NCBI GenBank assembly: GCA_044356325.1
Contig: JBIKWJ010000001.1
Location: forward strand, 152,992 to 216,991
DNA: 64,000 nt
DNA from: Minisyncoccia bacterium
GTDB lineage: Bacteria; Patescibacteriota; Minisyncoccia; SW-4-49-11
Direction of reading: 5' to 3'
Program-made: the position numbers and the translations under genes
In this document: piece after piece, positions 1 through 64,000 of the stretch
Numbering within the stretch: the stretch's first letter is position 1
How the letters are laid out: each line of letters begins with the position of its first letter
Notes under the pieces: generated by a model
The model's database searches: none
What the model was told of the DNA's origin: nothing
The model's input: the letters and a program-made list of their open reading frames with translations, nothing else

Positions 1-40
1 TCTCGATATATATTCATATCTCTATATTAATAATCATCTC

Positions 41-1135
41 TTACATAATATCATATTGCTCCAAAAAGGTATAGAATTGATGTTTGAAAGTATCCTTAGA
101 AAACTGCTGAGCATGATTATGAATCGCAGTAGCGTCAAAAGTCATTTTCTCAAATCGATTCACAGCCTCAGTTACAGATTCTGGAGTCTGTTCATCAAAG
201 AAAACTCCGGTTTCGCCATCCTTTACTGTCTCTAATGCACCACCACGCCCATATGCAATAACAGGTTTTCCCGCTGCCATTGCCTCAACCGAAACTATAC
301 CAAAATCATCTTCTGAAGCAAATATAAAGGCTTTAGCTCCTTTGAATTGTTCTTGAGCCTCCTCATCATTCATACGCCCCAAAAAGACAATATTAGACTT
401 GCCCTTAGCTAAAGATTTTAATTTGGCCTCATCTGGTCCTGATCCCACAATATGCAAAGGCTTACCATTTTTAACAAAAGCTTCAATCACAATATCATAA
501 TGTTTATAGGGAAGAAATCTTCCTAACATCAAATAATATTCCCCTTTTTGATTGGCATCAAAATCAATTTCAGTATTTACGGGAGGATATAATACTGTTG
601 ACTCGGCGCCATAATATTTTTTGATTCTCTTGGCAACATTATGAGAATTAGCAAGATAATAATCTACTCTATCTGAGGAAATTTTATCCCACATACGAAT
701 ATAATTCATAGCAAATGGGAGAAATGGTTTAATCAGAGGAGAGTATTGAAATTCTTTAAAATATCTATGATAATCATCCCAAGCATATCGCATAGGAGTA
801 TGACAATAACAAATATGTATAGCATCTGGTCTCGTAATTACTCCTTTTGTATAGCTATTAGAAGATGATATCACCACATCATAAGCACTCAAATCCAAAT
901 CTTCCACAGCTAATGGCATTAATATAGGGAAAATTCTATGATGCGTTTTGGCAAAGGGTAAATTTTGCAAAAAAGAAGTCCTAATTGTCTTATCACTAAA
1001 AGCTCCATATAATTGACTAGAGTCATATATGAGAGTATAGATAGGAGCCTTCGGGAACATTTCACTCAAAACCTCTAATACTCTCTCGGCACCTCCATAT
1101 TGCACCATATAATCATGTACCAATGCTACTCGCAT
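41..1135 (-). CDS. Glycosyltransferase, GT4 family (GT-B fold)
   Basis: 364 aa. N-terminal MRVALVHDY..GGAERV and C-terminal EDFGIV..EAMAAGKPVIA motifs are typical of GT4 retaining glycosyltransferases. Confidence 0.8.
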   Translation of the reverse strand: MRVALVHDYMVQYGGAERVLEVLSEMFPKAPIYTLIYDSSQLYGAFSDKTIRTSFLQNLPFAKTHHRIFPILMPLAVEDLDLSAYDVVISSSNSYTKGVITRPDAIHICYCHTPMRYAWDDYHRYFKEFQYSPLIKPFLPFAMNYIRMWDKISSDRVDYYLANSHNVAKRIKKYYGAESTVLYPPVNTEIDFDANQKGEYYLMLGRFLPYKHYDIVIEAFVKNGKPLHIVGSGPDEAKLKSLAKGKSNIVFLGRMNDEEAQEQFKGAKAFIFASEDDFGIVSVEAMAAGKPVIAYGRGGALETVKDGETGVFFDEQTPESVTEAVNRFEKMTFDATAIHNHAQQFSKDTFKHQFYTFLEQYDIM

Positions 1136-1191
1136 AATAATATTCTTACTTAACTTCTATATAGTATGACGTTTTTTGAATATTTCGTCAA

Positions 1192-1938
1192 TTATGCCCC
1201 AATTAAAGTCCCCACTACAAAAGCAATTACAGCTGAAAAACTTCCTACCACTAATGTCTCCCCCAAAGCTCGAGTTAATCCATAACCTACTACTTTCCAT
1301 CTTAATAACCCTAATAATATCAAAGCAACTAATACTCCTGAAACAGATATCACAAAAGCCTGTGTAGCATTCCAGGATTCAGATATGAATGGAATAAGAG
1401 GAATAAAGCCAAAGAATAAGAATGCAAAAATAGTAGTAATAGCAGAAAAAATTGGATTAGTGTCCCCGGGATTTGGAATACTATGATATTCTCGCATTAC
1501 CCATTCAATACCAAATTCTGGATTTTTATGGAATAAGGTTACAATTTCATGAGCATCTTTATGAGAAAATCCCTTTTCCTCTAATTTTTTTTGCATACGC
1601 TTTCCAAAAGACTCAGTACTAGATTCTAAATGCTTTAATTCTTTCTCATAAGTTGTATGATACAAATCTTCTTGTGACTTCAGCGACATATAATCCCCCA
1701 GTCCCATAGACATAGCATCAGAGAACAAATTAGCCAACCCAAATAATACCACAGTCCCAAGAGTAAGCCCTACAATATTAGACCCAGATACATTAGCCCC
1801 CGTAAACCCTGCTACTACCGCAAAAGTAGTAACAATCCCATCACTACCCCCATATACAATTTCGCGCAAATAATGTTGAGCAATATATCCTCTTGCTTTT
1901 TGTCGAGATTTTCTCCAGCGTTTCCAAATTCTTCCCAT
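1192..1938 (-). CDS. VIT1/CCC1-family Fe/Mn transporter-like membrane protein
   Basis: 248 aa. Cytoplasmic N-terminal region followed by several C-terminal TM helices; a GSDGIVTTFAVVAGFTGA-type motif resembles VIT family proteins. Confidence 0.6.
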   Translation of the reverse strand: MGRIWKRWRKSRQKARGYIAQHYLREIVYGGSDGIVTTFAVVAGFTGANVSGSNIVGLTLGTVVLFGLANLFSDAMSMGLGDYMSLKSQEDLYHTTYEKELKHLESSTESFGKRMQKKLEEKGFSHKDAHEIVTLFHKNPEFGIEWVMREYHSIPNPGDTNPIFSAITTIFAFLFFGFIPLIPFISESWNATQAFVISVSGVLVALILLGLLRWKVVGYGLTRALGETLVVGSFSAVIAFVVGTLIGA

Positions 1939-1976
1939 ATTTTTATATTATAGCTTTATTTTAGTATAGCATATAT

Positions 1977-2504
1977 TTATAATAATTTTTTTAACTCTTC
2001 AATAGTATTTTCCCAATTAATATGATGGATACCTATTTCACCTTTTGCAAACCAATTTTCAATAGTGTCTAAGGAATCATCAATTAATATATTTCCTTTT
2101 TGAGCATAGGATATTTTAAACCTTTTACCAGCAACAAAAATTGGTTCAAATTCTATATTATATTGTTTTAACCATTGTAATTTTTGTATCTTTACTTTTT
2201 CAAATAAATTTTCTATGCTGGAGGTTGAAGATAATATTCTAATAGGAATATCCAATTGTCGCAAAAAATTCATCCCTAATTCAAAATCTGATACTGGATT
2301 CAAATTAGCCCAATATCTTTTCTCTACAAAATCTGGCAAGGTATCATAAAGTAAATTTCTTCTTTCTTGCATTTCACTATTTGACATTTTATGCATAGGA
2401 ATTGTATCCAATCCATTCATACGATCAAATGTAGAGTTAAAGTCAGCCAATACCCCATCAAGATCAACAAAAATTTCTTTAATCATATTATTATGTTTAT
2501 ACAC
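1977..2504 (-). CDS. HAD-superfamily 5'(3')-deoxyribonucleotidase-like phosphatase
   Basis: 175 aa. N-terminal DLDGVLADF HAD motif I, as in the NT5C-type nucleotidase family. Confidence 0.55.
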   Translation of the reverse strand: MYKHNNMIKEIFVDLDGVLADFNSTFDRMNGLDTIPMHKMSNSEMQERRNLLYDTLPDFVEKRYWANLNPVSDFELGMNFLRQLDIPIRILSSTSSIENLFEKVKIQKLQWLKQYNIEFEPIFVAGKRFKISYAQKGNILIDDSLDTIENWFAKGEIGIHHINWENTIEELKKLL

Positions 2505-2536
2505 TCACTTAATTGTGAATAAGATGAGATACATCG

Positions 2537-2745
2537 TAGATAAGTTGTGAGTTATGTAGAGGGTGACCTTTCAGTCACTTTTGTCCCCCTTTGGAGGGGG
2601 GAGCCTGAAAGGCGGGGGTGGATAAAATACAAATGTAAACTCTATCTACCTCCGGCCTAATGGCCACCTCCTCCCTGCCTACCGCAGGCAGGCAAAGGAG
2701 GACAATTTCTATAACAATTTACAGTTTTTAGGCTAATAATTTACA
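2537..2745 (-). mobile_element. GC-rich MITE-like repeat, copy A (reverse orientation, diverged, one TIR recognisable)
   Basis: About 55% GC in a roughly 30% GC genome. Shares the core cctgcctaccgcaggcagg and ccccc-tttgga-ggggg hairpins and the terminal aagatgagatacatcgtagata with copies at 11841, 28197 and 34291. Confidence 0.6.
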
Positions 2746-2807
2746 GCAACACTTTTTGCCTAAGATATCTTCATCTCATACTAAGTATATACAAAATATC
2801 AAAAATA

Positions 2808-2816
2808 TGCTATAAT
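2808..2816 (+). promoter_or_regulatory. Extended -10 promoter element TGCTATAAT upstream of tRNA-Ser
   Basis: TGnTATAAT lies 12 bp upstream of the tRNA 5' end. The same 9-mer recurs upstream of five other genes in this window. Confidence 0.55.
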
Positions 2817-2827
2817 ATACCTCATTA

Positions 2828-2916
2828 GGAAGTGTGGCTGAGCGGTTGAAGGCGGCAGTCTTGAAAACTGTTGTAGGGTTACACCTACCAGAGGTTCGAA
2901 TCCTCTCACTTCCGCA
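2828..2916 (+). tRNA. tRNA-Ser (anticodon UGA)
   Basis: Cloverleaf readable by eye. Acceptor ggaagtg/cacttcc, anticodon loop cuUGAaa, long variable arm, T-loop GGTTCGAATCC. Confidence 0.85.
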
Positions 2917-2922
2917 TAAATC

Positions 2923-2960
2923 CCATATATTAGAATTTATTCTGATATATGGGTTTTTTA
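2923..2960 (+). terminator. Rho-independent terminator after tRNA-Ser
   Basis: Hairpin cccatatat...atatatggg followed by TTTTTT. Confidence 0.55.
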
Positions 2961-3100
2961 TTTGGAGAAGTGAAGGGAGCAATAGCATTGCTCCCGTGGG
3001 GATGAGAAAGTCGCAGCCCGGTGTGAGTTTGTGCTAAGCACAAGGCGAACACAGCGAGACGGGGTCGCGGAAATTTACCGTCAGGAAAATTATCTGTGAC

Positions 3101-3119
3101 CGAATCCTCTCACTTCTGC
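3101..3119 (+). repeat. Duplicated 3' end of tRNA-Ser(UGA), attR-like
   Basis: cgaatcctctcacttcTgc matches the tRNA T-arm/acceptor 3' segment with one mismatch, 184 bp downstream of the intact tRNA. The intervening DNA is GC-rich and hairpin-rich. Confidence 0.6.
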
Positions 3120-3202
3120 TGAAGTAAAAAGTAGATAGTTTTCTTAACTGTTTATACATCTTTTATTTTATATCTAATTTTCCCACGATGTATTCGTCCT
3201 AT

Positions 3203-3230
3203 TGAATAAGATGAGACAGATCGTAGACAA
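3203..3230 (+). repeat. Solo terminal inverted repeat of the GC-rich MITE-like family
   Basis: ttgaataagatgagacagatcgtagacaa matches the element termini, but no element body follows. Confidence 0.45.
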
Positions 3231-3281
3231 CAGTGTGTACATAAATATTTATCACCTCCACTCTTTCTTTACGAAATATGG

Positions 3282-3980
3282 TTAGTCTTTTGAGAATTGA
3301 ATGATTTTTTGGATATTTTTTTCATTAAACTTATCTATGAATAAAATCTTTTTAAAATCTATGTTTTTATCTGTTTTTTGAATGTTTTGAATGAGTGTTT
3401 CTTTTGAAAAAGTAGATGTTATAGAAATAACTTTAGACCCCGCTCTGTATCCTGCTATTATTCCTGATGGTGAATCTTCAATAACTAAGCATTTTTCAGG
3501 ATTTATATTGAGTTTTTTTGTTGCAAAAAGATAAATATCTGGTGCTGGTTTATGTCTTGTAACCATTTCAGAACGAAAAATATTTCCGTTGAATTTTTTA
3601 CTTATTTTTAATCTTTTATCAATTAAGTCAAAATATTCTTTACTACAAGCCGTAACAATAGCTACAGGGCAATTAAAATATTTTACTATTTTTGAAAAAA
3701 ACTCATTAAATCCCTCCATATAAGGAATTTCTTCTTTGTAAAACTTTTTTTTATTTTCTTTTCTACGTTCATTGAATTCTTTTCCCGAAAGAGGCACTTT
3801 GTGATGTTTAACAAGAATGTTCATTCCTTCAATATCTGATTTACCCACCATCAAAGGTTTAATAATATCTCTGTCATAAGGTTTTTCAAATATTTTCAAC
3901 AAGTCAGCACAAGCCTTATCATTAAACGGTTCGCTATCAATTACAACTCCATCCATATCAAAAAGCAATCCTTCTATCAT
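3282..3980 (-). CDS. HAD-superfamily hydrolase (subfamily IA-like phosphatase/phosphomutase)
   Basis: 232 aa. FDMDGVVIDSE motif I, a T/S-containing motif II and a C-terminal EDSPSGIIAG motif. Confidence 0.65.
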   Translation of the reverse strand: MIEGLLFDMDGVVIDSEPFNDKACADLLKIFEKPYDRDIIKPLMVGKSDIEGMNILVKHHKVPLSGKEFNERRKENKKKFYKEEIPYMEGFNEFFSKIVKYFNCPVAIVTACSKEYFDLIDKRLKISKKFNGNIFRSEMVTRHKPAPDIYLFATKKLNINPEKCLVIEDSPSGIIAGYRAGSKVISITSTFSKETLIQNIQKTDKNIDFKKILFIDKFNEKNIQKIIQFSKD

Positions 3981-4120
3981 ACGAGTAATAAGAAAATAAT
4001 TAATGTGTAAACGCTATTCTATTGAACATTAGGATATACAAACACACCCTTATCAATATAATATACCTTTTATTTATCTTATACAAGTATATGTATAAGC
4101 TCACCACACCTCCCCAAATA

Positions 4121-4129
4121 TGCTATAAT
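4121..4129 (+). promoter_or_regulatory. Extended -10 promoter element TGCTATAAT
   Basis: Preceded by a cctcccc box. It is 127 bp upstream of ORF 4256, so the target gene is uncertain. Confidence 0.35.
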
Positions 4130-4255
4130 AGAATATATAAACTTAAATTATATGAGTAAAAAAATCAATGTTGCTATATTATGTGAAGGGTAATCTGCTG
4201 AACACAAAATATCTTTATTATCCACCAAAACTTTATATATTAGACCATTATACCT

Positions 4256-4834
4256 ATGTATCAATACAATAAAAGCAAAAGGGGTAAACTACTTTCTTTT
4301 GGGAGTGAACATCTTGTTTACTCCTATGATATTGATAAAGTAATTAAATTTTCTCTTATTCACTTTTTTTACGGCAAAAAGAAGGGGCTTGAATGGGCTC
4401 ATAAAGAGCTTGAAATAAGTAAAAAATATTTTGGTGAATTCCTTTTAAATACTGAAATTGTCATTTCGCAAAATAAGAGCTATATTGCACAGCTTCAACC
4501 AAAAATTATCGGACATCATCTGACGGGAAAAGATCTCGATAATGAAATTTTGTATCAGCAATTCTTAAAAATTATTGATGGCTATCAGCAAATGTGTAAA
4601 GATGGACAACCTGAAATTGATTTAATAGGTCAAAAAGGTGTTTTTAAAAAATGTATGAGTAATATATTTGTTTTGAATAATAATCAGCTAGTCATAATGG
4701 ATGCGACATTATTTAATACTAAATGCCCTATTATTCTCAAGCCAATAATTACTTGTCTTCGCTACCTGGTTTTACCAATACAAAATCGCAGAATAAATCA
4801 GTTCCTGGCTCAAAAAGGTAATCAAATAAACTAA
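4256..4834 (+). CDS. Hypothetical protein, possibly a small atypical kinase-like fold
   Basis: 192 aa. Gly-rich GSEHLVY region and a DATLFN segment weakly resemble small sugar/lipid kinases. It lies next to a glycosyltransferase. Confidence 0.35.
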   Translation: MYQYNKSKRGKLLSFGSEHLVYSYDIDKVIKFSLIHFFYGKKKGLEWAHKELEISKKYFGEFLLNTEIVISQNKSYIAQLQPKIIGHHLTGKDLDNEILYQQFLKIIDGYQQMCKDGQPEIDLIGQKGVFKKCMSNIFVLNNNQLVIMDATLFNTKCPIILKPIITCLRYLVLPIQNRRINQFLAQKGNQIN

Positions 4835-4848
4835 AGAGAAAACTGTAT

Positions 4849-6054
4849 ATGAAATCAAAGATTAATCTCGTCATTATATCACATGCCTATGTCTATTCTG
4901 CCTATAGAGCTAAAATTGAGGCTTTATCAGAATATCATGATCTCAATATCACCCTCATTACACCGGAATTTGGATTAGAAGGTGGTGGACAAAAAGTATA
5001 TGCTGAGCAATATGAGGGTAAACAATATCACCATATTATATTATCAGGATATTTTACGGGGAAATTAAACTTTTTTGTATTCAAAAATCTCAAATCAACT
5101 CTACAATCTCTTAACCCAGGTATTATACTTTTGGAAGAAGAATATTGGACTCAAATTGCCGCTCAGGTGACATATATTACGAAAAGTTTCTTCCCCCAAA
5201 CCAAGCTTATATTATTATCACAAGAGAATATTTGTCATATTTGGGAAAAAGAGGCAGAAACTCTCTATCAAAAATTTCGCTATACTTCATTTCACTTTAT
5301 TGAGAAATATGTCCTATCAAGACTTGATGGGCTTATATTCCAATTCCCTGAAGTATGGCAAGATTTTGAAAATCGTGTGAATGCTCTAGGTTTCAAAGGA
5401 AAACGAGGTATACTCCCTCAACTTGGAGTTGATTATAATAGATTTGCTGATAATTCACCCAAATTACAAGAGATAAGAACAGAATTAGAGCTTGATGATA
5501 ATACCTTCATATATGGCTATATTGGGAGAATTACTCCAGAAAAAGGTATTGAAGATATGATTCATGCCTTTGAGAATTGGGATAAAAATAATACTAAACT
5601 CATTATTATTGGGAATGGTGATACTGAATATGTAAATCAAATCAAGCAACTGGTACAGACATTAAAACTTGATGATATTGTCATATTCAAAAATGCTATC
5701 CCCTTTGAAGATATTCCTGCTTATTTTCAATTATTCAATATTTCTCTCTTACTCTCTCATACCACGCCTATTTGGAAAGAACAATTTGGACGAGTTTTGG
5801 TAGAGTCTATGGCAGCTGGAACTCCCGTTATTGGTTCAGATAGTGGGGCTATTCCCTTAGTTATTGGGGATACAGGCTATATTGTAGCTGAACAAAATAT
5901 ACAAGCTATTAGACAAGCTTTAATAGAGACAATTGAGAATAAAAAGAAATATACTCTATTATCTAAGTTAGCGCAAGAGAGAGTAAACACAGAATTTTCT
6001 TATGAGGCTATTGCTCGTAAAACCTATAATTTTATTCAAGAGATTTATAAATAA
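4849..6054 (+). CDS. Glycosyltransferase, GT4 family
   Basis: 401 aa. C-terminal GRITPEKGIED...ESMAAGTPVIGSDSGAIP is the characteristic GT4 donor-binding region. Confidence 0.8.
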   Translation: MKSKINLVIISHAYVYSAYRAKIEALSEYHDLNITLITPEFGLEGGGQKVYAEQYEGKQYHHIILSGYFTGKLNFFVFKNLKSTLQSLNPGIILLEEEYWTQIAAQVTYITKSFFPQTKLILLSQENICHIWEKEAETLYQKFRYTSFHFIEKYVLSRLDGLIFQFPEVWQDFENRVNALGFKGKRGILPQLGVDYNRFADNSPKLQEIRTELELDDNTFIYGYIGRITPEKGIEDMIHAFENWDKNNTKLIIIGNGDTEYVNQIKQLVQTLKLDDIVIFKNAIPFEDIPAYFQLFNISLLLSHTTPIWKEQFGRVLVESMAAGTPVIGSDSGAIPLVIGDTGYIVAEQNIQAIRQALIETIENKKKYTLLSKLAQERVNTEFSYEAIARKTYNFIQEIYK

Positions 6055-6583
6055 CTTTTTTATCTTTATAAATAGCTCTAAGAAAAGCTTTGCCTTGTGA
6101 ATCTAATTCAATACGAGCTATAGCTCCCGTAAGTGAGTCTGTCTGTAAAACAATATCTTCTATTCCATATTTTATAGTATATACTGGAGGCTCTCCTGAT
6201 TCTTTATTAGCTTCTTTAATACTCATTACTTTTCCCTGTATTATAGGGTCTTTGGTATCCATAGGATATTCTTTAGAACCTTTTATAGGTACATAAACTT
6301 TACCCCCATATTGGTTGAGTGTAATATATACAATATCGTCAATTTTAATATCCGTAGTATTTACCTGATATGGATCGGATTGATAATCATAATTATATTG
6401 AAATACATATTCTTGAATAGTATTAATTGCAAAATATAATGCATCCTTTTGATTCTCGGTATTATTGATTGGTATATATACTGTTCTTATTTGATCTCTT
6501 TTTTGAGTATAAAAATAACTAAATAAGCCTAATATAATTATTAATTGTAATATCAGTACTAATACTATTGTTTTAAATTGCAT
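6032..6583 (-). CDS. Secreted or N-terminally anchored hypothetical protein
   Basis: 183 aa with one N-terminal hydrophobic helix. Last gene of a three-gene membrane operon. It could correspond to the GDYXXLXY-type partner of DUF2157/DUF4401, but the motif is not clearly present. Confidence 0.4.
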   Translation of the reverse strand: MQFKTIVLVLILQLIIILGLFSYFYTQKRDQIRTVYIPINNTENQKDALYFAINTIQEYVFQYNYDYQSDPYQVNTTDIKIDDIVYITLNQYGGKVYVPIKGSKEYPMDTKDPIIQGKVMSIKEANKESGEPPVYTIKYGIEDIVLQTDSLTGAIARIELDSQGKAFLRAIYKDKKVIYKSLE

Positions 6584-6586
6584 ATA

Positions 6587-7675
6587 TTAATTATCAATAC
6601 TTGCTAATACATTACGCCTTATTCTCTCAAGAAAATATCCTGTAATCAAGAATACTATTCCTAAACCTAAGAAAAATATACTTCTATCAAGCTCTGTTTT
6701 CTCAACCCAATCAAAATATCTTACTAAAATAAATCCAAATAATGCTAATATACTGAGATTCAATCTCCATATTTCTTTTAATTTATAGGCACTATATAAT
6801 AACCATAATACCCCTATGAGAAAAATACTATTGAGGGAGATAATATGTGGTAATATCTCCCTATTTTTATCAGCTAGAGTAGCAACATCATAAAAATAGG
6901 GTTGATTAGGGTCATATAATACTGGGACTTTTGGTAAAAATATTACAAACAAAGCTCCAGCAAGTCCAATCAAAATTCCAATACCTTGATACAAATCAGA
7001 TTTAATTTTTTTCCAAGCACTTATACTGCTTATACCAAAAACTGCTATAACCCCTAATAATATGATAAGTGTTTTAGGATTATTCCAAATGGTAATAGCA
7101 GTAGTATTGGTAATAGTCTCCCAAATATTCCTTGAACTAAATGCTCCCAATACAAAACTGAGAATTCCGAGTCCTAAAACTCCAATCAAAGTAAGTACTG
7201 TATAATAACGCTTATTGCGAGATTGTTCAAAAAAAGTAAATGCTATAGTATAAAGACTTGCAGATAATAAAAAGGCAACAATAAAAGATATGCTTGTATC
7301 TACTCCATTTTGGGAAGCCACCTGATAACTTCCAATAATGACACCTAATAAGAATTCTATTATTCCAACAACAAATACAAGAGGACTATGTTTTCGATAT
7401 CCAATAATAGCCGTTATAATACCTCCTATTACCGCAAAATAATACCAGCCAATAGGGATTTTTAAGACCTGGCTTATAGCATAAATACCCACAAGTCCCA
7501 ATATAAGAGATATACCGAGAAGTAATTGTCTTATCAAATCATCCCATGAAACCGCAATAGAGAATGTAGCCTCAGCAAATGATCTTTGTAGGCTAATTAA
7601 ACGAACCAATATAATAATACCTCCTATAATGAGGGTAAATATTATAAATGGGATAAGTATAATAAATATTTCCAT
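6587..7675 (-). CDS. Polytopic membrane protein (DUF4401-like by architecture)
   Basis: 362 aa with at least 9 predicted TM helices. Tightly packed between the two other membrane ORFs. Confidence 0.45.
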   Translation of the reverse strand: MEIFIILIPFIIFTLIIGGIIILVRLISLQRSFAEATFSIAVSWDDLIRQLLLGISLILGLVGIYAISQVLKIPIGWYYFAVIGGIITAIIGYRKHSPLVFVVGIIEFLLGVIIGSYQVASQNGVDTSISFIVAFLLSASLYTIAFTFFEQSRNKRYYTVLTLIGVLGLGILSFVLGAFSSRNIWETITNTTAITIWNNPKTLIILLGVIAVFGISSISAWKKIKSDLYQGIGILIGLAGALFVIFLPKVPVLYDPNQPYFYDVATLADKNREILPHIISLNSIFLIGVLWLLYSAYKLKEIWRLNLSILALFGFILVRYFDWVEKTELDRSIFFLGLGIVFLITGYFLERIRRNVLASIDN

Positions 7676-7680
7676 ATTAT

Positions 7681-8355
7681 TTAATCAAATGAATATTGAG
7701 AAAAATCATCTTGTTTTAATTTTTTTGTTATATACCAATATAATGTAATAGCAAATATAAGAGCTAATATTGCATATATCAAATATCCTCTACGATACCA
7801 ATCATAATTAACAAAAAAATCTGGAATTCCTAATACTGAAATAATGCCTAATAGTGTAAGTCCCCCAGATAATACCCGAGACTTTAACCAATATACTGCG
7901 ATAAATACTCCAATACCCCATATCAAAAAGTTTATTGGCCATGCAATATCAATATTCACAATTTCCCCTATTAAGAATATTCCAGCTCCCAAAATTAATT
8001 GAGCTAATAGAATAAGCCCTGTATATACCCGTATCAGCTTTGCTTTATTTGCAAAATAAGCTCCTATATATGATAAAGTCAGCCCAATACTAATAATAGA
8101 AATTCTTCCAATATCACCAAATGCACTCCAATTAGAAGCAATAAAACTAATTGCCGCAAGTCCTATAGATATAGCTCCAAATAATATAATTATCGTAATT
8201 CCTTGCGACTGTATATCAAAGTGAGGCTTTTCAATATCTTTGAGTGCCTGCTGTATCTCTTTAACGGTAATATTTTTTTGTAATAGTTCAAGATAAATCT
8301 CCTCGGTATTTGCCCGCTTATCTACAAGTTCTTTGACTTGTTGCTGGGTGGTCAT
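7681..8355 (-). CDS. Membrane protein, DUF2157-like
   Basis: 224 aa. Soluble N-terminal segment, then 4-5 TM helices with an IASNWSAFGD motif. Confidence 0.45.
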   Translation of the reverse strand: MTTQQQVKELVDKRANTEEIYLELLQKNITVKEIQQALKDIEKPHFDIQSQGITIIILFGAISIGLAAISFIASNWSAFGDIGRISIISIGLTLSYIGAYFANKAKLIRVYTGLILLAQLILGAGIFLIGEIVNIDIAWPINFLIWGIGVFIAVYWLKSRVLSGGLTLLGIISVLGIPDFFVNYDWYRRGYLIYAILALIFAITLYWYITKKLKQDDFSQYSFD

Positions 8356-8356
8356 A

Positions 8357-8518
8357 TTATTTTTTTATAATATTATCAAGAGGAATTTTAATCGCATTTG
8401 ATCTTTCTGGCAACATTTCAGCTTCTGGTTTTTGACTAATTGAGACACTTTCTGTTTGATGGGAACCAATATCTTCTATAGATATTTTTGTGATTATGTC
8501 TGTATCTTTTGAGTTCAT
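8357..8518 (-). CDS. Possible small acidic protein (53 aa) at the head of the membrane operon
   Basis: ATG..TAA ORF below the ORF-track threshold. Its stop overlaps the start of the next gene as taatATG. Identified from reading frame only. Confidence 0.2.
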   Translation of the reverse strand: MNSKDTDIITKISIEDIGSHQTESVSISQKPEAEMLPERSNAIKIPLDNIIKK

Positions 8519-8627
8519 ATTATAATATCTATTTAAATTTATATTTAGTATATCATATAATATATCTTCGTCAAAACTATGTTTTTATTTTTATTCAATT
8601 ATATATAGATTATCATAATTACCTCTC

Positions 8628-8675
8628 TAATACAAAAAATATACCTAATTAATATATTGGGTATATTTTTGTATT
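8628..8675 (-). terminator. Hairpin terminator downstream of tRNA-Pro
   Basis: aaaaatatacc-loop-ggtatattttt with an A run on one side and a T run on the other. Confidence 0.4.
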
Positions 8676-8688
8676 AATTTTTCATTGG

Positions 8689-8761
8689 TCGGGAAGACAG
8701 GACTCGAACCTGCAGCCCCCTGGTCCCAAACCAGGTGCGCTAGCCATTGCGCCACTTCCCG
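8689..8761 (-). tRNA. tRNA-Pro (anticodon UGG)
   Basis: Reverse complement folds as a cloverleaf. Acceptor cgggaag/cttcccg, anticodon loop uuUGGga, T-loop GGTTCGAGTCC. Confidence 0.85.
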
Positions 8762-8828
8762 TATATAACCATATTATTCTATCAATAATACAGTATATAG
8801 TCAACTTAATCCGTATAATACTATATTT

Positions 8829-10220
8829 TTACTTCTTTTGTAGGCTAAGTCCTAGTTCTAAAAGCTGATCGATTTGAATTGGGTTTGGAGATTGCATCAT
8901 AGGATCTCTCCCATCTCCAGTTTTAGGAAAAGCAATAACTTCACGAATACTCAATTCATTTTGTAATACTGTTAATAATCTATCTAGCCCCCAAGCAATT
9001 CCTCCATGAGGTGGGGTTCCAGAAGCAAGAGCTGTCAACATATGACCAAAAGCTTGATCAACTATTTCCCCTTCATATCCTAAAATCTCTAATACTATTC
9101 TCAAAGCATTGGCATTATGATTACGAATACTTCCTCCTCCTATTTCAAATCCATTGAGTACAATATCATATTGAGTTGAGATAATATTTCCAATATCTTT
9201 TTTCTCCAATAATTGCTCTCTATATTCTGGTTTAGGTGCTGAAAAAGGATTATGAGAAAATGTCCAATTTCCTTGCTCCGTTTTCTCAAATTGTGGAAAA
9301 TCTATAATCCAACAAAATGCTAATATATTGGGGTCTTCTTTATCCTCTCTAATATCTGGTCTATCATTACCATATTTTTCCATTGCCTCAGCATAGCTAA
9401 TACGAGGAAAAGGTATAGTTTGAATTTTCTTTTCTGGGTATAATTGTGTCACCAAATCAATCAAAAGCTTTTCATTTAAAGCAATAACATCTTCTGCTTC
9501 TACAAAACTAATCTCTAAATCTAATTGAGTAAATTCAGGCTGTCTATCTTTACGAGTATCTTCATCCCGAAAACAACGAGCAATTTGAAAATACTTTTCT
9601 ATACCACTTGCCATCAATAATTGTTTATATTGTTGTGGTGATTGGGGAAGAGCATAAAAACTTCCAGGCTGATGCCGAGATGGGACTACAAAATCTCGAG
9701 CACCTTCGGGAGTAGATTTGGTCAAAATAGGAGTTTCAATTTCAAGAAATCCCTCTTTATCAAGAAAATTACGAATAAATTGAGTCACTTTATGCCGATT
9801 AGCAAGATTTTTATACATTGATAATCGACGTAAGTCAAGATACCGATATTGTAATCTCAATTCCTCACTAATTTCATTTTTATCCTGATCAAGGGGGAAT
9901 ACAGGAGTAATAGCAGTATTCAATACTTCTATACTCAAAGCTTCAATTTCAACAGTACCCGTAGCTAAATCAGTATTAATCAGTCTTTCAGGACGAGCTT
10001 TTACTAGCCCACGAATACGAATCACCCATTCTGGACGAATCTCTGTAATCAGGGACTGTGAGGATTTATCTAAACTTGCAGGGACTAATACCACTTGAAC
10101 TTTTGCTGTGCGGTCTCTAAGGTCAATAAATGAAATTTTTCCATGATCCCGCTTGGTATCAATCCACCCTGAAATAGTAATTTCTTCTCCAATATGATTA
10201 ATAGTATCTAGAATGCTCAT
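8829..10220 (-). CDS. aspS: Aspartyl-tRNA synthetase (short class IIb type)
   Basis: 463 aa. N-terminal OB anticodon-binding domain. FYALPQSPQQYKQLLM and the FRDED motif-2 signature are typical of AspRS. Confidence 0.8.
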   Translation of the reverse strand: MSILDTINHIGEEITISGWIDTKRDHGKISFIDLRDRTAKVQVVLVPASLDKSSQSLITEIRPEWVIRIRGLVKARPERLINTDLATGTVEIEALSIEVLNTAITPVFPLDQDKNEISEELRLQYRYLDLRRLSMYKNLANRHKVTQFIRNFLDKEGFLEIETPILTKSTPEGARDFVVPSRHQPGSFYALPQSPQQYKQLLMASGIEKYFQIARCFRDEDTRKDRQPEFTQLDLEISFVEAEDVIALNEKLLIDLVTQLYPEKKIQTIPFPRISYAEAMEKYGNDRPDIREDKEDPNILAFCWIIDFPQFEKTEQGNWTFSHNPFSAPKPEYREQLLEKKDIGNIISTQYDIVLNGFEIGGGSIRNHNANALRIVLEILGYEGEIVDQAFGHMLTALASGTPPHGGIAWGLDRLLTVLQNELSIREVIAFPKTGDGRDPMMQSPNPIQIDQLLELGLSLQKK

Positions 10221-10376
10221 GATTTATATACTTATATTAGTTTTTATTATAGCATTAAAAGCTTATTTTGAGAAATTCTTATAAATTTATTTTGTATCTC
10301 ACTTTACCAAATAAAAATTTCATACCATTATCCTAGATAATAAGCACTTATTATCAATCCCTAAATATATAGTTTT

Positions 10377-11006
10377 TTATTTTTTGTCCAATTCATATAC
10401 AGATTCCAAAATATCATCTGCTAATACCTGTAAATGAGTCTCATTATCATCCTTTTGGTAATCATTATATGAGGTTATTTCTCCTACACGGAATGTCATA
10501 TCAGAAAAAGGTAAATATTTTAATTTTTTCTGATAATTAATATATATAGGTAGTACTGAGGCTTGCGATTGAGCAACAAGATATCCAACACCTCTTTTTG
10601 CATCACCTCTTTCATGGACAGTTTTTTGCATCTTTCCTTCTGGAAAAATACCAACCATCTCACCATTCTTTAAGGCAGTAACCATGGGATCAAGAACTTG
10701 AATACCCATTCCACGATCAACTGGGAAACATTTCATTTGACGTAAATACCATCCAACAATAGGTTGCTTAAAAAATCGTGCTCCTGTAACAACGTACATT
10801 GATATAACCTTAGTTCGATTCATCAAAGCTAAATAATACCAAATCCAAATACCATCATATGGCCCTCGATGATTAGAGGCAATAATTAATGGCCCCTTTA
10901 TATTTTGCAAATTTTCCACCCCACTAATATAGACTTGTTTGCAAAATAAACGCATAATTATATGAAAAAACCAGAAAGTCAATCCATACAAGAATTTATA
11001 AATCAT
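10377..11006 (-). CDS. plsC: 1-acyl-sn-glycerol-3-phosphate acyltransferase-like (PlsC family)
   Basis: 209 aa. HX4D acyltransferase motif ASNHRGPYDG and an FPEG motif. Confidence 0.65.
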   Translation of the reverse strand: MIYKFLYGLTFWFFHIIMRLFCKQVYISGVENLQNIKGPLIIASNHRGPYDGIWIWYYLALMNRTKVISMYVVTGARFFKQPIVGWYLRQMKCFPVDRGMGIQVLDPMVTALKNGEMVGIFPEGKMQKTVHERGDAKRGVGYLVAQSQASVLPIYINYQKKLKYLPFSDMTFRVGEITSYNDYQKDDNETHLQVLADDILESVYELDKK

Positions 11007-11074
11007 AACACAAAAAGTAATTATACCTTACTTATATCATAATTACTTTTTTTTGTCAATTTCGAACAAATAGT

Positions 11075-11407
11075 TTATTTAACTTTTGTATTAGAACTGG
11101 CTTGAGCCTTAGCTACTTCATTCCATTTGTCTTGTAAAGTAGCTTTTAGAGCATCAATTTGTTCTTGGGTAATAGGATCTAATTTTTGATATTCATTAAC
11201 AACGGCATCTACAATTTGATCATATTTTGACTGGCTAATATCTTCTAAATCATTAATTCTTTTTGCAATGTCTTTGCTTGTAGCCCTATATGCTTTTTTC
11301 AAATCTTGTCTTGTTTGCCGCCCAGATTTTGGTGCAAATAATACTCCAATTGCACCTCCAATAGCAAGTCCAGCCATAATTCCTTTGAATAGATTTTTAT
11401 TACTCAT
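11075..11407 (-). CDS. YtxH-like small protein
   Basis: 110 aa. N-terminal Gly-zipper helix GLAIGGAIGVLFAPKSG is typical of YtxH/DUF948. Confidence 0.45.
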   Translation of the reverse strand: MSNKNLFKGIMAGLAIGGAIGVLFAPKSGRQTRQDLKKAYRATSKDIAKRINDLEDISQSKYDQIVDAVVNEYQKLDPITQEQIDALKATLQDKWNEVAKAQASSNTKVK

Positions 11408-11426
11408 AATAGTTTTATTTAGTTAG

Positions 11427-11774
11427 TTATAGAATACGTTTTTTCTTTTTAGGAATTACCTTACTTAAGGCAACTCCCAAATCATCATTCTCGTCGGAAT
11501 TCTGAGATTTAGATGAATTTTTCCAAGAAGATACAATTTCAGAAATATTACCAATAGCTGAGGTAATACCAGAAATGGAAGTAAGATTAGTTTTTAATTC
11601 AGTGGCAGTATCTACTGCCAAATCACCTAAATGTAAAGCCTTATCAATAAGATTCCGTATTGCATCAATACTTTTCTTTACATCGAGTAACATAATTAAT
11701 AAAACCAATAATAATAGACCTATTTCCATTAATATAATTGCATAGAGACTCAAAATAACTTGCTCCGTAATCAT
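11427..11774 (-). CDS. Small membrane-anchored protein (DUF948-like)
   Basis: 115 aa. N-terminal TM followed by a coiled-coil-like region. Confidence 0.4.
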   Translation of the reverse strand: MITEQVILSLYAIILMEIGLLLLVLLIMLLDVKKSIDAIRNLIDKALHLGDLAVDTATELKTNLTSISGITSAIGNISEIVSSWKNSSKSQNSDENDDLGVALSKVIPKKKKRIL

Positions 11775-11840
11775 AATTTTTTATTTTATACTATATCAAT
11801 ATATTAGCATATCATATCATATTGTCAATTAACATTATGA

Positions 11841-12125
11841 AATGAGGAGATCGTAGACAAAAGAGATTATTATACATTACTATCCTACCGGCCGTAGCTT
11901 TGTACAAAAAGTGTCCTCCTTTGCCTGCCTGCGGTAGGCAGGGAGGAGGTGGCCGTCAGGCCGGAGGTGGATAGAGTTCAGGTCTTTATCTTATCCACCC
12001 CCGCCTTTCAGGCTTCCCCCTCCTAAGGGGGACAAAAGTAATAATTCTTTTGTTACGACAATATATGCGACTGTAAGGTCGCCCCTACACAACTCATATA
12101 ATGTCTACGATGTATCTCATCTTAA
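11841..12125 (+). mobile_element. GC-rich MITE-like repeat, copy B (full length, both TIRs)
   Basis: Left end gagatcgtagaca and right end tgtctacgatgtatctc form imperfect TIRs. The body is nearly identical to copy D at 34291-34572. It sits between divergent promoters. Confidence 0.65.
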
Positions 12126-12152
12126 TTCAAAATATACATATACCCCCCAATA

Positions 12153-12161
12153 TGCTATACT
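12153..12161 (+). promoter_or_regulatory. Extended -10-like element TGCTATACT upstream of the 12200 operon
   Basis: Preceded by a cccccc box, as at 4121 and 27301. 39 bp upstream of the ATG. Confidence 0.4.
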
Positions 12162-12199
12162 TATTATATTGATAAAATAGATCTCAAATACGAATTTCC

Positions 12200-12937
12200 A
12201 TGATTAAATCTCTATTCACAAAGAAAATTATTATCATATCTAGTGTTGTTCTGGTATTGTGTTTAGGAATAGCCTATATCCTATTAAAGCCCGACTCTAA
12301 ACCTAAGCTCACACCTATAGATGAAGGCTTAGCCCCAATTCGAATTATCCAAATTAAAGATGGTAAAGAACAAGAAGTTAATTTTACTGAGTCAGGTGCT
12401 GAAATTATTGCAAGTGCCCTTTTTTCTGCCAATCCTTTTGATGAACAAGTACAACAAGGGGTACAAAGTCTTGGGATTGACCGCATAGATTTACCTCCTC
12501 TTCCAGAAAATCAAATTAAAGTTATCAATAATCCAGAAAATCCACAAACAGCAATTGAAAAATATTTAAAAGAAGTATATACTATATTCAAGGATAATAC
12601 TATCCAGCTTAATATAAGTCAGCTCTCTGAAGAAGCTTTGGATGGAAAAACACAAAATATTCAATCCCTACTTCACACTAATACTGATTTATATCGTTCA
12701 TTGTTCACAATAGAAGTACCCCAAGATGCATTAAAACTTCATAAAGGATATATCCGTGTCGCCCAAATACAAAATAGTTTTTTATTGGGATTATTAAATG
12801 CAAGCTCTGACCCGTTAAAACTTGATATCAATAGCAAAATTAGTGTATCTCTACTCCAAAAGATTGATGTGCCGATAAAAGAGGAGCTACAAAGTATCAG
12901 AAAAAAATACAATATCATATACCAAAAACAATCATAA
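12200..12937 (+). CDS. Membrane-anchored extracytoplasmic protein, unknown function
   Basis: 245 aa with an N-terminal TM anchor. First of five tightly linked genes. Confidence 0.45.
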   Translation: MIKSLFTKKIIIISSVVLVLCLGIAYILLKPDSKPKLTPIDEGLAPIRIIQIKDGKEQEVNFTESGAEIIASALFSANPFDEQVQQGVQSLGIDRIDLPPLPENQIKVINNPENPQTAIEKYLKEVYTIFKDNTIQLNISQLSEEALDGKTQNIQSLLHTNTDLYRSLFTIEVPQDALKLHKGYIRVAQIQNSFLLGLLNASSDPLKLDINSKISVSLLQKIDVPIKEELQSIRKKYNIIYQKQS

Positions 12938-12938
12938 T

Positions 12939-14645
12939 ATGTCTTCTCTCTTTTCTCAGAAAATGATAGTAATAATCGGAATACTTTTATTCGGGTTGTC
13001 TTTTATGTATCCCCATATTACCTATGCTGATAATTTGTATGGGCAATCTTGTGGGAATACAAAATGTAGCGGTGCTGAAGTGTGTCAAAAACAATATAGA
13101 GGAGTATTACCTATTGGATCACAAAATGATGGGAATGCAACCTTTACCTGTGTCAAGCCACAGAATATAGCAGCTCCAGATAGTCCCTACAAGGGCGTTC
13201 AGGCATCTTGTAGTGGGGTATTTCAAAAAGCATTTGGACTTGATTTAGGCTCACTTACTGGGTCAACATTAACAGACACGCTGCAGTCTGGATTAGGAAA
13301 AATAAAAAGCAGTTTAGGGCTAGATGGAATTGCATTTGGATATGATTCCAGAGGACCTCAGGTTTTGAATTTTAGTAATGTCGGATTAAACTGGAATATA
13401 GATCCTACCAATCTTCTTGCTACTGATACGGAGTATTTTAAAGATTTTGTCCCAAAATGTGATAGTGCTTATAATAATATAAAAGGTATAATTAATACCA
13501 ATTATCTTGTAGCTCCCCTTCCTGTTGATATTTTTAATCCCCTTCCCCTACCAGTAAATATAACCTCACCCACTCCACTTCCCGTAGTAGTGGTAGATGA
13601 TTTAGCCCTATATCAACAAAAAGAATTAATTGATGCGCCTCTTGCCGCCCAACAAAAAGCAAAAACCATAGCAACGGTAAGTGATACTCTCAGATATCAA
13701 ATTAGTAATGATAATTTGATTCCGAATAATTATTTTGCTCTCAAGAGCTTAGGTTGGCAATACGGAGCACTTGATCCTAATACTGGAGTTGTATCGAAAG
13801 AAGCTATAGATAGATATGGTTCATATCAAAATTTCTCATTAGATAAAAATAAAGAAATAGAACAATATTTTAAAGATTTACAAGATCAAAAAAGTCAATT
13901 GCCTGATGAGACTTTTACTCAAAGTTGTGGGAATGTCAAAACAGAAGATGCTGGAGAAATAAGTTTAGAATGTGCACTTCTTGCCCTACAAGATAATAAT
14001 ACTGCCAATGGTATTGCAAGTATTACACAGAGAATAGCTGAGGAAAAATCATTAAATGCTACTGAACTGCTTCGTCAAGAAGTTGATAACGGAAGTGGAT
14101 ATTTTGCTAAAACAAATGGGGATAAAAATCCATTTACCAAAACCATTCAAAGCCCTGGTTCAAATATAGCAAATCTTACTGATAAAGTATTAGAGTCTAC
14201 TATAGATCAGGCTATTCTAGGGTCTGGGGACAGATGTTTTGCTGCAATACCTAATAATATACTGGAGGGGTCATTGAAGCCGGTACTCACTCAAGGATTA
14301 TATGGGGTTAATAATACGTTAGCCTCCGCACAATCTAATATCATCAATAATCCCGTGAATACCCTACAGAATCCTGGTAATTTTGCAAATCAATTAAATT
14401 CTGGATTACAGGGCGCTGTTCCAGATCCTAATAGATTTTTTAAATCCCTGCAAAACTCACTCGTACAAAATGTAACTGGAGGTCTTTCTTGTGAATTTAA
14501 TAAGCAGATTTCGGGTCTACTCAATGGGGCTTTAGGCAATATTAATATTCCAGGAATTGGCAATGTAAGTGGAGCACTTACTAATACTGCAACTGGCGCT
14601 ATTGATGGAGCTCTCAATAATGCTGTTAATAGTTTGATACCATAA
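12939..14645 (+). CDS. Secreted protein with a Cys-rich N-terminal module and a Gly/Asn-rich C-terminus
   Basis: 568 aa with a signal peptide. Start is 1 bp after the upstream stop. Confidence 0.45.
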   Translation: MSSLFSQKMIVIIGILLFGLSFMYPHITYADNLYGQSCGNTKCSGAEVCQKQYRGVLPIGSQNDGNATFTCVKPQNIAAPDSPYKGVQASCSGVFQKAFGLDLGSLTGSTLTDTLQSGLGKIKSSLGLDGIAFGYDSRGPQVLNFSNVGLNWNIDPTNLLATDTEYFKDFVPKCDSAYNNIKGIINTNYLVAPLPVDIFNPLPLPVNITSPTPLPVVVVDDLALYQQKELIDAPLAAQQKAKTIATVSDTLRYQISNDNLIPNNYFALKSLGWQYGALDPNTGVVSKEAIDRYGSYQNFSLDKNKEIEQYFKDLQDQKSQLPDETFTQSCGNVKTEDAGEISLECALLALQDNNTANGIASITQRIAEEKSLNATELLRQEVDNGSGYFAKTNGDKNPFTKTIQSPGSNIANLTDKVLESTIDQAILGSGDRCFAAIPNNILEGSLKPVLTQGLYGVNNTLASAQSNIINNPVNTLQNPGNFANQLNSGLQGAVPDPNRFFKSLQNSLVQNVTGGLSCEFNKQISGLLNGALGNINIPGIGNVSGALTNTATGAIDGALNNAVNSLIP

Positions 14646-14649
14646 TATT

Positions 14650-16764
14650 ATGAAAATCAAATTATCACATATCCGTTATATAGCCCCTATACTTATTATA
14701 GCTCTTTTCTTTTTACCCGCTATAACTTATGCTGCAGATCGTCCATGGTGGGATGTGCTCAACTTAACTGGCACAATTAATGATACTTTATTAAATAGTT
14801 TAAATGGGATATTAGGTTTTTTTAAGACTGCATTAAGTACTATATTAGGTTCAGCTATTATACCTCTCCTAAACAATGTTATGTCTTTTCAAAATTTCTT
14901 TACTGATGGAGTAAATGCGGGCTGGACAGCTACCCGAGATTTTGCTAATTTATTCTTTGCTCTTATATTACTCTTTATTGCAATAGCGACCGTACTCAAT
15001 ACAGGAGGTTTAGATAATTATACTGCCAAAAGAATGCTTCCCAATTTTATATTTGCGGCTTTATTTATCAATTTTAGTAAAGCTATTGTAGGATTTTTGA
15101 TAGATATTAGCCAAATTATTATGATATCTCTGTATAATTCTTTTGGTCCAACCTTAACAGATTCAATTGCATCAGCCTCAAAAATTGCTGAAGCAGGATC
15201 AGAATCAAAAATAGACCCAGCTATTATCTCTCTTCTCACTATTATTCTTCTTGTTATTCTTATTTTTGTATTATTATGGACAGCTGTGATTTTGATCGTC
15301 AGAATAGTAACTCTTTGGTTTGTCATTATGTTATCTCCCCTAGCCTTTGTATCTGGGCTCATACCACCATTAAGTTCTATCTCGAGAAGTTGGCAAAATA
15401 TGTTGCAACAAGCTTTAATCACAGGCCCTACACTTATGTTCCTCCTATATCTTGCTGTTACGGTAATGAATGCAAGTATTGGGGGAAATACTTCTGGTGG
15501 AGGTAATCTGATAGAAAATGGTAATTTACTGAATTATGCCCTTGTTATAGGTTTATTAATAATAGCTAATATAGAAGCGCAGAAAGCTGGGCAATCTGCT
15601 CCCCCAATGCTCAAAAATGCCGTTGGAGTTGCAGGGACTGTAGCTACTTTTGGACTAGGAGCTTATGTCGGAGCAGGAGGAGTTGGTACTGGAAAAATGT
15701 TTGGGAAGGGAGGAGAATTAGTGCAAGGTGGAGTTAAAAATACTGATAAGTTAGCTGGGGGTGCTACGAGAGGTGTACAAGTTTTGACTGGGGGAAAAAT
15801 TAAAGCTAATAGCAGATATGAAGCTATGAAAAAAGATATGACCGCAGCTAATGATGCGGGTAAGGGGCTATTTGGTGGAGTAGGACAACAGTTTAGTCAA
15901 GCTGGGCAAAAAGAACAGCAAGAAGATTTTGAGCTAAAAAAAGCTAGAGATTTAGCCAAATCAAAAGCCATAGATGAACCTCAGTTCAAAAGATATCAAG
16001 GTATTTTAGCTGCCAGTCAGTCAAAAAAAGCAACTGAGATTAAAGAAATAGAAAATACTGAAATACTAGGACAACAATTAAAGGAAGCTACTGAGAAAGG
16101 CTATAAAGAAGAGGCTGCTGCATTAGCTTCAAGAATATCTACTATTAAAGATGGTTGGTCACAAGTATTTGGTGAAAAAGGTGCATTTAGTGAATATAGT
16201 AGTATTGATTATAAAAATGAAGGGGAACAATTAAAGGCATTTTTTGATAAAGAATTTGGTCCTTCTGATGATGAAAATGGAAATACGGTAACTAAGGATT
16301 TGAAAAGTCGTATTATTCGTAATCTTGAGGATAAAGGTGCAGGAAATTTTGCCTCCGGATTAACAGGGAAGAATGGATATGAAGCTGCAGGTAAAATTGG
16401 GGTCTTGGGTGCAGGAGCTATGATTGCAAAAAATAAGGCATTATTAAATAAACGCAAAATTGATCCCGATACAGGAAAAGTAGTCTTTAAACCAGATGGA
16501 TCCGCTGATTCTGAGCTTGATATTGCAAAAGTATATCCGATTATTGCAAATGAAACTTCCTTAGATATTTTAAGAGATCCTAAATCATGGACTCAATATT
16601 CCCGTATAGAGACTATTAAATTACTAAAAGCACTATTAGAAAATCCTAAAAAGTATATAGATGAAAAAGTAATTTCTTCATTTGATAAAGAAAAAGTTGA
16701 GGCTGCCTTAATTGGACTAGGGGACACTCCTTCAAAAAGATCAGCTGGTTTTAGAACAAGCTAA
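14650..16764 (+). CDS. VirB6/TrbL-like polytopic membrane protein with a long hydrophilic C-terminal extension
   Basis: 704 aa. Signal peptide, a periplasmic segment, 5-7 TM helices, then a Gly/Lys-rich low-complexity tail. This is the architecture of T4SS VirB6/TrbL-type proteins. Identified by architecture only. Confidence 0.4.
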   Translation: MKIKLSHIRYIAPILIIALFFLPAITYAADRPWWDVLNLTGTINDTLLNSLNGILGFFKTALSTILGSAIIPLLNNVMSFQNFFTDGVNAGWTATRDFANLFFALILLFIAIATVLNTGGLDNYTAKRMLPNFIFAALFINFSKAIVGFLIDISQIIMISLYNSFGPTLTDSIASASKIAEAGSESKIDPAIISLLTIILLVILIFVLLWTAVILIVRIVTLWFVIMLSPLAFVSGLIPPLSSISRSWQNMLQQALITGPTLMFLLYLAVTVMNASIGGNTSGGGNLIENGNLLNYALVIGLLIIANIEAQKAGQSAPPMLKNAVGVAGTVATFGLGAYVGAGGVGTGKMFGKGGELVQGGVKNTDKLAGGATRGVQVLTGGKIKANSRYEAMKKDMTAANDAGKGLFGGVGQQFSQAGQKEQQEDFELKKARDLAKSKAIDEPQFKRYQGILAASQSKKATEIKEIENTEILGQQLKEATEKGYKEEAAALASRISTIKDGWSQVFGEKGAFSEYSSIDYKNEGEQLKAFFDKEFGPSDDENGNTVTKDLKSRIIRNLEDKGAGNFASGLTGKNGYEAAGKIGVLGAGAMIAKNKALLNKRKIDPDTGKVVFKPDGSADSELDIAKVYPIIANETSLDILRDPKSWTQYSRIETIKLLKALLENPKKYIDEKVISSFDKEKVEAALIGLGDTPSKRSAGFRTS

Positions 16765-16773
16765 AAACACCCT

Positions 16774-17649
16774 ATGACACTCGCAGATATCAAAAGTGAA
16801 GCACAGGCCCTTATCACCACAGACAATGTGCCGGGATCTCTTGAATTTGCGGAGAAATTAGAGAAATCTCTTAATGAGAATAATATTAAGGACTCTAATG
16901 CTGAGGCTTATCGCGAATTATCTAAGATTATATTCCAACTTTATGTTACTGCTATTCCCAATATATCTACTGAATTATTCCATAAAATCATTTCACTCAA
17001 TATTATAGAGGCTTTGAGTCCTCTCTGGCCTTCTGAGCGTGATTTTGCCGCCCGAATTGAAAGTAGATATTCTATTTACCCAGTAGAGCTCATCAAAGAA
17101 GAGATGCGCAAGGATTTACTTCCCCTTCTTAAACAAAATAGTCAGCTTATTGGATCTGTAGTATTACGATTGTCTCAAGAAAACCCTCAAGCTAAGCCAA
17201 GTATTAATAATTGGATTGAATATTATGATAGAACTACTGGACTTGGGTCTAGTAATAGTTTTCAGCGTTCTCGTTTTATTAGTGGAGACCCCATTGTACA
17301 AACATTAAATCCTGAGGAAAAAGAGTCCCTCCGAAAAGTAATTCAATTCTATGACTATCTCCAAACTGATGAGACAGTCTTATATCAAGATATTTATAAT
17401 ACTACTAATACTGCCCCTCAAACAAATCTCAATACCATTAGCCCTAATATTCCCTCTCAACCAGTAAATCCCAATCCAATTTCTACACCTCAATCAGATA
17501 TTACGGTTCCAATTCCTGCTCCCAATAATATTCCCCAACCTGCAATTCCCCGAACTCCAATTCCTCGGCGGACTTCTGCTCCTGTAGTATTGACAGCTAA
17601 GCCAACTCCAATTCCACAAAATCTTGTTAATCTCAAAAAACCAGAATAA
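16774..17649 (+). CDS. Hypothetical protein with a Pro-rich C-terminus
   Basis: 291 aa, no TM helix. The C-terminal 80 aa are P/T/N/I-rich. Confidence 0.4.
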   Translation: MTLADIKSEAQALITTDNVPGSLEFAEKLEKSLNENNIKDSNAEAYRELSKIIFQLYVTAIPNISTELFHKIISLNIIEALSPLWPSERDFAARIESRYSIYPVELIKEEMRKDLLPLLKQNSQLIGSVVLRLSQENPQAKPSINNWIEYYDRTTGLGSSNSFQRSRFISGDPIVQTLNPEEKESLRKVIQFYDYLQTDETVLYQDIYNTTNTAPQTNLNTISPNIPSQPVNPNPISTPQSDITVPIPAPNNIPQPAIPRTPIPRRTSAPVVLTAKPTPIPQNLVNLKKPE

Positions 17650-17651
17650 TT

Positions 17652-18095
17652 ATGCAACAATATAATATTCCACAATTTATTGATTCTGAAGATAAAATTA
17701 TTGGTCCTCTGACCATAAGGCAATTTGCATTTTTGGCAATTGGAGTGGTAATTGGAGGATTTTTATGGTATTTTAAACCCAATTTGGGAGTTTTTGTGAT
17801 TAGTGTATTGCCTGTTGTAGTTGGAACTTTTACTTTTGCTTTTATTAAAATTAATGGCCAAAACTTTGATATATTTATTGTCAATGTTATGGTTTATATT
17901 CTGAAGCCAACTTTATTCCTTTGGTCTCGAGACATAGACCCAACTCAATCAGTTATTAAAGTATCCATTGAAAAACGTAAAGCCTCATTTAGGCGAGAGA
18001 CTCATGATTATAATCAATCTCGTGTAGAAGAAGTAGCTTGGACTCTAGATAGTTATGGTGAGAAAACGGTAATTCCAGATATTGCAACAGAATAA
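17652..18095 (+). CDS. PrgI-family (VirB3-like) small membrane protein
   Basis: 147 aa. N-terminal IPQFIDSEDKIIGPLTIRQFAFLAIG followed by two TM helices matches the PrgI/VirB3-like pattern IPKDL..K...LT.RQ seen in Gram-positive conjugation loci. Confidence 0.45.
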   Translation: MQQYNIPQFIDSEDKIIGPLTIRQFAFLAIGVVIGGFLWYFKPNLGVFVISVLPVVVGTFTFAFIKINGQNFDIFIVNVMVYILKPTLFLWSRDIDPTQSVIKVSIEKRKASFRRETHDYNQSRVEEVAWTLDSYGEKTVIPDIATE

Positions 18096-18338
18096 CTATT
18101 TTGTATTATTGGTATCTTTTAAAGTTTCAGTATTAGCTTTACTATTTTCTTCTACACTATTTTGTATTTCCTCAACCTGATTTTTATCTTTTGTCTCAAT
18201 AGTACTTGGTATCTCTGGCTTAGTAAAAGATATATTTGAAAAATTAAGAATCATAGACCAAATAAATACTCCTACTATAATAATACTCCCTATTACAAAT
18301 AGTATTATCAATTGTTTTTTCTTTTTATCGCTGTCCAT
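18096..18338 (-). CDS. Small single-pass membrane protein
   Basis: 80 aa. Lys-rich N-terminus, one TM helix, acidic C-terminus. Confidence 0.3.
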   Translation of the reverse strand: MDSDKKKKQLIILFVIGSIIIVGVFIWSMILNFSNISFTKPEIPSTIETKDKNQVEEIQNSVEENSKANTETLKDTNNTK

Positions 18339-18349
18339 TAATCCCCCTC

Positions 18350-19558
18350 TTAATCTTTGTTTATAAGCTTACTATGTCTTGACATTACCAAAATCATTAA
18401 CCCAGCCAAACTTAATACGGCTAATCCCATATATCTATCATTGTGTAAAAATCCAAATTTAGATGCACTTTGTATATTAGCACTGAGTGGAATTTTATCC
18501 TTATTAATAATAAAAGACTTAGTCGCATTAGCATCTCCATTAATATCCTTTACTACTATATCTATTTTATAAGCTTGATTGGGATCAATGTCGAGGGATA
18601 AAGAATTACCACTTCCATCCTGTACTTCATCATTAACTCTATAAGTATAGGATAATTTTGCATTTTGCCCAATATTATCTACATCACTGGATATTAATAG
18701 CTGTATTCCCTCATCAATTTTTAAATCATCAGCATAATCAATAGGAGTATTATTCTTATTATTGACAAGCGAGACCCGAATTGCAGGCTGTTTAATCGCA
18801 ATAGTATTTATCCCATAATATCTGGTATATCCTGTTACTCTATCTCTTGCAATAGCTTGTATAATATAATTTTTATCATATCCTTTATTCTCCGCAAAGG
18901 TAATTTTATTATTATTTTGCTCTACGGTATTACCATCAATTTTCCACTCAATTACATATTGTGATATAGGTAGCTCTGTTGCAACCGAAATAGTATCCCC
19001 TTTTGCAGGATTGAGTGGTCTATAGTCGAGGGAAATTTTATCAAAAATCTCCAAACTAATACTCCCAGTTTTAATTATTCCTTGAGAATTGACAGCAATC
19101 TCTATTTGATAAGTCCCTGAGTCTGGGAATGTATAAAAAAATACAGTTTTATCAATACCACTTACTTCGAATACTACTTTGTCGCCCTTTTTTATTCTCC
19201 AATTATATTGAGCCCCATCAAATACAAAACTTTTATCTATATGATAATTAATAGTTGCAAAATCAATTTGTTGTTTAGTAAAGAGATATTTGTTTTTTAC
19301 TACGAGTTTAATCTCTCCTGTTGATGATTTTTCGATATAATAACTATCTGCAAAACTTTGCTTAATATAGTTATCAATAAGAATATTAGCCTCATCCTGA
19401 GTTTTGGGATCATTATTAGCAAGAGTTGATTGTGTAGCGGTATTGAGTAAATTTGTTGAGCTATTAGATGTGGGGGTGTCTTGTGCTAATACTGTTGATG
19501 AATTCAAGAGTATTATACCCATCAAGAATACTCCTATTATATATTGTGAATATTTCAT
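18350..19558 (-). CDS. Surface protein with Ig-like (PKD/Big-like) repeats and a C-terminal TM anchor
   Basis: 402 aa with a signal peptide. Several beta-rich repeats such as GDKVVFEVSG..GTYQIEIAV. The final 25 aa form a hydrophobic anchor plus a basic tail. Confidence 0.45.
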   Translation of the reverse strand: MKYSQYIIGVFLMGIILLNSSTVLAQDTPTSNSSTNLLNTATQSTLANNDPKTQDEANILIDNYIKQSFADSYYIEKSSTGEIKLVVKNKYLFTKQQIDFATINYHIDKSFVFDGAQYNWRIKKGDKVVFEVSGIDKTVFFYTFPDSGTYQIEIAVNSQGIIKTGSISLEIFDKISLDYRPLNPAKGDTISVATELPISQYVIEWKIDGNTVEQNNNKITFAENKGYDKNYIIQAIARDRVTGYTRYYGINTIAIKQPAIRVSLVNNKNNTPIDYADDLKIDEGIQLLISSDVDNIGQNAKLSYTYRVNDEVQDGSGNSLSLDIDPNQAYKIDIVVKDINGDANATKSFIINKDKIPLSANIQSASKFGFLHNDRYMGLAVLSLAGLMILVMSRHSKLINKD

Positions 19559-19612
19559 TGATATTAATTAAATTTGTATTTAGTATATCATATTATTCTT
19601 GATATTTGGAAT

Positions 19613-20257
19613 TTATCTTTTTGCTGCCACTGGCTGAGGTTTTGCACTACGGTTAAAGTTACGAATATTATTCACAGCTCCTGATACACTGAGTGATTGT
19701 CTCCATTTATTTAGAGAATCCTCAAATTTCTCATTATCTTCTTTCATTTGTTTTGCTCGGGATCGATGTGCCTTAATATGAAGCCATGCACCAATAGTCC
19801 AAGTTGGAGAAAAATCTCCAAGAAATGGAATTAACTCTACAACCCCCTTAATTATAAGACTTACTATTCTTTTCCAGCCAAATTCCATAACATAGCCTCC
19901 TATTTTATCCAACATATATTTACTAGCTTCTTGAGTTTTACGAGCTAAAGCCTGTTGAATTTTGCTTTGTGCGGGGCTTGCATTACGAGATCTCTGAGAT
20001 AAACGTAACAATTCACTAATTTTACTCATTTGATATGATTTTAAATTAGTATAATATATGGCAAGATAACCATAATATATGGCACAAAATACAATATCCG
20101 TCATAATAGCTACAATATCTAGCACAAAAGATCCAACAAGAGAAATCACTTGAATAACTGGTATAAAATTAATAATAAATAATATGAATCCTAAAAGATC
20201 CCACATTACGGCAAATCCAAGATTAATATATAACCACATTCCACTTAATGGCTTCAT
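19613..20257 (-). CDS. Membrane protein, unknown function
   Basis: 214 aa. Two to three N-terminal TM helices, then a basic hydrophilic domain. Confidence 0.4.
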   Translation of the reverse strand: MKPLSGMWLYINLGFAVMWDLLGFILFIINFIPVIQVISLVGSFVLDIVAIMTDIVFCAIYYGYLAIYYTNLKSYQMSKISELLRLSQRSRNASPAQSKIQQALARKTQEASKYMLDKIGGYVMEFGWKRIVSLIIKGVVELIPFLGDFSPTWTIGAWLHIKAHRSRAKQMKEDNEKFEDSLNKWRQSLSVSGAVNNIRNFNRSAKPQPVAAKR

Positions 20258-20316
20258 TTTTTAATTTCTTATATGGTATAAGTATATCATAGTTATTGGC
20301 ATATTGTGATAGATTT

Positions 20317-20325
20317 TGCTATAAT
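20317..20325 (+). promoter_or_regulatory. Extended -10 promoter TGCTATAAT for glyA
   Basis: 27 bp upstream of the glyA ATG. Confidence 0.5.
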
Positions 20326-20351
20326 ATCATTATATACATAATATCGATATA

Positions 20352-21563
20352 ATGCGTACTATATTAGAATTGATTAAAAAAGAAACTCTACGACAAGCTC
20401 AGTCTATACGATTAATAGCCTCCGAAAATTATGTCTCTCAAGATATATTGACAGCTCTTGGCTCTAGCCTCACTAACAAATATAGTGAAGGGTACCCCTA
20501 TCACAGATATTATGAAGGGCAAGAATATATCGATGAGATTGAAACTTTAGCAATTGAATCAGCAAAAAAACTATTTGGAGCTGAGTTTGCTAATGTGCAG
20601 GCTTATTCTGGAAGCCCCGCTAATTTGGCAGTATATTTTGCTTTACTTGAGCCACATGATACTATTTTGGGCCTTTCACTCCCAGCAGGAGGACATCTTA
20701 CTCATGGACATAAGGTTAGCATATCAGGAAAATGGCTGAGTTCCATTAGTTATGGTCTCACTCCTGAGGGGCATATTAATTATGAAGAAATAGAACAACT
20801 AGCTCAAGCACATAAACCTAAACTTATCATTTCAGGACATTCTGCCTATACAAGACAAATTGATTTCAAGCGTATTGGAGATATTGCAAAATCAGTTGGA
20901 GCTTATCATTTAGCCGATATTTCTCATATATCAGGACTTGTTGCAACAGGAGTACATCCACATCCATTTCCTCACGCTGATATTATTACAACCACCACTC
21001 ATAAAGTATTGAGAGGACCCAGAGGCGCTCTTATACTCACCAATAATCCTGAACTTGCGACAAAAATAGACAAAGCGGTATTCCCAGGATTACAAGGTGG
21101 TCCTCATAATAATAATATAGCGGGTATTGCTATTGCCCTAGAAGAAGCTTTAGCACCAGAATATACTCAATATTGTGAGCAAGTTATCGCTAATGCTAAA
21201 GCTCTTGGAGAGGCTCTCAAAGCAAAAGGATTTACGCTCGTGTCAGGGGGAACTGAAAACCATCTTTTATTAGTTGATCTTCGGAGCAAAAATATTGATG
21301 GAGATACTTTGTCTAAAGCCCTCAACTCAGTACAAATAGAGACAAATAAGAATAGTATACCTTTTGATACAGCCTCACCCTTTAAACCAAATGGAATTCG
21401 TCTTGGAACTCCTGCCATCACAACACTCGGACTAAAAGAAGCAGATATGGAGACAATTGCTGACTTTATCAATCAAGTCGTCGATTCTATTAACAATACC
21501 GATACTTTAGCTCATATTAAAGAACAAGTTATTGCATTTATCACTCAATTCAAACAATATTAA
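20352..21563 (+). CDS. glyA: Serine hydroxymethyltransferase
   Basis: 403 aa. SHMT signatures IASENYVS and the PLP-lysine region HKVLRGPRG. Confidence 0.9.
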   Translation: MRTILELIKKETLRQAQSIRLIASENYVSQDILTALGSSLTNKYSEGYPYHRYYEGQEYIDEIETLAIESAKKLFGAEFANVQAYSGSPANLAVYFALLEPHDTILGLSLPAGGHLTHGHKVSISGKWLSSISYGLTPEGHINYEEIEQLAQAHKPKLIISGHSAYTRQIDFKRIGDIAKSVGAYHLADISHISGLVATGVHPHPFPHADIITTTTHKVLRGPRGALILTNNPELATKIDKAVFPGLQGGPHNNNIAGIAIALEEALAPEYTQYCEQVIANAKALGEALKAKGFTLVSGGTENHLLLVDLRSKNIDGDTLSKALNSVQIETNKNSIPFDTASPFKPNGIRLGTPAITTLGLKEADMETIADFINQVVDSINNTDTLAHIKEQVIAFITQFKQY

Positions 21564-21566
21564 TCA

Positions 21567-22412
21567 ATGATTTCCCTTACAGCACAACCTATTATTGATA
21601 CTATTATCCCCAAGATACCCGAAGGATTACATTTGGCAGTAATTTTGGTTGGAGATGATATTGCCTCTCGGATTTATGTAGACAAAAAATCAAAAGCTCT
21701 CGAGAAAACAGGAGGAAAACTCCATTTATTCAAATATGAAACAAATATATCTCAAGAACAATTAATAGCTGAAATACAAAATCTTAATCGAGACAATAGC
21801 ATTGATGGAATTATTATACAATTACCTCTTCCTCCATTTATTGAGGAACAGGTCGTGTTAAATAGCATACATCCCACTAAAGATGCCGATGGTCTCACTG
21901 ATTTTTGGCTAGGTAAATTATTCCAAAGTCGTATTAGTGCAACTCTGTCCCCTATTATTCCTGCCACTCCTCGTGGAATTATTCTTTTATTCGAACATTA
22001 TGATATTCCATTAATTGGCAAAACCGTATTGATACTCAATGACAGTGTATTGGTAGGTAAACCTCTCGCAGCTTTACTCCCAGCCTATGGAGCAACCCCC
22101 ATATTAGCTCATCGAGAAACCCATAATCTTGAGGATTTAATACAATTATCAGATATTATTGTATCGGCAACGGGAAACCCAGATATACTCAAAAATATAC
22201 CCTTTAGAGAAAATCAAATACTAGTTGATGTTGGTATAGCAAGAGACGAGAATAATCATATCAGAGGAGATATATATCATAAAGATTTTGTATTTAAAGG
22301 AGCAATAACTCCTGTACCAGGAGGAATAGGCCCTCTCACTGTTTGGGCACTTATACACAATTTAGCTGTTTTGAAAGACTTAAAAGAGCAGCATATTCAA
22401 AACACTTTATAA
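21567..22412 (+). CDS. folD: Bifunctional methylene-THF dehydrogenase/methenyl-THF cyclohydrolase
   Basis: 281 aa. VILVGDD..S..YV and the GIIIQLPLP motif; start is 4 bp after glyA. Confidence 0.85.
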   Translation: MISLTAQPIIDTIIPKIPEGLHLAVILVGDDIASRIYVDKKSKALEKTGGKLHLFKYETNISQEQLIAEIQNLNRDNSIDGIIIQLPLPPFIEEQVVLNSIHPTKDADGLTDFWLGKLFQSRISATLSPIIPATPRGIILLFEHYDIPLIGKTVLILNDSVLVGKPLAALLPAYGATPILAHRETHNLEDLIQLSDIIVSATGNPDILKNIPFRENQILVDVGIARDENNHIRGDIYHKDFVFKGAITPVPGGIGPLTVWALIHNLAVLKDLKEQHIQNTL

Positions 22413-22415
22413 CAC

Positions 22416-22442
22416 AAAAGCCCCTTATGGGGCTTTATTTGG
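22416..22442 (+). terminator. Rho-independent terminator after folD
   Basis: aaagcccc-ttat-ggggcttt followed by atttgg. Overlaps the 3' end of tRNA-Ile on the other strand. Confidence 0.55.
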
Positions 22443-22516
22443 TGCGCATGCCATGACTTGAACATGGGACCTCTACATTATCAGTGTAGCGCTCTAACCA
22501 GCTGAGCTACACGCGC
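22440..22516 (-). tRNA. tRNA-Ile (anticodon GAU), CCA encoded
   Basis: Reverse complement reads GCGCGTG...CTGATAA...GGTTCAAGTCC...CATGCGCACCA. Anticodon loop cuGAUaa. Confidence 0.85.
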
Positions 22517-22561
22517 ATTTGAATATAATTATATCATAAACCTAACCTTTCTGCAAGATAT

Positions 22562-24163
22562 CTATAACATACTGTTACCAATAGGAATTCCTGTTGGTAC
22601 ACTATCAAGTCCCTCCGGAGATACAACAATAATATTATTCCATTTATACCCTAATCCTTCAAATACCGCTGGAGAGGCTACATAGCGTTTTTTTCCATCA
22701 GACATTATATAAACTTCCCCTCTGCCCGAGGCTCTCAGAATTACTCCATCCCGAAAATATACCGCTGGCCCCTGTTGATAAGAATTCCATTCAGCCCCTG
22801 ATACATATACTAAATCTTTATAATTATATTGAGTGTCGAATACTTCTGGACTTGGTATTGGACGCCTTTTCCCCGTTTCCAAAACCTCTATTCCTGTTGG
22901 ATTATCGCGATTAACCAATAATGTCCCATCTGGATAGGGGCGAGATTGCATAATAGGTCCAATTGAATGAGATATTGCAAGAGTCCCATCTGGAATAATA
23001 GTAATATTATTCCACTTATAGCCTAAGGCCTCAAAAGTAACTGGAGATGGAATATGTCTTCTTTGCTGATTACTAATTACATATACATCGGGATTATTCC
23101 GTTCTCTTACCAACATTCCTTCTCTGAATGTAAGAGCTGAAGCTAAAGGATAAGAATCCCACTCGGCACGTGTGACATCTAATACATCTTTCCATTTAAA
23201 ACGAGAATTAAAAACATCAGGATTTACGAGAGGCCTAATACTTCCATTCTCGAGATATCCAACTCCCGTATCTGTTCTTAATAATGATCCATTTGGGAAA
23301 GTTCGAATATTACTATTATCAGGGAATAAGGCTAATTCGGTTGCATTAATACTAATCACATTTTTCCCTCCAATATTACCAGTAGGAGTTTTTATCCCAT
23401 TTTGAATAGTATAAAGACGACCATTATCATCTCGATACAGCGAATTATCATAATATTGCTTCCACTCTTGAGCTCGATTCCGAAGCCAGCTCATATCAAC
23501 CATATTAGTGTCTCCATTTCCAGCTTCTACAGCTCCATGATCAGTAAGTCGAAAGCCGGTATAATTAGAACTGTATGCTTTGGTATAAAAATTCCAAATA
23601 GGTTCAGTCATATAATCTGTAGGGGCAATACTATTGGTTGAACTAAGCCATCCAGATAATTTGGCTAAAGATTGTTTCATAGCTTCCGGTACTGTTGCAT
23701 AGCCACTTCCATAGCGACCAATCAGAGAAACTCCTATACTTTGATAATTAAAATTATCTCCGGTACTATTCACATAAAGATGAGCTCCTCTCACCCCATT
23801 TTGTCCCATTCTCCCCTGATAAATACTCCCATCGCGAGCTATCAGATAATTATACCCTATATCACCCCAACCATTATTACGGGCATGTGTGGTGAATATT
23901 GAACGAATTATTTGTCTTGGGTCAAGGGAGTCACCATTAAAGTCAGCCAAAGCAGTATCATGTAATAATATTCTCTTTATCTGCAAAGTATTATTAGAAT
24001 TTGGTGGCCAATTATTGAGGGTATAGGTATTATCATCTGCTGTTGCCCAAGTATTGCGAGATTGTATATTGGGAGTACTTGCAAAAGTGGGTCGTGGTAA
24101 TATCAATGCTATCAACATTATCATTGGCAATAGTATTGATTGCAAACATAATATCAAATTCAT
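22562..24163 (-). CDS. Secreted N-acetylmuramoyl-L-alanine amidase (Amidase_2/PGRP-like) with three C-terminal ~57-aa repeats
   Basis: 533 aa with a signal peptide. GWGDIGYNYLIARDGSIYQGR is a PGRP/amidase_2 signature. The C-terminal repeats have consensus DG.L...G.VYVI.NG.KR.I.SP.VF...GY.W..V. Confidence 0.6.
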   Translation of the reverse strand: MNLILCLQSILLPMIMLIALILPRPTFASTPNIQSRNTWATADDNTYTLNNWPPNSNNTLQIKRILLHDTALADFNGDSLDPRQIIRSIFTTHARNNGWGDIGYNYLIARDGSIYQGRMGQNGVRGAHLYVNSTGDNFNYQSIGVSLIGRYGSGYATVPEAMKQSLAKLSGWLSSTNSIAPTDYMTEPIWNFYTKAYSSNYTGFRLTDHGAVEAGNGDTNMVDMSWLRNRAQEWKQYYDNSLYRDDNGRLYTIQNGIKTPTGNIGGKNVISINATELALFPDNSNIRTFPNGSLLRTDTGVGYLENGSIRPLVNPDVFNSRFKWKDVLDVTRAEWDSYPLASALTFREGMLVRERNNPDVYVISNQQRRHIPSPVTFEALGYKWNNITIIPDGTLAISHSIGPIMQSRPYPDGTLLVNRDNPTGIEVLETGKRRPIPSPEVFDTQYNYKDLVYVSGAEWNSYQQGPAVYFRDGVILRASGRGEVYIMSDGKKRYVASPAVFEGLGYKWNNIIVVSPEGLDSVPTGIPIGNSML

Positions 24164-24165
24164 AA

Positions 24166-26106
24166 TTAAGGCAAGGGTCCTACTGGAATTGACTGATCAA
24201 TCATAAATCCATATTGTAATGTATCATCAGTAACTACTCCTAGAGCCAACATAGCCTCAGGAGAAAGCCCAGATACACGATTCGTAAATATAGCAGGACC
24301 AGATTCCATAATAGTTGTAACAAGTCTTCTACCATTGGCGGGATTTGTCACCAAAACTTTACGTCCTCGATGCCAATTTTTAGCAGTATTATTAAAATCT
24401 GTACTACGAGTACGTCCTCTCCAGACATCTGTTCTAAACTCATAGACTTCTTGTACAGTACTTCCTGAATTATGAGATTTTGCAGAAGCAGCCACAGTAG
24501 GACTATCTACTCCTCGCTGAGATACAATAAGACTATTCCCATCTTTACCACTATATGCAATAATTTCCCCATTGATAATAACCCAACCTGTATTAGGGTA
24601 ATCTGACACATTAGCAAGTGGTATTCTGTTAGCAGAAGTATCTATATTCTGAGTAAGCGTACTCATAGCCTCATACCATCGCACATAATTCCAACGCATA
24701 GTAATATAATACTTCTCCTCTTCAACACCAAATGGAGCATAGCTCGAATTGATACTTCCTCCTGGACAAGTTAATGCAAAGGCTCCTCCCGTAGTTAATA
24801 GGCCATTTTGTGCTGAGGCTGGAGTTGAAGCTCGGACATAATGATCAGCACTTGTTTCATTACAATCGCGGGCAAGATGCTGTTCACGAGCTGTTCTACC
24901 ACTTGTAGCTGGGATAGCATATCCGTCTAAACTAGCAGCTTGAATATCTGAGAGAGCAGATCCCATAGCATTAGAATTAAACTCATCTTCAGATACTGCA
25001 TTTACATTAGCCCAATTATATCCCCTCGCCGTAAATATTGCTGGACTTGGAATACCTCGCTTTAATCCCCCTTCAATCACATATACTCCTCCTCCAAAAG
25101 ATATCAAATTGCCATCTCTAAATCCAACTCTTCCTGCTCGTGAATATTGATTAATGACACTGTCTGGTAATCTCAGCACAGAACCCCAGTCATAACCTTG
25201 GCTCACAAAGATATTAGGGCTTATGATAGGCTGTAAGTTGCCATTATTATTGACCCGAAACACTGCTCCACTTCTTGCACCGACAAGAGAACCTTCCATA
25301 TATCGTTTCACCGTATTAAAGGCTCCGGATTCAGGAATAATAGATAATTCAAAATCTGTAGCTCGCTTTACTTGTCCCCAATTAAGTCCATAACTCTCAA
25401 AAACAGCAGGAGAAGTAATAGGCTGCCGCACATTATTCTGCATCATAAATACTCCTGTAGCACTAGATATCAATAATCCATCAGGATAGAATTCATTAGC
25501 TCCCTGGGGATAGGTATTAAGATATGCCTCTGAGACCTCAATCAGAGATTCCCAACGATATCTTGCTTGAAATATAAGAGGACTAGGAATATATCTTCTC
25601 TGCCCATTTTTAATCACAAATACTTCCCCTCCTGGTTTTACCAATAAACTTCCATTGGGATGTTTGGCAGCTGTAGTTAAGCCAGGTCCCTGAGGCTGAG
25701 GAGCAAGTTCCGCATCACTTACCGCAATGACATTAGACCATTTATACCCCTTTTGAAGAAAAGTACTCGGAGAGTCAATAGGCAATCTCTGCCCATCAGA
25801 TATTACAAAGACTCCACCTCTATTAGATAATAATGATCCATCTCTATATGTCATTTGTGGACCATTAGGCAGGGCATCAATTTCATTAGGAGTAGTCACT
25901 ACCAAATCCTCCCATCTAAATTGAGACCTCAACATATTAGGAGACTCAATAGGACGCTTTTGTCCATTATCAATATAATAAACTTTGGGGTTATTAGTAG
26001 ATTTTAGCAATATTCCATTAGGAAAGCTTGGACTACTCGCATAACTCATTAATGGGAATGCCCATATCAAAGCAACAGTAATTAAAATTTTATTTGATAT
26101 TTTCAT
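24166..26106 (-). CDS. Secreted protein with six ~57-aa repeats and a C-terminal RlpA-like double-psi beta-barrel domain
   Basis: 646 aa with a signal peptide. The repeats are homologous to those in the adjacent amidase. C-terminal KVLVTNPANGRRLVTTIMESGPAIF..RVSGLSPEAMLALGV resembles the RlpA/3D lytic-transglycosylase fold. Confidence 0.5.
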   Translation of the reverse strand: MKISNKILITVALIWAFPLMSYASSPSFPNGILLKSTNNPKVYYIDNGQKRPIESPNMLRSQFRWEDLVVTTPNEIDALPNGPQMTYRDGSLLSNRGGVFVISDGQRLPIDSPSTFLQKGYKWSNVIAVSDAELAPQPQGPGLTTAAKHPNGSLLVKPGGEVFVIKNGQRRYIPSPLIFQARYRWESLIEVSEAYLNTYPQGANEFYPDGLLISSATGVFMMQNNVRQPITSPAVFESYGLNWGQVKRATDFELSIIPESGAFNTVKRYMEGSLVGARSGAVFRVNNNGNLQPIISPNIFVSQGYDWGSVLRLPDSVINQYSRAGRVGFRDGNLISFGGGVYVIEGGLKRGIPSPAIFTARGYNWANVNAVSEDEFNSNAMGSALSDIQAASLDGYAIPATSGRTAREQHLARDCNETSADHYVRASTPASAQNGLLTTGGAFALTCPGGSINSSYAPFGVEEEKYYITMRWNYVRWYEAMSTLTQNIDTSANRIPLANVSDYPNTGWVIINGEIIAYSGKDGNSLIVSQRGVDSPTVAASAKSHNSGSTVQEVYEFRTDVWRGRTRSTDFNNTAKNWHRGRKVLVTNPANGRRLVTTIMESGPAIFTNRVSGLSPEAMLALGVVTDDTLQYGFMIDQSIPVGPLP

Positions 26107-26155
26107 ATTTTGGATATACTTTATATTATTGAGTATATCATAAAATTATATATTT

Positions 26156-26164
26156 TGATATACT
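26156..26164 (+). promoter_or_regulatory. Extended -10-like TGATATACT upstream of the nitroreductase gene
   Basis: 32 bp upstream of the ATG. Confidence 0.3.
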
Positions 26165-26195
26165 ACAACTGTAATCAAATAATCATAAAACCATA

Positions 26196-26816
26196 ATGAA
26201 ATCTATATTAGAAGCCCTCAATTGGCGATATGCCACCGACAAATTCTTAGATACTCCTATCCCAGAGGATATATTCCATACCATCATAGAGGCAGCGCGT
26301 CTCGCCCCTTCATCTATGAATTTTCAACCATGGAAATATATCTCTATACAATCTCCAGAAATTCGTAATCAAATATTCGAAGCTGGAGGAAAACAAGAAG
26401 CCATAAATGCTCCTACCCTACTCGTACTCACCATACCCAATATTCTCACTGCAGAAAATGTAAATAATGTTGTTCTCGCTGCCGCTAAAGCTCGGAATGC
26501 CGATCCATCTACTCTTGAGGGATATCGTAATATGCTACAAGGATTTGTAGACAGAACAACTCCTGAGAAATTCTTTGATTGGAGCCGTAGACAAGCATAT
26601 ATTTCACTCGGAATGCTGTTACTTGCCGCTGCTCAACTCGAAGTGGATGCAGCCCCTATGGAAGGGTTTGATGCCACGAAAGTAACCGAGATATTAGGTC
26701 TCAAAGATTATACCGCCGTCACCTTGATTGGACTTGGCTACCGCAGCCCTGAAGATGATCATCAAAGCTGGCCAAAAGTCCGATTTGATATGGAGGAAAT
26801 TTTAGAGGTGAGATAG
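26196..26816 (+). CDS. Nitroreductase-family flavoprotein
   Basis: 206 aa. N-terminal RYATDKF...ARLAPSSMNFQPWKY is typical of the NfsB/nitroreductase fold. Confidence 0.75.
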   Translation: MKSILEALNWRYATDKFLDTPIPEDIFHTIIEAARLAPSSMNFQPWKYISIQSPEIRNQIFEAGGKQEAINAPTLLVLTIPNILTAENVNNVVLAAAKARNADPSTLEGYRNMLQGFVDRTTPEKFFDWSRRQAYISLGMLLLAAAQLEVDAAPMEGFDATKVTEILGLKDYTAVTLIGLGYRSPEDDHQSWPKVRFDMEEILEVR

Positions 26817-26823
26817 AACCTAA

Positions 26824-26860
26824 AAAAGAAAGAGCTTATCAAGCTCTTTCTTCTTTTTAT
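26824..26860. terminator. Bidirectional rho-independent terminator
   Basis: agaaagagc-ttatcaa-gctctttct flanked by an A tract and a T tract. Serves the nitroreductase (+) and the tRNA-Ser region (-). Confidence 0.6.
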
Positions 26861-26862
26861 TT

Positions 26863-26889
26863 TGGCGGAGAGAAAGGGATTACGAACCC
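26863..26889 (-). repeat. Duplicated 3' end of tRNA-Ser(GCU) including CCA, attR-like
   Basis: tggcggagagaaagggattacgaaccc matches the tRNA T-arm and acceptor with a 1-nt indel. 171 bp separate it from the intact tRNA; the intervening DNA is GC-rich. Confidence 0.6.
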
Positions 26890-27059
26890 GTCGCAAATGG
26901 GATTTGCTCCCCTTTCCTATTTCGAATCTAAAACTTCCTTCAAGATTTCATACATCGCATGTATGATAGCAAAATCCCCCGTGCAGGAAGGCAGCGAGGG
27001 ATTTATTCCCGAGTGTCGGAAACCGTAGGTGTCCGAGACGGGGTTGGGGGGGGATTTTG

Positions 27060-27147
27060 CGGAGAGAAAGGGATTCGAACCCTTGATAAGTTTTACCCTA
27101 TGCCACGTTAGCAGTGTGGTGCTTTCGACCAGCTCAGCCATCTCTCC
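27060..27147 (-). tRNA. tRNA-Ser (anticodon GCU)
   Basis: Reverse complement reads GGAGAGATGGCTGAGCTGGTCGAAAGC...cuGCUaa...long variable arm...GGTTCGAATCC. CCA is not encoded. Confidence 0.8.
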
Positions 27148-27300
27148 AGAATTAAATTAACTATTATAGTTTACCTAAATTTTGATAATTTTGCAACTTA
27201 TTCCTATTGAAAAATTATAGAATTATTATAAACTTATAATTATTGATAGTTTACATTAAATCATAAAACAGGCATATTATCCCCCATTTTTATTCATCTA

Positions 27301-27309
27301 TGCTATAAT
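27301..27309 (+). promoter_or_regulatory. Extended -10 promoter TGCTATAAT
   Basis: 20 bp upstream of ORF 27329. Preceded by a ccccc box. Confidence 0.45.
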
Positions 27310-27328
27310 ATAGATAAAAGAATAGTAT

Positions 27329-27772
27329 ATGCATATTTTCCCAAAACAAATAAATAATACCTATACGGGACATCCTATTGCTCTCTATACTTTTTATATC
27401 ATTACCTTTATCACTATAGTCCGAAGTCTCATTCATATATTAGCCCCTGATGGTGGAGCACAAAGTATAGCCACTATTCCACTCGATACCTATTCTGTAG
27501 AAAGTGCTAATACGGTTATTTTTATGTTTGGATTGTGGGGAATTTCTCAACTACTGCTTGGAATACTGTTTCTCATTATCACAATTCGCTACAAAGCTCT
27601 TATACCCCTTATGTACCTATTTATCTTTACCGAATATACTCTCAGACTTATACTTGGATTTTTCAAACCCCTTACCCTCACAGGTGTCGCTCCAGGAGGT
27701 ATAGGGAATTATGTGTTTATTATTTTATCTATTCTTTTATTTATGTTATCTATGAAAACGAAAAAAACTTAA
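27329..27772 (+). CDS. Small polytopic membrane protein
   Basis: 147 aa with four predicted TM helices. Confidence 0.4.
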   Translation: MHIFPKQINNTYTGHPIALYTFYIITFITIVRSLIHILAPDGGAQSIATIPLDTYSVESANTVIFMFGLWGISQLLLGILFLIITIRYKALIPLMYLFIFTEYTLRLILGFFKPLTLTGVAPGGIGNYVFIILSILLFMLSMKTKKT

Positions 27773-27782
27773 TATAACTCAA

Positions 27783-27825
27783 TTTATACTGATTTGTAAT
27801 TATTGATAATTTACATTATGAGATA
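27783..27825 (+). promoter_or_regulatory. Conserved 43-bp intergenic motif, copy 1 of 3
   Basis: tttatactgatttgtaattattgataatttacattatgagata recurs at 29454-29495 with 42/43 identity; a 22-bp core recurs at 27237-27258. Confidence 0.4.
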
Positions 27826-27847
27826 CCCTATTCCATAGAGTATATAT

Positions 27848-28135
27848 TTAATTTTTCTTTTTCTTGAGACGCTCTCTTTTTACCATCAAAAAAGTTCCAA
27901 TCCATGATCCAATAGCAAGGGGGAAAATATAAAGCCAGTTTTCAGTGTAATTAATGACTCCAAATGCAATACAAAAGTGTATAATTGAACCAACAGTAGC
28001 AGCTCTATATTCATTATAATTGGCAATATCTAAGGTATACTTTGCATAAAGTGCATCTATAACAATATATGCTACTAGAATTAGTAGCGCAATAAGTGGA
28101 TTAAATGTGCTTAAAGCTCCTATTATTGCTTCCAT
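27848..28135 (-). CDS. Small membrane protein
   Basis: 95 aa with 2-3 TM helices and a KKKKN tail. Has a conserved upstream motif shared with the gene at 30052-30420. Confidence 0.35.
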   Translation of the reverse strand: MEAIIGALSTFNPLIALLILVAYIVIDALYAKYTLDIANYNEYRAATVGSIIHFCIAFGVINYTENWLYIFPLAIGSWIGTFLMVKRERLKKKKN

Positions 28136-28196
28136 ATTAAGTGTTTTTTGCTATATTATAAAACTAATTCTAACCCATTTCTCCTATCCGTACAAT

Positions 28197-28490
28197 AGAA
28201 GAGATCGTAGACAAAAAAGATTACTATATATTATTAGCCTACCGACCATAGCTTATTACAAAAACTGTCCTCCTTTGGAGGAGGTGGCCGTCAGGCCGGA
28301 GGTGGATAGAGTTTAAGTTTGTATTTTATCCACCTCCGTCGCAAATAGGATTTGCTTCTGTGAAACCTCACGGTTTCCCAACCTTCCTTCACGGGAAAAC
28401 TCCCGTTTTCCCGACCCCTTTCCCAGACTTACAGTCTACCTTTCAGGCACCCCCTTCCTGCCTGCGGTAGGCAGGAAGGGGGACAAAAGT
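28197..28490 (+). mobile_element. GC-rich MITE-like repeat, copy C (left TIR only, with a nested ~105-bp insertion and a swapped hairpin module)
   Basis: Collinear with copies B and D, except for an extra segment at 28335-28439 and replacement of the ccccc-tccaaa-ggggg hairpin by ccccc-ttcctgcc-tgcggta-ggcaggaa-ggggg. Confidence 0.55.
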
Positions 28491-28530
28491 ATGTTATAGT
28501 TAAATCAATAAATATTTAATAAATTGTATT

Positions 28531-28731
28531 ATGAGCAATCAAGAACAAGTATCAGAACAAAGCACGGTAATTATAGGGAGCTTTTCTATACGCAATGATA
28601 TAAATTGCCCTGAATGTGGACTTCATCATATAGATAGAGATGATTGGTCAAAAAGACTACACAAAAAACATCTTTGTGAGCAATGTGGGCATATTTGGCA
28701 GCCTGAGGAAGGGTATAGTTTTGGGGTATAA
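28531..28731 (+). CDS. Small zinc-ribbon protein
   Basis: 66 aa. Two C-x2-C pairs (CPECG ... CEQCG) spaced as in a 4-Cys zinc ribbon. Confidence 0.35.
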   Translation: MSNQEQVSEQSTVIIGSFSIRNDINCPECGLHHIDRDDWSKRLHKKHLCEQCGHIWQPEEGYSFGV

Positions 28732-28775
28732 AAAATTAATATAGCTAAATCATTAACTTTAACAAAATATAAACC

Positions 28776-29420
28776 CTAATATTGTATCTCTGCATCTATT
28801 CTACTCATATACATCTCCCAAAACATATTCGCCAATATAGACGGCGAGTAGAGATTATTCTCTTCCTGAATATGCCCATTAATAGTAAGTGTTCCTACAT
28901 AAATATCATCTTCTTTTAAGGCTTCATTCAATTGAAGTGCCAAATTTCTTAGTCCAGCCTTCCCGAGAGACAATGATCCATATTCATGATTAGGATTGAG
29001 CGAAAATCCTCCTCCCGTCAATAATACCGTTCCCTTTGTTTGTCTTAAATCATCCAAAAGATATGTTACCGAATGAAATACATGAGCAACATTTAACCTA
29101 AAATCCTTCACTAAATCATCAGTTTCTTCAGACAAGAGGTTTTTCCTTTTCATACCGGCAGCATTATAGAACAACACATCTATAATACCCATCTCAGTTT
29201 TCAAAACAGAGATCGCGGCTTCAAGTTCATCTTTATAATATGCATCAGCTGTATGATAAAAAACATTAATACCCTGCTCTTGCAACAGAGTAGCCCGCTC
29301 CTTTAAAGAACTTTCATTACGACTAATAAGACCAACTACAAATCCATTCTCCCCAAACTTTTTTGCCATAGCAAATCCTAATTTAGGACCTAATCCAATG
29401 ATGATAATATTTTTATTCAT
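28776..29420 (-). CDS. Short-chain dehydrogenase/reductase (SDR)-like Rossmann protein
   Basis: 214 aa. N-terminal IIIGLGPKLG dinucleotide-binding loop and an NAAG motif. The catalytic Y..K spacing is atypical. Confidence 0.6.
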   Translation of the reverse strand: MNKNIIIIGLGPKLGFAMAKKFGENGFVVGLISRNESSLKERATLLQEQGINVFYHTADAYYKDELEAAISVLKTEMGIIDVLFYNAAGMKRKNLLSEETDDLVKDFRLNVAHVFHSVTYLLDDLRQTKGTVLLTGGGFSLNPNHEYGSLSLGKAGLRNLALQLNEALKEDDIYVGTLTINGHIQEENNLYSPSILANMFWEMYMSRIDAEIQY

Positions 29421-29453
29421 AACTTATATCAATATGTATATATTATATACCCT

Positions 29454-29495
29454 TTATACTAATTTGTAATTATTGATAATTTACATTATGAGATA
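29454..29495 (+). promoter_or_regulatory. Conserved 43-bp intergenic motif, copy 2
   Basis: Lies in the 90-bp gap upstream of the SDR gene. Confidence 0.4.
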
Positions 29496-29510
29496 AAATA
29501 TTTTTACTAA

Positions 29511-29978
29511 TTATTTATACTGAATATACTTATCTCTAATTTGATTATACTTTTTTTCTACTAAAACTTTAAAGTCATCCATAATTTTACAGTCCAATGA
29601 ACCTTGATACATATCTTGAAATGCATCATTTTCATTAAACATAGAAGCCCACTTTAAAAACTCAATACAGGATGAGTGTAACTCATCATCTGCTAAATAT
29701 AGTTTATTTTTTATAATAGGAGTTATTTTCTTTAACAGCTCTTTTGGCTCTTTTATTGTATCCTCAACATACTCATAATTATCATATGTAGACCATTCCA
29801 ATGACTGTAAACTATACTCCTTGACTGCATAGAAGAGAGGGAGCAAAAATTCTGTTAGTTGTTCTTGTAATATATCTCTTGTATTCTTTCTTCTAAATTG
29901 ATAGTTAAAAAATAATATATTACCAAAAACTGACAATATAGCTACTATAATTATTGAAGACAATGATTCAAAGTTCAT
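29511..29978 (-). CDS. Hypothetical protein with an N-terminal TM anchor
   Basis: 155 aa. Confidence 0.35.
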   Translation of the reverse strand: MNFESLSSIIIVAILSVFGNILFFNYQFRRKNTRDILQEQLTEFLLPLFYAVKEYSLQSLEWSTYDNYEYVEDTIKEPKELLKKITPIIKNKLYLADDELHSSCIEFLKWASMFNENDAFQDMYQGSLDCKIMDDFKVLVEKKYNQIRDKYIQYK

Positions 29979-30051
29979 ATTTTTGTAATTTTAAATAAAG
30001 CAGCTGTCAAATTAGAGAGGATTTAAGACTTAATTACATCTAACTATCATT

Positions 30052-30420
30052 CTATAAAAAATAAATAGCCCCTATAATTATACCCAATAAATCACCAATT
30101 CCACTACTAATTTCAAAATGAGCCACTTCCTTAGGAGCGCGGTCAACCCGCTTAAAATCATTAAATGCAAACCCAAGAGCAAGTATTATAGCTAAGAAGA
30201 CTGTTGGCTGTAGGTTAAACCAAACAAAAACTGTTGTTGCAAACCAAAATGAGATTCCTCCTATCACAGTACCAATAATTACCCCAACAGTCCCTGATAG
30301 TAGCTTAGATTTTGATAAGGAAAGTAATGAAAGTACTAATGGCATAAAAATAAGCACTACTAGTCCACCAATTATAGGCCCCAAGAAGAAAGAAAGTAGA
30401 TATACAAAAATTGTTAACAT
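30052..30420 (-). CDS. Small membrane protein
   Basis: 122 aa with four Gly-rich TM helices. The upstream motif at 30468-30495 matches 28165-28196. Confidence 0.35.
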   Translation of the reverse strand: MLTIFVYLLSFFLGPIIGGLVVLIFMPLVLSLLSLSKSKLLSGTVGVIIGTVIGGISFWFATTVFVWFNLQPTVFLAIILALGFAFNDFKRVDRAPKEVAHFEISSGIGDLLGIIIGAIYFL

Positions 30421-30500
30421 AGAGTTTTTAATTATTTAAAACTAGTAATATAGTTTTCTAATCTTTATTCTACCCCATTTCCCCTATCTCTACAACACGA

Positions 30501-30986
30501 CTACCCCTTATACTGATAAGATAAGAGATTATATTCATCCGTATCATAGACACAGATTCCGTCTTCATGCCAGAGGACAAATTCTTGTATACCGACATCC
30601 AGGGACATTTTGCTACAAATAGTACAATAGGGGTTTCCCGCTCGGGTGAGATTATCCTCTTCATCTAATCGCATAAAATATAATCTAGAGCTTATTATTT
30701 TATCTGAGTGATGTGCTAGAGCATCCATTATGGCTCTTTGTTCTGCATGAATACAGCAGGTTTTATCTGTTACTTTGCGGTGATAGGAGTCTTTATCATA
30801 ATTACATCGTCTTTGATTCTCTTGATTATGGGCTGGACTATTGATACCCTCCCCGATAATGACATTATTAGCGACGATAATAGAACCACATTTACTCCGC
30901 TCACAAGTTGCTGATTTTGCAAGCTCGGTAGTGTACTCCAAATATTTCTTTGCTTCCTGTTCTTCTTCTCCAGATAAATATCTCAT
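30501..30986 (-). CDS. CMP/dCMP-type zinc deaminase
   Basis: 161 aa. CIHAEQRAI (H-A-E) and PCxxC (PYCTIC) zinc-ligand motifs of the cytidine/deoxycytidylate deaminase fold. Confidence 0.6.
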   Translation of the reverse strand: MRYLSGEEEQEAKKYLEYTTELAKSATCERSKCGSIIVANNVIIGEGINSPAHNQENQRRCNYDKDSYHRKVTDKTCCIHAEQRAIMDALAHHSDKIISSRLYFMRLDEEDNLTRAGNPYCTICSKMSLDVGIQEFVLWHEDGICVYDTDEYNLLSYQYKG

Positions 30987-30997
30987 ATTTTCTTTAT

Positions 30998-32509
30998 TTA
31001 TTCTTTTATACTATCTAGATGAGCTTGAGCTAATTGTGTATAACTTTCTTTCTTCTCTGCTGTCATTTTGTTATATTGCACTCCAATAAATCCTAGTCGT
31101 CCTTCTTTTTGTAATTGCTCAAAATGCATCCCTACAAAATTCCAAAAAAGCGCATCAAAAGTATCGCACCATTCCCCCGCTTTGAAATCACTCATTTTCC
31201 GAATATAATTGGATGAGGCGATATAGGGTTTGGTAGTCAGTAATCCTCCATCGGCATATAATGTCATACTATATACATTGGGTACCATAACCCAATCATA
31301 GGCATCAATATACATTTCCATAAACCATTCATAGACTGCATTGGGATCTATATGGCATAAATTCATATAATTCCCCAGAACCATAAGTCGCGGAATATGA
31401 TGAGTATAGGCATATTTCTTGAGCATTTCTATATGATAATTCACTGGTTCTATACCTGTTGTTGCGGTCCATAATGAGGCGGGCATAGAGGTATGGGCTT
31501 CAAAATAATTACGATTTCGAATATTGCTACCCTCTAGTATATAAAGAGCTCGGATATATTCTCTCCAGCCTATAATTTGGCGAATAAAACCTTCTCCTGA
31601 TTCTATAGGTATATTATGCTGTATTATGAATTCTAAAGTCTCTTGGAGCACAAAGTCCGGAGTTAATAGTCCATTATTGAGAAGTGGTGATATAGTACTG
31701 TGAAAAACTGAGGCTGATTGCTGGGTAATAGCATCTTCATAGGGTCCAAAAAGAGCAAATCTCTGATTGAGAAAATCTCTCAGATGTTTTTTGGCTTGCT
31801 TATGATCAATGGGGCTCCAAAACATATCCGTATCACCAAAATTATTGGGGAAATATTGCTCTATATATTCTCTTGCTTCTTCTACATATGGAGAATTATT
31901 GGGAGTAAATGTCTCTGGTATATCTATGTCTTTTGGGAGCTTTTTTCTATTTTCGGTATCAAAGCTCCATCTCCCGCCTTGTGGTTTATTGTCTTCAATC
32001 AATATATTGAGGCGTTTTCTCTGCCATATATAAAAGTCATTCATATGGTATCGACGGGCTCCTATGCGTGATTGGAAAAATTCCGTAAATTCTGATATAG
32101 AGGTGAGGAACATAGGACTTTCGTGTACAGTATACTCTATTGATGCAGTATCGAGAGCTTTAGTAAGACGACGATTTAACCAATCATCCGTAACATCATA
32201 GAATTCTACGGTATCGATATGATTCTGCTGTAATAAAGAGACAATACTATCAGTAGTCTTAAGGGTATGATACTCGATATATTCAACAGCAATATTCTGC
32301 GTGATAAGATAATCCTTATAGCTTCTCATACTCGCTCTATGCAATATGAGCTTTTGTTTATGAAAAGCAAATTCACTAAAATACAAAGGCTCCTCAATGA
32401 GATACACCATATCACTATCTTTTAGATATTGTATATCTTCAAATAATTGATGAGGATATATGAGAAATGCTGTTTTCTTAGCTTTCAATTCCTTTTGGAT
32501 TAGGTCCAT
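30998..32509 (-). CDS. Cryptochrome/photolyase-family protein (photolyase-related, FAD-binding)
   Basis: 503 aa. The C-terminal region (GWREYIRALY, DAYDWVMVPNVY) resembles the photolyase FAD-binding domain. The N-terminal region resembles uncharacterised photolyase-related proteins. Confidence 0.5.
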   Translation of the reverse strand: MDLIQKELKAKKTAFLIYPHQLFEDIQYLKDSDMVYLIEEPLYFSEFAFHKQKLILHRASMRSYKDYLITQNIAVEYIEYHTLKTTDSIVSLLQQNHIDTVEFYDVTDDWLNRRLTKALDTASIEYTVHESPMFLTSISEFTEFFQSRIGARRYHMNDFYIWQRKRLNILIEDNKPQGGRWSFDTENRKKLPKDIDIPETFTPNNSPYVEEAREYIEQYFPNNFGDTDMFWSPIDHKQAKKHLRDFLNQRFALFGPYEDAITQQSASVFHSTISPLLNNGLLTPDFVLQETLEFIIQHNIPIESGEGFIRQIIGWREYIRALYILEGSNIRNRNYFEAHTSMPASLWTATTGIEPVNYHIEMLKKYAYTHHIPRLMVLGNYMNLCHIDPNAVYEWFMEMYIDAYDWVMVPNVYSMTLYADGGLLTTKPYIASSNYIRKMSDFKAGEWCDTFDALFWNFVGMHFEQLQKEGRLGFIGVQYNKMTAEKKESYTQLAQAHLDSIKE

Positions 32510-32990
32510 ATTTATTTGCTCCAGGAGTGCTATCTAGAATATTTAATATAAGCAACCAAATCGAACCTATTATAATCAAAAAGTTTAATAATATATACCA
32601 ACCACTTTTATCGACATCATGTAATCTTCTAACTTGAATTGATAAATTAGGAATTAGTGACATGAGAAAATAAATTACAGATATTAAGCCAAATGGGATA
32701 TTAAGAATTGATTCTAATATACTAATCAAGATAGAGACTGCAATAGTCACTAGATAAAACCACCAATATTCACTTCTGGTTGCTCGTCCACTAAAGTCAG
32801 CATATTTACGAAATGCTCCTATATAATAATCAATAGGTGATCTCTCAATAATTGGTTCTGCTGTTGCTTCACTAGTAGTAGTTTTCTTCTCTTGATAAAA
32901 CTCAGATATCTCTTGGATTTTATCTGCATTAGGAGTAGATGTTACTGGGCTTTGTTCAGGATTTTGATTAGTATCTAATTTATCAGGCAT
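32478..32990 (-). CDS. DUF805-family inner-membrane protein
   Basis: 170 aa. GRATRSEYWWF and RRLHD motifs with three TM helices, plus a disordered acidic N-terminal extension. Confidence 0.6.
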   Translation of the reverse strand: MPDKLDTNQNPEQSPVTSTPNADKIQEISEFYQEKKTTTSEATAEPIIERSPIDYYIGAFRKYADFSGRATRSEYWWFYLVTIAVSILISILESILNIPFGLISVIYFLMSLIPNLSIQVRRLHDVDKSGWYILLNFLIIIGSIWLLILNILDSTPGANKYGPNPKGIES

Positions 32991-33045
32991 AGTATTTATT
33001 ATTATTTTATATCACCTATATATATCATATCACTTTTTTTATTTT

Positions 33046-33086
33046 TTACCAATATATATGTTATACTAAAACATATATATTGGTAA
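33046..33086. promoter_or_regulatory. Perfect 15-bp inverted repeat (ttaccaatatatatg / catatatattggtaa) with an 11-bp spacer, spanning a TGTTATACT -10 element
   Basis: The two arms are exact reverse complements. It lies between the divergent DUF805 and NUDIX genes and ends 9 bp before the NUDIX ATG. Confidence 0.5.
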
Positions 33087-33094
33087 ATTCTGTT

Positions 33095-33583
33095 ATGGAA
33101 ATATTAAAACAAGCTACTCTAATCTTCCTTATTAAAAAATCTGATCTAGGGATTCAGGAAATATGTCTTGCCATGAAAAAGCGTGGATTTGGTATTAATA
33201 AATGGAATGGGGTTGGGGGTAAGGTAGAGGCAGGAGAAACCATTGAGCAGTCTGCTATACGGGAAACCAAAGAGGAAATATCTGTTGTCATAAAAGATAT
33301 CTCTAAAGTGGCAGAATTAACATTTTATTTTAGTGATAATCCTGACTGGAATCAAATTGTACATGTATATTTTACTGAAAATTGGGAGGGTGATCCTGTC
33401 GAAAGTGAAGAGATGAAGCCTCAATGGTATACTATTGATTCTATTCCTTATGAGAATATGTGGCCAGATGATATATTTTGGCTACCAGAAGTCATAAAGG
33501 GGCAAAAGCTCAAAGCAAGCTTTACCCTAGATTCTCATGATACAATTTTAGAGCAACATATAGATATTGTTGATGAACTCTAA
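33095..33583 (+). CDS. NUDIX hydrolase (MutT-like)
   Basis: Nudix box GGKVEAGETIEQSAIRETKEEISV. The ORF track starts at a TTG at 33080; the ATG at 33095 is the more likely start. Confidence 0.7.
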   Translation: MEILKQATLIFLIKKSDLGIQEICLAMKKRGFGINKWNGVGGKVEAGETIEQSAIRETKEEISVVIKDISKVAELTFYFSDNPDWNQIVHVYFTENWEGDPVESEEMKPQWYTIDSIPYENMWPDDIFWLPEVIKGQKLKASFTLDSHDTILEQHIDIVDEL

Positions 33584-33614
33584 ATCACAGAATATATCAT
33601 CGATAAAGAAGATA

Positions 33615-34238
33615 TTAATCTTTATGTCTTGGGGGATGCCATTTATGTAATGGTTTATAATCTCCTCCAAATATTCCAATATCCATAGTTGCAGTTAATA
33701 CTGCTCGCATACATTGATATTCTGCATTAAAATCATGAGTACCAGCTACCCATTGAGCAGTATTATCATTCGTAATATCTTCTGCATCTAATAAATCCAT
33801 TATCTCTTCTGGGTGATACCATTGTACTTGCTCTACTTCTTCTTTTTGTGGAGTTAATTCTGAAATATTCCCGTCGAATACAGTAATAAAATCTCTTACC
33901 CAAGCACGAGATGATTTAATTTTACTCGTTCTCCATGGAATCAATTGAAATGGATTTATATGCAATCCAATTTCTTCTTCGAGTTCCTTTAAGGCACTGA
34001 TTTTAAAAGATTCACCTTGGGTTACATGTCCACCAAAATGAGTAGACCAAGCTCCTGGATTACGCTCTTTCCCTAATGATCTCTGATGACAAAGTATTTG
34101 TCCTTGAGTGTTAAGTACAAATATATTGGTTGTACGACACCATAACCCTTTTTCATAGAGTTCTTTACGTGAAACATGATCCCCTGTAGGCTCACCTGTT
34201 TCAGAATTAATAACTTGTAGCATCTCTTGTTGTGACAT
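33615..34238 (-). CDS. NUDIX hydrolase
   Basis: Nudix box GGHVTQGESFKISALKELEEEIGL. The track starts at a TTG at 34277. The ATG at 34238 sits just downstream of a good -35 TTGCAA, a 17-bp spacer and a TGaTATAAT element. Confidence 0.65.
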   Translation of the reverse strand: MSQQEMLQVINSETGEPTGDHVSRKELYEKGLWCRTTNIFVLNTQGQILCHQRSLGKERNPGAWSTHFGGHVTQGESFKISALKELEEEIGLHINPFQLIPWRTSKIKSSRAWVRDFITVFDGNISELTPQKEEVEQVQWYHPEEIMDLLDAEDITNDNTAQWVAGTHDFNAEYQCMRAVLTATMDIGIFGGDYKPLHKWHPPRHKD

Positions 34239-34290
34239 ATTAAAATAAATTATATCATATATTGACAATTGTTGCAAAGCTTTTTATGAG

Positions 34291-34572
34291 ATGAGGAGAT
34301 CGTAGACAAAAGAAATTATTATACATTACTATCCTACCGGCCGTAGCTTTGTACAAAAATTGTCCTCCTTTGCCTGCCTGCGGTAGGCAGGGAGGAGGTG
34401 GCCGTCAGGCCGGAGGTGGATAGAGTTTAAGTTTGTATTTTATCCACCCCCGCCTTTCAGGCACCCCCTCCAAAGGGGGACAAAAGTAATAATTCTCTTG
34501 TTACTACAATATATGCGACTATAAGGTCGCCCCTACGTAACTCATATAATGTCTACGATGTATCTCATCTTA
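34291..34572 (+). mobile_element. GC-rich MITE-like repeat, copy D (full length, both TIRs)
   Basis: Near-identical to copy B. TIRs are gagatcgtagaca and tgtctacgatgtatctc. It sits between the msrA stop and the NUDIX promoter. Confidence 0.65.
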
Positions 34573-34577
34573 TTCAT

Positions 34578-35123
34578 TCACTTCCAATTCATATGCTTTT
34601 GCTCTCGAATTTGACAAGTTTTTTGTACAAATCCTTCACGTCCTGACCCAATACGATAATTTTGATAATGTTGTGGATTTTTCTCTGAATATTGTTGATG
34701 ATACTCTTCAGCCGGGTAGAATTCTGTTCTTGGTAATATATCTACTTGTATTGCTTCTGTATATATACCGGAATCATCTAATTCTTGTAATGTATCTTGC
34801 GCAATATTTTGCTCTAATTCATCTGAATAATATATTGCTGTTTTATAATTCTCTCCCCTATCTCCAAATTGTCCGCCATCATCAGTGGGGTCAATATGAT
34901 CGAGGAAAAATTGTGTTAATAATCGAAAATTTGTCTTATTCTCATCATATATTACCTGCACAACTTCGCGATGTTCAGTATTATGACTACTGACATCTTC
35001 ATAATTAGCAGTCTCAGCACTACCTCCCATATACCCTGATATGACATCCTCTACTCCCAGAGCCTGTCGTAAATCATGCTCTACGCACCAAAAACATCCC
35101 CCTGCAAATATTACTTCTTTCAT
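34578..35123 (-). CDS. msrA: Peptide methionine sulfoxide reductase A
   Basis: 181 aa with the N-terminal GCFWC active-site motif. Confidence 0.85.
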   Translation of the reverse strand: MKEVIFAGGCFWCVEHDLRQALGVEDVISGYMGGSAETANYEDVSSHNTEHREVVQVIYDENKTNFRLLTQFFLDHIDPTDDGGQFGDRGENYKTAIYYSDELEQNIAQDTLQELDDSGIYTEAIQVDILPRTEFYPAEEYHQQYSEKNPQHYQNYRIGSGREGFVQKTCQIREQKHMNWK

Positions 35124-35133
35124 AATTTTTTAT

Positions 35134-36150
35134 TTATACTACTAAATTTCCATTTACTTTATTGGGCCTATTTTCGATATTATGAATAATATCAAGACAA
35201 GCGACTACGCCTATCATAATAGCGTTATCAGTGGATAAGATTTTATTAGGGACTAATAATTCTATTCCATTTTGCTCAGCATAATGTTCAAAAGCCTGTC
35301 TTAATTTTGTATTAGCAGTAACCCCACCCCCAATTACTACTTGATTGATATTATATTCATTGACAGCCCAATTCAATTTTGCGATTAATACATCTATTAC
35401 TGCTTGCTCAAAACTGGCACAAATATTGGCAATATCTGTATCATTTTGTGGTGGATTATCTCGAATATAATATAATACTGCAGTTTTTAGCCCAGAAAAT
35501 GACATATTTCCATTACCAGAACTCATCATTGGTCTTGGAAAAGCTATTGCATTTGCATCTCCACTTTGAGCTAACTTAGAAATTTTAGGACCTCCTGGAT
35601 ATCCTAAATTAAGCATTTTAGCTACTTTATCAAAAGCCTCTCCCGCAGCATCATCTTGAGTAATACCTACAATTTCATAATCATTATAAGATTTAACCAA
35701 TACTAGCTCAGTATGCCCTCCTGATATAGTATAAGCGATAAATGGATAGCTCGATGGAATACTCCCCTCTAATGCCTCATTTAATAACCCAGAGAACATA
35801 TGCCCATGCATATGATTAACAGGTATCAGAGGTACTCCCAATACTTCTGCCAATAAACTTGCCATATTTACTCCTACAAATAATGATGGCTCAAGCCCTG
35901 GACCTACGGTAACTGCAATAGCGTCAATATTTCTCCCATTTTGATGAATAAATTCCTGTAACATTCCAGGTAATTTTTTATTATGTAGCCGAGAAGCAAG
36001 TGCTGGCACCACTCCCCCATATTGACTATGCTCTTCTATTTGAGAATATACGATATGATCAAGTACTTTAAAACTCTGAGTCTCTTTATCAAGACTCAAT
36101 AAAGCAAGTGCTGTTTCATCACAGGATGTTTCAATAGCAAGTATCTTCAT
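35134..36150 (-). CDS. tsaD: tRNA N6-adenosine threonylcarbamoyltransferase (Kae1/TsaD family)
   Basis: 338 aa. MKILAIETSCDETALAL and metal-binding His motifs. Confidence 0.85.
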   Translation of the reverse strand: MKILAIETSCDETALALLSLDKETQSFKVLDHIVYSQIEEHSQYGGVVPALASRLHNKKLPGMLQEFIHQNGRNIDAIAVTVGPGLEPSLFVGVNMASLLAEVLGVPLIPVNHMHGHMFSGLLNEALEGSIPSSYPFIAYTISGGHTELVLVKSYNDYEIVGITQDDAAGEAFDKVAKMLNLGYPGGPKISKLAQSGDANAIAFPRPMMSSGNGNMSFSGLKTAVLYYIRDNPPQNDTDIANICASFEQAVIDVLIAKLNWAVNEYNINQVVIGGGVTANTKLRQAFEHYAEQNGIELLVPNKILSTDNAIMIGVVACLDIIHNIENRPNKVNGNLVV

Positions 36151-36189
36151 ATATATAGTGTGCCAGATTTAGACCTTTGAGTCAAATGC

Positions 36190-37191
36190 TTATACTTTGG
36201 CTAACAATTGAGCCCAAAATTGAGCTATTGCTTGATAACTATATTTTCTTTGAAATTGTGCTGAGGCATAATCTCGAATTTCTCGTTTTTTTGATTCATT
36301 TCTTTGTAAAACATCAATACAAGCGGTAAGTTGGCTAGTAGATGATTGATCATAATATAATGCTCCACGACCTAATAAGATTTGATATATTTCTTCTCTT
36401 GGAGCAATTACAATAGTCCCAGAAGCCAATGCATTCAATATATGATAGCTAATAATCTCATCAATAGGCCCACTCACTATCAGACAATCCAATAATTCAT
36501 ATATGATTGGCAATTCATTTTGAATTCCTTGTGGGAATACAAAACTCCCTTTTTGATCGTGTATATCATACCATTCACAATTATTATACTCGAGATAAGA
36601 AATCAACTCCCTACTCATAGAGCCTACATGGCCACATACAAATGCTTTCTGAATAACTTGATTTTCATACTGTATTAATCCAGTATTCTGCTTAATATCT
36701 AATACTAATTGCGTATCAAGATCAAGAAAATTTTGATAATTAATTCGTGGAAAAGGACTATAGGCTATTTTTTTTTGAAAATTGACTCGGGCAGTATATT
36801 CAGGATATATATTTATTGCATATCCTGCTATTGTTTTTTCTAATAAAGAATTATAAACTCGAACTCGCTGAATAGTAGGATTTTGTCTCAAATTCCAGGT
36901 AATAAATTGAGGGGTATTTCCTATTTCTATGCAAGTATCTATAGTATAATTTTGTATCAATTCACGCATTGATTGATAATCATTCAACTTAAATATAGAG
37001 CGAGATAATAAATGAACGGTATCGACATCTACAATTGAGCGAGCTATATCAGCCAAATCAGAATCCCACATTACAAATTGAATATTTGATCTTAGATACT
37101 GTTTAATATGTTGAAACAGTTCGAACCAATGAATTGCTTGCTCTCTTTCACAATCTATCAGTACGGCTATCTGGTGAACTTTTTGAATCAT
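36190..37191 (-). CDS. Hypothetical protein, possibly a divergent GT-B glycosyltransferase-like
   Basis: 333 aa. The C-terminal third weakly resembles a GT1/GT4 donor-binding domain (ASGTIVIAP). Confidence 0.3.
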   Translation of the reverse strand: MIQKVHQIAVLIDCEREQAIHWFELFQHIKQYLRSNIQFVMWDSDLADIARSIVDVDTVHLLSRSIFKLNDYQSMRELIQNYTIDTCIEIGNTPQFITWNLRQNPTIQRVRVYNSLLEKTIAGYAINIYPEYTARVNFQKKIAYSPFPRINYQNFLDLDTQLVLDIKQNTGLIQYENQVIQKAFVCGHVGSMSRELISYLEYNNCEWYDIHDQKGSFVFPQGIQNELPIIYELLDCLIVSGPIDEIISYHILNALASGTIVIAPREEIYQILLGRGALYYDQSSTSQLTACIDVLQRNESKKREIRDYASAQFQRKYSYQAIAQFWAQLLAKV

Positions 37192-37196
37192 ATACT

Positions 37197-38192
37197 TTAT
37201 GGAAGATATTGTTGTTTAGCCTTGACATGCTCCTCAAAGGTTTTAGAGAATATCGTCTTGGGGGGATTATCTCTTGTTGTGAGGAAAAAGTAATAATCAC
37301 TGGGAGTTGGGTTAATAACTGCTTTTATTGCCTCTACACTTGGATTAGTAATAGGTCCTGGTGGAAGTCCTCCAATTTGATACGTATTATAGGGAGAGTC
37401 AATTTTTAAATCATCCAAAGTAGATTGAGAGCGCCCTGATTGAGTAATAAAATTAACCGTTGCATCACTTTGTAATTTCATTCCATCTTTCAATCTATTC
37501 AAGAATATTCCTGATACAATTTGCCTATCCTTTGGAATAGCAACCTCTTTTTCTACAATAGAAGCTAGTATTAATACTTGATAACTTGATAAGGTATCTG
37601 TAGCCTTGAGACTAGGTAAAGCTTTTTTTTGAAAATTATTGACCATTTTGATAATCACATCTTCAGCACTCGCATCATCAAAAAATCGATAGGTATCAGG
37701 ATACAAATATCCTTGTAATGATTTATTTTCTATAAAGTCATATTTAGTTGTATCAAATTTCTCAGTTGCTTTTACAAAATCCGCTCTATTAAAACTAAGA
37801 CCTGATTCAAGAATATCCCCTATTTCATAAATATCTGAACCCTCTGGAATAGTTATAGTGACTTCGGGTCTTGTCAATAAACCTCGAGCTATCATTTTGA
37901 TAACCTGATCTGTATTCATTGTTTTGGGAATAGTATAAGTTGCTGATTTTGGACTTAATCTCCTAAATGCAATATAAAAATTCAACCCATCTGTTCTAGA
38001 AATAATATTGTTTTTTTGTAAATTAACAATAATAGTATCCCAGGATTCATTTTCCTTTACCTGAAAGGTCACTGAATCCTCTATGGTAACAGGAGCACCC
38101 AAAGTATTGACTACATTTACAATATAAACAGCTCCTGCAATACCTATAATAAATATTATTAATAATACCCAATATATGATTTTCTTAATCAT
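37197..38192 (-). CDS. mltG: Endolytic murein transglycosylase MltG (YceG-like)
   Basis: 331 aa. N-terminal TM. LQSDATVNF and GLPPGPITNP signatures of YceG/MltG. Confidence 0.8.
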   Translation of the reverse strand: MIKKIIYWVLLIIFIIGIAGAVYIVNVVNTLGAPVTIEDSVTFQVKENESWDTIIVNLQKNNIISRTDGLNFYIAFRRLSPKSATYTIPKTMNTDQVIKMIARGLLTRPEVTITIPEGSDIYEIGDILESGLSFNRADFVKATEKFDTTKYDFIENKSLQGYLYPDTYRFFDDASAEDVIIKMVNNFQKKALPSLKATDTLSSYQVLILASIVEKEVAIPKDRQIVSGIFLNRLKDGMKLQSDATVNFITQSGRSQSTLDDLKIDSPYNTYQIGGLPPGPITNPSVEAIKAVINPTPSDYYFFLTTRDNPPKTIFSKTFEEHVKAKQQYLP

Positions 38193-38196
38193 ATGT

Positions 38197-39267
38197 TTAT
38201 ACTTTATCTTCTAGATCAGCTGACTTCAATAAAGCATTGATTTGCTTTACATCTTGAACTTTATCAATATGAGATACTAATAAAGCATCTTTAGTCTCTA
38301 CTATAACTATATCACGAATTCCAATTGTGGCAATAATTTTATCCTTATTATGAGAATGTACCAATATATGTTCTGAATCAATATCAAAGTGTTTAGAGCT
38401 TCCTTTATGAGTTACCGTAATATCATCTACTTGCAACATATCTTTAAGCGATGACCAAGAACCAATATCACTCCAGCCAATATCAGCAGGGATTACTGCA
38501 ATATGATTAGCTTTTTCCATAATTCCATAGTCAAAACTAATCGCATCTGTTTGATGATATAACTCCTCTATATTTGCTTCTTTATGTAATTCTATATCGA
38601 CTAAAATTTTTGCAGTATCTGGTAAATATTCTTGATACATTGACGCTAATGTCTGTTTTTGTACCACAAACATACCTGAATTCCAAACATAATGCCCATC
38701 AGCAAGATATTCTGTTGCTGTTTTGAAATCTGGTTTTTCTACAAAGGCATCAACCGCATATACTGATATATCCTGATTTTCCACCAAAGCGTCTTGCCCA
38801 TATCGGATATATCCATATCCTGTCTCTGGAGCAGTTGGGGTTATACCTAGAGTAATAATATATTCTGGGGATTGTTGCAAAAATTCATCTGCAATTTGTA
38901 ATATATTACATAATTCTTGAGGCTTATGAATATAATGATCCGCCGCTAAAAAAGCAATGGCTTCATCAGGCCTTGCCTCAACCGATATGTTCGCCAGCCC
39001 AATTGCAGGCGCTGTATCTCTTTTTTCTGGCTCTAAAATAATATGATGTATTGGTAACTCTGGTAATTCGTGTAATACTTCCTCTCTATATTGATGATTT
39101 GTTGCAATATAAATATCCTCTAAACTGAAATGACTTAATAGTCGCTTTACTGTCATTTGCAACATTGTCTCATCACCGAATAATGGTTGAAATTGTTTGG
39201 GCTTAGAAATTCTACTAAGAGGCCATAATCGTGTTCCTGTACCACCAGCCATAATAATAATTTTCAT
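38197..39267 (-). CDS. Mannose-1-phosphate guanylyltransferase-like nucleotidyltransferase
   Basis: 356 aa. MKIIIMAGGTGTRLWPLS sugar-nucleotidyltransferase P-loop plus a cupin-less ManC-like body. Confidence 0.7.
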   Translation of the reverse strand: MKIIIMAGGTGTRLWPLSRISKPKQFQPLFGDETMLQMTVKRLLSHFSLEDIYIATNHQYREEVLHELPELPIHHIILEPEKRDTAPAIGLANISVEARPDEAIAFLAADHYIHKPQELCNILQIADEFLQQSPEYIITLGITPTAPETGYGYIRYGQDALVENQDISVYAVDAFVEKPDFKTATEYLADGHYVWNSGMFVVQKQTLASMYQEYLPDTAKILVDIELHKEANIEELYHQTDAISFDYGIMEKANHIAVIPADIGWSDIGSWSSLKDMLQVDDITVTHKGSSKHFDIDSEHILVHSHNKDKIIATIGIRDIVIVETKDALLVSHIDKVQDVKQINALLKSADLEDKV

Positions 39268-39278
39268 ATCTATACCGT

Positions 39279-39977
39279 TTATTTGCCTCTTCTTTGTCCT
39301 CTTGTTTTATACTCTGCAATAGCTGCATCAAATTCAGCCATTCCAAAATCTGGATAATTCATATCTGTAAAATAATATTGTGAATTAGCGGTATCCCACA
39401 TCATAAATCCTACACTATTATGAGGCTCGCCTCCTGTACGAATTAATAAATCTACCGGTGGTAAATCCTTCGTATATAATGATTGCTTAATAAGTTCTGG
39501 GGTGACTATTAAGTCTGGGTTTTGTAATTTTTGTTCACTAATAGATTGAATTGCTCTTAACATTTCTTCATCTCCATTATATCCAAGGAGAAAATTAAGG
39601 GTGTAATTAGAGTATCCTTGCGTTGTATCAATAACTTTTTGAATAATTGTTTGTAGTGATTCTGGGAATAGTTCTTGCCAGCGACCCAACATATTTACTT
39701 TTACCCCTTGTTTATGAATTTCTTTATAGGTAAGTAAATAGTTAAAATATTTTTGAAAGCCCCCATATAAATGCTTAACCTCCTCTTCTTCTCTTTTTAC
39801 CAAATTATCTAATGAAGTTCCCCAAAAAGTAAGATTTTTTACTCTCCCAATAAAAGCTTTTTCTATAATTTCTCGCCCTCTTTCAAAACCCTCTAAATGC
39901 CCCTGTTCTTCAGTTTTCCCATTAGCCCGAGCCCAACGACGATTCCCATCAGGAATAATTGCAATATGATCTATCAT
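39279..39977 (-). CDS. uppS: Undecaprenyl diphosphate synthase
   Basis: 232 aa. HIAIIPDGNRRWA cis-prenyltransferase signature. Confidence 0.85.
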   Translation of the reverse strand: MIDHIAIIPDGNRRWARANGKTEEQGHLEGFERGREIIEKAFIGRVKNLTFWGTSLDNLVKREEEEVKHLYGGFQKYFNYLLTYKEIHKQGVKVNMLGRWQELFPESLQTIIQKVIDTTQGYSNYTLNFLLGYNGDEEMLRAIQSISEQKLQNPDLIVTPELIKQSLYTKDLPPVDLLIRTGGEPHNSVGFMMWDTANSQYYFTDMNYPDFGMAEFDAAIAEYKTRGQRRGK

Positions 39978-40010
39978 AGTATCAGAATTTTATTCATATA
40001 TTAAAATATA

Positions 40011-41363
40011 TTATAGCATATTTTGAGTAATTTTCCAGACATCTCCAGCTCCCATAGTTACAATAATAGTTTCTGGACCTTGTATTTGCTTTAAATCATA
40101 TATAAGGACTGATTCAGTCTCATATATGGTAATATTTTTATTATGAATAAATGGTAATATATCAGTACTAGTAATTATACCCTTTTGTTCTCGGGCTGAT
40201 GCATATATTGGAAGAAGATAAATATAATCAGCTTCAGATAAAGCCTCACCAAATTCTTGCAATAAGGCTTGTGTGCGACTAAAAGTATGGGGCTGAAATA
40301 CACAATGAATACTATGATGAGGATATTTTTCTCTCAAAGCCTGTAATCCCGCCTTAATCTCAGTTGGATGATGCGCATAATCATCAATAATAATAACTCC
40401 ATCTTGTGTCATCCCTTTATATTGAAGTCGTCTTTGCGTTCCATGAAAATTAGCTAATGATTGTATACTCTCATTAATATCAAATCCTCTTGAATATAAT
40501 AAGGCAATACAAGACAAAGCATTCAGGCGATTATGCTCTCCTGCAATAGATAATGTCAATTGATTATATTTTATTTTCTCAATAATAACATTATTATTTT
40601 CATCTAAAGTAATATCATTATCTCTATTAAACCCAAATTTGATAATTTTCCTATTTTTATCTTTAATATTAGGGAGAATATATTGAGCTATATTTTTATC
40701 GTCTCCATTGATAATTAAAGGCTTATTTGAGGGCAAATTATCAATTACATTAACAAAAGCCTGATAATAGATATTTGGGGTTTCAAAAAAATCGGGATGA
40801 TCATAATCGACATTAAGTATAATTAATCCTCCAATATCAAGATCCAAAAAATGATTCTGATATTCATCCGCCTCTACCACCAAATATTTTGAATTTTCAT
40901 CTCCTATACGAGCATTCCCCCCAAATTGAGGGACTACACTCCCAATAACTCCGAAAGGATTTTGATTTAATTCTTGTAAAACAAAAGTTAATAAAGCTGA
41001 GGTTGTTGTTTTTCCATGAGAGCCTGCTACTGCAATAGTATAATCAAATTGTTTACTAATATTTCCTAAAGCCTGACTATAGGTATAAAGAGGAATATTA
41101 CGAGATAATAATTCAATTACTTCAGGATTAGTTGGCTCTTTCCCTTCAAGATAATAAGCTCCTGAGACAACCGCATATTCAATTTCAGCTGGTATATTGT
41201 CAATATGAAAGGGAGATTTAACTGGGATATGGGCTCTATCTAATACCTCATCTGTCATAAAAACCTCAGCCACATCACTACCCATTACCTGTATTCCTTT
41301 TGCTTGCAAAACCTGAGCCAAAGCTGTCATGCCAACTCCTTTAATTCCGACCAAATATACCAT
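40011..41363 (-). CDS. murC: UDP-N-acetylmuramate--L-alanine ligase
   Basis: 450 aa. N-terminal GIKGVGMTALA Mur-ligase signature and an AGSHGKTTT P-loop. Confidence 0.85.
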   Translation of the reverse strand: MVYLVGIKGVGMTALAQVLQAKGIQVMGSDVAEVFMTDEVLDRAHIPVKSPFHIDNIPAEIEYAVVSGAYYLEGKEPTNPEVIELLSRNIPLYTYSQALGNISKQFDYTIAVAGSHGKTTTSALLTFVLQELNQNPFGVIGSVVPQFGGNARIGDENSKYLVVEADEYQNHFLDLDIGGLIILNVDYDHPDFFETPNIYYQAFVNVIDNLPSNKPLIINGDDKNIAQYILPNIKDKNRKIIKFGFNRDNDITLDENNNVIIEKIKYNQLTLSIAGEHNRLNALSCIALLYSRGFDINESIQSLANFHGTQRRLQYKGMTQDGVIIIDDYAHHPTEIKAGLQALREKYPHHSIHCVFQPHTFSRTQALLQEFGEALSEADYIYLLPIYASAREQKGIITSTDILPFIHNKNITIYETESVLIYDLKQIQGPETIIVTMGAGDVWKITQNML

Positions 41364-41367
41364 ATAC

Positions 41368-42474
41368 TTATTGATTTAATGAGAATAATTGTTCAGCAAT
41401 ATGAGCAGCAGCATCTGGAGTTGCAAATTGGACAGTCTGAGTAGACATAGATTCCAAAATATTAGGCTGCCTTAACAATTCATCTATTTTTCCGAGTACA
41501 ATATGAGGAGTAAAATTAGGTTCTTCTAATACAATACTTGCTCCAATCTTTGCCATTTCATAGGCATTAGAACGCTGTTGCCCAGCGTCAACCGTAATAG
41601 GCACCAAAATACTCGGTTTATGAGTGAGACAAATATCTGCAATACTTGAAGCCCCAGCTCGAGATATCACAATATCAGCAGCTGCATAGGCATGCTTCAT
41701 ATCATTATCAAGAAACCCTGCATAATGATATAATCTTTCTTGACTTGGAGGAAGTGATTTTTTAATTTTAGAGGCTGCAAGTACATTATTATTACCTACA
41801 ATATGAATAATTTCTACACTATTGGTTAAACTGGGTAAAATACTCCAAATCACTTCATTAATAATTCTAGCACCCTGACTTCCACCTACTACTAATAATA
41901 CGGGCTTTTCAAAAGTTAATTCAAAAACTCTCCCCGCATCTTCACGACTACCCTCTCTAATATCTGGATGAGTCATATTCCCCACAATACTAGTTTTCTT
42001 TTCTCCAAAAACAGAAGCCACATTGGGAAATCCGACTGCCACCACACTTGCAAAATGTCCTAAAAATTTATTAGCGAGCCCCGGCACAGAGTCTGACTCA
42101 TGAATTAATGTGGGCACTTGATATATCCATGATATTAATACTCCTGGAACACTCGCATAACCACCTTTTCCAAAGGTAATATCTGGCATAAATTTCCAAA
42201 TATACCATTGAGCTTTGAATAGTCCTGCAATTGCTCGAAATATATCCAAAAAATTATCAAAAGAAAAATAGCGTCTAATTTTCCCTGCATATACTGCTTT
42301 ATAAGGGATATTATGGGCTTCAAGTAATGATTTTCCCACCTCATCAAGATGCCCAACTAATAAAAATTCTATAGGAATTTGCTTTTCTTGAGCTAATCGT
42401 TCTAATTCCTGTTTAACTGCAATAATAGGTAAAATATGCCCTCCAGTTCCCCCACTCGCGAATAATACTCTCAT
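41368..42474 (-). CDS. murG: UDP-GlcNAc:undecaprenyl-PP-MurNAc-pentapeptide GlcNAc transferase
   Basis: 368 aa. N-terminal SGGTGGHILP glycosyltransferase-28 motif. Confidence 0.85.
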   Translation of the reverse strand: MRVLFASGGTGGHILPIIAVKQELERLAQEKQIPIEFLLVGHLDEVGKSLLEAHNIPYKAVYAGKIRRYFSFDNFLDIFRAIAGLFKAQWYIWKFMPDITFGKGGYASVPGVLISWIYQVPTLIHESDSVPGLANKFLGHFASVVAVGFPNVASVFGEKKTSIVGNMTHPDIREGSREDAGRVFELTFEKPVLLVVGGSQGARIINEVIWSILPSLTNSVEIIHIVGNNNVLAASKIKKSLPPSQERLYHYAGFLDNDMKHAYAAADIVISRAGASSIADICLTHKPSILVPITVDAGQQRSNAYEMAKIGASIVLEEPNFTPHIVLGKIDELLRQPNILESMSTQTVQFATPDAAAHIAEQLFSLNQ

Positions 42475-42522
42475 ATATGTTTTGTCTATATAGTATTATT
42501 GTATACAAGATTATAGCTTTGG

Positions 42523-44580
42523 TCAAATAATATCATTATCTTGTAATTCTTTTTCTGTAATAATAGTAATGCCTAATTTTTTTGCTTTTGAGAGTTTACT
42601 CCCAGCATCGAGCCCCACTATTAATATATCAGTTTTTAAACTTATCTGAGAAGCTACAATACCTCCCTGTTCTTCAATAATTGACTGTAATTCTTTTCGC
42701 GAAATGGTAGCAAATGTTCCGGTAATACAAATGGTTTTATCATTCCATTTCCCCTTTCTTACTGTCTCATATTCAATATTGATACCCGATTTAATAAGAC
42801 GAGATATGATATCGATATTATGAGTGTTATGAAAAAACTCAATAATAGATTGCGATACTTTATCCCCAATATCTGGAATATTTTGTAATTCTTCAATTGT
42901 AGTTATCAGTAAATCATCTAATGATTTGAAAGTACGAGATAATTGTAGCGCTGTTTGACTGCCAACCATTGGAATACCAAGAGCTTGAATAAATCGCCTA
43001 AAAGAAATATGCTTAGCATTCTGAATACTGGTAAACAAATTATGGGCAGACTTTTCACCAAAACCAGCAGTGACACGAATATCATCTAAAGTTAATGTAA
43101 ATATATCATTAATATGTTGTAATAATCCTGCTTCTTGCAAGCGAATTAATAATTTTTCACTAAGTCCCACAATATGAAACCCCTCTGCTGATACTGCATA
43201 AGACAAATATCCAATATTACGCGCAGGACATTTGGTATTTGGACAATATCTATTGACTTGATTCTCTTGTTGTATAAGTGGGGTATTACATTCGGGGCAA
43301 TTTTCTGGATATTGATATTCAGTCTCCACCCCTATTCTTAGCTCTGGTAATACTTGTACAATCTCAGGTATTACATCTCCTGCTCGCCTAATAATAACCG
43401 TATCTCCAATTTTCAAATTTAATCTTGCAATTTCATCTTGATTATGAAGAGTGGCTCTGGTCACAATCACCCCATATACATTAACAGGCTTCATAATTGC
43501 AACAGGAGTTACCTTCCCCGATCTTCCAACTTGAGAAATAATATCAACTACTTGAGTTGTTACCTCCTCAGCAGGAAATTTGTAGGCAATCATAAATCGA
43601 GGTCCTTTACCCGTAAATCCTAATTGATCTTGTATATTCTTATCATTGACTTTGACCACCATTCCATCATAAGCAAAATCAATCTCCTCTCTGAGAGAAT
43701 ATACATATTTATAATGGGCTTGCACCTCTTGTATATTGGATACTAATATATTTTCTTTAACCACAGGGAAGCCTAAAGTTTCCAAAATCCAATATTCCTC
43801 TTGTTGTGTTTGTTGTCCTAAATCAGTAATAAGCCCCCAAGCAAAAAAACTAAGCCCCCTACTCGCCGCAATACTACTATCTAATTGCCTGATTGACCCT
43901 GCAGCTAAATTTCGAGTATTAGCATATTCAGACTGACCATTTGTTTTTAATTCTCTATTCAATTTCTGTAATTGAGAATCCCTCATATAGACTTCTCCCC
44001 TTACCTCACAACTGCCCTGCCATTTTGATTGAAATCTCTCTGCCAAATCTGCATTATGAGATTTTAATTGCTGTATATTATCTTCTGTAATTGATAGGTA
44101 AAGAGGAATATCTTGAATAGTACGAATATTATGACTAATATTCTCTCCTTCTCTTCCATTGCCTCTTGTAAGACCCTGTACAAATTCTAAATTTTTATAA
44201 GTAAGGCTTACTGCCAGTCCATCTAATTTTAATTCTACAAAATATTGCCAATTATCATTATTAGATACAATACCCTTATTTCTGTGCTCCCATTGATATA
44301 ATTCCTCTTCATCAAAGACATCATTGAGGGATATCATCGGGACTTTATGTGCAATTTTCTCAAATTGACGTAATACCCCCCCCCCCACTTTTTGCGTTGG
44401 AGAATCTGGAGTAATAAGTTCTGGATATTCTGTCTCTAATGTTGATAATTCATGCATCAAACTATCCAATACCCCTCCCGAAACAGTCGATTTATCATTA
44501 ATATGATAGTTAGACCGATGTTTTTTTATCTCCTGCTTTAATTTTTGAATTCTATCAATAATATTTTTATTATAACTCAT
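42523..44580 (-). CDS. ligA: NAD-dependent DNA ligase
   Basis: KLDG adenylation lysine motif, a Zn-finger Cys cluster, HhH and BRCT regions. The track ORF extends to 44841, but the ATG at 44580 (MSYNKNIIDRIQKL...) is the plausible start. Confidence 0.85.
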   Translation of the reverse strand: MSYNKNIIDRIQKLKQEIKKHRSNYHINDKSTVSGGVLDSLMHELSTLETEYPELITPDSPTQKVGGGVLRQFEKIAHKVPMISLNDVFDEEELYQWEHRNKGIVSNNDNWQYFVELKLDGLAVSLTYKNLEFVQGLTRGNGREGENISHNIRTIQDIPLYLSITEDNIQQLKSHNADLAERFQSKWQGSCEVRGEVYMRDSQLQKLNRELKTNGQSEYANTRNLAAGSIRQLDSSIAASRGLSFFAWGLITDLGQQTQQEEYWILETLGFPVVKENILVSNIQEVQAHYKYVYSLREEIDFAYDGMVVKVNDKNIQDQLGFTGKGPRFMIAYKFPAEEVTTQVVDIISQVGRSGKVTPVAIMKPVNVYGVIVTRATLHNQDEIARLNLKIGDTVIIRRAGDVIPEIVQVLPELRIGVETEYQYPENCPECNTPLIQQENQVNRYCPNTKCPARNIGYLSYAVSAEGFHIVGLSEKLLIRLQEAGLLQHINDIFTLTLDDIRVTAGFGEKSAHNLFTSIQNAKHISFRRFIQALGIPMVGSQTALQLSRTFKSLDDLLITTIEELQNIPDIGDKVSQSIIEFFHNTHNIDIISRLIKSGINIEYETVRKGKWNDKTICITGTFATISRKELQSIIEEQGGIVASQISLKTDILIVGLDAGSKLSKAKKLGITIITEKELQDNDII

Positions 44581-44593
44581 AGTTTGGTATATA

Positions 44594-45895
44594 TTATCTA
44601 ATGTAAACCTCAACTCTTGCTTTTCTATTAATACCCGTGGAGTCGTTACAACAATGCACCACATCTCCTGCTGAATAATTTGTACCATTAACTCCCCATA
44701 CCCCCCCCATACCAATGCCTCCAGAAACATCGTTTGAACCAATATATGGAGTAGAAGTACTTGGTTGTAATGAGTACAAACCTTCTCCATTTTCATTCCA
44801 TCCAAACCCCCATCTAACTTTTCCATGCGATACGCCACCATAAGGATAACTCACATAATTAAACCCATAAAATTGAATATCTGGTTGACTACTAAATATA
44901 CCATTTTTCCAACCACTGAAAGTTTTTGCATCCATTATAAACTTACCCCCTCCAAAAGATGTCATAGGATATGTTTTACTAAAAAAATTTATTGGTGCTA
45001 TTTTATTAGCATTCCCTGCTCCATTAAAATTTTCTGCTAACCATGTCCAGCCCAATTGAGAAGCATTTATAGAGCCTCCGTTTTGTATATCAGGCCAGAT
45101 AGCCATAATGTCTTGTGCTTCAAAATAATTCATAGTGTTAAACTTAGCATCTGAGTCATTTCTAGTAGTATCATTTGGATTTAAAACTGTAGCAGTAGTC
45201 CAATGATTAGAATCGTATCCAAAGGTAGTACCCTGCGTTGCTTTCATCATCATCATCCAACCACCACCAGCATAAATAGGGTCTAGAATACAGTAAACTT
45301 TTGTTGGCCCTACTACGGGTAAATCAATCCAGTATGCTCCATTACTAGTAAATCCTTTTTCTACTAAATACTTAGCACTTGGAGCCGCTTTAGCTACCGA
45401 AGATCCATCCTTTACTTGAACAGAAGAGACTTGAAACGCTTGTTCCAAGGTTCGCTCTATAATAGTATTACCCCTAACCACTCTTCCTTTAGCAATAATA
45501 AGAGGTAATATTGGAGGAGTTACTAGAATATTACCTGCTTGAAACTCAACCCTATATTGAATAGATGATACACCTACACTAGATAATTCAATCCACTCCT
45601 TTCCAGAACTATCTGTTTCTATTGTTTCCCCAATAGTACTACTATTAGGCCAAGTACTATTTAATGGGATAGCAATATCAACATCACCCTTTTGTACCCA
45701 TTGATATTGCCAGGCATCAAGCCCTGTATTAGCAGCTTGTAATGCCTGTTGGGAATACATATTTTCTCGAGATATACGAGATTCAACGGTAACTTTTTGA
45801 GACAATGCCAATAATAATATAAGCATTGTAGCTGATACCATAATAGTAACAAATAGAGTAATATCTCCTTTATACTGTTGTGGGCTATTCTTCAT
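44594..45895 (-). CDS. Pilus-associated protein with an N-terminal pilin-like TM segment and a putative fibrinogen-related (FReD-like) lectin domain
   Basis: 433 aa. KVYCILDPIYAGGGWMMMMKATQGTTFGYDSNHW resembles the FReD core VYCDM..DGGGWTV..R.DGS..F.R.W. Last gene of the pilin gene block. Confidence 0.45.
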   Translation of the reverse strand: MKNSPQQYKGDITLFVTIMVSATMLILLLALSQKVTVESRISRENMYSQQALQAANTGLDAWQYQWVQKGDVDIAIPLNSTWPNSSTIGETIETDSSGKEWIELSSVGVSSIQYRVEFQAGNILVTPPILPLIIAKGRVVRGNTIIERTLEQAFQVSSVQVKDGSSVAKAAPSAKYLVEKGFTSNGAYWIDLPVVGPTKVYCILDPIYAGGGWMMMMKATQGTTFGYDSNHWTTATVLNPNDTTRNDSDAKFNTMNYFEAQDIMAIWPDIQNGGSINASQLGWTWLAENFNGAGNANKIAPINFFSKTYPMTSFGGGKFIMDAKTFSGWKNGIFSSQPDIQFYGFNYVSYPYGGVSHGKVRWGFGWNENGEGLYSLQPSTSTPYIGSNDVSGGIGMGGVWGVNGTNYSAGDVVHCCNDSTGINRKARVEVYIR

Positions 45896-45938
45896 ATTAC
45901 TATTAATTATTTAAGAGTTTATACAACCAGATTATTTA

Positions 45939-46937
45939 TTAAGGGAGATCTCTAATAGGACCAGTACCTGTTGGCCAGACACAGTTAACATTTATATGGT
46001 AGTTACCATTATAATCACCATAATTATTACAAGTCTCAGTCCCCCCAGGTTGAAATCCTTGTATACTAGAGCCTGGTCCAGCAGGTACTCCCCATACAGT
46101 TGAACAAATAGAACTTATAACTCCAGGGTCAGTACAGGCACCCTCAAAACCAGTTGGACCTCCCGCACAAGTATCCGCATATCCTGAGTAAGCTGTATAA
46201 GCTTGAGTTAATTCACATTTCCATATACCACTTCTCTTAACTGCGCTATAAGCAATGCCTCCACTCTGTGTTGCACCATTACACGATGTCCGGCTTCTAA
46301 GATTGTAAAGTGTATTACATCTAATCTGTGCTTCTGGTTGAGTTAATATTGGTGTTGGAGTTGGAGTTGGTGTTGGTGTTGGAGTTGGTGTTGGAGTTGG
46401 TGTTGGAGTTGGTGTTGGAGTTGGTGTTGGAGTTGGTGTTGGAGTTGGTGTTGGTGGAGTTAAAGAATTATTTCGTGGCATTGTAGTTGATTGCATTGTA
46501 ACTGTATCTTTACCATCTACAGATTTGGCTGTAATAACTACAGTCACTATAGTTCCTGGGCTATTATTATTTACTGAACTACCATCCCCAGCCTTAATAA
46601 AAAATCTAATATCCTCAACGGTAAATACACTAGAATCAGTATAGGCATTACCTGACTTATTGATAATATTGCCAGCTTTTGTATATACTACATTTGCACC
46701 ACTTTGATCTTTAAATGATAATGCACCTGATGCATTAATACTAAGATTCGATGAGGTTCTCAATTCTTTGTCCATCACATTCAAAACAAATTGCACATTA
46801 TCTCTTACATTATCACTTTGTTGAGAATCTCTTTGATATTTGATAATATTAGTAATAGGTTGGGCTACTACCAATACAATAATAGATAATATACCGATTA
46901 CCACTGTTAATTCTGTTAGAGTAAATCCTTTTCTCAT
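45939..46937 (-). CDS. Type IV pilin-like protein with a (TP)n linker and a Cys-rich C-terminal domain
   Basis: Prepilin leader MRKGFTLTELTVVIG is a class III signal. About 25 tandem TP dipeptides. The C-terminal roughly 130 aa contain 10 Cys. Confidence 0.6.
   Translation of the reverse strand: MRKGFTLTELTVVIGILSIIVLVVAQPITNIIKYQRDSQQSDNVRDNVQFVLNVMDKELRTSSNLSINASGALSFKDQSGANVVYTKAGNIINKSGNAYTDSSVFTVEDIRFFIKAGDGSSVNNNSPGTIVTVVITAKSVDGKDTVTMQSTTMPRNNSLTPPTPTPTPTPTPTPTPTPTPTPTPTPTPTPTPTPTPILTQPEAQIRCNTLYNLRSRTSCNGATQSGGIAYSAVKRSGIWKCELTQAYTAYSGYADTCAGGPTGFEGACTDPGVISSICSTVWGVPAGPGSSIQGFQPGGTETCNNYGDYNGNYHINVNCVWPTGTGPIRDLP
46351..46462. repeat. Tandem repeat (ggtgtt/ggagtt units, about 9 x 12 bp) encoding the (TP)n linker
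   Basis: Perfect 6/12-bp periodicity visible in the DNA. Confidence 0.8.
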
Positions 46938-46953
46938 ATATTTAATCCGCAAT

Positions 46954-47478
46954 CTATTTTTTATTAATATCAAATAATTCCATATCTGCTGAATATATTT
47001 TGGTCTTATTTAAATTCAAGTTTCTTACTATAACGGTACTTTTAACTTTTATTCTATCTAGATTAACTGTATCCGATTGTACGGTAATATAGCGATAAAA
47101 TATAGTACCAGCAGTACCCAAAATATAACCATTATTGCCATCTTGTATTAAAGAACAGGTATTATTCCAGGTAGTTGTACTACAAGTTGAAGTTAAGCTC
47201 AAACCATTTTGAATATTCGTTTTATAATCAACTACATATTTACCATCAGCCAATCCAGCATTCCATACTGCCCCTGGGGTAGTGTCATTAAGATTACTTT
47301 GATATATGGCTCTTACTATCTCTAATCCCTCGGACATCAATAAATTAGCAGTATTATCATATTGCTTATCAAACTTAGCTTTAATAATACCTACCTGTAA
47401 ATTTAAAAGTGGAATAAAGGTAATTAATAATATTGATATTGCAACCAATGCACCTACTAATGTGGCTCCTTTTTTCAT
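46954..47478 (-). CDS. Minor pilin-like protein (non-canonical, lacks Glu5)
   Basis: 174 aa. MKKGATLVGALVAISILL hydrophobic N-terminus after a basic leader. Sits inside the pilin gene block. Confidence 0.45.
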   Translation of the reverse strand: MKKGATLVGALVAISILLITFIPLLNLQVGIIKAKFDKQYDNTANLLMSEGLEIVRAIYQSNLNDTTPGAVWNAGLADGKYVVDYKTNIQNGLSLTSTCSTTTWNNTCSLIQDGNNGYILGTAGTIFYRYITVQSDTVNLDRIKVKSTVIVRNLNLNKTKIYSADMELFDINKK

Positions 47479-47479
47479 A

Positions 47480-47962
47480 TTAGTTTACTTTTATTAACCC
47501 TGAGTTTGTCACGGTGATTGTCTTTGCTACAACCCCTGATAATTCTAATTGTAATGATTTTTCGCCAACTGTATTAGTTGCAAAAGGAAGTCTAAATTCA
47601 AATGCTCCTGTTGCTGTTCCAAAACTTGCAGCACTTAATACAATTTCCTCTCCATAATCTTCAGTATCATTGCAAGCCCCTCCAACTCCATCAACTACAT
47701 AATAAGATTGTAGTTTTTTCTGAGCATTAAAACGTACTCCCATAGCACAAAGTTTATCATTAACTCCCATTCCCAAATCACCGGTAGAGGGTGATAAAGC
47801 TCTATTCTGAGCTTGTCTGATAGCAGAGGTTACAGTTATTACATCTGCTTTTAATTTTGCACTACGCTGAGTAGTGATATAGGATTGTACTCCAATAGTA
47901 GATAATATAGTAATAATAGAAATAGATACGAGTAGCTCTGCTAATGTGAATCCTTTTTGCAT
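47480..47962 (-). CDS. Type IV minor pilin / pseudopilin
   Basis: 160 aa. MQKGFTLAELLVSISII prepilin-type N-terminal cleavage/methylation motif. Confidence 0.65.
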   Translation of the reverse strand: MQKGFTLAELLVSISIITILSTIGVQSYITTQRSAKLKADVITVTSAIRQAQNRALSPSTGDLGMGVNDKLCAMGVRFNAQKKLQSYYVVDGVGGACNDTEDYGEEIVLSAASFGTATGAFEFRLPFATNTVGEKSLQLELSGVVAKTITVTNSGLIKVN

Positions 47963-47964
47963 TT

Positions 47965-48798
47965 TTATATATTAAGTATAATCCAATAATACCATATATT
48001 AATAGGTGGGACAAGCTGAATTTGAATTAAGGTATATACTATTACAAATGAAAGTATAATACTTGGTCCAAAAGCAATTTTTTGCTTGAGAGAAGAATTC
48101 CGATTCATAAGCATTACCCATATTCCCCATATCATTCCTATCACAAATGAGCCAAAGAAAAATGGAACAAACCACATCAAAGGGATAAATAATCCGAGTC
48201 CCGCAAATAATTCCACATCCCCCCAACCTATACCCTGTTTTTTGGTAATAATATATAAGAATAATACAATACCAGCACTAGTAATAGCGGTTATGAGTGA
48301 ATCGGGTATAATTGGTCTTGTTTGATAATACTCTAGACAGAAATATATTAGTCCCAATATTTGTATAGCACGTAGCTGAATTATGGAAATCAATTGATAC
48401 CGTAAATCATATACAAAGACAATAATAAGTTGAGTTATAAGAATAAATATAATAAGCCCTCGTATATACTGTATTGGAGTAAATGTATACAGAGATACTA
48501 AATCTGGAATATACAAATAAGCAAATCCTGTAAAAAGAACGGCTGTTAATAATTCTACAAGAGGGTATTGCAGAGATAATTTCACTTGACATTCTCTACA
48601 TCTACCCTTTTGTATAATATAAGACAATAGTGGTATAAGCTCATACCATTCAAGAGTATGATGACAAGACATACATTCTGATCTACCATTCCAAAATTTT
48701 TTCTCGCTGGTCATCCTGAATAATACCACATTCAAAAAACTCCCTATACCTAAACCTAAAATAAATATTATTCCTAATATATAATATATTGCATCCAT
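47965..48798 (-). CDS. pilD: Prepilin peptidase (A24 family)
   Basis: 277 aa. N-terminal CxxC...CxxC zinc-binding region, polytopic TM body with conserved Asp residues. Confidence 0.8.
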   Translation of the reverse strand: MDAIYYILGIIFILGLGIGSFLNVVLFRMTSEKKFWNGRSECMSCHHTLEWYELIPLLSYIIQKGRCRECQVKLSLQYPLVELLTAVLFTGFAYLYIPDLVSLYTFTPIQYIRGLIIFILITQLIIVFVYDLRYQLISIIQLRAIQILGLIYFCLEYYQTRPIIPDSLITAITSAGIVLFLYIITKKQGIGWGDVELFAGLGLFIPLMWFVPFFFGSFVIGMIWGIWVMLMNRNSSLKQKIAFGPSIILSFVIVYTLIQIQLVPPINIWYYWIILNI

Positions 48799-48889
48799 AT
48801 TATTTTATTTGTCTGTATACACAATATATTCCAATTATTTTGATAGATAAAAGATTAAATAATCTCTTATCTATACAAAGTAATTTGAA

Positions 48890-49276
48890 TTATGGACAAG
48901 CAACGGCAGTTGCTGCTGGCGCAGACGTAAGATTCTTTGAGACTCCCGCACTATCAACACAATAAAATCCTCCTGAAGGAAGAGCTGACCATGACACAAA
49001 AGTTGTTCCCAAAGCACTACTTTCACTCAAACTACCCCCATTATTAGAGATTGTAGTTCTAATTGGTGAACTAGATGGTGTGGCAACATAACCAGTACCA
49101 GGATTATTTAACTCTTTATCTGATCTAATTTGTGCTAAAGCTGATATAATTGCAGTATCTCTCGCCTTAGTACGAGCACTTGACACATTCACCAATACTA
49201 CTGCAGCTAAAATACCAATAATAGCAATAACTACAAGTAATTCGATAAGTGTAAATCCTTTTCTTAATTGTTTCAT
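48890..49276 (-). CDS. pilA: Type IV major pilin candidate
   Basis: 128 aa. MKQLRKGFTLIELLVVIAIIGILAAV canonical class III signal. C-terminal Cys pair forms a disulfide-bonded loop. Confidence 0.75.
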   Translation of the reverse strand: MKQLRKGFTLIELLVVIAIIGILAAVVLVNVSSARTKARDTAIISALAQIRSDKELNNPGTGYVATPSSSPIRTTISNNGGSLSESSALGTTFVSWSALPSGGFYCVDSAGVSKNLTSAPAATAVACP

Positions 49277-49335
49277 TTATTTACACCCCCCTTCCGCATA
49301 TATATTCTTATTTATATTTTAATTCTAAGTATATT

Positions 49336-50553
49336 TTATAATGTTCCTGCTATATTGTAAATAGGTAACATTATGGATACCACAAATATAGCGACTCCTA
49401 TCCCTAATACTACTATCATTACAGGCTCTATTAATACCGTTAAATTATCCACAATAACATCTACTTCTTTTGTATAAAAAGTAGACAAAGTTTTAAGTAC
49501 TGATTGTGTTTTACCTGTTTTTTCTCCTACCTTCATAATTTGTGTTGCAATCAGAGGAAATTCTGGGTGTCGGGCAAATGCTTTTGTCATCTCTGATCCC
49601 GCTTTTATTTCATTGACAGCCTCCTTAATAATTCCTGTAAAAACAAAATTATCAACTATATCTGAGCTAATTTCAAGACATCTAATAATGGGAATTCCTC
49701 CCGCTATTAGAGTTGACATATTAGTGGAAAACTGAGTAATATATATTTTGGTAAATAAAGATCCAAATATTGGTAATCTTAATTTCCATTTATCACTCCA
49801 GCGTTTACCAGCTATTGTACGCAAATAATACCAAAACACCCCTGCAATAGCTATTATTCCTCCTAATATAAGTAAAATATATTGTTGTATAATATCTGAA
49901 ATCCAAATAATTATCTGAGTTGTAATAGGTAATTTAACATCAGATCCAAGGCTATCCAATACAGTAACTAATTGCGGCAAAACATAATAAGAAATACCAA
50001 GTCCAATTATTACAAATATTGATAATACAACAGTCGGATAAAGCAAGGCCCCTCTTACCTTATTATTAAGATCATATTGACTCTCCAGATAAGTAGCCAA
50101 ATAAGCAAGTGATCCTTGTAACCCGCCAGAAACTTCTCCAGAATTAACCATAGCAACATATAATGATTTAAATACCTTAGGATGCTTAGCTATTGCTTCA
50201 GAGAATAAACCCCCGTCTTGGACATCCGCTATTATTTGATCTAATACAAGAGCAAAATACTTATTTTTTTTATTTTGTTCTCTTAGGTCAGCAAGTGCAT
50301 CAACAAGAGGAATCTGTACTTCAAGAAAAGTAGCTAATACTCGAGAAAATAAAACTAATTCCCGATCTGAAACTTTATTGAACAATGCTAAATCTTGCTT
50401 AAAAACAGATTGTTGATTTGTATTTTTAAGAGAAATAATAATAAGACCTTTTGACTGTAAATCTGTTATAGCAATATCTTCATTGAGTGCTGTTATAAAG
50501 CCCTGTACTGTACGTCCATTTTGTGATTTTGCTAAATAACTAAATTTTACCAT
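49336..50553 (-). CDS. pilC: Type IV pilus inner-membrane platform protein (GspF/PilC family)
   Basis: 405 aa. Duplicated GspF-type domain with three TM segments. Confidence 0.8.
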   Translation of the reverse strand: MVKFSYLAKSQNGRTVQGFITALNEDIAITDLQSKGLIIISLKNTNQQSVFKQDLALFNKVSDRELVLFSRVLATFLEVQIPLVDALADLREQNKKNKYFALVLDQIIADVQDGGLFSEAIAKHPKVFKSLYVAMVNSGEVSGGLQGSLAYLATYLESQYDLNNKVRGALLYPTVVLSIFVIIGLGISYYVLPQLVTVLDSLGSDVKLPITTQIIIWISDIIQQYILLILGGIIAIAGVFWYYLRTIAGKRWSDKWKLRLPIFGSLFTKIYITQFSTNMSTLIAGGIPIIRCLEISSDIVDNFVFTGIIKEAVNEIKAGSEMTKAFARHPEFPLIATQIMKVGEKTGKTQSVLKTLSTFYTKEVDVIVDNLTVLIEPVMIVVLGIGVAIFVVSIMLPIYNIAGTL

Positions 50554-50571
50554 ATATATAGTCTCTTATTT

Positions 50572-51645
50572 TTATGATGTTGCTCTTTTTAACATATTAC
50601 TAAGATTCATTGGGTCTGGAGAGTATAGTAATGCCGTCTCAAAAGAAACGACTCCTGTTCGAATAAGATCAAACAATGATACATTCATAGACACCATACC
50701 TTCTTTACGATGAGTCTCTATCACAGTATCTAATTGATAAATTCGATTTTCCCGAATAAGACTTTTTACTGCATTATTAGCTAATAAAATTTCAAGTGCA
50801 GGAGTAAGATCTCCGTTAACAGTAGGAATAAGTCTCTGGGAAATGACGGCCTGAAGGGAAGTTGCTAATTGTGATCTTACCTGTCCTTGCTGATGAGTAG
50901 GGAACGTATCTATAATACGATCGATAGATTGAGCAGCACTATTAGTATGTAATGTAGAAAACACTAGATGACCTGTCTCAGCAGCTGTAACTGCAACTTG
51001 CACGGTATTAAGATCTCTCATTTCTCCAACGAGAATTACGTCTATATCCTGGCGAAATGATGATTCAAGAGCATTAGTAAAACTGCCTGTATCGTATCCA
51101 ACTTCTCTTTGGGTAATAATGCTTTTATCAGAACTGTAAATAAACTCAATAGGATCCTCAATGGTAACAATTTTGACATCACGGGTATGATTTATATCAT
51201 TAATAATCGAGGCCAATGTAGTAGATTTACCAGATCCAGTTGGTCCCGTAACAAGTATAAGACCCTGCATTAGTTGAGAAAATTGACGTACTACGGATGG
51301 CAATCCCAATTGATCAAATGTTAAAATTTCTGATGGTAAATATCGCATAACAAGATTTGGATTCCCCTGAGCAATAAAAGCATTTACACGAAATCGAGCA
51401 TTACCCTCTACGAATGTATAAGCAAAATCTTGTTCTTTTCCACCATATAAAGCTAATATTTGATCTTCTCGTAAAATAATCTTTAAAAACTCATCGAGAG
51501 CTTCTTTTGTTAGGATAGGTTGATCTTCAAGTACAAGCAATCTATTTTTAACTCTTAATACAGGCTTATTACCTGTAATAAGATGTATATCGGATCCTTT
51601 TGCACTCATTATTTGTGTTATGATTGATTGTAAATCGATGATCAT
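50572..51645 (-). CDS. pilT: Twitching-motility retraction ATPase
   Basis: 357 aa. Walker A GPTGSGKSTT, Asp box, His box. Short PilT-type architecture with no N-terminal GSPII domain. Confidence 0.8.
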   Translation of the reverse strand: MIIDLQSIITQIMSAKGSDIHLITGNKPVLRVKNRLLVLEDQPILTKEALDEFLKIILREDQILALYGGKEQDFAYTFVEGNARFRVNAFIAQGNPNLVMRYLPSEILTFDQLGLPSVVRQFSQLMQGLILVTGPTGSGKSTTLASIINDINHTRDVKIVTIEDPIEFIYSSDKSIITQREVGYDTGSFTNALESSFRQDIDVILVGEMRDLNTVQVAVTAAETGHLVFSTLHTNSAAQSIDRIIDTFPTHQQGQVRSQLATSLQAVISQRLIPTVNGDLTPALEILLANNAVKSLIRENRIYQLDTVIETHRKEGMVSMNVSLFDLIRTGVVSFETALLYSPDPMNLSNMLKRATS

Positions 51646-51657
51646 ATGTATGTTATT

Positions 51658-52038
51658 TTAAGATGTTGGTAAGTACTTTTTTACTGTACGCATTACCTCT
51701 GTAGGAGTATAATTTGATTTTACAATATAATCAACCGCTCCTAATTCAAAAGCTTGATTTATATCCGCCTGAGAAGATAAATTACTCAAAACTACAACAG
51801 GAATATCCTTAAGCTGGGGTTTCTTTTTTATCCACTGCAATATATCAAACCCTCCAACGTCTGGGAGTATAAGATCTAGAAGAATCAAACTAACTTGACT
51901 GTTGCTTTGAGTAAGAATATCTTTTACTTCTGATTGATTAGAGGCAGTCAAAACACTAAATCCTAATTCATCAATTTTTGTAGCATACATCTGTGTGATA
52001 AAGCTGTCATCTTCAATTAATAATATGTAATTCTTCAT
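51658..52038 (-). CDS. Stand-alone response-regulator receiver domain (CheY/PilH-like)
   Basis: 126 aa. LLIEDD...D...LILLDLILP...K receiver residues. Located between pilB and pilT. Confidence 0.7.
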   Translation of the reverse strand: MKNYILLIEDDSFITQMYATKIDELGFSVLTASNQSEVKDILTQSNSQVSLILLDLILPDVGGFDILQWIKKKPQLKDIPVVVLSNLSSQADINQAFELGAVDYIVKSNYTPTEVMRTVKKYLPTS

Positions 52039-52099
52039 ATGTATATATTTTTATTTACTCTTATTCTGTATTGATAATATCATATGTTTATTATTTTGC

Positions 52100-53848
52100 C
52101 TATACCTCTATAGTTGTTAATAATTCAGGCAAAGAAAGATGACCCTGTAATACTTTTAATATTCCATCTTGTTTTAAGGTAACATAATTATGAGCTCTTA
52201 GATATTCAGAAACATCTTTTTCATTGAAGTTTTTTTCTACAATTGCCTGTAATTCTTCTGTCATTACTACTACTTCAAAAATACACATTCTTCCTTTAAA
52301 CCCATTACTACATTTAGCACATCCAACGGGAATATATAATGAATCATAGTTACCCGTATATATTTCTCGTATATAATCTTGACTCAATGAGCTAATAGCC
52401 TCTTGAACATATTCTTTTTCTTTTCCCTCCAAAGGGACTTCCTTTTTACAGTCTGGACATAGTTTTCTTACCAATCGCTGAGCAATAACTATTTGAAGGG
52501 CTGCAGAAAGTAAAAATGGCTCCACCCCCATATCAATAAGTCGAGGCAAAGCACCGGGAGCATCATTAGTATGCAATGTTGAAAAAACAATATGCCCAGT
52601 CAAGGCTGACTGTACCGCAAGTCCCGCAGTCTCACCATCTCGAATCTCACCAACCATAATAATATCAGGATCTTGTCGTAAAATTGATCTAAGACCTGAT
52701 GCAAAGGTATAGTTGATTTCTGGTTTTACTTGAGATTGATTAACACCAGACAAATAATACTCTATTGGATCTTCTAAGGTTACAATATTAATATCTTCAG
52801 TATTAACTTGAGATAAAAGAGTATAAACTGTGGTCGATTTTCCTGATCCTGTTGGACCTGTTAACAAAATCATACCAAATGGCTTTTTGATTCCTTCTTG
52901 AATCAAATTGACTCGAGGCCCAACAAATCCTAATTGCTCTAAAGATCTAATGCCATCTGAAGTGTCTAAAATTCTCAACACCACCTTTTCTCCATATTGA
53001 GTAGGGAATGTAGATACACGAAAATCTACTTTTTTATCCTTATCTAAAATAGAAAATCTTCCATCTTGTGGCTTTCTCTGTTCATCAATTTTAAGATTTG
53101 ATAAAATCTTAATACGAGCAACAACAGGAGAATAAGTATCCTTAGGTAAAATCAAACTCGTATGTAATACCCCATCTACGCGAAATCTTACTCGTACTGA
53201 TTCATCAGTACCTTCAATATGTATATCTGAAGCACCGCCTTCTACAGCATTTTTAATAATAACTGATACAATTTTAATAATAGGTGCAGTTTCTAAGTTT
53301 TCTGTTGTAATTCCAGTAACATCTGGTAATATTTGATCTTTTTCATTCTTTTGATGAAACTCTTCAAGATTTTCTGTAACTGCATTAGTTAAATTTGATG
53401 TTTTTTTGAGAGCTTGCTTAATATCTGATTCTATTGCTACAAACAATTCAAAAGATAGCTTCTTCTCTTGAAAAATAAATTTTAATGCTTGTAAAGCTGT
53501 ATAATTTTGAGGATCAGCTATAGCAATAGAAATTACACTATTTTCTTGGGCAAAAGGGATTAATGTATACCGTTGCATAATATGAGTCGGGAAAATATTA
53601 TATAATTCTGTTGGTATGATAATATTTTCTAAGTCTACAAATTCTAATCCCAAAATTTGAGCATTTACCCTTGCTAACTCTTTTTTCGTAAAATTCTGCT
53701 CAAGAAAAACCTTCAGTTCTTCTTCTGTCAAAGAATTAAAAGAAGGAATTGATTTCAACTTATCAGGAAAATCATTTTTTAGTGATTCAAATGTTTTTTT
53801 TAAATCTAATTGCATATTATAATTTAAAATAACTACTAATGGTATCAA
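52100..53848 (-). CDS. pilB: Type IV pilus assembly ATPase (GspE/PilB family)
   Basis: 582 aa. N-terminal GSPII-like domain, Walker A GPTGSGKSTT, C-terminal tetracysteine CPDC...CAKC. The true start may be the internal MQLDLKK. Confidence 0.85.
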   Translation of the reverse strand: MIPLVVILNYNMQLDLKKTFESLKNDFPDKLKSIPSFNSLTEEELKVFLEQNFTKKELARVNAQILGLEFVDLENIIIPTELYNIFPTHIMQRYTLIPFAQENSVISIAIADPQNYTALQALKFIFQEKKLSFELFVAIESDIKQALKKTSNLTNAVTENLEEFHQKNEKDQILPDVTGITTENLETAPIIKIVSVIIKNAVEGGASDIHIEGTDESVRVRFRVDGVLHTSLILPKDTYSPVVARIKILSNLKIDEQRKPQDGRFSILDKDKKVDFRVSTFPTQYGEKVVLRILDTSDGIRSLEQLGFVGPRVNLIQEGIKKPFGMILLTGPTGSGKSTTVYTLLSQVNTEDINIVTLEDPIEYYLSGVNQSQVKPEINYTFASGLRSILRQDPDIIMVGEIRDGETAGLAVQSALTGHIVFSTLHTNDAPGALPRLIDMGVEPFLLSAALQIVIAQRLVRKLCPDCKKEVPLEGKEKEYVQEAISSLSQDYIREIYTGNYDSLYIPVGCAKCSNGFKGRMCIFEVVVMTEELQAIVEKNFNEKDVSEYLRAHNYVTLKQDGILKVLQGHLSLPELLTTIEV

Positions 53849-53999
53849 AATTAGGTGTAACCATATCCGAATCCCCAGTAGATATATGATTTAATATGAT
53901 GGATAATACCCCATATCCAAAGTAAACCATAGCCATAATAGCACATAAAACTATAATTAATTTTTGATGTTTTCCAATCAGCTGAGAGATATTTTTCAT
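53817..53999 (-). CDS. Possible small single-TM protein between pilO and pilB
   Basis: 60 aa with one hydrophobic helix. Does not overlap pilB if pilB starts at its internal Met. Confidence 0.25.
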   Translation of the reverse strand: MKNISQLIGKHQKLIIVLCAIMAMVYFGYGVLSIILNHISTGDSDMVTPNFDTISSYFKL

Positions 54000-54001
54000 A
54001 T

Positions 54002-54589
54002 TTATTTATAATAGGTTATTGCATTTATAGTTCCTTCTACACCATCCAAACCTTTATCAAAAGATAAATTAACCGTATCAATTACTATATATCGTTTTGA
54101 TTGTGTTAATTTTTGCAAAAAGGTATATACTTCTCTTTTACCTCCTGTTATTTTTAATATTATTTTTACTGATTTAAAGGTATTAATAGAAACCTTATTA
54201 GCATCTAAATCATTAGTGTTTTTTACTTTTGTCATCTTCTCATTCATAGGAACAGGAATAGAAGGCATTTCAATACCCACCTCTTTTGTAACTTTCTCAT
54301 CCGTAGAAATAGAAGATATTTCAATATTAGCCTCTCTTGCAAATTGAGTTAACTCACTAGTAATCACCCCCTTATCTAATGTTTCTGGAGCAAATTCATT
54401 AATTCTTTTTACCAATTCTGCAGGGGATTTTTGATTAGCAAATGATTGCGTGATTTTTACTTTTCTTTGCAACTCCTTTAATTCAGATAATTTGTTAGTT
54501 AGAGAGTCGGAATAAAAATTGGTTATCGTCCAAATTAAAGTGATAAATATTATACAAAATAGCATGGGTAAAAGATTTTTTTTATTCAT
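54002..54589 (-). CDS. pilO: PilO-like pilus assembly protein
   Basis: 195 aa. N-terminal TM then a periplasmic coiled-coil. Identified by position between the pilN-like gene and pilB. Confidence 0.45.
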   Translation of the reverse strand: MNKKNLLPMLFCIIFITLIWTITNFYSDSLTNKLSELKELQRKVKITQSFANQKSPAELVKRINEFAPETLDKGVITSELTQFAREANIEISSISTDEKVTKEVGIEMPSIPVPMNEKMTKVKNTNDLDANKVSINTFKSVKIILKITGGKREVYTFLQKLTQSKRYIVIDTVNLSFDKGLDGVEGTINAITYYK

Positions 54590-54594
54590 ATCAT

Positions 54595-55137
54595 CTATTT
54601 TAACTTAATCGATATATTAAGATTCACGCCTCCCCCTTCAGAGCTTTTCGTAAGATCAGGATAAGAGACATCAATAATTCCTTTAACTTTTTTTATTTTA
54701 GCTATTTGTGAATTAGCAACTTCAAAAGAAGATGCTTCTGCTGAAAAAACAATACTCTTTTTTTGTTTATTATATGTCCAGGAATTTGTTTTGAAATCTG
54801 CATCATATGTTGCCTCAATTTCTTGGATAATTTCTGTTATATCATATGTCTGAGAAATTATAGTATTTACATTATATACTGTTTGTTCTAAATCATCTTT
54901 GGGATAATATATACTATTTTTTGCATTTAAATCTGATAAAATCTGAGTATATTTATTTGTAGGATTTATTACATAAAACCAATAAATACCACTTAATACT
55001 CCTATATATATGATTAATGCCGATACAAACCCAATAATATATCCTCGATAAGGATGTTTTTCTATTACAGTTACATATCCCTCTAAACCTTTTTGTGTAT
55101 TAGGAATAAAACTAATATTTTCCATATTATTCGACAT
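54595..55137 (-). CDS. pilN: PilN-like pilus assembly protein
   Basis: Single TM (IIGFVSALIIYIGVLSGIYWF) then a periplasmic domain. The start was chosen at MSNNMENISF, overlapping the pilM end by 11 nt; the track ORF runs to 55245. Confidence 0.45.
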   Translation of the reverse strand: MSNNMENISFIPNTQKGLEGYVTVIEKHPYRGYIIGFVSALIIYIGVLSGIYWFYVINPTNKYTQILSDLNAKNSIYYPKDDLEQTVYNVNTIISQTYDITEIIQEIEATYDADFKTNSWTYNKQKKSIVFSAEASSFEVANSQIAKIKKVKGIIDVSYPDLTKSSEGGGVNLNISIKLK

Positions 55138-56197
55138 AATCTTTAAGAGAAATTCCAATTGACAAAACCAAATCATGCCAAATTCTATGAAGAACATTTT
55201 CATCTTCAACCCCCTTAATACTAAGATTAGAATATGGCTTCGCAACTGTAATATTAACTTTTTGACCTAATCCTAATTGATTATTAATAACCAAATCAAC
55301 AAATTCTCGAATTCCTTCTGTTTTAGAAAATCCTCCTAATAATACAATATCTTGTATTTTTTCTTCATTATTATCTTGAAATTGCCTAATAATACGCAAC
55401 ACCTCATTTTCAAAAAAACTTTTAATAGCTGATTGTATCAAAGCTGAAACTTCTGAATTAGCACCCGTTATTCCATTTTCTTTTTTAAGTTTTTCAGCTT
55501 CTATACTTGATGTTTTTTGCAAACCAGAAATAGCATCTGTGATATGATTACCCCCAAAATCAAATGACTGTATAAGCTGTAATTGTTTTTCGGTATTAAC
55601 AATGCTGACTGTACTAGTTCTTGCTCCAATATCTACAATACATACCTGACTATTTGGCAAATCAATAGAACGAATAGTAGAAAATGCATCTAATTCAAAG
55701 CCTTTAATACTAATTCCCAAAACCTTGCTCACTTCAATATAGGTATTTACAACACTATTAGGAATAGCAATCAATAATATATTTAACTTATCTTTACCTT
55801 TATTCGGTCCTAAATTCATCCAATCTAACTGCACACTATTCAGAGGAACTGGAATATGCTGTTTTGCCTCAAGAGGAACAGCTGTTACTAATTCCTCATA
55901 TGACAAAATAGGAAAAGGGACAACCGCTGAGAAGGCAAGATACGAAGGTATCGCGATATATGCTTCCTTTATTTTCATTTGAGAAGCACTCAACATAGCC
56001 CGTATAATCCTTGTAATTTTATCTACAGAAATAATATTCTGCCCACCCCTTTCTTGAATAATATTATCTAAAGTATCATCCCAAATACTATAATTAATGA
56101 CAGATATTTTACCACCCTGTTTTTGAACTTCAGAAATTTTGATAGTTTGAGTACCAATATCAATACCAAACGAATTTTTTACTCCTAATCCTAACAT
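55127..56197 (-). CDS. pilM: Type IV pilus assembly ATPase-fold protein PilM (actin-like)
   Basis: 356 aa. N-terminal FGIDIGTQTIKI actin/Hsp70-fold phosphate-1 motif. First gene of the pil operon. Confidence 0.75.
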   Translation of the reverse strand: MLGLGVKNSFGIDIGTQTIKISEVQKQGGKISVINYSIWDDTLDNIIQERGGQNIISVDKITRIIRAMLSASQMKIKEAYIAIPSYLAFSAVVPFPILSYEELVTAVPLEAKQHIPVPLNSVQLDWMNLGPNKGKDKLNILLIAIPNSVVNTYIEVSKVLGISIKGFELDAFSTIRSIDLPNSQVCIVDIGARTSTVSIVNTEKQLQLIQSFDFGGNHITDAISGLQKTSSIEAEKLKKENGITGANSEVSALIQSAIKSFFENEVLRIIRQFQDNNEEKIQDIVLLGGFSKTEGIREFVDLVINNQLGLGQKVNITVAKPYSNLSIKGVEDENVLHRIWHDLVLSIGISLKDYVE

Positions 56198-56253
56198 TGT
56201 TTTTATTTATTGATATTATTCTATAGTATAATAATATCATAAGGCTTATAAGT

Positions 56254-56961
56254 ATGCAAGATTCATTATTTACATTATTACAAGATCACTTAATACCAAA
56301 TCAATGCATTATTTGTCATAAACTTCATATTTCAAATTTATGCCCTAATTGCCTATCCAAAATTCCTCATAAACCCAATATTTGGATACATAAAAACATA
56401 CAACAAAAGGCCTTATTTAGCCCCAAAATACACACAACTATTCAACCCAATCTTAATTCAGGCATATTAATGAGTATACTTACCTGCACCTCATTTAATG
56501 ACCCTATTATACGAAAAAGCATTCATTATCTCAAATATAAGAATATCCCCCAAATAGCCGAGCCTTTAGGAGCTATAATGCTTCGTACTCTTACCCAACA
56601 TATACGACTAAAATCAAATATTATTCTATGTCCCATTCCCCTTCATTCCAAACGATTACAATTTCGAAAATATAATCAATCTTTATTATTAGCTCAATAT
56701 TTAGCTAATAAGCTCAAATTACCACTTTATCTTGATTTACAGCGCATACGTGATACGCCCCAACAAATGCGCATAAAAGATAAACAGGATAGAATAAATA
56801 ATATGACAAACTCATTTCAAGCAAATTCAAAAGGCTTCAAAGACATTACCATAATTATCATTGATGATGTTACTACGACTTTATCCACAATTCAGGAAGC
56901 CGCAAAAGCCTTATCAAAACAGGGTTTTACTGATATACATGCTCTTATTTTAGCACATTAA
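56254..56961 (+). CDS. comFC: ComF-family protein (phosphoribosyltransferase-domain competence protein)
   Basis: 235 aa. N-terminal 4-Cys cluster CIIC...CPNC and a C-terminal PRTase motif IIIIDDVTTT. Confidence 0.7.
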   Translation: MQDSLFTLLQDHLIPNQCIICHKLHISNLCPNCLSKIPHKPNIWIHKNIQQKALFSPKIHTTIQPNLNSGILMSILTCTSFNDPIIRKSIHYLKYKNIPQIAEPLGAIMLRTLTQHIRLKSNIILCPIPLHSKRLQFRKYNQSLLLAQYLANKLKLPLYLDLQRIRDTPQQMRIKDKQDRINNMTNSFQANSKGFKDITIIIIDDVTTTLSTIQEAAKALSKQGFTDIHALILAH

Positions 56962-57047
56962 CGCAGGTCTATTATCAGGAGGAGAAAAGATATGATATAA
57001 TTACATCAAAGTTTATATAACTTTGATTAACAGATAAAAACACAGAG

Positions 57048-57371
57048 ATGGAAAGCACCGTAGACAAAGAATTTGTTTCATATATTGTCAAGTCAATTGT
57101 AGATAATCCTAATGATGTTCTGATTGAAAGAACCGTAGATGAAATGGGAGTATTAATAACATTACAAGTGAATCCTCGTGATATGGGTTATGTAATTGGA
57201 AAATCAGGGTCCACCGCTAAAGCTATTCGTTCTCTTCTCCGTATTGTGGGAGCTCGCAATAATGCTCGAGTCAATCTTAAAATCCTTGAACCAGAACAAG
57301 GAGCGAGAAATGAAACTCGATTAGCCAACTCAGAGGATATTAATAAAGCCGTAGATGATTTGGATCTCTAA
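57048..57371 (+). CDS. khpA: KH-domain RNA-binding protein (KhpA/YlqC-like)
   Basis: 107 aa. VIGKSGSTAKAIRSLL GXXG KH loop. Immediately upstream of trmD, as in many bacteria. Confidence 0.65.
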   Translation: MESTVDKEFVSYIVKSIVDNPNDVLIERTVDEMGVLITLQVNPRDMGYVIGKSGSTAKAIRSLLRIVGARNNARVNLKILEPEQGARNETRLANSEDINKAVDDLDL

Positions 57372-57374
57372 TAT

Positions 57375-58067
57375 ATGCGTTTCGATATATTAACTCTTTT
57401 TCCAGAAATTATTACTCCTTATATCAATAATGGAGTAATTGGAAGAGCCCAAAATCTCAAACAAAGCATTGAAGTTGGTATTCACAATATACGAGATTAT
57501 ACTCATAATCCTCATAACAAAGTTGATGATACTCCATTTGGAGGAGGAGCAGGTATGATATTACAAATAGAACCTATTTATGAAGCCCTTGCTTCGATTA
57601 TTGGTAAATATCCAGCCACAAAAAAACATATTATTTTAACAAAGGCAGGAGCCCCCATATTTAATCAACAAAAAGCTATCTCACTGGGAGACACCTATAA
57701 TCATATTATTTTTATTTGTGGTAGATATGAGGGAGTTGATTCAAGAGTAGAACAATATTTGACGAATGAATCGCTCTCTATTGGACAATTTGTTTTAACT
57801 GGAGGAGAATTACCTGCACTTGTAATGCTTGATGCTATTTCTCGACATATTCCTGAAGTACTTGGGAATCAAGAATCTTTAACTGAAGAATCTTGGACGA
57901 ATACTGACACCAAAGAATACCCCCATTATTCCCGTCCTGCTGTATTTATTCCCCCTAATCCCCAATTAGTGAATCCTGATGCTCCAGCTAATTGGGAAGT
58001 TCCCGAAATACTATTATCAGGAAATCATCAAGCTATAGAATCTTGGAGAAAAGAACAAAGAATATAA
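57375..58067 (+). CDS. trmD: tRNA (guanine37-N1)-methyltransferase
   Basis: 230 aa. MRFDILTLFPE N-terminus and SPOUT-knot motifs. Confidence 0.9.
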   Translation: MRFDILTLFPEIITPYINNGVIGRAQNLKQSIEVGIHNIRDYTHNPHNKVDDTPFGGGAGMILQIEPIYEALASIIGKYPATKKHIILTKAGAPIFNQQKAISLGDTYNHIIFICGRYEGVDSRVEQYLTNESLSIGQFVLTGGELPALVMLDAISRHIPEVLGNQESLTEESWTNTDTKEYPHYSRPAVFIPPNPQLVNPDAPANWEVPEILLSGNHQAIESWRKEQRI

Positions 58068-58091
58068 TATCTTTTCGAATCAAAAGATATA

Positions 58092-58100
58092 TGCTATAAT
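58092..58100 (+). promoter_or_regulatory. Extended -10 promoter TGCTATAAT
   Basis: 24 bp upstream of ORF 58124. Confidence 0.45.
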
Positions 58101-58123
58101 TAACTCGAAATACCAATATATTT

Positions 58124-58600
58124 ATGGCTAAACAAAAAAAATCATCCCTGTATCAATATCAAGCTTTAGAGTTTGATAAGTATCAAAAAACTCCTACTTG
58201 GTATGTTCTTTTTGGTATTATAGGTATTCTTCTTTTGGTATATGCAATATTCACGCGATCCCCAATGATGTTTGTGGTATTTGTTTTAACCTTTATTGTT
58301 ACTCTATTAATATCCAGTAAAGATCCTAAATATATTACTGTTGAAATCACAGAAACAGGTATTAATTTAGACTCCAAAAGAACATTTCAATATCAAGACA
58401 TTGAATCATTTGGAGTTTTTATAAGACAAGATGTCAGATTTATATCTTTGCATATGGCAACAGGAGTAATAACCAATGCTCGTATTCCTCTTGGAAAAGA
58501 AAATCCTGATGATATTGCTGATATACTGGAGCAATTCATCCCCAGAGAAGATGGAAAAGAATCATTTTTTGACACTTTAGATCATTTTCTTAAAATTTAA
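58124..58600 (+). CDS. Membrane protein with two N-terminal TM helices and a PH-like soluble domain
   Basis: 158 aa. Confidence 0.35.
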   Translation: MAKQKKSSLYQYQALEFDKYQKTPTWYVLFGIIGILLLVYAIFTRSPMMFVVFVLTFIVTLLISSKDPKYITVEITETGINLDSKRTFQYQDIESFGVFIRQDVRFISLHMATGVITNARIPLGKENPDDIADILEQFIPREDGKESFFDTLDHFLKI

Positions 58601-58601
58601 T

Positions 58602-58678
58602 GTACCTATAGCTCAGTTGGATAGAGCGCAGGTTTGCGGAACCTGAGGTCAGAGGTTCGAACCCTCTTAGGTACACCA
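58602..58678 (+). tRNA. tRNA-Arg (anticodon read as GCG), CCA encoded
   Basis: GTACCTATAGCTCAGTTGGATAGAGCGCAGGTuuGCGgaACCTG...GGTTCGAACCC...TAGGTACACCA. The anticodon-loop assignment assumes a 5-bp stem caggt/acctg. Confidence 0.75.
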
Positions 58679-58689
58679 ATATCATATAT

Positions 58690-60816
58690 ATGAATGTTCT
58701 CTATACCCCCATTGAAAATCTAAAACCAAAACCTACTTCAAGATTGATTAGTAGTTTTCATAAATTAGGAATTTTTACTCTTTCTCAGCTTCTCCTTTAT
58801 CCACCCAAAAAATTTATTAATTATACTCATTTTCAGACATTAGATAATATTAATAATATTCCTTCGGGAACTCCTGCTGTATTTGAAATAACTATTATCC
58901 ATAAAAAATCAACTCGCCTAAGAGGGCGTAATCTTATTTTGGGAGAAATCACCATACAAGATAAAACTGACCAATATTCTATTACCCTCTTTAATCAAAA
59001 ATTATTACTTGAGTCTCTGCAAATAGGTTCACAATATGCCCTATCAGCTATCATAAAGCCTGGAACTAAATCCCCTCTTAGTAATATTAGTTTTGAGCGA
59101 ATATTACCGCAAAAAATCCTATTACATTCTCATCGCCTGGTACCTATTTACCCGGAAACCTTTGGTATCACGTCAAAAATGCTCAGATATCGTATTGATC
59201 TTGCTATTAAGCAATTTGGACTATTACCTGAAACCTTACCCGAATGGGTTTTACAACAAGCTCATATTCCTGATATTAATACTACTATTCAGTATTTACA
59301 TTATCCAAAGAATACCGATAATATTCATCAAGCAAAACAAAGGCTAATATTTGAAGAGGCTTTTATTATGCAATTATATATTGCCAAACAAAAACTTCTT
59401 TTTCAATCTAAATATGCGCCCATATTGACATCTCAAACAGATAAAATTCAAGAATTTATTCATAAACTCCCTTTTGATTTAACCAAGGCTCAGCAAAAAT
59501 CCATACAAGAAATCCTTGATGATATTGCTAAACCCTCACCTATGAATAGATTATTGGAAGGAGATGTTGGTACAGGGAAAACTATTGTCGCAACAATAGC
59601 TATGCTTAATTCTTATTTTAATAAAGCTCAATCAGTATTGATGGCACCAACCGAAATATTGGCCACTCAACATTTTGAAGGAATTACCAAATTAACACAA
59701 AATATAAGCTCTCCTCCCATTATGGCATTAATCACCTCAAAAGAATCTCGTATATCTACTGATATTGAGCTTGGCTCCTGGATTACTATTCCCAAAAAAG
59801 AATTATTACGTAAAATCGCAAGAGGAAATATTGATATTATTATTGGGACTCACAGTGTTATTACTGAGCAATTACACTATCACAATTTGGCTCTGGTTAT
59901 AGTAGATGAGCAACATAGATTTGGCGTCAAGCAAAGAGCAGAATTACAAACAATGATTAGTAAAACCAAAGATAAAAGCCCAGAGACAATTTCTCATCTC
60001 TTGAGTATGACAGCAACCCCAATTCCTCGAACTTTAGCCCTCAGTATATATGGTGATTTAGATATATCTCTATTAGATGAATATCCAGCCGGAAGAAAAC
60101 TCATTAAAACCAAATTAGTACCTCCATCCAAAAGATCAGAGGCCTATACCTTTATACGCAAACATATACAATCAGGTAGACAAGCTTTTGTAGTATGTCC
60201 CAAAATTGAAGCCGATGAAGAATCTGATATCAAATCAGTAGAAGAGACTTTTGTCGACTTATCTCAGAATATATTTCCCGATCTTAAAATCAATATGATG
60301 CATGGAAAGATGAAAACTACTGAAAAAGATAGTATTATTCAAGATTTTAAAAATAAAAAGTTTGATATACTTGTTGCTACTTCAGTGATAGAAGTTGGTA
60401 TTGATATACCCAATGCGAGTATTATGGTAATAGAAGGAGCGGAACGCTTTGGACTAGCTCAATTACATCAATTCAGAGGGAGAGTTGGCCGTGGAGAATA
60501 TCAATCATTTTGCTTTCTTTTTGAAACAGGTGAACAAGAAGTCTCTATGAATCAAAGGTTAAAGGCAATTGAAAAAGCTAATAATGGATTCGAGCTAGCA
60601 GAAAAGGATTTAGCAATTAGAGGCCCAGGTCAATTCATTGGATCCAATCAAAGTGGAATATCAGATATTAGTATGGAGGCACTCCTTAATAAAGATATTA
60701 TCGTACAAACTCGTAATATCTCACAAGAAATCCTAAGACAAGATACTACACTTAATACCTATCCTGAATTAAAATCTCGCCTATCCCATTTTGAAGATAC
60801 CGTACATTTTGAATAA
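58690..60816 (+). CDS. recG: ATP-dependent DNA helicase RecG
   Basis: 708 aa. Wedge domain, Walker A GDVGTGKT, DEQH box and helicase C-terminal motifs QFRGRVGRG. Confidence 0.85.
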   Translation: MNVLYTPIENLKPKPTSRLISSFHKLGIFTLSQLLLYPPKKFINYTHFQTLDNINNIPSGTPAVFEITIIHKKSTRLRGRNLILGEITIQDKTDQYSITLFNQKLLLESLQIGSQYALSAIIKPGTKSPLSNISFERILPQKILLHSHRLVPIYPETFGITSKMLRYRIDLAIKQFGLLPETLPEWVLQQAHIPDINTTIQYLHYPKNTDNIHQAKQRLIFEEAFIMQLYIAKQKLLFQSKYAPILTSQTDKIQEFIHKLPFDLTKAQQKSIQEILDDIAKPSPMNRLLEGDVGTGKTIVATIAMLNSYFNKAQSVLMAPTEILATQHFEGITKLTQNISSPPIMALITSKESRISTDIELGSWITIPKKELLRKIARGNIDIIIGTHSVITEQLHYHNLALVIVDEQHRFGVKQRAELQTMISKTKDKSPETISHLLSMTATPIPRTLALSIYGDLDISLLDEYPAGRKLIKTKLVPPSKRSEAYTFIRKHIQSGRQAFVVCPKIEADEESDIKSVEETFVDLSQNIFPDLKINMMHGKMKTTEKDSIIQDFKNKKFDILVATSVIEVGIDIPNASIMVIEGAERFGLAQLHQFRGRVGRGEYQSFCFLFETGEQEVSMNQRLKAIEKANNGFELAEKDLAIRGPGQFIGSNQSGISDISMEALLNKDIIVQTRNISQEILRQDTTLNTYPELKSRLSHFEDTVHFE

Positions 60817-62103
60817 TTATTCTTTCCAATTCCAATCAGTATTAATATACTCGGATACTTGTTTTGATTTTGGTTTATAATCTAAATTAAATTCAAACCC
60901 TGCAATACCCGGCTGTTTTTGAATTTGCAAACTATATTGCTGAGGTTTGGGAATACTATAATCAATTATAATATCTTTATCCCCATTAAATGGAATTTTT
61001 ATTTGAAATCCTGCTATTTTTTTATCATATTCACTACTATAATCAATTTTATCTTTGTCTATACCAGTAATATTTGTAATAAAGGCATTTTTTGGTAAAA
61101 TCACTCTCGTATATGACTTATAGTCATTATTGAGAGGAGAAGCAGTTTTTGCGGTATTATTATACTGTATGGTAATTTTGGAACATAATTTATCCCCACA
61201 GCTATCAACTATTTTATTAATATTTCTCTTCATATAATAATCTGTCTTGAGAGCTCCTAAATTAGCATCAACCAACATAAAATAATCATTATCCCCATTA
61301 TTCTCAATCATCCCATCCCAATTCAAATTCTCAATTTTATTCTGCACTTTTTGATCTGAACTCCATAGCAATAATTGTTTTTGATTAGCCTGTTCTATAA
61401 GTATATTCGCAAGGGTATATAATGTTTGAGGAGAAGATTTGCGAATTTTATTTTCTACTTCAGCTGCTAAATTTTTAATAGGCTCTTTACGGTCAGCACG
61501 ACTAATCCCCTTATCAATAAATCCAAAATTTAACTCATATTGTACTGCTAATAATACATTATCAGAATTTAATTCTCCCTCTATTCCCTCAACATTAACT
61601 GGGCCAATAATTTTTAGTATTTCTGGTAAAATAGAGGCATTAATTGCTATAACCCCATTTATATTCTGTGTACCACCCTCTAATTTATATAAATCAATCA
61701 TTTGTTTTGCCGTAATGGGAAAATCTGGAGACCAATTCCCATCTCTCATTTGAATTTGATTTACCCCAAGCATATCTTTGAATGGCTCGGGAGCATTAAT
61801 ACCAGGTTTTCCATAATCAAAAGCATTCGTATTATAAATAGTATACTTTTTCACTTTTCCTTTACTCAAAGTAACTTCTGCAAAATTCCCTACAAATCCC
61901 CCCGTTGGTCTTAGCTCTAAAGTATTTTGGAATAATACTAAATAGGTGACATCTCCCTGCTTTTGTATAGCTTGAGCCAAACTAATCTCCTGTCTATATT
62001 GAGCCCAAATAATGCCCCCAAGAATAAATACTATACTGATTAGTATCAATACTATAATACCTAATATGGTAAAAATTCTCTTTTTGGGAGAAACTTTTTT
62101 CAT
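60817..62103 (-). CDS. N-terminally anchored extracytoplasmic protein (DUF4012-like)
   Basis: 428 aa. A single TM then an ELRPTGGFVG motif that I associate with DUF4012 proteins. Adjacent to a glycosyltransferase. Confidence 0.4.
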   Translation of the reverse strand: MKKVSPKKRIFTILGIIVLILISIVFILGGIIWAQYRQEISLAQAIQKQGDVTYLVLFQNTLELRPTGGFVGNFAEVTLSKGKVKKYTIYNTNAFDYGKPGINAPEPFKDMLGVNQIQMRDGNWSPDFPITAKQMIDLYKLEGGTQNINGVIAINASILPEILKIIGPVNVEGIEGELNSDNVLLAVQYELNFGFIDKGISRADRKEPIKNLAAEVENKIRKSSPQTLYTLANILIEQANQKQLLLWSSDQKVQNKIENLNWDGMIENNGDNDYFMLVDANLGALKTDYYMKRNINKIVDSCGDKLCSKITIQYNNTAKTASPLNNDYKSYTRVILPKNAFITNITGIDKDKIDYSSEYDKKIAGFQIKIPFNGDKDIIIDYSIPKPQQYSLQIQKQPGIAGFEFNLDYKPKSKQVSEYINTDWNWKE

Positions 62104-62106
62104 ATA

Positions 62107-63288
62107 TTAATATTTCAAAGCTTCCGTAACCTGAATACCCGCCCCACGATATATACGAGAATTTCTATGATATACATTCTCAAGTGCTTTTACAATATGA
62201 TTCCAAGAATAATAATAGCGTATTTCTTCTTGTAATATATCAGCCATTTCTAAAGCACCTCTATAATCTCCCAATACATACTCTAATTGATGTTTGAGAG
62301 ATGAAATACTATTAACTCGAGCAATATGCCCAAGATCCCCTACAATTTCAATATTTTCTCGAATATCCGATACCACAACTGGTATTCCATAACTACCCGC
62401 CTCCAAAAGAGAAATAGATAATCCTTCTGAAGATGAAGGTAATACATAAATAGATGCATTCGCAAATAATTGTTTCAGGGTTCTCCCTAATTGATGTCCA
62501 GTAAATATAATATTCTTATCTCCTTTTGCTAATACATGAAGATACTGCTCATATTCTGTTGTATAAGAAGGTCCCCCTACAATAACTAATTTTTTCCCGT
62601 ATTTGTGGGCCATTTGCTGATAAGCTTGTATCAAAATATGTGCATTTTTATGCTTTACTAATCTTGCAATAAATACAATATATTCTTGCTTCTTGAGACC
62701 AAATTGAGCTATCTCTGAATCTGAACTGATATGATTAAATACCGTACCATTTGGTATATAAGTAGCCTTAATATCAAATTCCCGAGATATAAAATAGCGT
62801 AAACTTTTAGAAACCGTGACTACTTCATCAGCAAAATGACATCCAATCCAAGCTCCTAATTTTAACATTGACTTAGCAAAAAGATTCCATTTTCCATGAT
62901 ACCAATCAGCACTATGAAAAGTGAATACCACCTTGGTATATTTATATCCAAAAAGATATTTGATACCGAATCCAAGCCTTGCAAATGGAGTTAATAAAGC
63001 AGGTCCCACCGAATTAATATGAATTACATCCAAATTGGGGATAAAAAAGCTATTCCAAATAGAAGTAAATGTATGAGTAATAGCATCTAGACTTTTGGTT
63101 GCAATAGAGGGAGTTGCAATCACCTGAACTCCTTTATAATTACCCTCCGGAGCATAAGCTTTACGGGTATACACAATAATATTATGACCCCGTCGAGCAA
63201 GTCTTACTGCAATATGGTCAACATAATTCTCTACACCACCACCAGCTGAGGCAGGAATACCTTTTTGACCTATAAAAGCAATTTTCAT
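62107..63288 (-). CDS. Glycosyltransferase, GT4 family
   Basis: 393 aa. Gly-rich N-terminal acceptor domain. C-terminal EGLSISLLEAGSYGIPVVVSD GT4 motif. Confidence 0.75.
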   Translation of the reverse strand: MKIAFIGQKGIPASAGGGVENYVDHIAVRLARRGHNIIVYTRKAYAPEGNYKGVQVIATPSIATKSLDAITHTFTSIWNSFFIPNLDVIHINSVGPALLTPFARLGFGIKYLFGYKYTKVVFTFHSADWYHGKWNLFAKSMLKLGAWIGCHFADEVVTVSKSLRYFISREFDIKATYIPNGTVFNHISSDSEIAQFGLKKQEYIVFIARLVKHKNAHILIQAYQQMAHKYGKKLVIVGGPSYTTEYEQYLHVLAKGDKNIIFTGHQLGRTLKQLFANASIYVLPSSSEGLSISLLEAGSYGIPVVVSDIRENIEIVGDLGHIARVNSISSLKHQLEYVLGDYRGALEMADILQEEIRYYYSWNHIVKALENVYHRNSRIYRGAGIQVTEALKY

Positions 63289-63389
63289 AATAATATGAAT
63301 AGTAAGATAATCACTTTATATAATAGCATATTTCATCCTAAATGTCAAAAGTTTTCAACAGGTGAAATAAAAGAAAAACTCACCCCAAG

Positions 63390-63596
63390 CTAGAGGTGAG
63401 TATATATGATTAAAGCAATATCTCCTACAAATAACCCTGTCAGTACCCCTAAAAAAAGAGAAAAGGTGCTCATTAAGAAATAAGATTTTTCTTGGTGATG
63501 AAGCTCATCTGATAGAGGTTCTTCTTCAGTGATAATATTCTTTGCAATTAAAACTATAGAGATAGCTAAAAGTACAAGAATAGGATTGCGTCGCAT
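63390..63596 (-). CDS. Possible small two-TM membrane peptide
   Basis: 68 aa. Weak call based on ORF and hydrophobicity only. Confidence 0.2.
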   Translation of the reverse strand: MRRNPILVLLAISIVLIAKNIITEEEPLSDELHHQEKSYFLMSTFSLFLGVLTGLFVGDIALIIYTHL

Positions 63597-63645
63597 GAGA
63601 TTAAAGAGCAGGAGTAAAATCTATTATACCCTATATTATCACAAA

Positions 63646-63680
63646 ATAAAAATCCCCAGCTACAAAGCAACTGGGGACAT
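63646..63680 (-). terminator. Rho-independent terminator downstream of the GC-rich edge gene
   Basis: On the minus strand, ccccag-ttgctttgtag-ctgggg is followed by atttttattttg. Confidence 0.5.
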
Positions 63681-63756
63681 AGAGTAAAACCAGAAATGGT
63701 CAAGGCGACTGCTCCCCGTGAGGGGTTAGTTGCTATCATTTTAGGTTTACGAGAAA

Positions 63757-64000
63757 CTAGAAACGGATGCCGGCGCGAAGCTTGGCGACAAGGCCATCAC
63801 CGGAGGTGCCCGAGTTGTACCCGAGAACACCTTCAGTATAGGCATTCTTGCCGATGCCGACCTGGAGACCACCGCCCACTTGGACATTGTGGTAGCTATA
63901 ACCGACCTCTCCTCGGACTTCCCCGAAGGGACGCAGCTGACCACTCTTGGTCAGATAATACCGGCCATAGCCATTGGCATAGGTTCCGGTATTGTTCACA
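63757..64000 (-). CDS. C-terminal fragment of an outer-membrane beta-barrel-like protein (gene continues past the window edge)
   Basis: 80-aa partial. Gly/Tyr-rich alternating pattern ending ...LRAGIRF with a terminal Phe. The segment is about 58% GC, against about 30% elsewhere. Confidence 0.35.
   Translation of the reverse strand, partial: VNNTGTYANGYGRYYLTKSGQLRPFGEVRGEVGYSYHNVQVGGGLQVGIGKNAYTEGVLGYNSGTSGDGLVAKLRAGIRF

Follow-up and report, generated by a model that had tools for sequence, protein, structure and literature searches.

A discrete, conserved hairpin module of 100 nt nested within a MITE-like repeat of Minisyncoccia bacteria

Several described systems of short repeats are close enough to the locus analysed here to be compared with it. 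REP/REPIN sequences are 20-40-nt palindromes with a 5′ GTAG that often occur as inverted pairs; they are accompanied by a RAYT gene and are moved by HUH Y1 transposases (RAYT). PATEs are palindrome-associated elements derived from IS200/IS605, whose classical members recognise one fixed tetra- or pentanucleotide as target and insert 3′ of it. In nested MITEs, of the cyanobacterial Nezha type or of plants, a short non-coding element lies within another short non-coding repeat, as it does at the present locus. The BIMEs of E. coli, the NIMEs and Correia elements of Neisseria and the BOX elements of pneumococcus are short intergenic hairpin modules that vary in number, order and orientation, are often co-transcribed with neighbouring genes and contain terminator-like parts. 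Rickettsia palindromic elements are frequently inserted in frame in protein genes, and the GC clusters of yeast mitochondria, which are 30-50 nt long, duplicate their target.

The window, as we call the whole stretch of DNA that was analysed, is 64,000 nt long, has ~33% GC and carries gene content typical of CPR bacteria, including type IV pilus genes, Mur ligases, glycosyltransferases and small hypothetical proteins. JGI metagenome contigs, among which one measures 252 kb, carry DNA identical to it, and related DNA is found in MAGs labelled Paceibacteria, Parcubacteria or Minisyncoccia, NCBI placing Paceibacteria as class Minisyncoccia. A GC-rich repeat of ~300 bp with imperfect terminal repeats (~AAGATGAGAnnnATCGTAGAC) occurs in the window in four copies, A to D (Table 1). 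Like the hosts of nested MITEs, it has terminal inverted repeats and shows presence and absence at an orthologous site: locus L024 (74% coding identity) holds at 5383-5770 a member of 390 bp in which both terminal repeats are present and the small module described below, M2, occupies the same internal position, and the orthologous window site at ~42528 is empty. This filled and empty pair indicates that the host repeat is insertion-like, and no target duplication was evident in the single comparison of L024 with the window.

The initial annotation described copy C as collinear with copies B and D except for an extra segment of ~105 bp at 28335-28439, and left the exact breakpoints to a pairwise alignment with copy D. 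We ran a gap-tolerant global alignment of copy C (28186-28500) with copy D (34280-34580), which contains a single clean 100-bp gap corresponding to window 28339-28438, flanked by sequence of 98-100% identity. The insert itself thus stands with its breakpoints now exact, and its length is corrected to 100 bp, as the outer tccg (4 nt) and c (1 nt) align with copy D. The extra 100 bp, hereafter M2, reads TCGCAAAT...CAGTCTA, with ...TTATCCACC[T/C]CCG as its left neighbour and CCTTTCAGGC as its right neighbour. Beyond this clean insert, copy C departs from collinearity with copies B and D in three respects: it does not have the 19-nt hairpin CCTGCCTGCGGTAGGCAGG in its usual place after TCCTCCTTTG, it bears that hairpin within the loop of its terminal hairpin (28457-28475) instead, and it is truncated past ...GGGGGACAAAAGTA, and so is without the right terminal repeat. 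A blastn-short search of the full window with the 100 bp as query returned an 18-nt match at 26891 and otherwise chance 9-14-mers only. With no other match in the window, the segment is not an internal duplication of element sequence, the outcome that would have spoken against foreign DNA, and we rejected its derivation as an internal duplicate of host sequence.

Table 1. Coordinates of the repeat copies, the M2 module and the tRNA-linked features in the window, with the evidence for each.
Feature	Position	Strand	Evidence
Host repeat copy A, inverted; empty M2 site 2613/2612	2516-2790	-	Repeat alignments
Host repeat copy B; empty M2 site 12003/12004	11835-12124	+	Repeat alignments
Extra tRNA-Ser(GCU) 3′-end copy, ...GGTTCGTAATCCCTTTCTCTCCGCCA, adjoining degenerate M2, then terminator hairpin	26866-26890	-	Alignment to L032, L017
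Internally deleted second M2, H1 joined straight to CCCCTTTCC	26888-26947	+	CM R1, 27.3 bits; alignment to L032, L017
M2-related domain M4, inverted relative to the 21-mer	26973-27056	-	blastn, 80-85% to L031, L022, L018, L014
Host repeat copy C; left terminal repeat and GC-rich hairpin core, right-truncated	28190-28491	+	Repeat families D3, D4, D9; alignments
M2 module	28339-28438	+	C/D alignment; CM R1 match 28336-28440, 127.8 bits, E 7e-33; homologues at ~24 CPR loci
M2 hairpin H1, GCAAAT-AGG-ATTTGC, core of the common 21-mer	28341-28355	+	Fold
M2 hairpin H2, GAAACC-TCAC-GGTTTC	28359-28380	+	Fold
M2 hairpin H3, CGGGAAAAC-TCCC-GTTTTCCCG	28392-28413	+	Fold
M2 right-end hairpin, AGACT-TAC-AGTCT	28425-28437	+	Fold
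19-nt micro-hairpin CCTGCCTGCGGTAGGCAGG in the loop of the terminal hairpin of copy C	28457-28475	+	No counterpart in L032, L037; fold
Host repeat copy D, complete, both terminal repeats; empty M2 site 34452/34453	34284-34576	+	Alignments

M2 folds into four separate hairpins (DNA z = -6.3 and -6.0 for the two strands; RNA z = -3.6 for the written strand). Two nucleotides separate H1 from the left end and one lies between the last hairpin and the right end; the unpaired C-rich tracts of the module are highly conserved. Across 19 M2 copies all six pairs of H1 are invariant (6/6), and in H3 95% of the cells are paired; the variants of H2 preserve pairing (AAACCT/AGGTTT and TTGAAACC/GGTTTCAA). 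In place of the right-end hairpin, other copies have AGACC/GGTCT or AAAGG/CCTTT, and three have none. Larger variation consists of a form with a 23-nt insert, of ‘long’ forms in which a ~115-nt domain (M4) sits in place of the third hairpin, and of stubs that contain H1 only, found in L019 and L029. The open reading frames that recurrently overlie M2 and the repeats are GC-rich artefacts, and a protein-coding role was therefore rejected.

The limits of the module are best seen where filled and empty sites can be compared. A listing of ATCCACCyyC sites resolves into three states, namely two empty backbones (type 1 and type 2) and the M2-bearing versions of both. The empty type 1 backbone, ATCCACCCCCG^CCTT[T/G]CAGGC... 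(^ marks the junction), is found in window copies A, B and D and in L022, and its filled form, ATCCACCyCCG^TCGC..GTCTA^CCTTTCAGGC, in window copy C, L032, L037 and L014. The empty type 2 backbone, ATCCACCCTCCCCC^TACGGGTAC, occurs at L023 54 and L036 10004; its filled form, ATCCACCCTCCCCC^GTCGC..GTCTAT^TACGGGTAC (...CCCCC^GTCGC..GTCTAT^TACGGG), occurs at L023 1128, with flanks near-identical to those of these two empty partners (same MAG). Directly 5′ of M2 there is always an ATCCACCyyCC sequence that forms the foot of a C-rich hairpin arm. Its left flank is nearly always CC[A/T]CC[C]yCC[C/G], with final bases that vary (...CCG, ...CCC, ...CCT, ...CAG or ...CAT) and a left junction that shifts by 0-3 nt, depending on whether CCG is present or absent. 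No terminal inverted repeat was found, the ends TCGCAAAT... and ...CAGTCTA not being complementary, and no target-site duplication, as filled and empty sites differ by the module alone within 1 nt; nor did the C/D and filled/empty alignments reveal homology between the two M2 ends.

The M2 termini differ by no more than 1 nt between two backbones with unrelated right flanks (CCTTTCAGGC and TACGGGTAC), which implies that at least one junction was made without homology, at a defined end. Taken together, the alignments show a discrete unit with the ends (G)TCGCAAAT...CAGTCTA(T), by all appearances a defined unit of insertion or excision. On the same comparison, purely homologous exchange cannot account for the junction between M2 and CCTTTCAGGC. 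The alignment fits either polarity, as precise excision from copies A, B and D would yield it equally.

These properties place M2 close to PATEs and to REP/REPIN sequences, with which it has in common hairpins near both ends, the lack of terminal inverted repeats and of target duplication, precise gain and loss, and insertion beside a specific sequence or structure; the combination of subterminal hairpins at both ends with neither a terminal inverted repeat nor a target duplication is that of a PATE. A GTAG-containing motif also recurs, in the host terminal repeat (CGTAGAC), in the complement of the M2 right end (GGTAGACT) and in the loop of the micro-hairpin (CGGTAGG). Compared with PATEs, however, M2 appears to have a C-rich target context rather than one fixed tetranucleotide, and no Y1 HUH or RAYT gene was seen among the open reading frames examined in ~330 kb of fragments. 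It differs from both systems in its four hairpins, in its highly conserved unpaired C-rich tracts and in being conserved across genera rather than species-specific, and from REP/REPIN sequences also in that it is 100 nt long, that its four hairpins are different from one another and that its GTAG-like motifs are not a 5′ tetranucleotide. With MITEs it shares being short (~100 nt), non-coding and multi-copy, but the inner elements of nested MITEs differ from M2, which is without terminal inverted repeats and without target duplication.

The initial annotation regarded the insert as a second, smaller sequence type and noted a second occurrence of its first 21 nt at the tRNA-Ser(GCU) insert. In the window the 21-mer CCGTCGCAAATRGGATTTGCT occurs only at 28336 and 26888, and 100 shuffles expect no such recurrence. 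When the search for this 21-mer was extended beyond the window to one genome per species, it found 27 loci, 24 of them from CPR MAGs (labelled Paceibacteria, Parcubacteria, Minisyncoccia or Saccharibacteria), several per genome and with the whole ~100-nt module kept. The three non-CPR loci are about what chance would produce; L020 is among these and nevertheless contains related modules. The covariance model R1 (CM R1), built from 19 M2 copies, gave 40 matches at E ≤ 1 in 264 kb, of which ~35 are strong, from at least nine Minisyncoccia (Paceibacteria) MAGs. It recovered one full M2 and one partial M2 in the window and none in 31 kb from the close relatives L033 and L034. M2 is foreign to the host repeat and indeed belongs to a second, smaller sequence type, with defined ends and an occurrence in many contexts and genomes. 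The 21-mer had no match in the viral collection, and we set aside a phage or plasmid origin on that result.

M2 copies are intergenic, ~30 of the 35 lie away from tRNA genes, and they are ~90% identical to one another, compared with 67-75% identity to the window for the coding DNA of the genomes that bear them. Identity is 91.8% within genomes versus 90.4% between genomes, copies do not cluster by genome, and subfamilies are common to several genomes. Conservation so far above that of coding DNA points, as judged from these alignments, to constraint or horizontal spread, and the ~90% identity across ~70% coding identity, together with the absence of within-genome clustering, is better accounted for by selection on a function or by horizontal spread than by a selfish repeat that evolves neutrally. 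As composites of short modules that can be exchanged and combined in various ways, these repeats are like BIMEs, NIMEs, Correia elements and BOX. They differ in showing no sequence kinship with them, in that the modules of the M2 system nest in each other’s loops, and in that M2 is ~100 nt long and ~90% conserved where genes are ~70% identical. Rickettsia palindromic elements and yeast mitochondrial GC clusters resemble M2 as GC-rich palindromic insertions in a small AT-rich genome that nest and that lie beside RNA genes, whereas M2, in contrast to the Rickettsia elements, keeps to intergenic positions. A full-text literature search found no description of such intergenic repeats in CPR, Patescibacteria or Paceibacteria, and we know of no parent transposon for M2 or for the host repeat.

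The recurrence of the 21 nt at 26888, judged by alignment, is a second and decayed M2 copy. L032 (7000-7180) and L017 (1860-2099) carry a full-length M2 at the site orthologous to window 26816-27058, and against these the window copy has a 54-nt internal deletion. In both loci tRNA-Ser(GCU) is followed by a terminator-like hairpin, an inverted and diverged copy of the tRNA 3′ end and a full M2 on the tRNA strand, and then, 3′ of M2, by a direct copy of the tRNA 3′ end, ...GGTTCGTAATCCCTTTCTCTCCGCCA (ending in CCA), and a terminator. This tRNA-linked unit is 98% identical between L017 and L032 and has a long closing stem (z = -3.6). In the window, in addition to the deletion, the place of the first hairpin is taken by an inverted M4 domain, a homologue of the one that enlarges the ‘long’ M2 forms. 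The resulting insert of ~190 bp (26866-27058) is bounded by a 25-30-nt direct repeat of the tRNA 3′ end, ...GGTTCG(T)AATCCCTTTCTCTCCGCC, and it contains no open reading frame, hence no integrase gene. L018 has a unit of the same design at tRNA-Asp (733-880), and L033 has the tRNA-Ser without the unit. ARAGORN and Rfam call the true tRNA-Ser alone here and detect neither a tRNA nor a tmRNA in the linked unit.

Recent activity, which the initial annotation had suggested, is not borne out for M2. In the orthologues of copy C in L032 (P_PACE2) and L037, M2 matches that of the window at every position (100%), and the cassette as a whole reaches 97-100% identity; M2 copies of one genome are no closer to each other than to those of other genomes; L014, with ~67% coding identity to the window, has a host repeat with both the left and the right M2 junctions of copy C, but a long M2; and the window holds one full copy only. 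Because M2 is identical in three orthologous C copies and the junctions are common to L014, the arrangement of M2 in the type 1 backbone is, on these comparisons, old, with no sign of recent M2 movement in the window. We also looked for a C orthologue that lacks M2. Identical-protein look-ups returned the same strain only and one metagenome scan a third filled copy, and the relatives reached through homologues of the SDR protein were without the whole 95-aa/C/66-aa cassette and not merely without M2.

The sole recent change seen here concerns the 19-nt micro-hairpin. A difference of 17-20 nt at its position is confined to the window lineage, L032 and L037 being without it, and the hairpin together with two small accompanying (compensating) changes turns the terminal hairpin stem into a perfect 14-bp helix (28450-28482). 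Elsewhere the same 19-nt hairpin is precisely inserted in hairpin loops, in either orientation, in several genomes that include L023 and L036, and it appears to act as a tiny mobile unit.

The repeats accompany small differences in gene cassettes between close relatives. Copy C lies in a cassette (27784-28729) between a gene for a 95-aa membrane protein and a gene for a 66-aa zinc-ribbon protein; the cassette is not in L034, is located between tRNA-Ser and a 147-aa gene in L032, and directly follows tRNA-Ser in L037. Copy D and msrA (PMSR) form a second indel (34278-35111): at the corresponding site L034 has instead a GC-rich module of ~60 bp, TTTTCCACCC...CCCCTCAAGAGGGG. Integron attC-like sites were considered, since the repeats travel with cassettes, and were rejected on the repeat length of 300-400 bp, breakpoints that do not consistently fall at the repeat and the lack of an integrase; a DNA-uptake sequence was rejected because the motif occurs only twice in 64 kb.

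Neither a transposase nor an integrase was detected among the 30 window open reading frames that were scanned. Locus L001, which overlaps the window in its middle part, shows none in its precomputed Pfam annotation, and the genes that recur beside M2 (RhuM, MazF and Dus) include none either. This is consistent with a non-autonomous element. The discreteness of M2, its ends, target context, age and conservation are demonstrated above; its mechanism and function are inferred. The reading we favour, with confidence slightly better than even, is that M2 is a small non-coding and non-autonomous insertion unit of Minisyncoccia that is structure-directed, mobilised in trans and nested in a MITE-like repeat. 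M2 would have entered a D-like backbone once, long ago, by structure-directed cut-and-join on single-stranded or hairpin DNA, and the enzyme would have been supplied in trans, putatively in the manner of HUH/IS200-type or REP-type elements. Copy C would then have inherited M2. The family may have diversified as small hairpin modules were swapped, gained and lost at loops and helix junctions, with the 19-nt hairpin as probably the latest such event. Modules in shuffled order and orientation indicate that recombination contributes too, and this reading and the three that follow are partly compatible with one another.

It is possible, if rather doubtful, that the repeats are mosaics of the BIME, NIME or BOX kind that need no dedicated machinery, with copy C as a recombinant of M2-bearing and M2-less members. 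Such shuffling could proceed by gene conversion, template switching or illegitimate recombination at CCTCC/GGAGG, CCTTCCT and CCGTCGCAAAT. The GCGACTGTAAGGTCGC hairpin and the TCCACCCCGTC..GGGG module do occur to the left or to the right of M2 and on both strands. Short repeated motifs are where the truncated or chimaeric copies of M2 are broken, namely the H1-only forms of L019 and L029, the variants with the 23-nt insert or with M4, and the tRNA-linked deletion form of the window, which is found in L020 as well. The perfected 14-bp palindrome at 28450-28482 looks templated, and the lack of a transposase in the DNA examined is as this explanation would have it. The junctions of copy C divide the evidence: the left one has CCG microhomology, but the right one has none. 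The sharing of termini between two backbones with unrelated right flanks, with its homology-free junction, also weighs against shuffling.

It seems unlikely that the repeats are primarily functional structured RNAs, that is, small RNAs or untranslated-region elements in which M2 is an optional selected domain and insertions survive in loops and helix junctions. The conservation of M2 above that of coding DNA, and its subfamilies across genomes, would be expected of such a domain, and insertions and deletions do lie in loops or between one helix and the next. Of 20 cases, 11 have both neighbouring genes antisense to the written M2 strand and two have both in the sense orientation, so that it is the opposite strand that tends to be co-oriented with its neighbours. 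The tRNA-linked copies accord with this antisense bias; they are co-oriented with the tRNA and have a tRNA-like ...CCA end followed by a terminator, in a unit nearly unchanged between L017 and L032. The opposite strand of the host repeat, at 28260-28284 (-) and at the matching place in copies A, B and D, has a CCTCC..GGAGG hairpin followed by ACAGTTTTTG with its T-run, which is terminator-like, and co-transcription of the repeats on the opposite strand is, from these orientations, plausible if unproven. In copy D the terminator-like strand directly follows the msrA stop codon.

On the other side, Rfam reported only five tRNAs above the gathering threshold in the 64 kb and nothing credible between 26700 and 28700 at E ≤ 10, and a known RNA family, a tmRNA or an extra tRNA at M2 was rejected on the results of Rfam and ARAGORN. 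Covariation is nearly nil: variation is too scarce for it to serve as proof of an RNA, double changes being confined to three pairs and helix 1 being invariant. The G-U (wobble) evidence is divided between both strands, modules occur in both relative orientations, and the hairpin signal is about equal on the two strands, as for DNA palindromes. A sigma-70 promoter belonging to the repeat was likewise rejected, since hand-picked TTGACA-N17-TATGAG sites were unsupported by the scan and the best site at copy D belongs to the NUDIX gene, as its promoter on the minus strand.

Least of all do we expect M2 to be sequence from the arm, or from beside the att site, of an element that integrates into tRNA 3′ ends, with the repeat-borne copies as secondary debris: direct repeats of the tRNA 3′ end flank M2 segments at tRNA-Ser(GCU) (window, L032, L017) and at tRNA-Asp (L018), the unit is missing at the same tRNA-Ser in the relative L033 and the tRNA-Ser-SDR region is a hot spot of gene-cassette variation, but most copies are not beside tRNA genes, no integrase is nearby, the viral collection gave no match and the dispersed copies have a consistent target context of their own.

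A broader proposal, improbable in our view, is that M2, the 19-nt hairpin and the host repeat belong to an undescribed Minisyncoccia system that writes small structured modules precisely into the loops or feet of hairpins, with the products staying nearly constant from genus to genus as functional RNA or single-stranded DNA domains and with some units mimicking a tRNA 3′ end. Under this proposal the mimicry could include the CCA, the long closing stem being formed by a copy of the tRNA 3′ end and its complement and followed by the terminator.

CPR bacteria have tiny, streamlined genomes, and M2 adds to them a conserved module of ~100 nt for which exact ends, a covariance model (CM R1), a target context and filled and empty sites are available. 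It is a candidate substrate for a hairpin-directed DNA enzyme and a candidate structured RNA more conserved than the genes around it. The 19-nt hairpins are gained precisely even between near-identical lineages, and they and M2 offer markers for strain-level evolution and for assembly breaks. Should the conservative reading alone be true, the locus would still be a tidy case of nested small repeats in a new lineage.

A few further features of the window and of related loci were observed. The interval from tRNA-Ser to the SDR gene is a hot spot for change in gene content, and a 43-bp AT-rich direct repeat, TTTATACTGATTTGTAATTATTGATAATTTACATTATGAGATA, at 27783-27825 and 29453-29495 brackets the cassette and the SDR gene; a weaker copy is present at 27223-27272, and the copy at 29453 resembles the SDR promoter region. 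At 2916-3130, tRNA-Ser(UGA) is followed by a terminator hairpin and a GC-rich segment of ~170 nt, after which its own 3′ end is partly repeated (CGAATCCTCTCACTTCTGC); the segment has a long closing stem (z = -4.2) and no homologue in any fetched locus. Just past it, at 3203-3229, is a solo host terminal repeat, TGAATAAGATGAGACAGATCGTAGACA. L029 (1480-4620), L009 and L025 contain three or four long composite GC-rich repeats between accessory genes (RhuM-family, MazF-like), which open with a common AT-rich leader, TTGTCAATAGTAGNCGTCAATTTGTAGTATGAGA. Within the window, 12-nt tandem units (GTTGGAGTTGGT...) at 46311-46468 lie in an open reading frame with an N-terminal pilin-type methylation motif (45939-46973, -), and the segment at 63690-63955, at the window end and within an open reading frame that runs off it, is unusually GC-rich (>55% GC).

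Follow-up and report, generated by a model that had tools for sequence, protein, structure and literature searches.

Two adjacent minor-pilin genes of a type IV pilus (T4P) operon, termed ORF A and ORF B, encode proteins in which a pilin or pilin-like module is followed by a C-terminal head, and these heads are cassettes that are exchanged between related loci. The two proteins are probably modular pilins of the pilus tip, with heads that bind to a host cell. The genes are located in a 64,000-nt stretch of DNA (the whole stretch analysed, here called the window) from an ultra-small bacterium of the Paceibacterota (CPR).

The means by which CPR/Patescibacteria and DPANN cells locate their hosts and stay attached to them are largely obscure, with type IV pili as the main suspects. 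The locus is a concrete and testable candidate for host attachment, and the ORF A head is well conserved and suited to recombinant work.

The pilus locus and the modules of ORF B

The operon is a complete T4P operon. Pfam matches show PilM, PilB, PilT, PilC and PilD, together with a major pilin and four minor pilins. The minor pilins are in H-I-J-K order, and this order is kept in seven syntenic loci; the PilV/GspI-like second minor pilin has the same position in all of them. The operon ends with ORF B and ORF A, and both their coordinates and their minus-strand orientation agree with the first-pass annotation. There is no PilY1 gene in the pilus locus. The features are listed below; a slash in an N-terminal sequence marks the expected cleavage site.

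44594-45895, minus strand: ORF A, 433 aa, fourth minor pilin in the PilX/GspK-like position, with an intelectin-like C-terminal head (ORF list, homologues, structure model)
44597-45418, minus strand: ORF A head, residues 160-433 (274 aa), FReD superfamily with a predicted intelectin-like fold, ending in VEVYIR at the protein C-terminus
45431-45895, minus strand: ORF A pilin-like module, approximately residues 1-155, N-terminus MKNSPQQYKG/DITLF, then the conserved motif SQQAxQAANTGLDAW
45939-46937, minus strand: ORF B, 332 aa from the ATG at 46937, third minor pilin, ComGF/PilW/GspJ-like, in which a (TP)18 stalk precedes a head with 8 Cys
45942-46343, minus strand: ORF B head, residues 199-332, 8 invariant Cys, orphan domain
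46347-46460, minus strand: (TP)18 linker of ORF B, residues 160-197, a 12-nt tandem repeat
46467-46937, minus strand: pilin module of ORF B, residues 1-157, with the class III signal MRKG/FTLTE
46954-47478, minus strand: second minor pilin, PilV/GspI-like, 174 aa, N-terminus MKKG/ATLVG (TIGR02523 PilV, E-value = 0.0066)
47480-47962, minus strand: first minor pilin, GspH/FimU/ComGD-like, 160 aa, canonical MQKG/FTLAE (N_methyl 27.8 bits; GspH and ComGD matches)
47965-48798, minus strand: prepilin peptidase PilD (PF06750 and PF01478)
48890-49276, minus strand: major pilin (N_methyl 38.5 bits)
49336-56197, minus strand: assembly machinery block (Pfam matches and ORF list), comprising the entries that follow
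49336-50553, minus strand: PilC (Pfam)
50572-51645, minus strand: PilT (Pfam)
51658-52038, minus strand: response regulator (Pfam)
52100-53815, minus strand: PilB (Pfam)
Between the PilB and PilM entries, minus strand: two unassigned ORFs in the PilO/PilN positions (ORF list)
55127-56197, minus strand: PilM (Pfam)

A class III signal consists of a short basic leader with Gly at position -1, followed by a hydrophobic helix with Glu5. ORF B displays this signal in the canonical form that had been described for it (MRKG/FTLTE), with 24.3 bits for TIGR02532 (cut-off 16.3) and 21.1 bits for Pfam N_methyl (cut-off 21.2). ORF B also matches the NCBIfam ComGF family (E-value = 2.4e-7). Orthologues in L001 and L004, which have no head or a different one, share 76%–82% identity with its pilin module.

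The TP stalk that follows the pilin module is real, but it has 18 TP dipeptides and not the approximately 25 repeats first reported. At the DNA level (nt 46349-46460) the TRF program gives a period of 12 nt with 8.8 copies and a 95% match. A comparison of orthologues, which had been proposed as a check, shows that the TP number varies: the repeat is absent in L002/P0121, and there are about 3–4 TP in P0183. The P0183 head is 98% identical to the ORF B head.

The ORF B head contains 8 Cys, two fewer than originally counted. Only five near-identical sequences of this head were found (the window, P0183, P0121, P0122 and P0087). A word-indexed search with the head yielded one near-identical fragment, and a search with full-length ORF B was swamped by TP-rich low-complexity matches. 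The head gave no PDB match and no phage match. Its AF2 model, with a pLDDT of 58, is unreliable and too poor to justify a fold search. The Cys-rich head of ORF B remains an orphan fold.

Exchange and distribution of the heads

Across the seven syntenic loci the two pilin scaffolds stay the same and the combination of heads differs each time, with seven combinations in all. Two examples will be given. In a near-identical strain (L002), where the flanks are 98%–100% identical, the intelectin-like head and the TP repeat are missing and the Cys head is present twice. In a distant relative (L003/L008), other pilus proteins show 38%–79% aa identity; the intelectin-like head is 82% identical in aa sequence and 85.5% identical in DNA sequence, and it is found on the J-like scaffold. 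The heads thus behave as cassettes, which can be replaced or duplicated, can change from the J-like to the K-like scaffold or back, and pass from one lineage to another. This shows that the J-like and K-like pilins of the putative tip are interchangeable carriers of heads.

Long contigs from independent samples carry the same mosaic proteins, and the idea that the heads are assembly artefacts was rejected on this basis. When the surroundings of the cassette were searched for repeats that could mark sites of recombination, only the TP repeat was found.

The family of the ORF A head has at least 841 members. These are present in CPR bacteria, DPANN archaea, freshwater Bacteroidota and Actinomycetota, and in tail-fibre/baseplate modules of T4-like cyanophages. 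In DPANN members the head is found on archaeal pilin-like N-termini with a class III signal, and in CPR genomes (P0024/L011) it is also found on other pilin scaffolds.

Six cyanomyoviruses encode homologues that are 34%–48% identical over 91%–100% of the head (tblastn; 99%–100% of the head for the eight best matches). In P-TIM40 the homologous gene (gp043) lies between two tail-fibre-assembly genes, and in S-H9-1 (gp075) it lies directly after a baseplate wedge gene. The ORF A head is thus homologous to phage proteins encoded in tail-fibre/baseplate modules. It also matches a BFVD model with an E-value of 1.3e-20. The cyanophage genes are annotated as hypothetical; their context suggests that they may encode receptor-binding proteins.

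Fold and putative ligand of the ORF A head

The initial reading of ORF A noted a VYC...GGGW...W spacing reminiscent of the fibrinogen-related (ficolin-type) fold. This spacing is present as KVYC(202)ILDPIYAGGGW(213)...W232. The AF2 model of the head has a pLDDT above 90 at residues 160–300 and 65–83 thereafter, with a range of 52–83 for the second half of the head. A Foldseek search of the PDB with this model gave FReD-fold structures for all of the top 45 matches, the best being XEEL (E-value = 3.9e-5). The predicted structure therefore points to both the FReD fold and the intelectin fold.

Profile searches gave related results. NCBIfam NF040941 (GGGWT_bact, “fibrinogen-like YCDxxxxGGGW”) matches all 43 homologues at E-values of 1 or less (best E-value = 7.5e-13). 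ORF A itself scores 19.4 bits (E-value = 8e-4), which is below the 30-bit cut-off. The head-family profile aligns with intelectins using hhalign (E-value = 6.4e-8, 94.7% probability), and against the PDB it matches a lamprey intelectin-like lectin (E-value = 0.0032). A phmmer search of PDB sequences with ORF A gave nothing meaningful. The significant alignment to intelectin/FReD sequences covers 44–51 N-terminal columns only; past roughly the first 45–50 residues the likeness is structural only. In the global and low-stringency modes of hhalign, the intelectin alignment is not significant past about 50 columns and gives no map of the ligand residues.

The suggested search with PF00147 gave no match at an E-value of 1 or less for ORF A or any of the 43 homologues, and all of Pfam likewise gave no FReD match for these sequences. 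Archaeal members of the head family reach 32.1 and 34.4 bits on PF00147 (gathering score 22) at profile positions 4–58, and the link of the ORF A head to PF00147 is therefore a transitive one only. With the NF040941 matches, the intelectin profile match and the archaeal scores above gathering, the designation of the head as FReD-like holds. The ficolin-type reading needs refinement: the closest structural match lies in the intelectin (X-type lectin) branch and not among the ficolins.

FReDs typically have an A-subdomain disulfide, which links the first Cys with that of YCDM, as well as Ca2+/acetyl-binding residues in the P domain. The disulfide is absent here: 94% of the family have Ser173 in place of the first Cys, and C202, C415 and C416 are the only Cys of the head. 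The P-domain Ca2+/acetyl-binding residues have no alignable equivalents in the ORF A head. The intelectin ligand site comprises the Ca2+ ligands N260, E262 and E274, together with H263 and an aromatic box (W288/Y297), and equivalents of these six residues are not assignable in the ORF A head. Low-confidence alignments place an invariant W366-N367-E368-N369 opposite C259-N260-T261-E262 of intelectin, with a pLDDT of 52–83 in this region; the part of the model that would correspond to the intelectin ligand site falls in the less confident second half. N367, E368 and N369 belong to an invariant cluster that also includes D389 and D411. The Cys framework of intelectins is also missing (3 Cys in the head vs. 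many in intelectins).

The core of the head is very strongly conserved across phyla, and this sequence conservation counts against the mechanism proposed below, since it would be easier to reconcile with one shared ligand than with a receptor peculiar to each strain. The predicted fold suggests a lectin for microbial glycans, and the head is present in one and absent in another of two near-identical strains. Because of the intelectin fold, and its occurrence in cyanophage tail-fibre clusters and in DPANN pilin-like proteins, host-cell recognition can well be ascribed to the head as a candidate function. The binding of host-surface glycans, as first suggested for both heads, is a putative activity.

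The heads could also bind ligands without being lectins, and the ORF A head might then recognise a protein or other non-glycan receptor on the partner cell. The FReDs of fibrinogen gamma-C, angiopoietin and tenascin are models for such protein-type receptor binding. Many of the FReD-fold matches are protein-binding (angiopoietin-2, tenascin, FGL1), and the residues of the intelectin/ficolin ligand site are not mappable on the ORF A head. A non-glycan receptor is considered unlikely.

Pilus function and comparison with known systems

The following mechanism is proposed. ORF B would be the GspJ/PilW-like subunit and ORF A the GspK/PilX-like subunit of a minor-pilin complex that primes T4P assembly and stays at the filament tip. 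Each protein would be a modular pilin, with a pilin module of about 155 aa and a C-terminal head projecting from the tip, on a stiff (TP)18 stalk in ORF B and on a short Ser/Val-rich linker in ORF A. The ORF A head, a prokaryotic/viral member of the fibrinogen-related superfamily with an overall fold closest to intelectins, would most likely bind a surface glycan of the cell to which the episymbiotic Paceibacterota bacterium attaches, and PilT-driven retraction would pull the two cells together. Given the cassette heads and the presence of the same family in cyanophage modules and archaeal pilin-like proteins, the locus may resemble in its behaviour the receptor-binding-protein loci of phages, by which host range is set and diversified.

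CPR bacteria rely on imported nucleotides, and T4P are often tied to competence. ORF B and its orthologue resemble ComGF. The pilus may accordingly be mainly a DNA-uptake (competence) or motility machine, with heads that serve in DNA capture or general surface attachment. However, no head resembles a DNA-binding module, and heads that are replaced at the strain level and occur in phage tail-fibre modules as well are typical signs of receptor recognition. A primary role in DNA uptake or motility is thus quite improbable.

A role of both proteins as tip pilins also depends on the N-terminal module of ORF A. The first-pass annotation assigned pilin-like N-termini to both proteins; that of ORF B is canonical, while that of ORF A (KG/DITLF) is hydrophobic but has no Glu5 and no canonical prepilin signature. 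PilX/GspK-type pilins lack Glu5, and a QAxQAAxxG motif is typical of them. PilX_N gives a weak full-length match to ORF A (E-value = 0.95; best E-value among homologues = 0.016), and the module matches no other family. Its profile shows no pilin match in the PDB. The model has a long alpha-helix followed by beta-strands, at low pLDDT. About 20 homologues are found at 50% clustering, mostly stand-alone proteins of 140–160 aa. Because the N-terminus is non-canonical, the model poor and the PDB and Pfam matches not significant, we infer the incorporation of ORF A into pili from gene order.

These same properties (no G-F-T-L-x-E motif, the marginal PilX_N match, no PDB pilin and a low-confidence model) would be expected if the N-terminal helix of ORF A did no more than anchor a surface protein in the membrane, with the gene located beside the pilins by chance or through co-regulation. 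In all syntenic loci, however, the ORF A gene is found in fourth place among the minor pilins. Gly10-Asp11 is invariant in the homologues, Gly10 lies where cleavage would be expected, and the module has the QAxQAAxxG motif. The scaffold occurs most often without a head, as a protein of about 150 aa, and the same heads alternate between it and the canonical prepilin ORF B. A simple membrane anchor is therefore very improbable. That the GGGW likeness is coincidental and the head unrelated to FReDs, the outcome named at first as refuting, can be dismissed despite the PF00147 and sub-threshold NF040941 results on ORF A: the resemblance is not chance, because NF040941 matches 43 of 43 homologues and the Foldseek, intelectin and archaeal PF00147 matches already refute it.

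If the head of the proposed modular tip pilin binds glycans, head type could predict host range from metagenomes, a pool of receptor-binding modules common to phages and episymbionts could be traced, and the origin of animal intelectins could be revisited. Intelectins have been described as chordate proteins (PMC12800186). A speculative and rather doubtful extension is that the intelectin fold is not a chordate invention but an old prokaryotic/viral host-recognition module, common to three kinds of ultra-small parasites that live on microbes and exchanged among them as a cassette (CPR bacteria with T4P tip pilins, DPANN archaea with archaeal pilin-like proteins, and phages with tail-fibre modules), whose binding of microbe-specific glycans by Ca2+/diol chemistry was later adopted for animal innate immunity.

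The two proteins described here are another member of the modular pilins, a kind already known. Modular pilins of S. sanguinis with lectin or vWA modules mediate adhesion; PilB carries a vWA module and PilC a ConA-like lectin module (PMC8179133, PMC9934059). In Saccharibacteria, PilX1 and PilX2 are lectin-like minor pilins (L-type and PLL-type) implicated in host binding (PMC11623550). Dataset S1 of PMC8179133 lists ten proteins with a pilin domain (IPR012902) ahead of a fibrinogen C-terminal domain (IPR002181); the two domains are adjacent in eight of them and have IPR013545 in between in the other two. The initial view that a FReD on a pilin is unusual was thus overstated, both by these ten proteins and by the lectin-like minor pilins (PMC11623550).

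Common to the window proteins and those of S. sanguinis and Saccharibacteria are a small pilin module with a grafted C-terminal binding module, a gene location among T4P minor pilins, and a tip location as adhesins, proposed or shown. The window proteins differ in having an intelectin/FReD-like head and an orphan 8-Cys domain. Adjacent J-like and K-like scaffolds are both headed and swap heads between strains, and the organism belongs to the Paceibacterota.

Intelectins (human ITLN1 4WMQ, Xenopus XEEL, lamprey LSSL) have a 13% sequence identity to the ORF A head, which, unlike them, lacks the conserved disulfides and shows no identifiable Ca2+/diol ligand residues or aromatic box. They are secreted oligomeric immune lectins, whereas the ORF A head is prokaryotic/viral and fused to pilins or tail-fibre-type proteins. 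With ficolins, tachylectin-5A-type lectins and angiopoietins (PF00147) the ORF A head has the superfamily fold in common.

The cyanophage proteins P-TIM40 gp043, S-H9-1 gp075 and P-HM2 E3SSV2 are true homologues of the ORF A head. The pilus locus resembles phage receptor-binding-protein loci in its cassette-like exchange and strain-level variability, but the head would be delivered on a retractile pilus and not on a virion.

In T4aP, PilY1/PilC is a large adhesin on a FimU-PilVWX-type tip complex, and its modular binding parts vary (PMC8179133). PilY1 has a beta-propeller and is a protein of its own, not a pilin, whereas in the locus described here the J-like and K-like pilins themselves carry the binding modules as direct fusions.

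Pilus operon and its minor pilins

The window is AT-rich (29-40% G+C) and carries a complete type IV pilus operon on the minus strand at ~44.6 to 56.2 kb. Pfam identifies PilM, PilB (MshEN + T2SSE), PilT, PilC and PilD; two open reading frames between pilM and pilB (54002-55137), the usual PilN/PilO positions, show no Pfam match at E≤0.001. The major pilin (N_methyl, 38.5 bits) is next, followed by four small genes with pilin-type N-termini and directly downstream by ligA. The four display partial matches, in order, to GspH/ComGD, PilV, ComGF/GspJ and PilX_N, and by these matches look like the usual H-I-J-K minor pilin set. The J-like and K-like genes are:

45939-46937, minus strand: ORF B, J-like minor pilin, 332 aa counted from the ATG at 46937
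44594-45895, minus strand: ORF A, K-like minor pilin, 433 aa

ORF B has a pilin module similar to ComGF/GspJ-type minor pilins. Its N-terminus, MRKG|FTLTE, is above the TIGR02532 threshold and is the canonical class III prepilin signal that the first-pass annotation described. The proposed TP stalk and Cys-rich head are both present, with 18 TP dipeptides (residues 160-197) and not about 25, and 8 Cys (within the C-terminal 134 residues) and not 10. The TP coding DNA is a 12-nt tandem repeat (8.8 copies, 95% match). Among relatives the number of TP dipeptides falls to ~3-4 in protein P0183 and to none in P0121, and the P0183 head is 98% identical to that of ORF B. Five copies of the 8-Cys head are known; these are near-identical and the 8 Cys are invariant. 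The AF2 model of this head is unreliable (pLDDT 58), and searches of the PDB and of phages found no relatives. Only from its position and its interchange with other heads, we infer that it is an alternative binding head.

A small 4-Cys module, NCxxLNHSATRTQSCP...TEQCNDG.I..ISNxC, substitutes for the (TP)n linker as an alternative stalk that joins pilin module to head. It is found in P0087 (residues ~158-200), P0191 and P0197 (L002 8001-8996, L059 4001-4846).

ORF A has a hydrophobic but non-canonical N-terminus (KG|DITLF, without Glu5), and a weak, full-length PilX_N match is the sole family signal of its N-module. An exhaustive search with residues 1-160 yielded ~20 relatives, mostly stand-alone proteins of 140-160 aa; Gly10-Asp11 and the motif SQQAxQAAxxG do not vary.

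Fold and distribution of the ORF A head

The VYC...GGGW...W string, previously read as reminiscent of a fibrinogen-related domain (FReD), is present in ORF A. A Pfam scan of ORF A gave no match, the suggested PF00147 (Fibrinogen_C) included. NCBIfam NF040941 ("fibrinogen-like YCDxxxxGGGW") gives a weak match to ORF A and also matches 43 of 43 homologues tested. A PDB search with the head-family profile leads to a lamprey intelectin-like lectin, and a profile of greater diversity aligns with intelectins in hhalign over the first ~44 columns (94.7% probability, E = 6.4e-8). In an AF2 model the head has pLDDT >90 at residues 160-300 and 65-83 beyond. Its top 45 Foldseek matches in the PDB are all of FReD fold, led by XEEL (Xenopus intelectin) and lamprey LSVL. 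The PF00147 gathering score is exceeded by two DPANN archaeal members of the family, both of which keep YCDM..GGGWT and the canonical first Cys. Because profile, fold and archaeal PF00147 evidence links the head to FReDs, a coincidental GGGW resemblance is rejected in favour of homology.

Intelectins are the nearest structural relatives as judged from the model. The evidence does not support placing the head in the intelectin family itself: it is only 13% identical to intelectins, it lacks their Cys framework, and the ligand residues could not be mapped. The motifs RWGFGWNEN, SxDxxGGIG, SAGDxxxCC and GxNRxxRxExYxR-COOH are invariant across the head family and may mark a conserved metal/sugar site. 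The head is probably a lectin.

The head (residues ~160-433) is a widespread module, with 841 matches in many architectures, almost always at the extreme C-terminus. Among species-representative genomes, the closest with a head relative is a Candidatus Paceibacterota MAG, which places the organism of the window in the CPR/Patescibacteria. The module is found in CPR phyla (Paceibacterota, Parcubacteria, Saccharibacteria, Levyibacteriota), DPANN archaea (Nanoarchaeota, Woesearchaeota), freshwater Bacteroidota, including cultured isolates, and Actinomycetota and Acidobacteria, where it often ends giant proteins. In CPR genomes it is also borne by canonical PilA-like pilins (L010/L011, P0024), and in archaea by N-termini like archaeal class III signals (PF04021, E = 0.0025).

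The canonical FReD first Cys and YCDM..GGGWT are kept in the DPANN homologues L029 (Nanoarchaeota), L039 (archaeon) and L037 (Woesearchaeota); L029 and L039, the two scanned with PF00147, both pass and both have archaeal class III signal-like N-termini. Ser replaces this Cys in CPR, phage and Bacteroidota versions. In L041, L042, L045, L047, L049 and L050-L053 (freshwater Actinomycetota, including acI/Planktophila, and Acidobacteria MAGs) the head terminates open reading frames of >1,700-2,280 aa, which may be cellular adhesins or prophage/phage tail proteins.

T4-like cyanophages encode full-length homologues (34-48% identity, tblastn of phage genomes). In P-TIM40 the gene is downstream of a tail-fibre gene and flanked by two tail-fibre-assembly genes; in S-H9-1 it directly follows the gene for a 2,936-aa baseplate wedge protein. 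For the P-HM2 protein, a BFVD model gives a match at E = 1.3e-20.

Exchange of heads among syntenic loci

The gene order PilC-PilA-PilD-H-I-J-K is common to the window and six further loci, in which ligA is next wherever the contig continues. The heads differ.

Table. Heads on the two minor pilin scaffolds (locus; J-like pilin; K-like pilin)
Window; (TP)18 + 8-Cys head; intelectin-like head
L002; 8-Cys head without TP repeat; 4-Cys stalk + 8-Cys head
L001; headless; 8-Cys head
L004; unknown domain X; headless
L003/L008; domain X + intelectin-like head; FGE-sulfatase-like head (PF03781)
L058; headless; further unrelated head
L059; headless; further unrelated head

L002 represents almost the same strain as the window: the proteins PilB, PilA and UppS show 100% identity, the flanking DNA 98-100%. 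Identity drops to 86-95% at ~42.6-47.7 kb (window 42600-47700), spanning ligA and all four minor pilins, and the L002 locus has no counterpart of the intelectin-like head. From this trough, recombination may have covered a tract that extends beyond the head cassette. L003 is distant from the window (PilC 56%, first two minor pilins 38-41% identical), yet its intelectin-like head matches that of the window at 82% in aa and 85.5% in DNA and is borne by the other scaffold.

P0198 (L008 6782-8107, Paceibacterota P_PACE2 genome) is a K-like minor pilin with an FGE-sulfatase (SUMF1-like, C-type-lectin-like fold) head, i.e. one more head type on this scaffold. The major pilin is variable too: window 48890-49276 and L001 5092-5556 align only over the N-terminal 78 residues (61.5%), PilD being 94% identical, and the L002 major pilin is 100% identical to that of the window. 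An IS200/IS605-type Y1 transposase gene (PF01797) lies between ligA and murG in L004 (5841-6344) and L059 (7293-7667), adjoining the variable minor pilin genes. The window, with a ligA-murG gap of 48 nt, lacks this insertion.

Relation to known modular pilins

The best-supported reading is that ORF A and ORF B are a pair of putative modular tip pilins whose heads would bind a partner cell. The searchable literature yielded no account of the head as intelectin-like over its whole length, of its joint occurrence on CPR pilins, on pilin-like proteins of DPANN and in tail-fibre modules of cyanophages, or of heads that swap at strain level between two neighbouring pilin scaffolds. Much of the modular/lectin-pilin concept is already known. 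A FReD-like domain on a pilin is less unusual than first thought: ten proteins with a pilin domain followed by a fibrinogen-C domain have been in print since 2021, two of them with IPR013545 in between. Surface proteins of Patescibacteria are on record as containing fibrinogen-C domains (PMC13059738), and one paper speculates that lamprey intelectin came from FReD proteins of phages or bacteria (PMC9682848). Modular pilins as such are an established concept (PMC8179133, PMC9934059), and Saccharibacteria are reported to have lectin-like minor pilins (PMC11623550).
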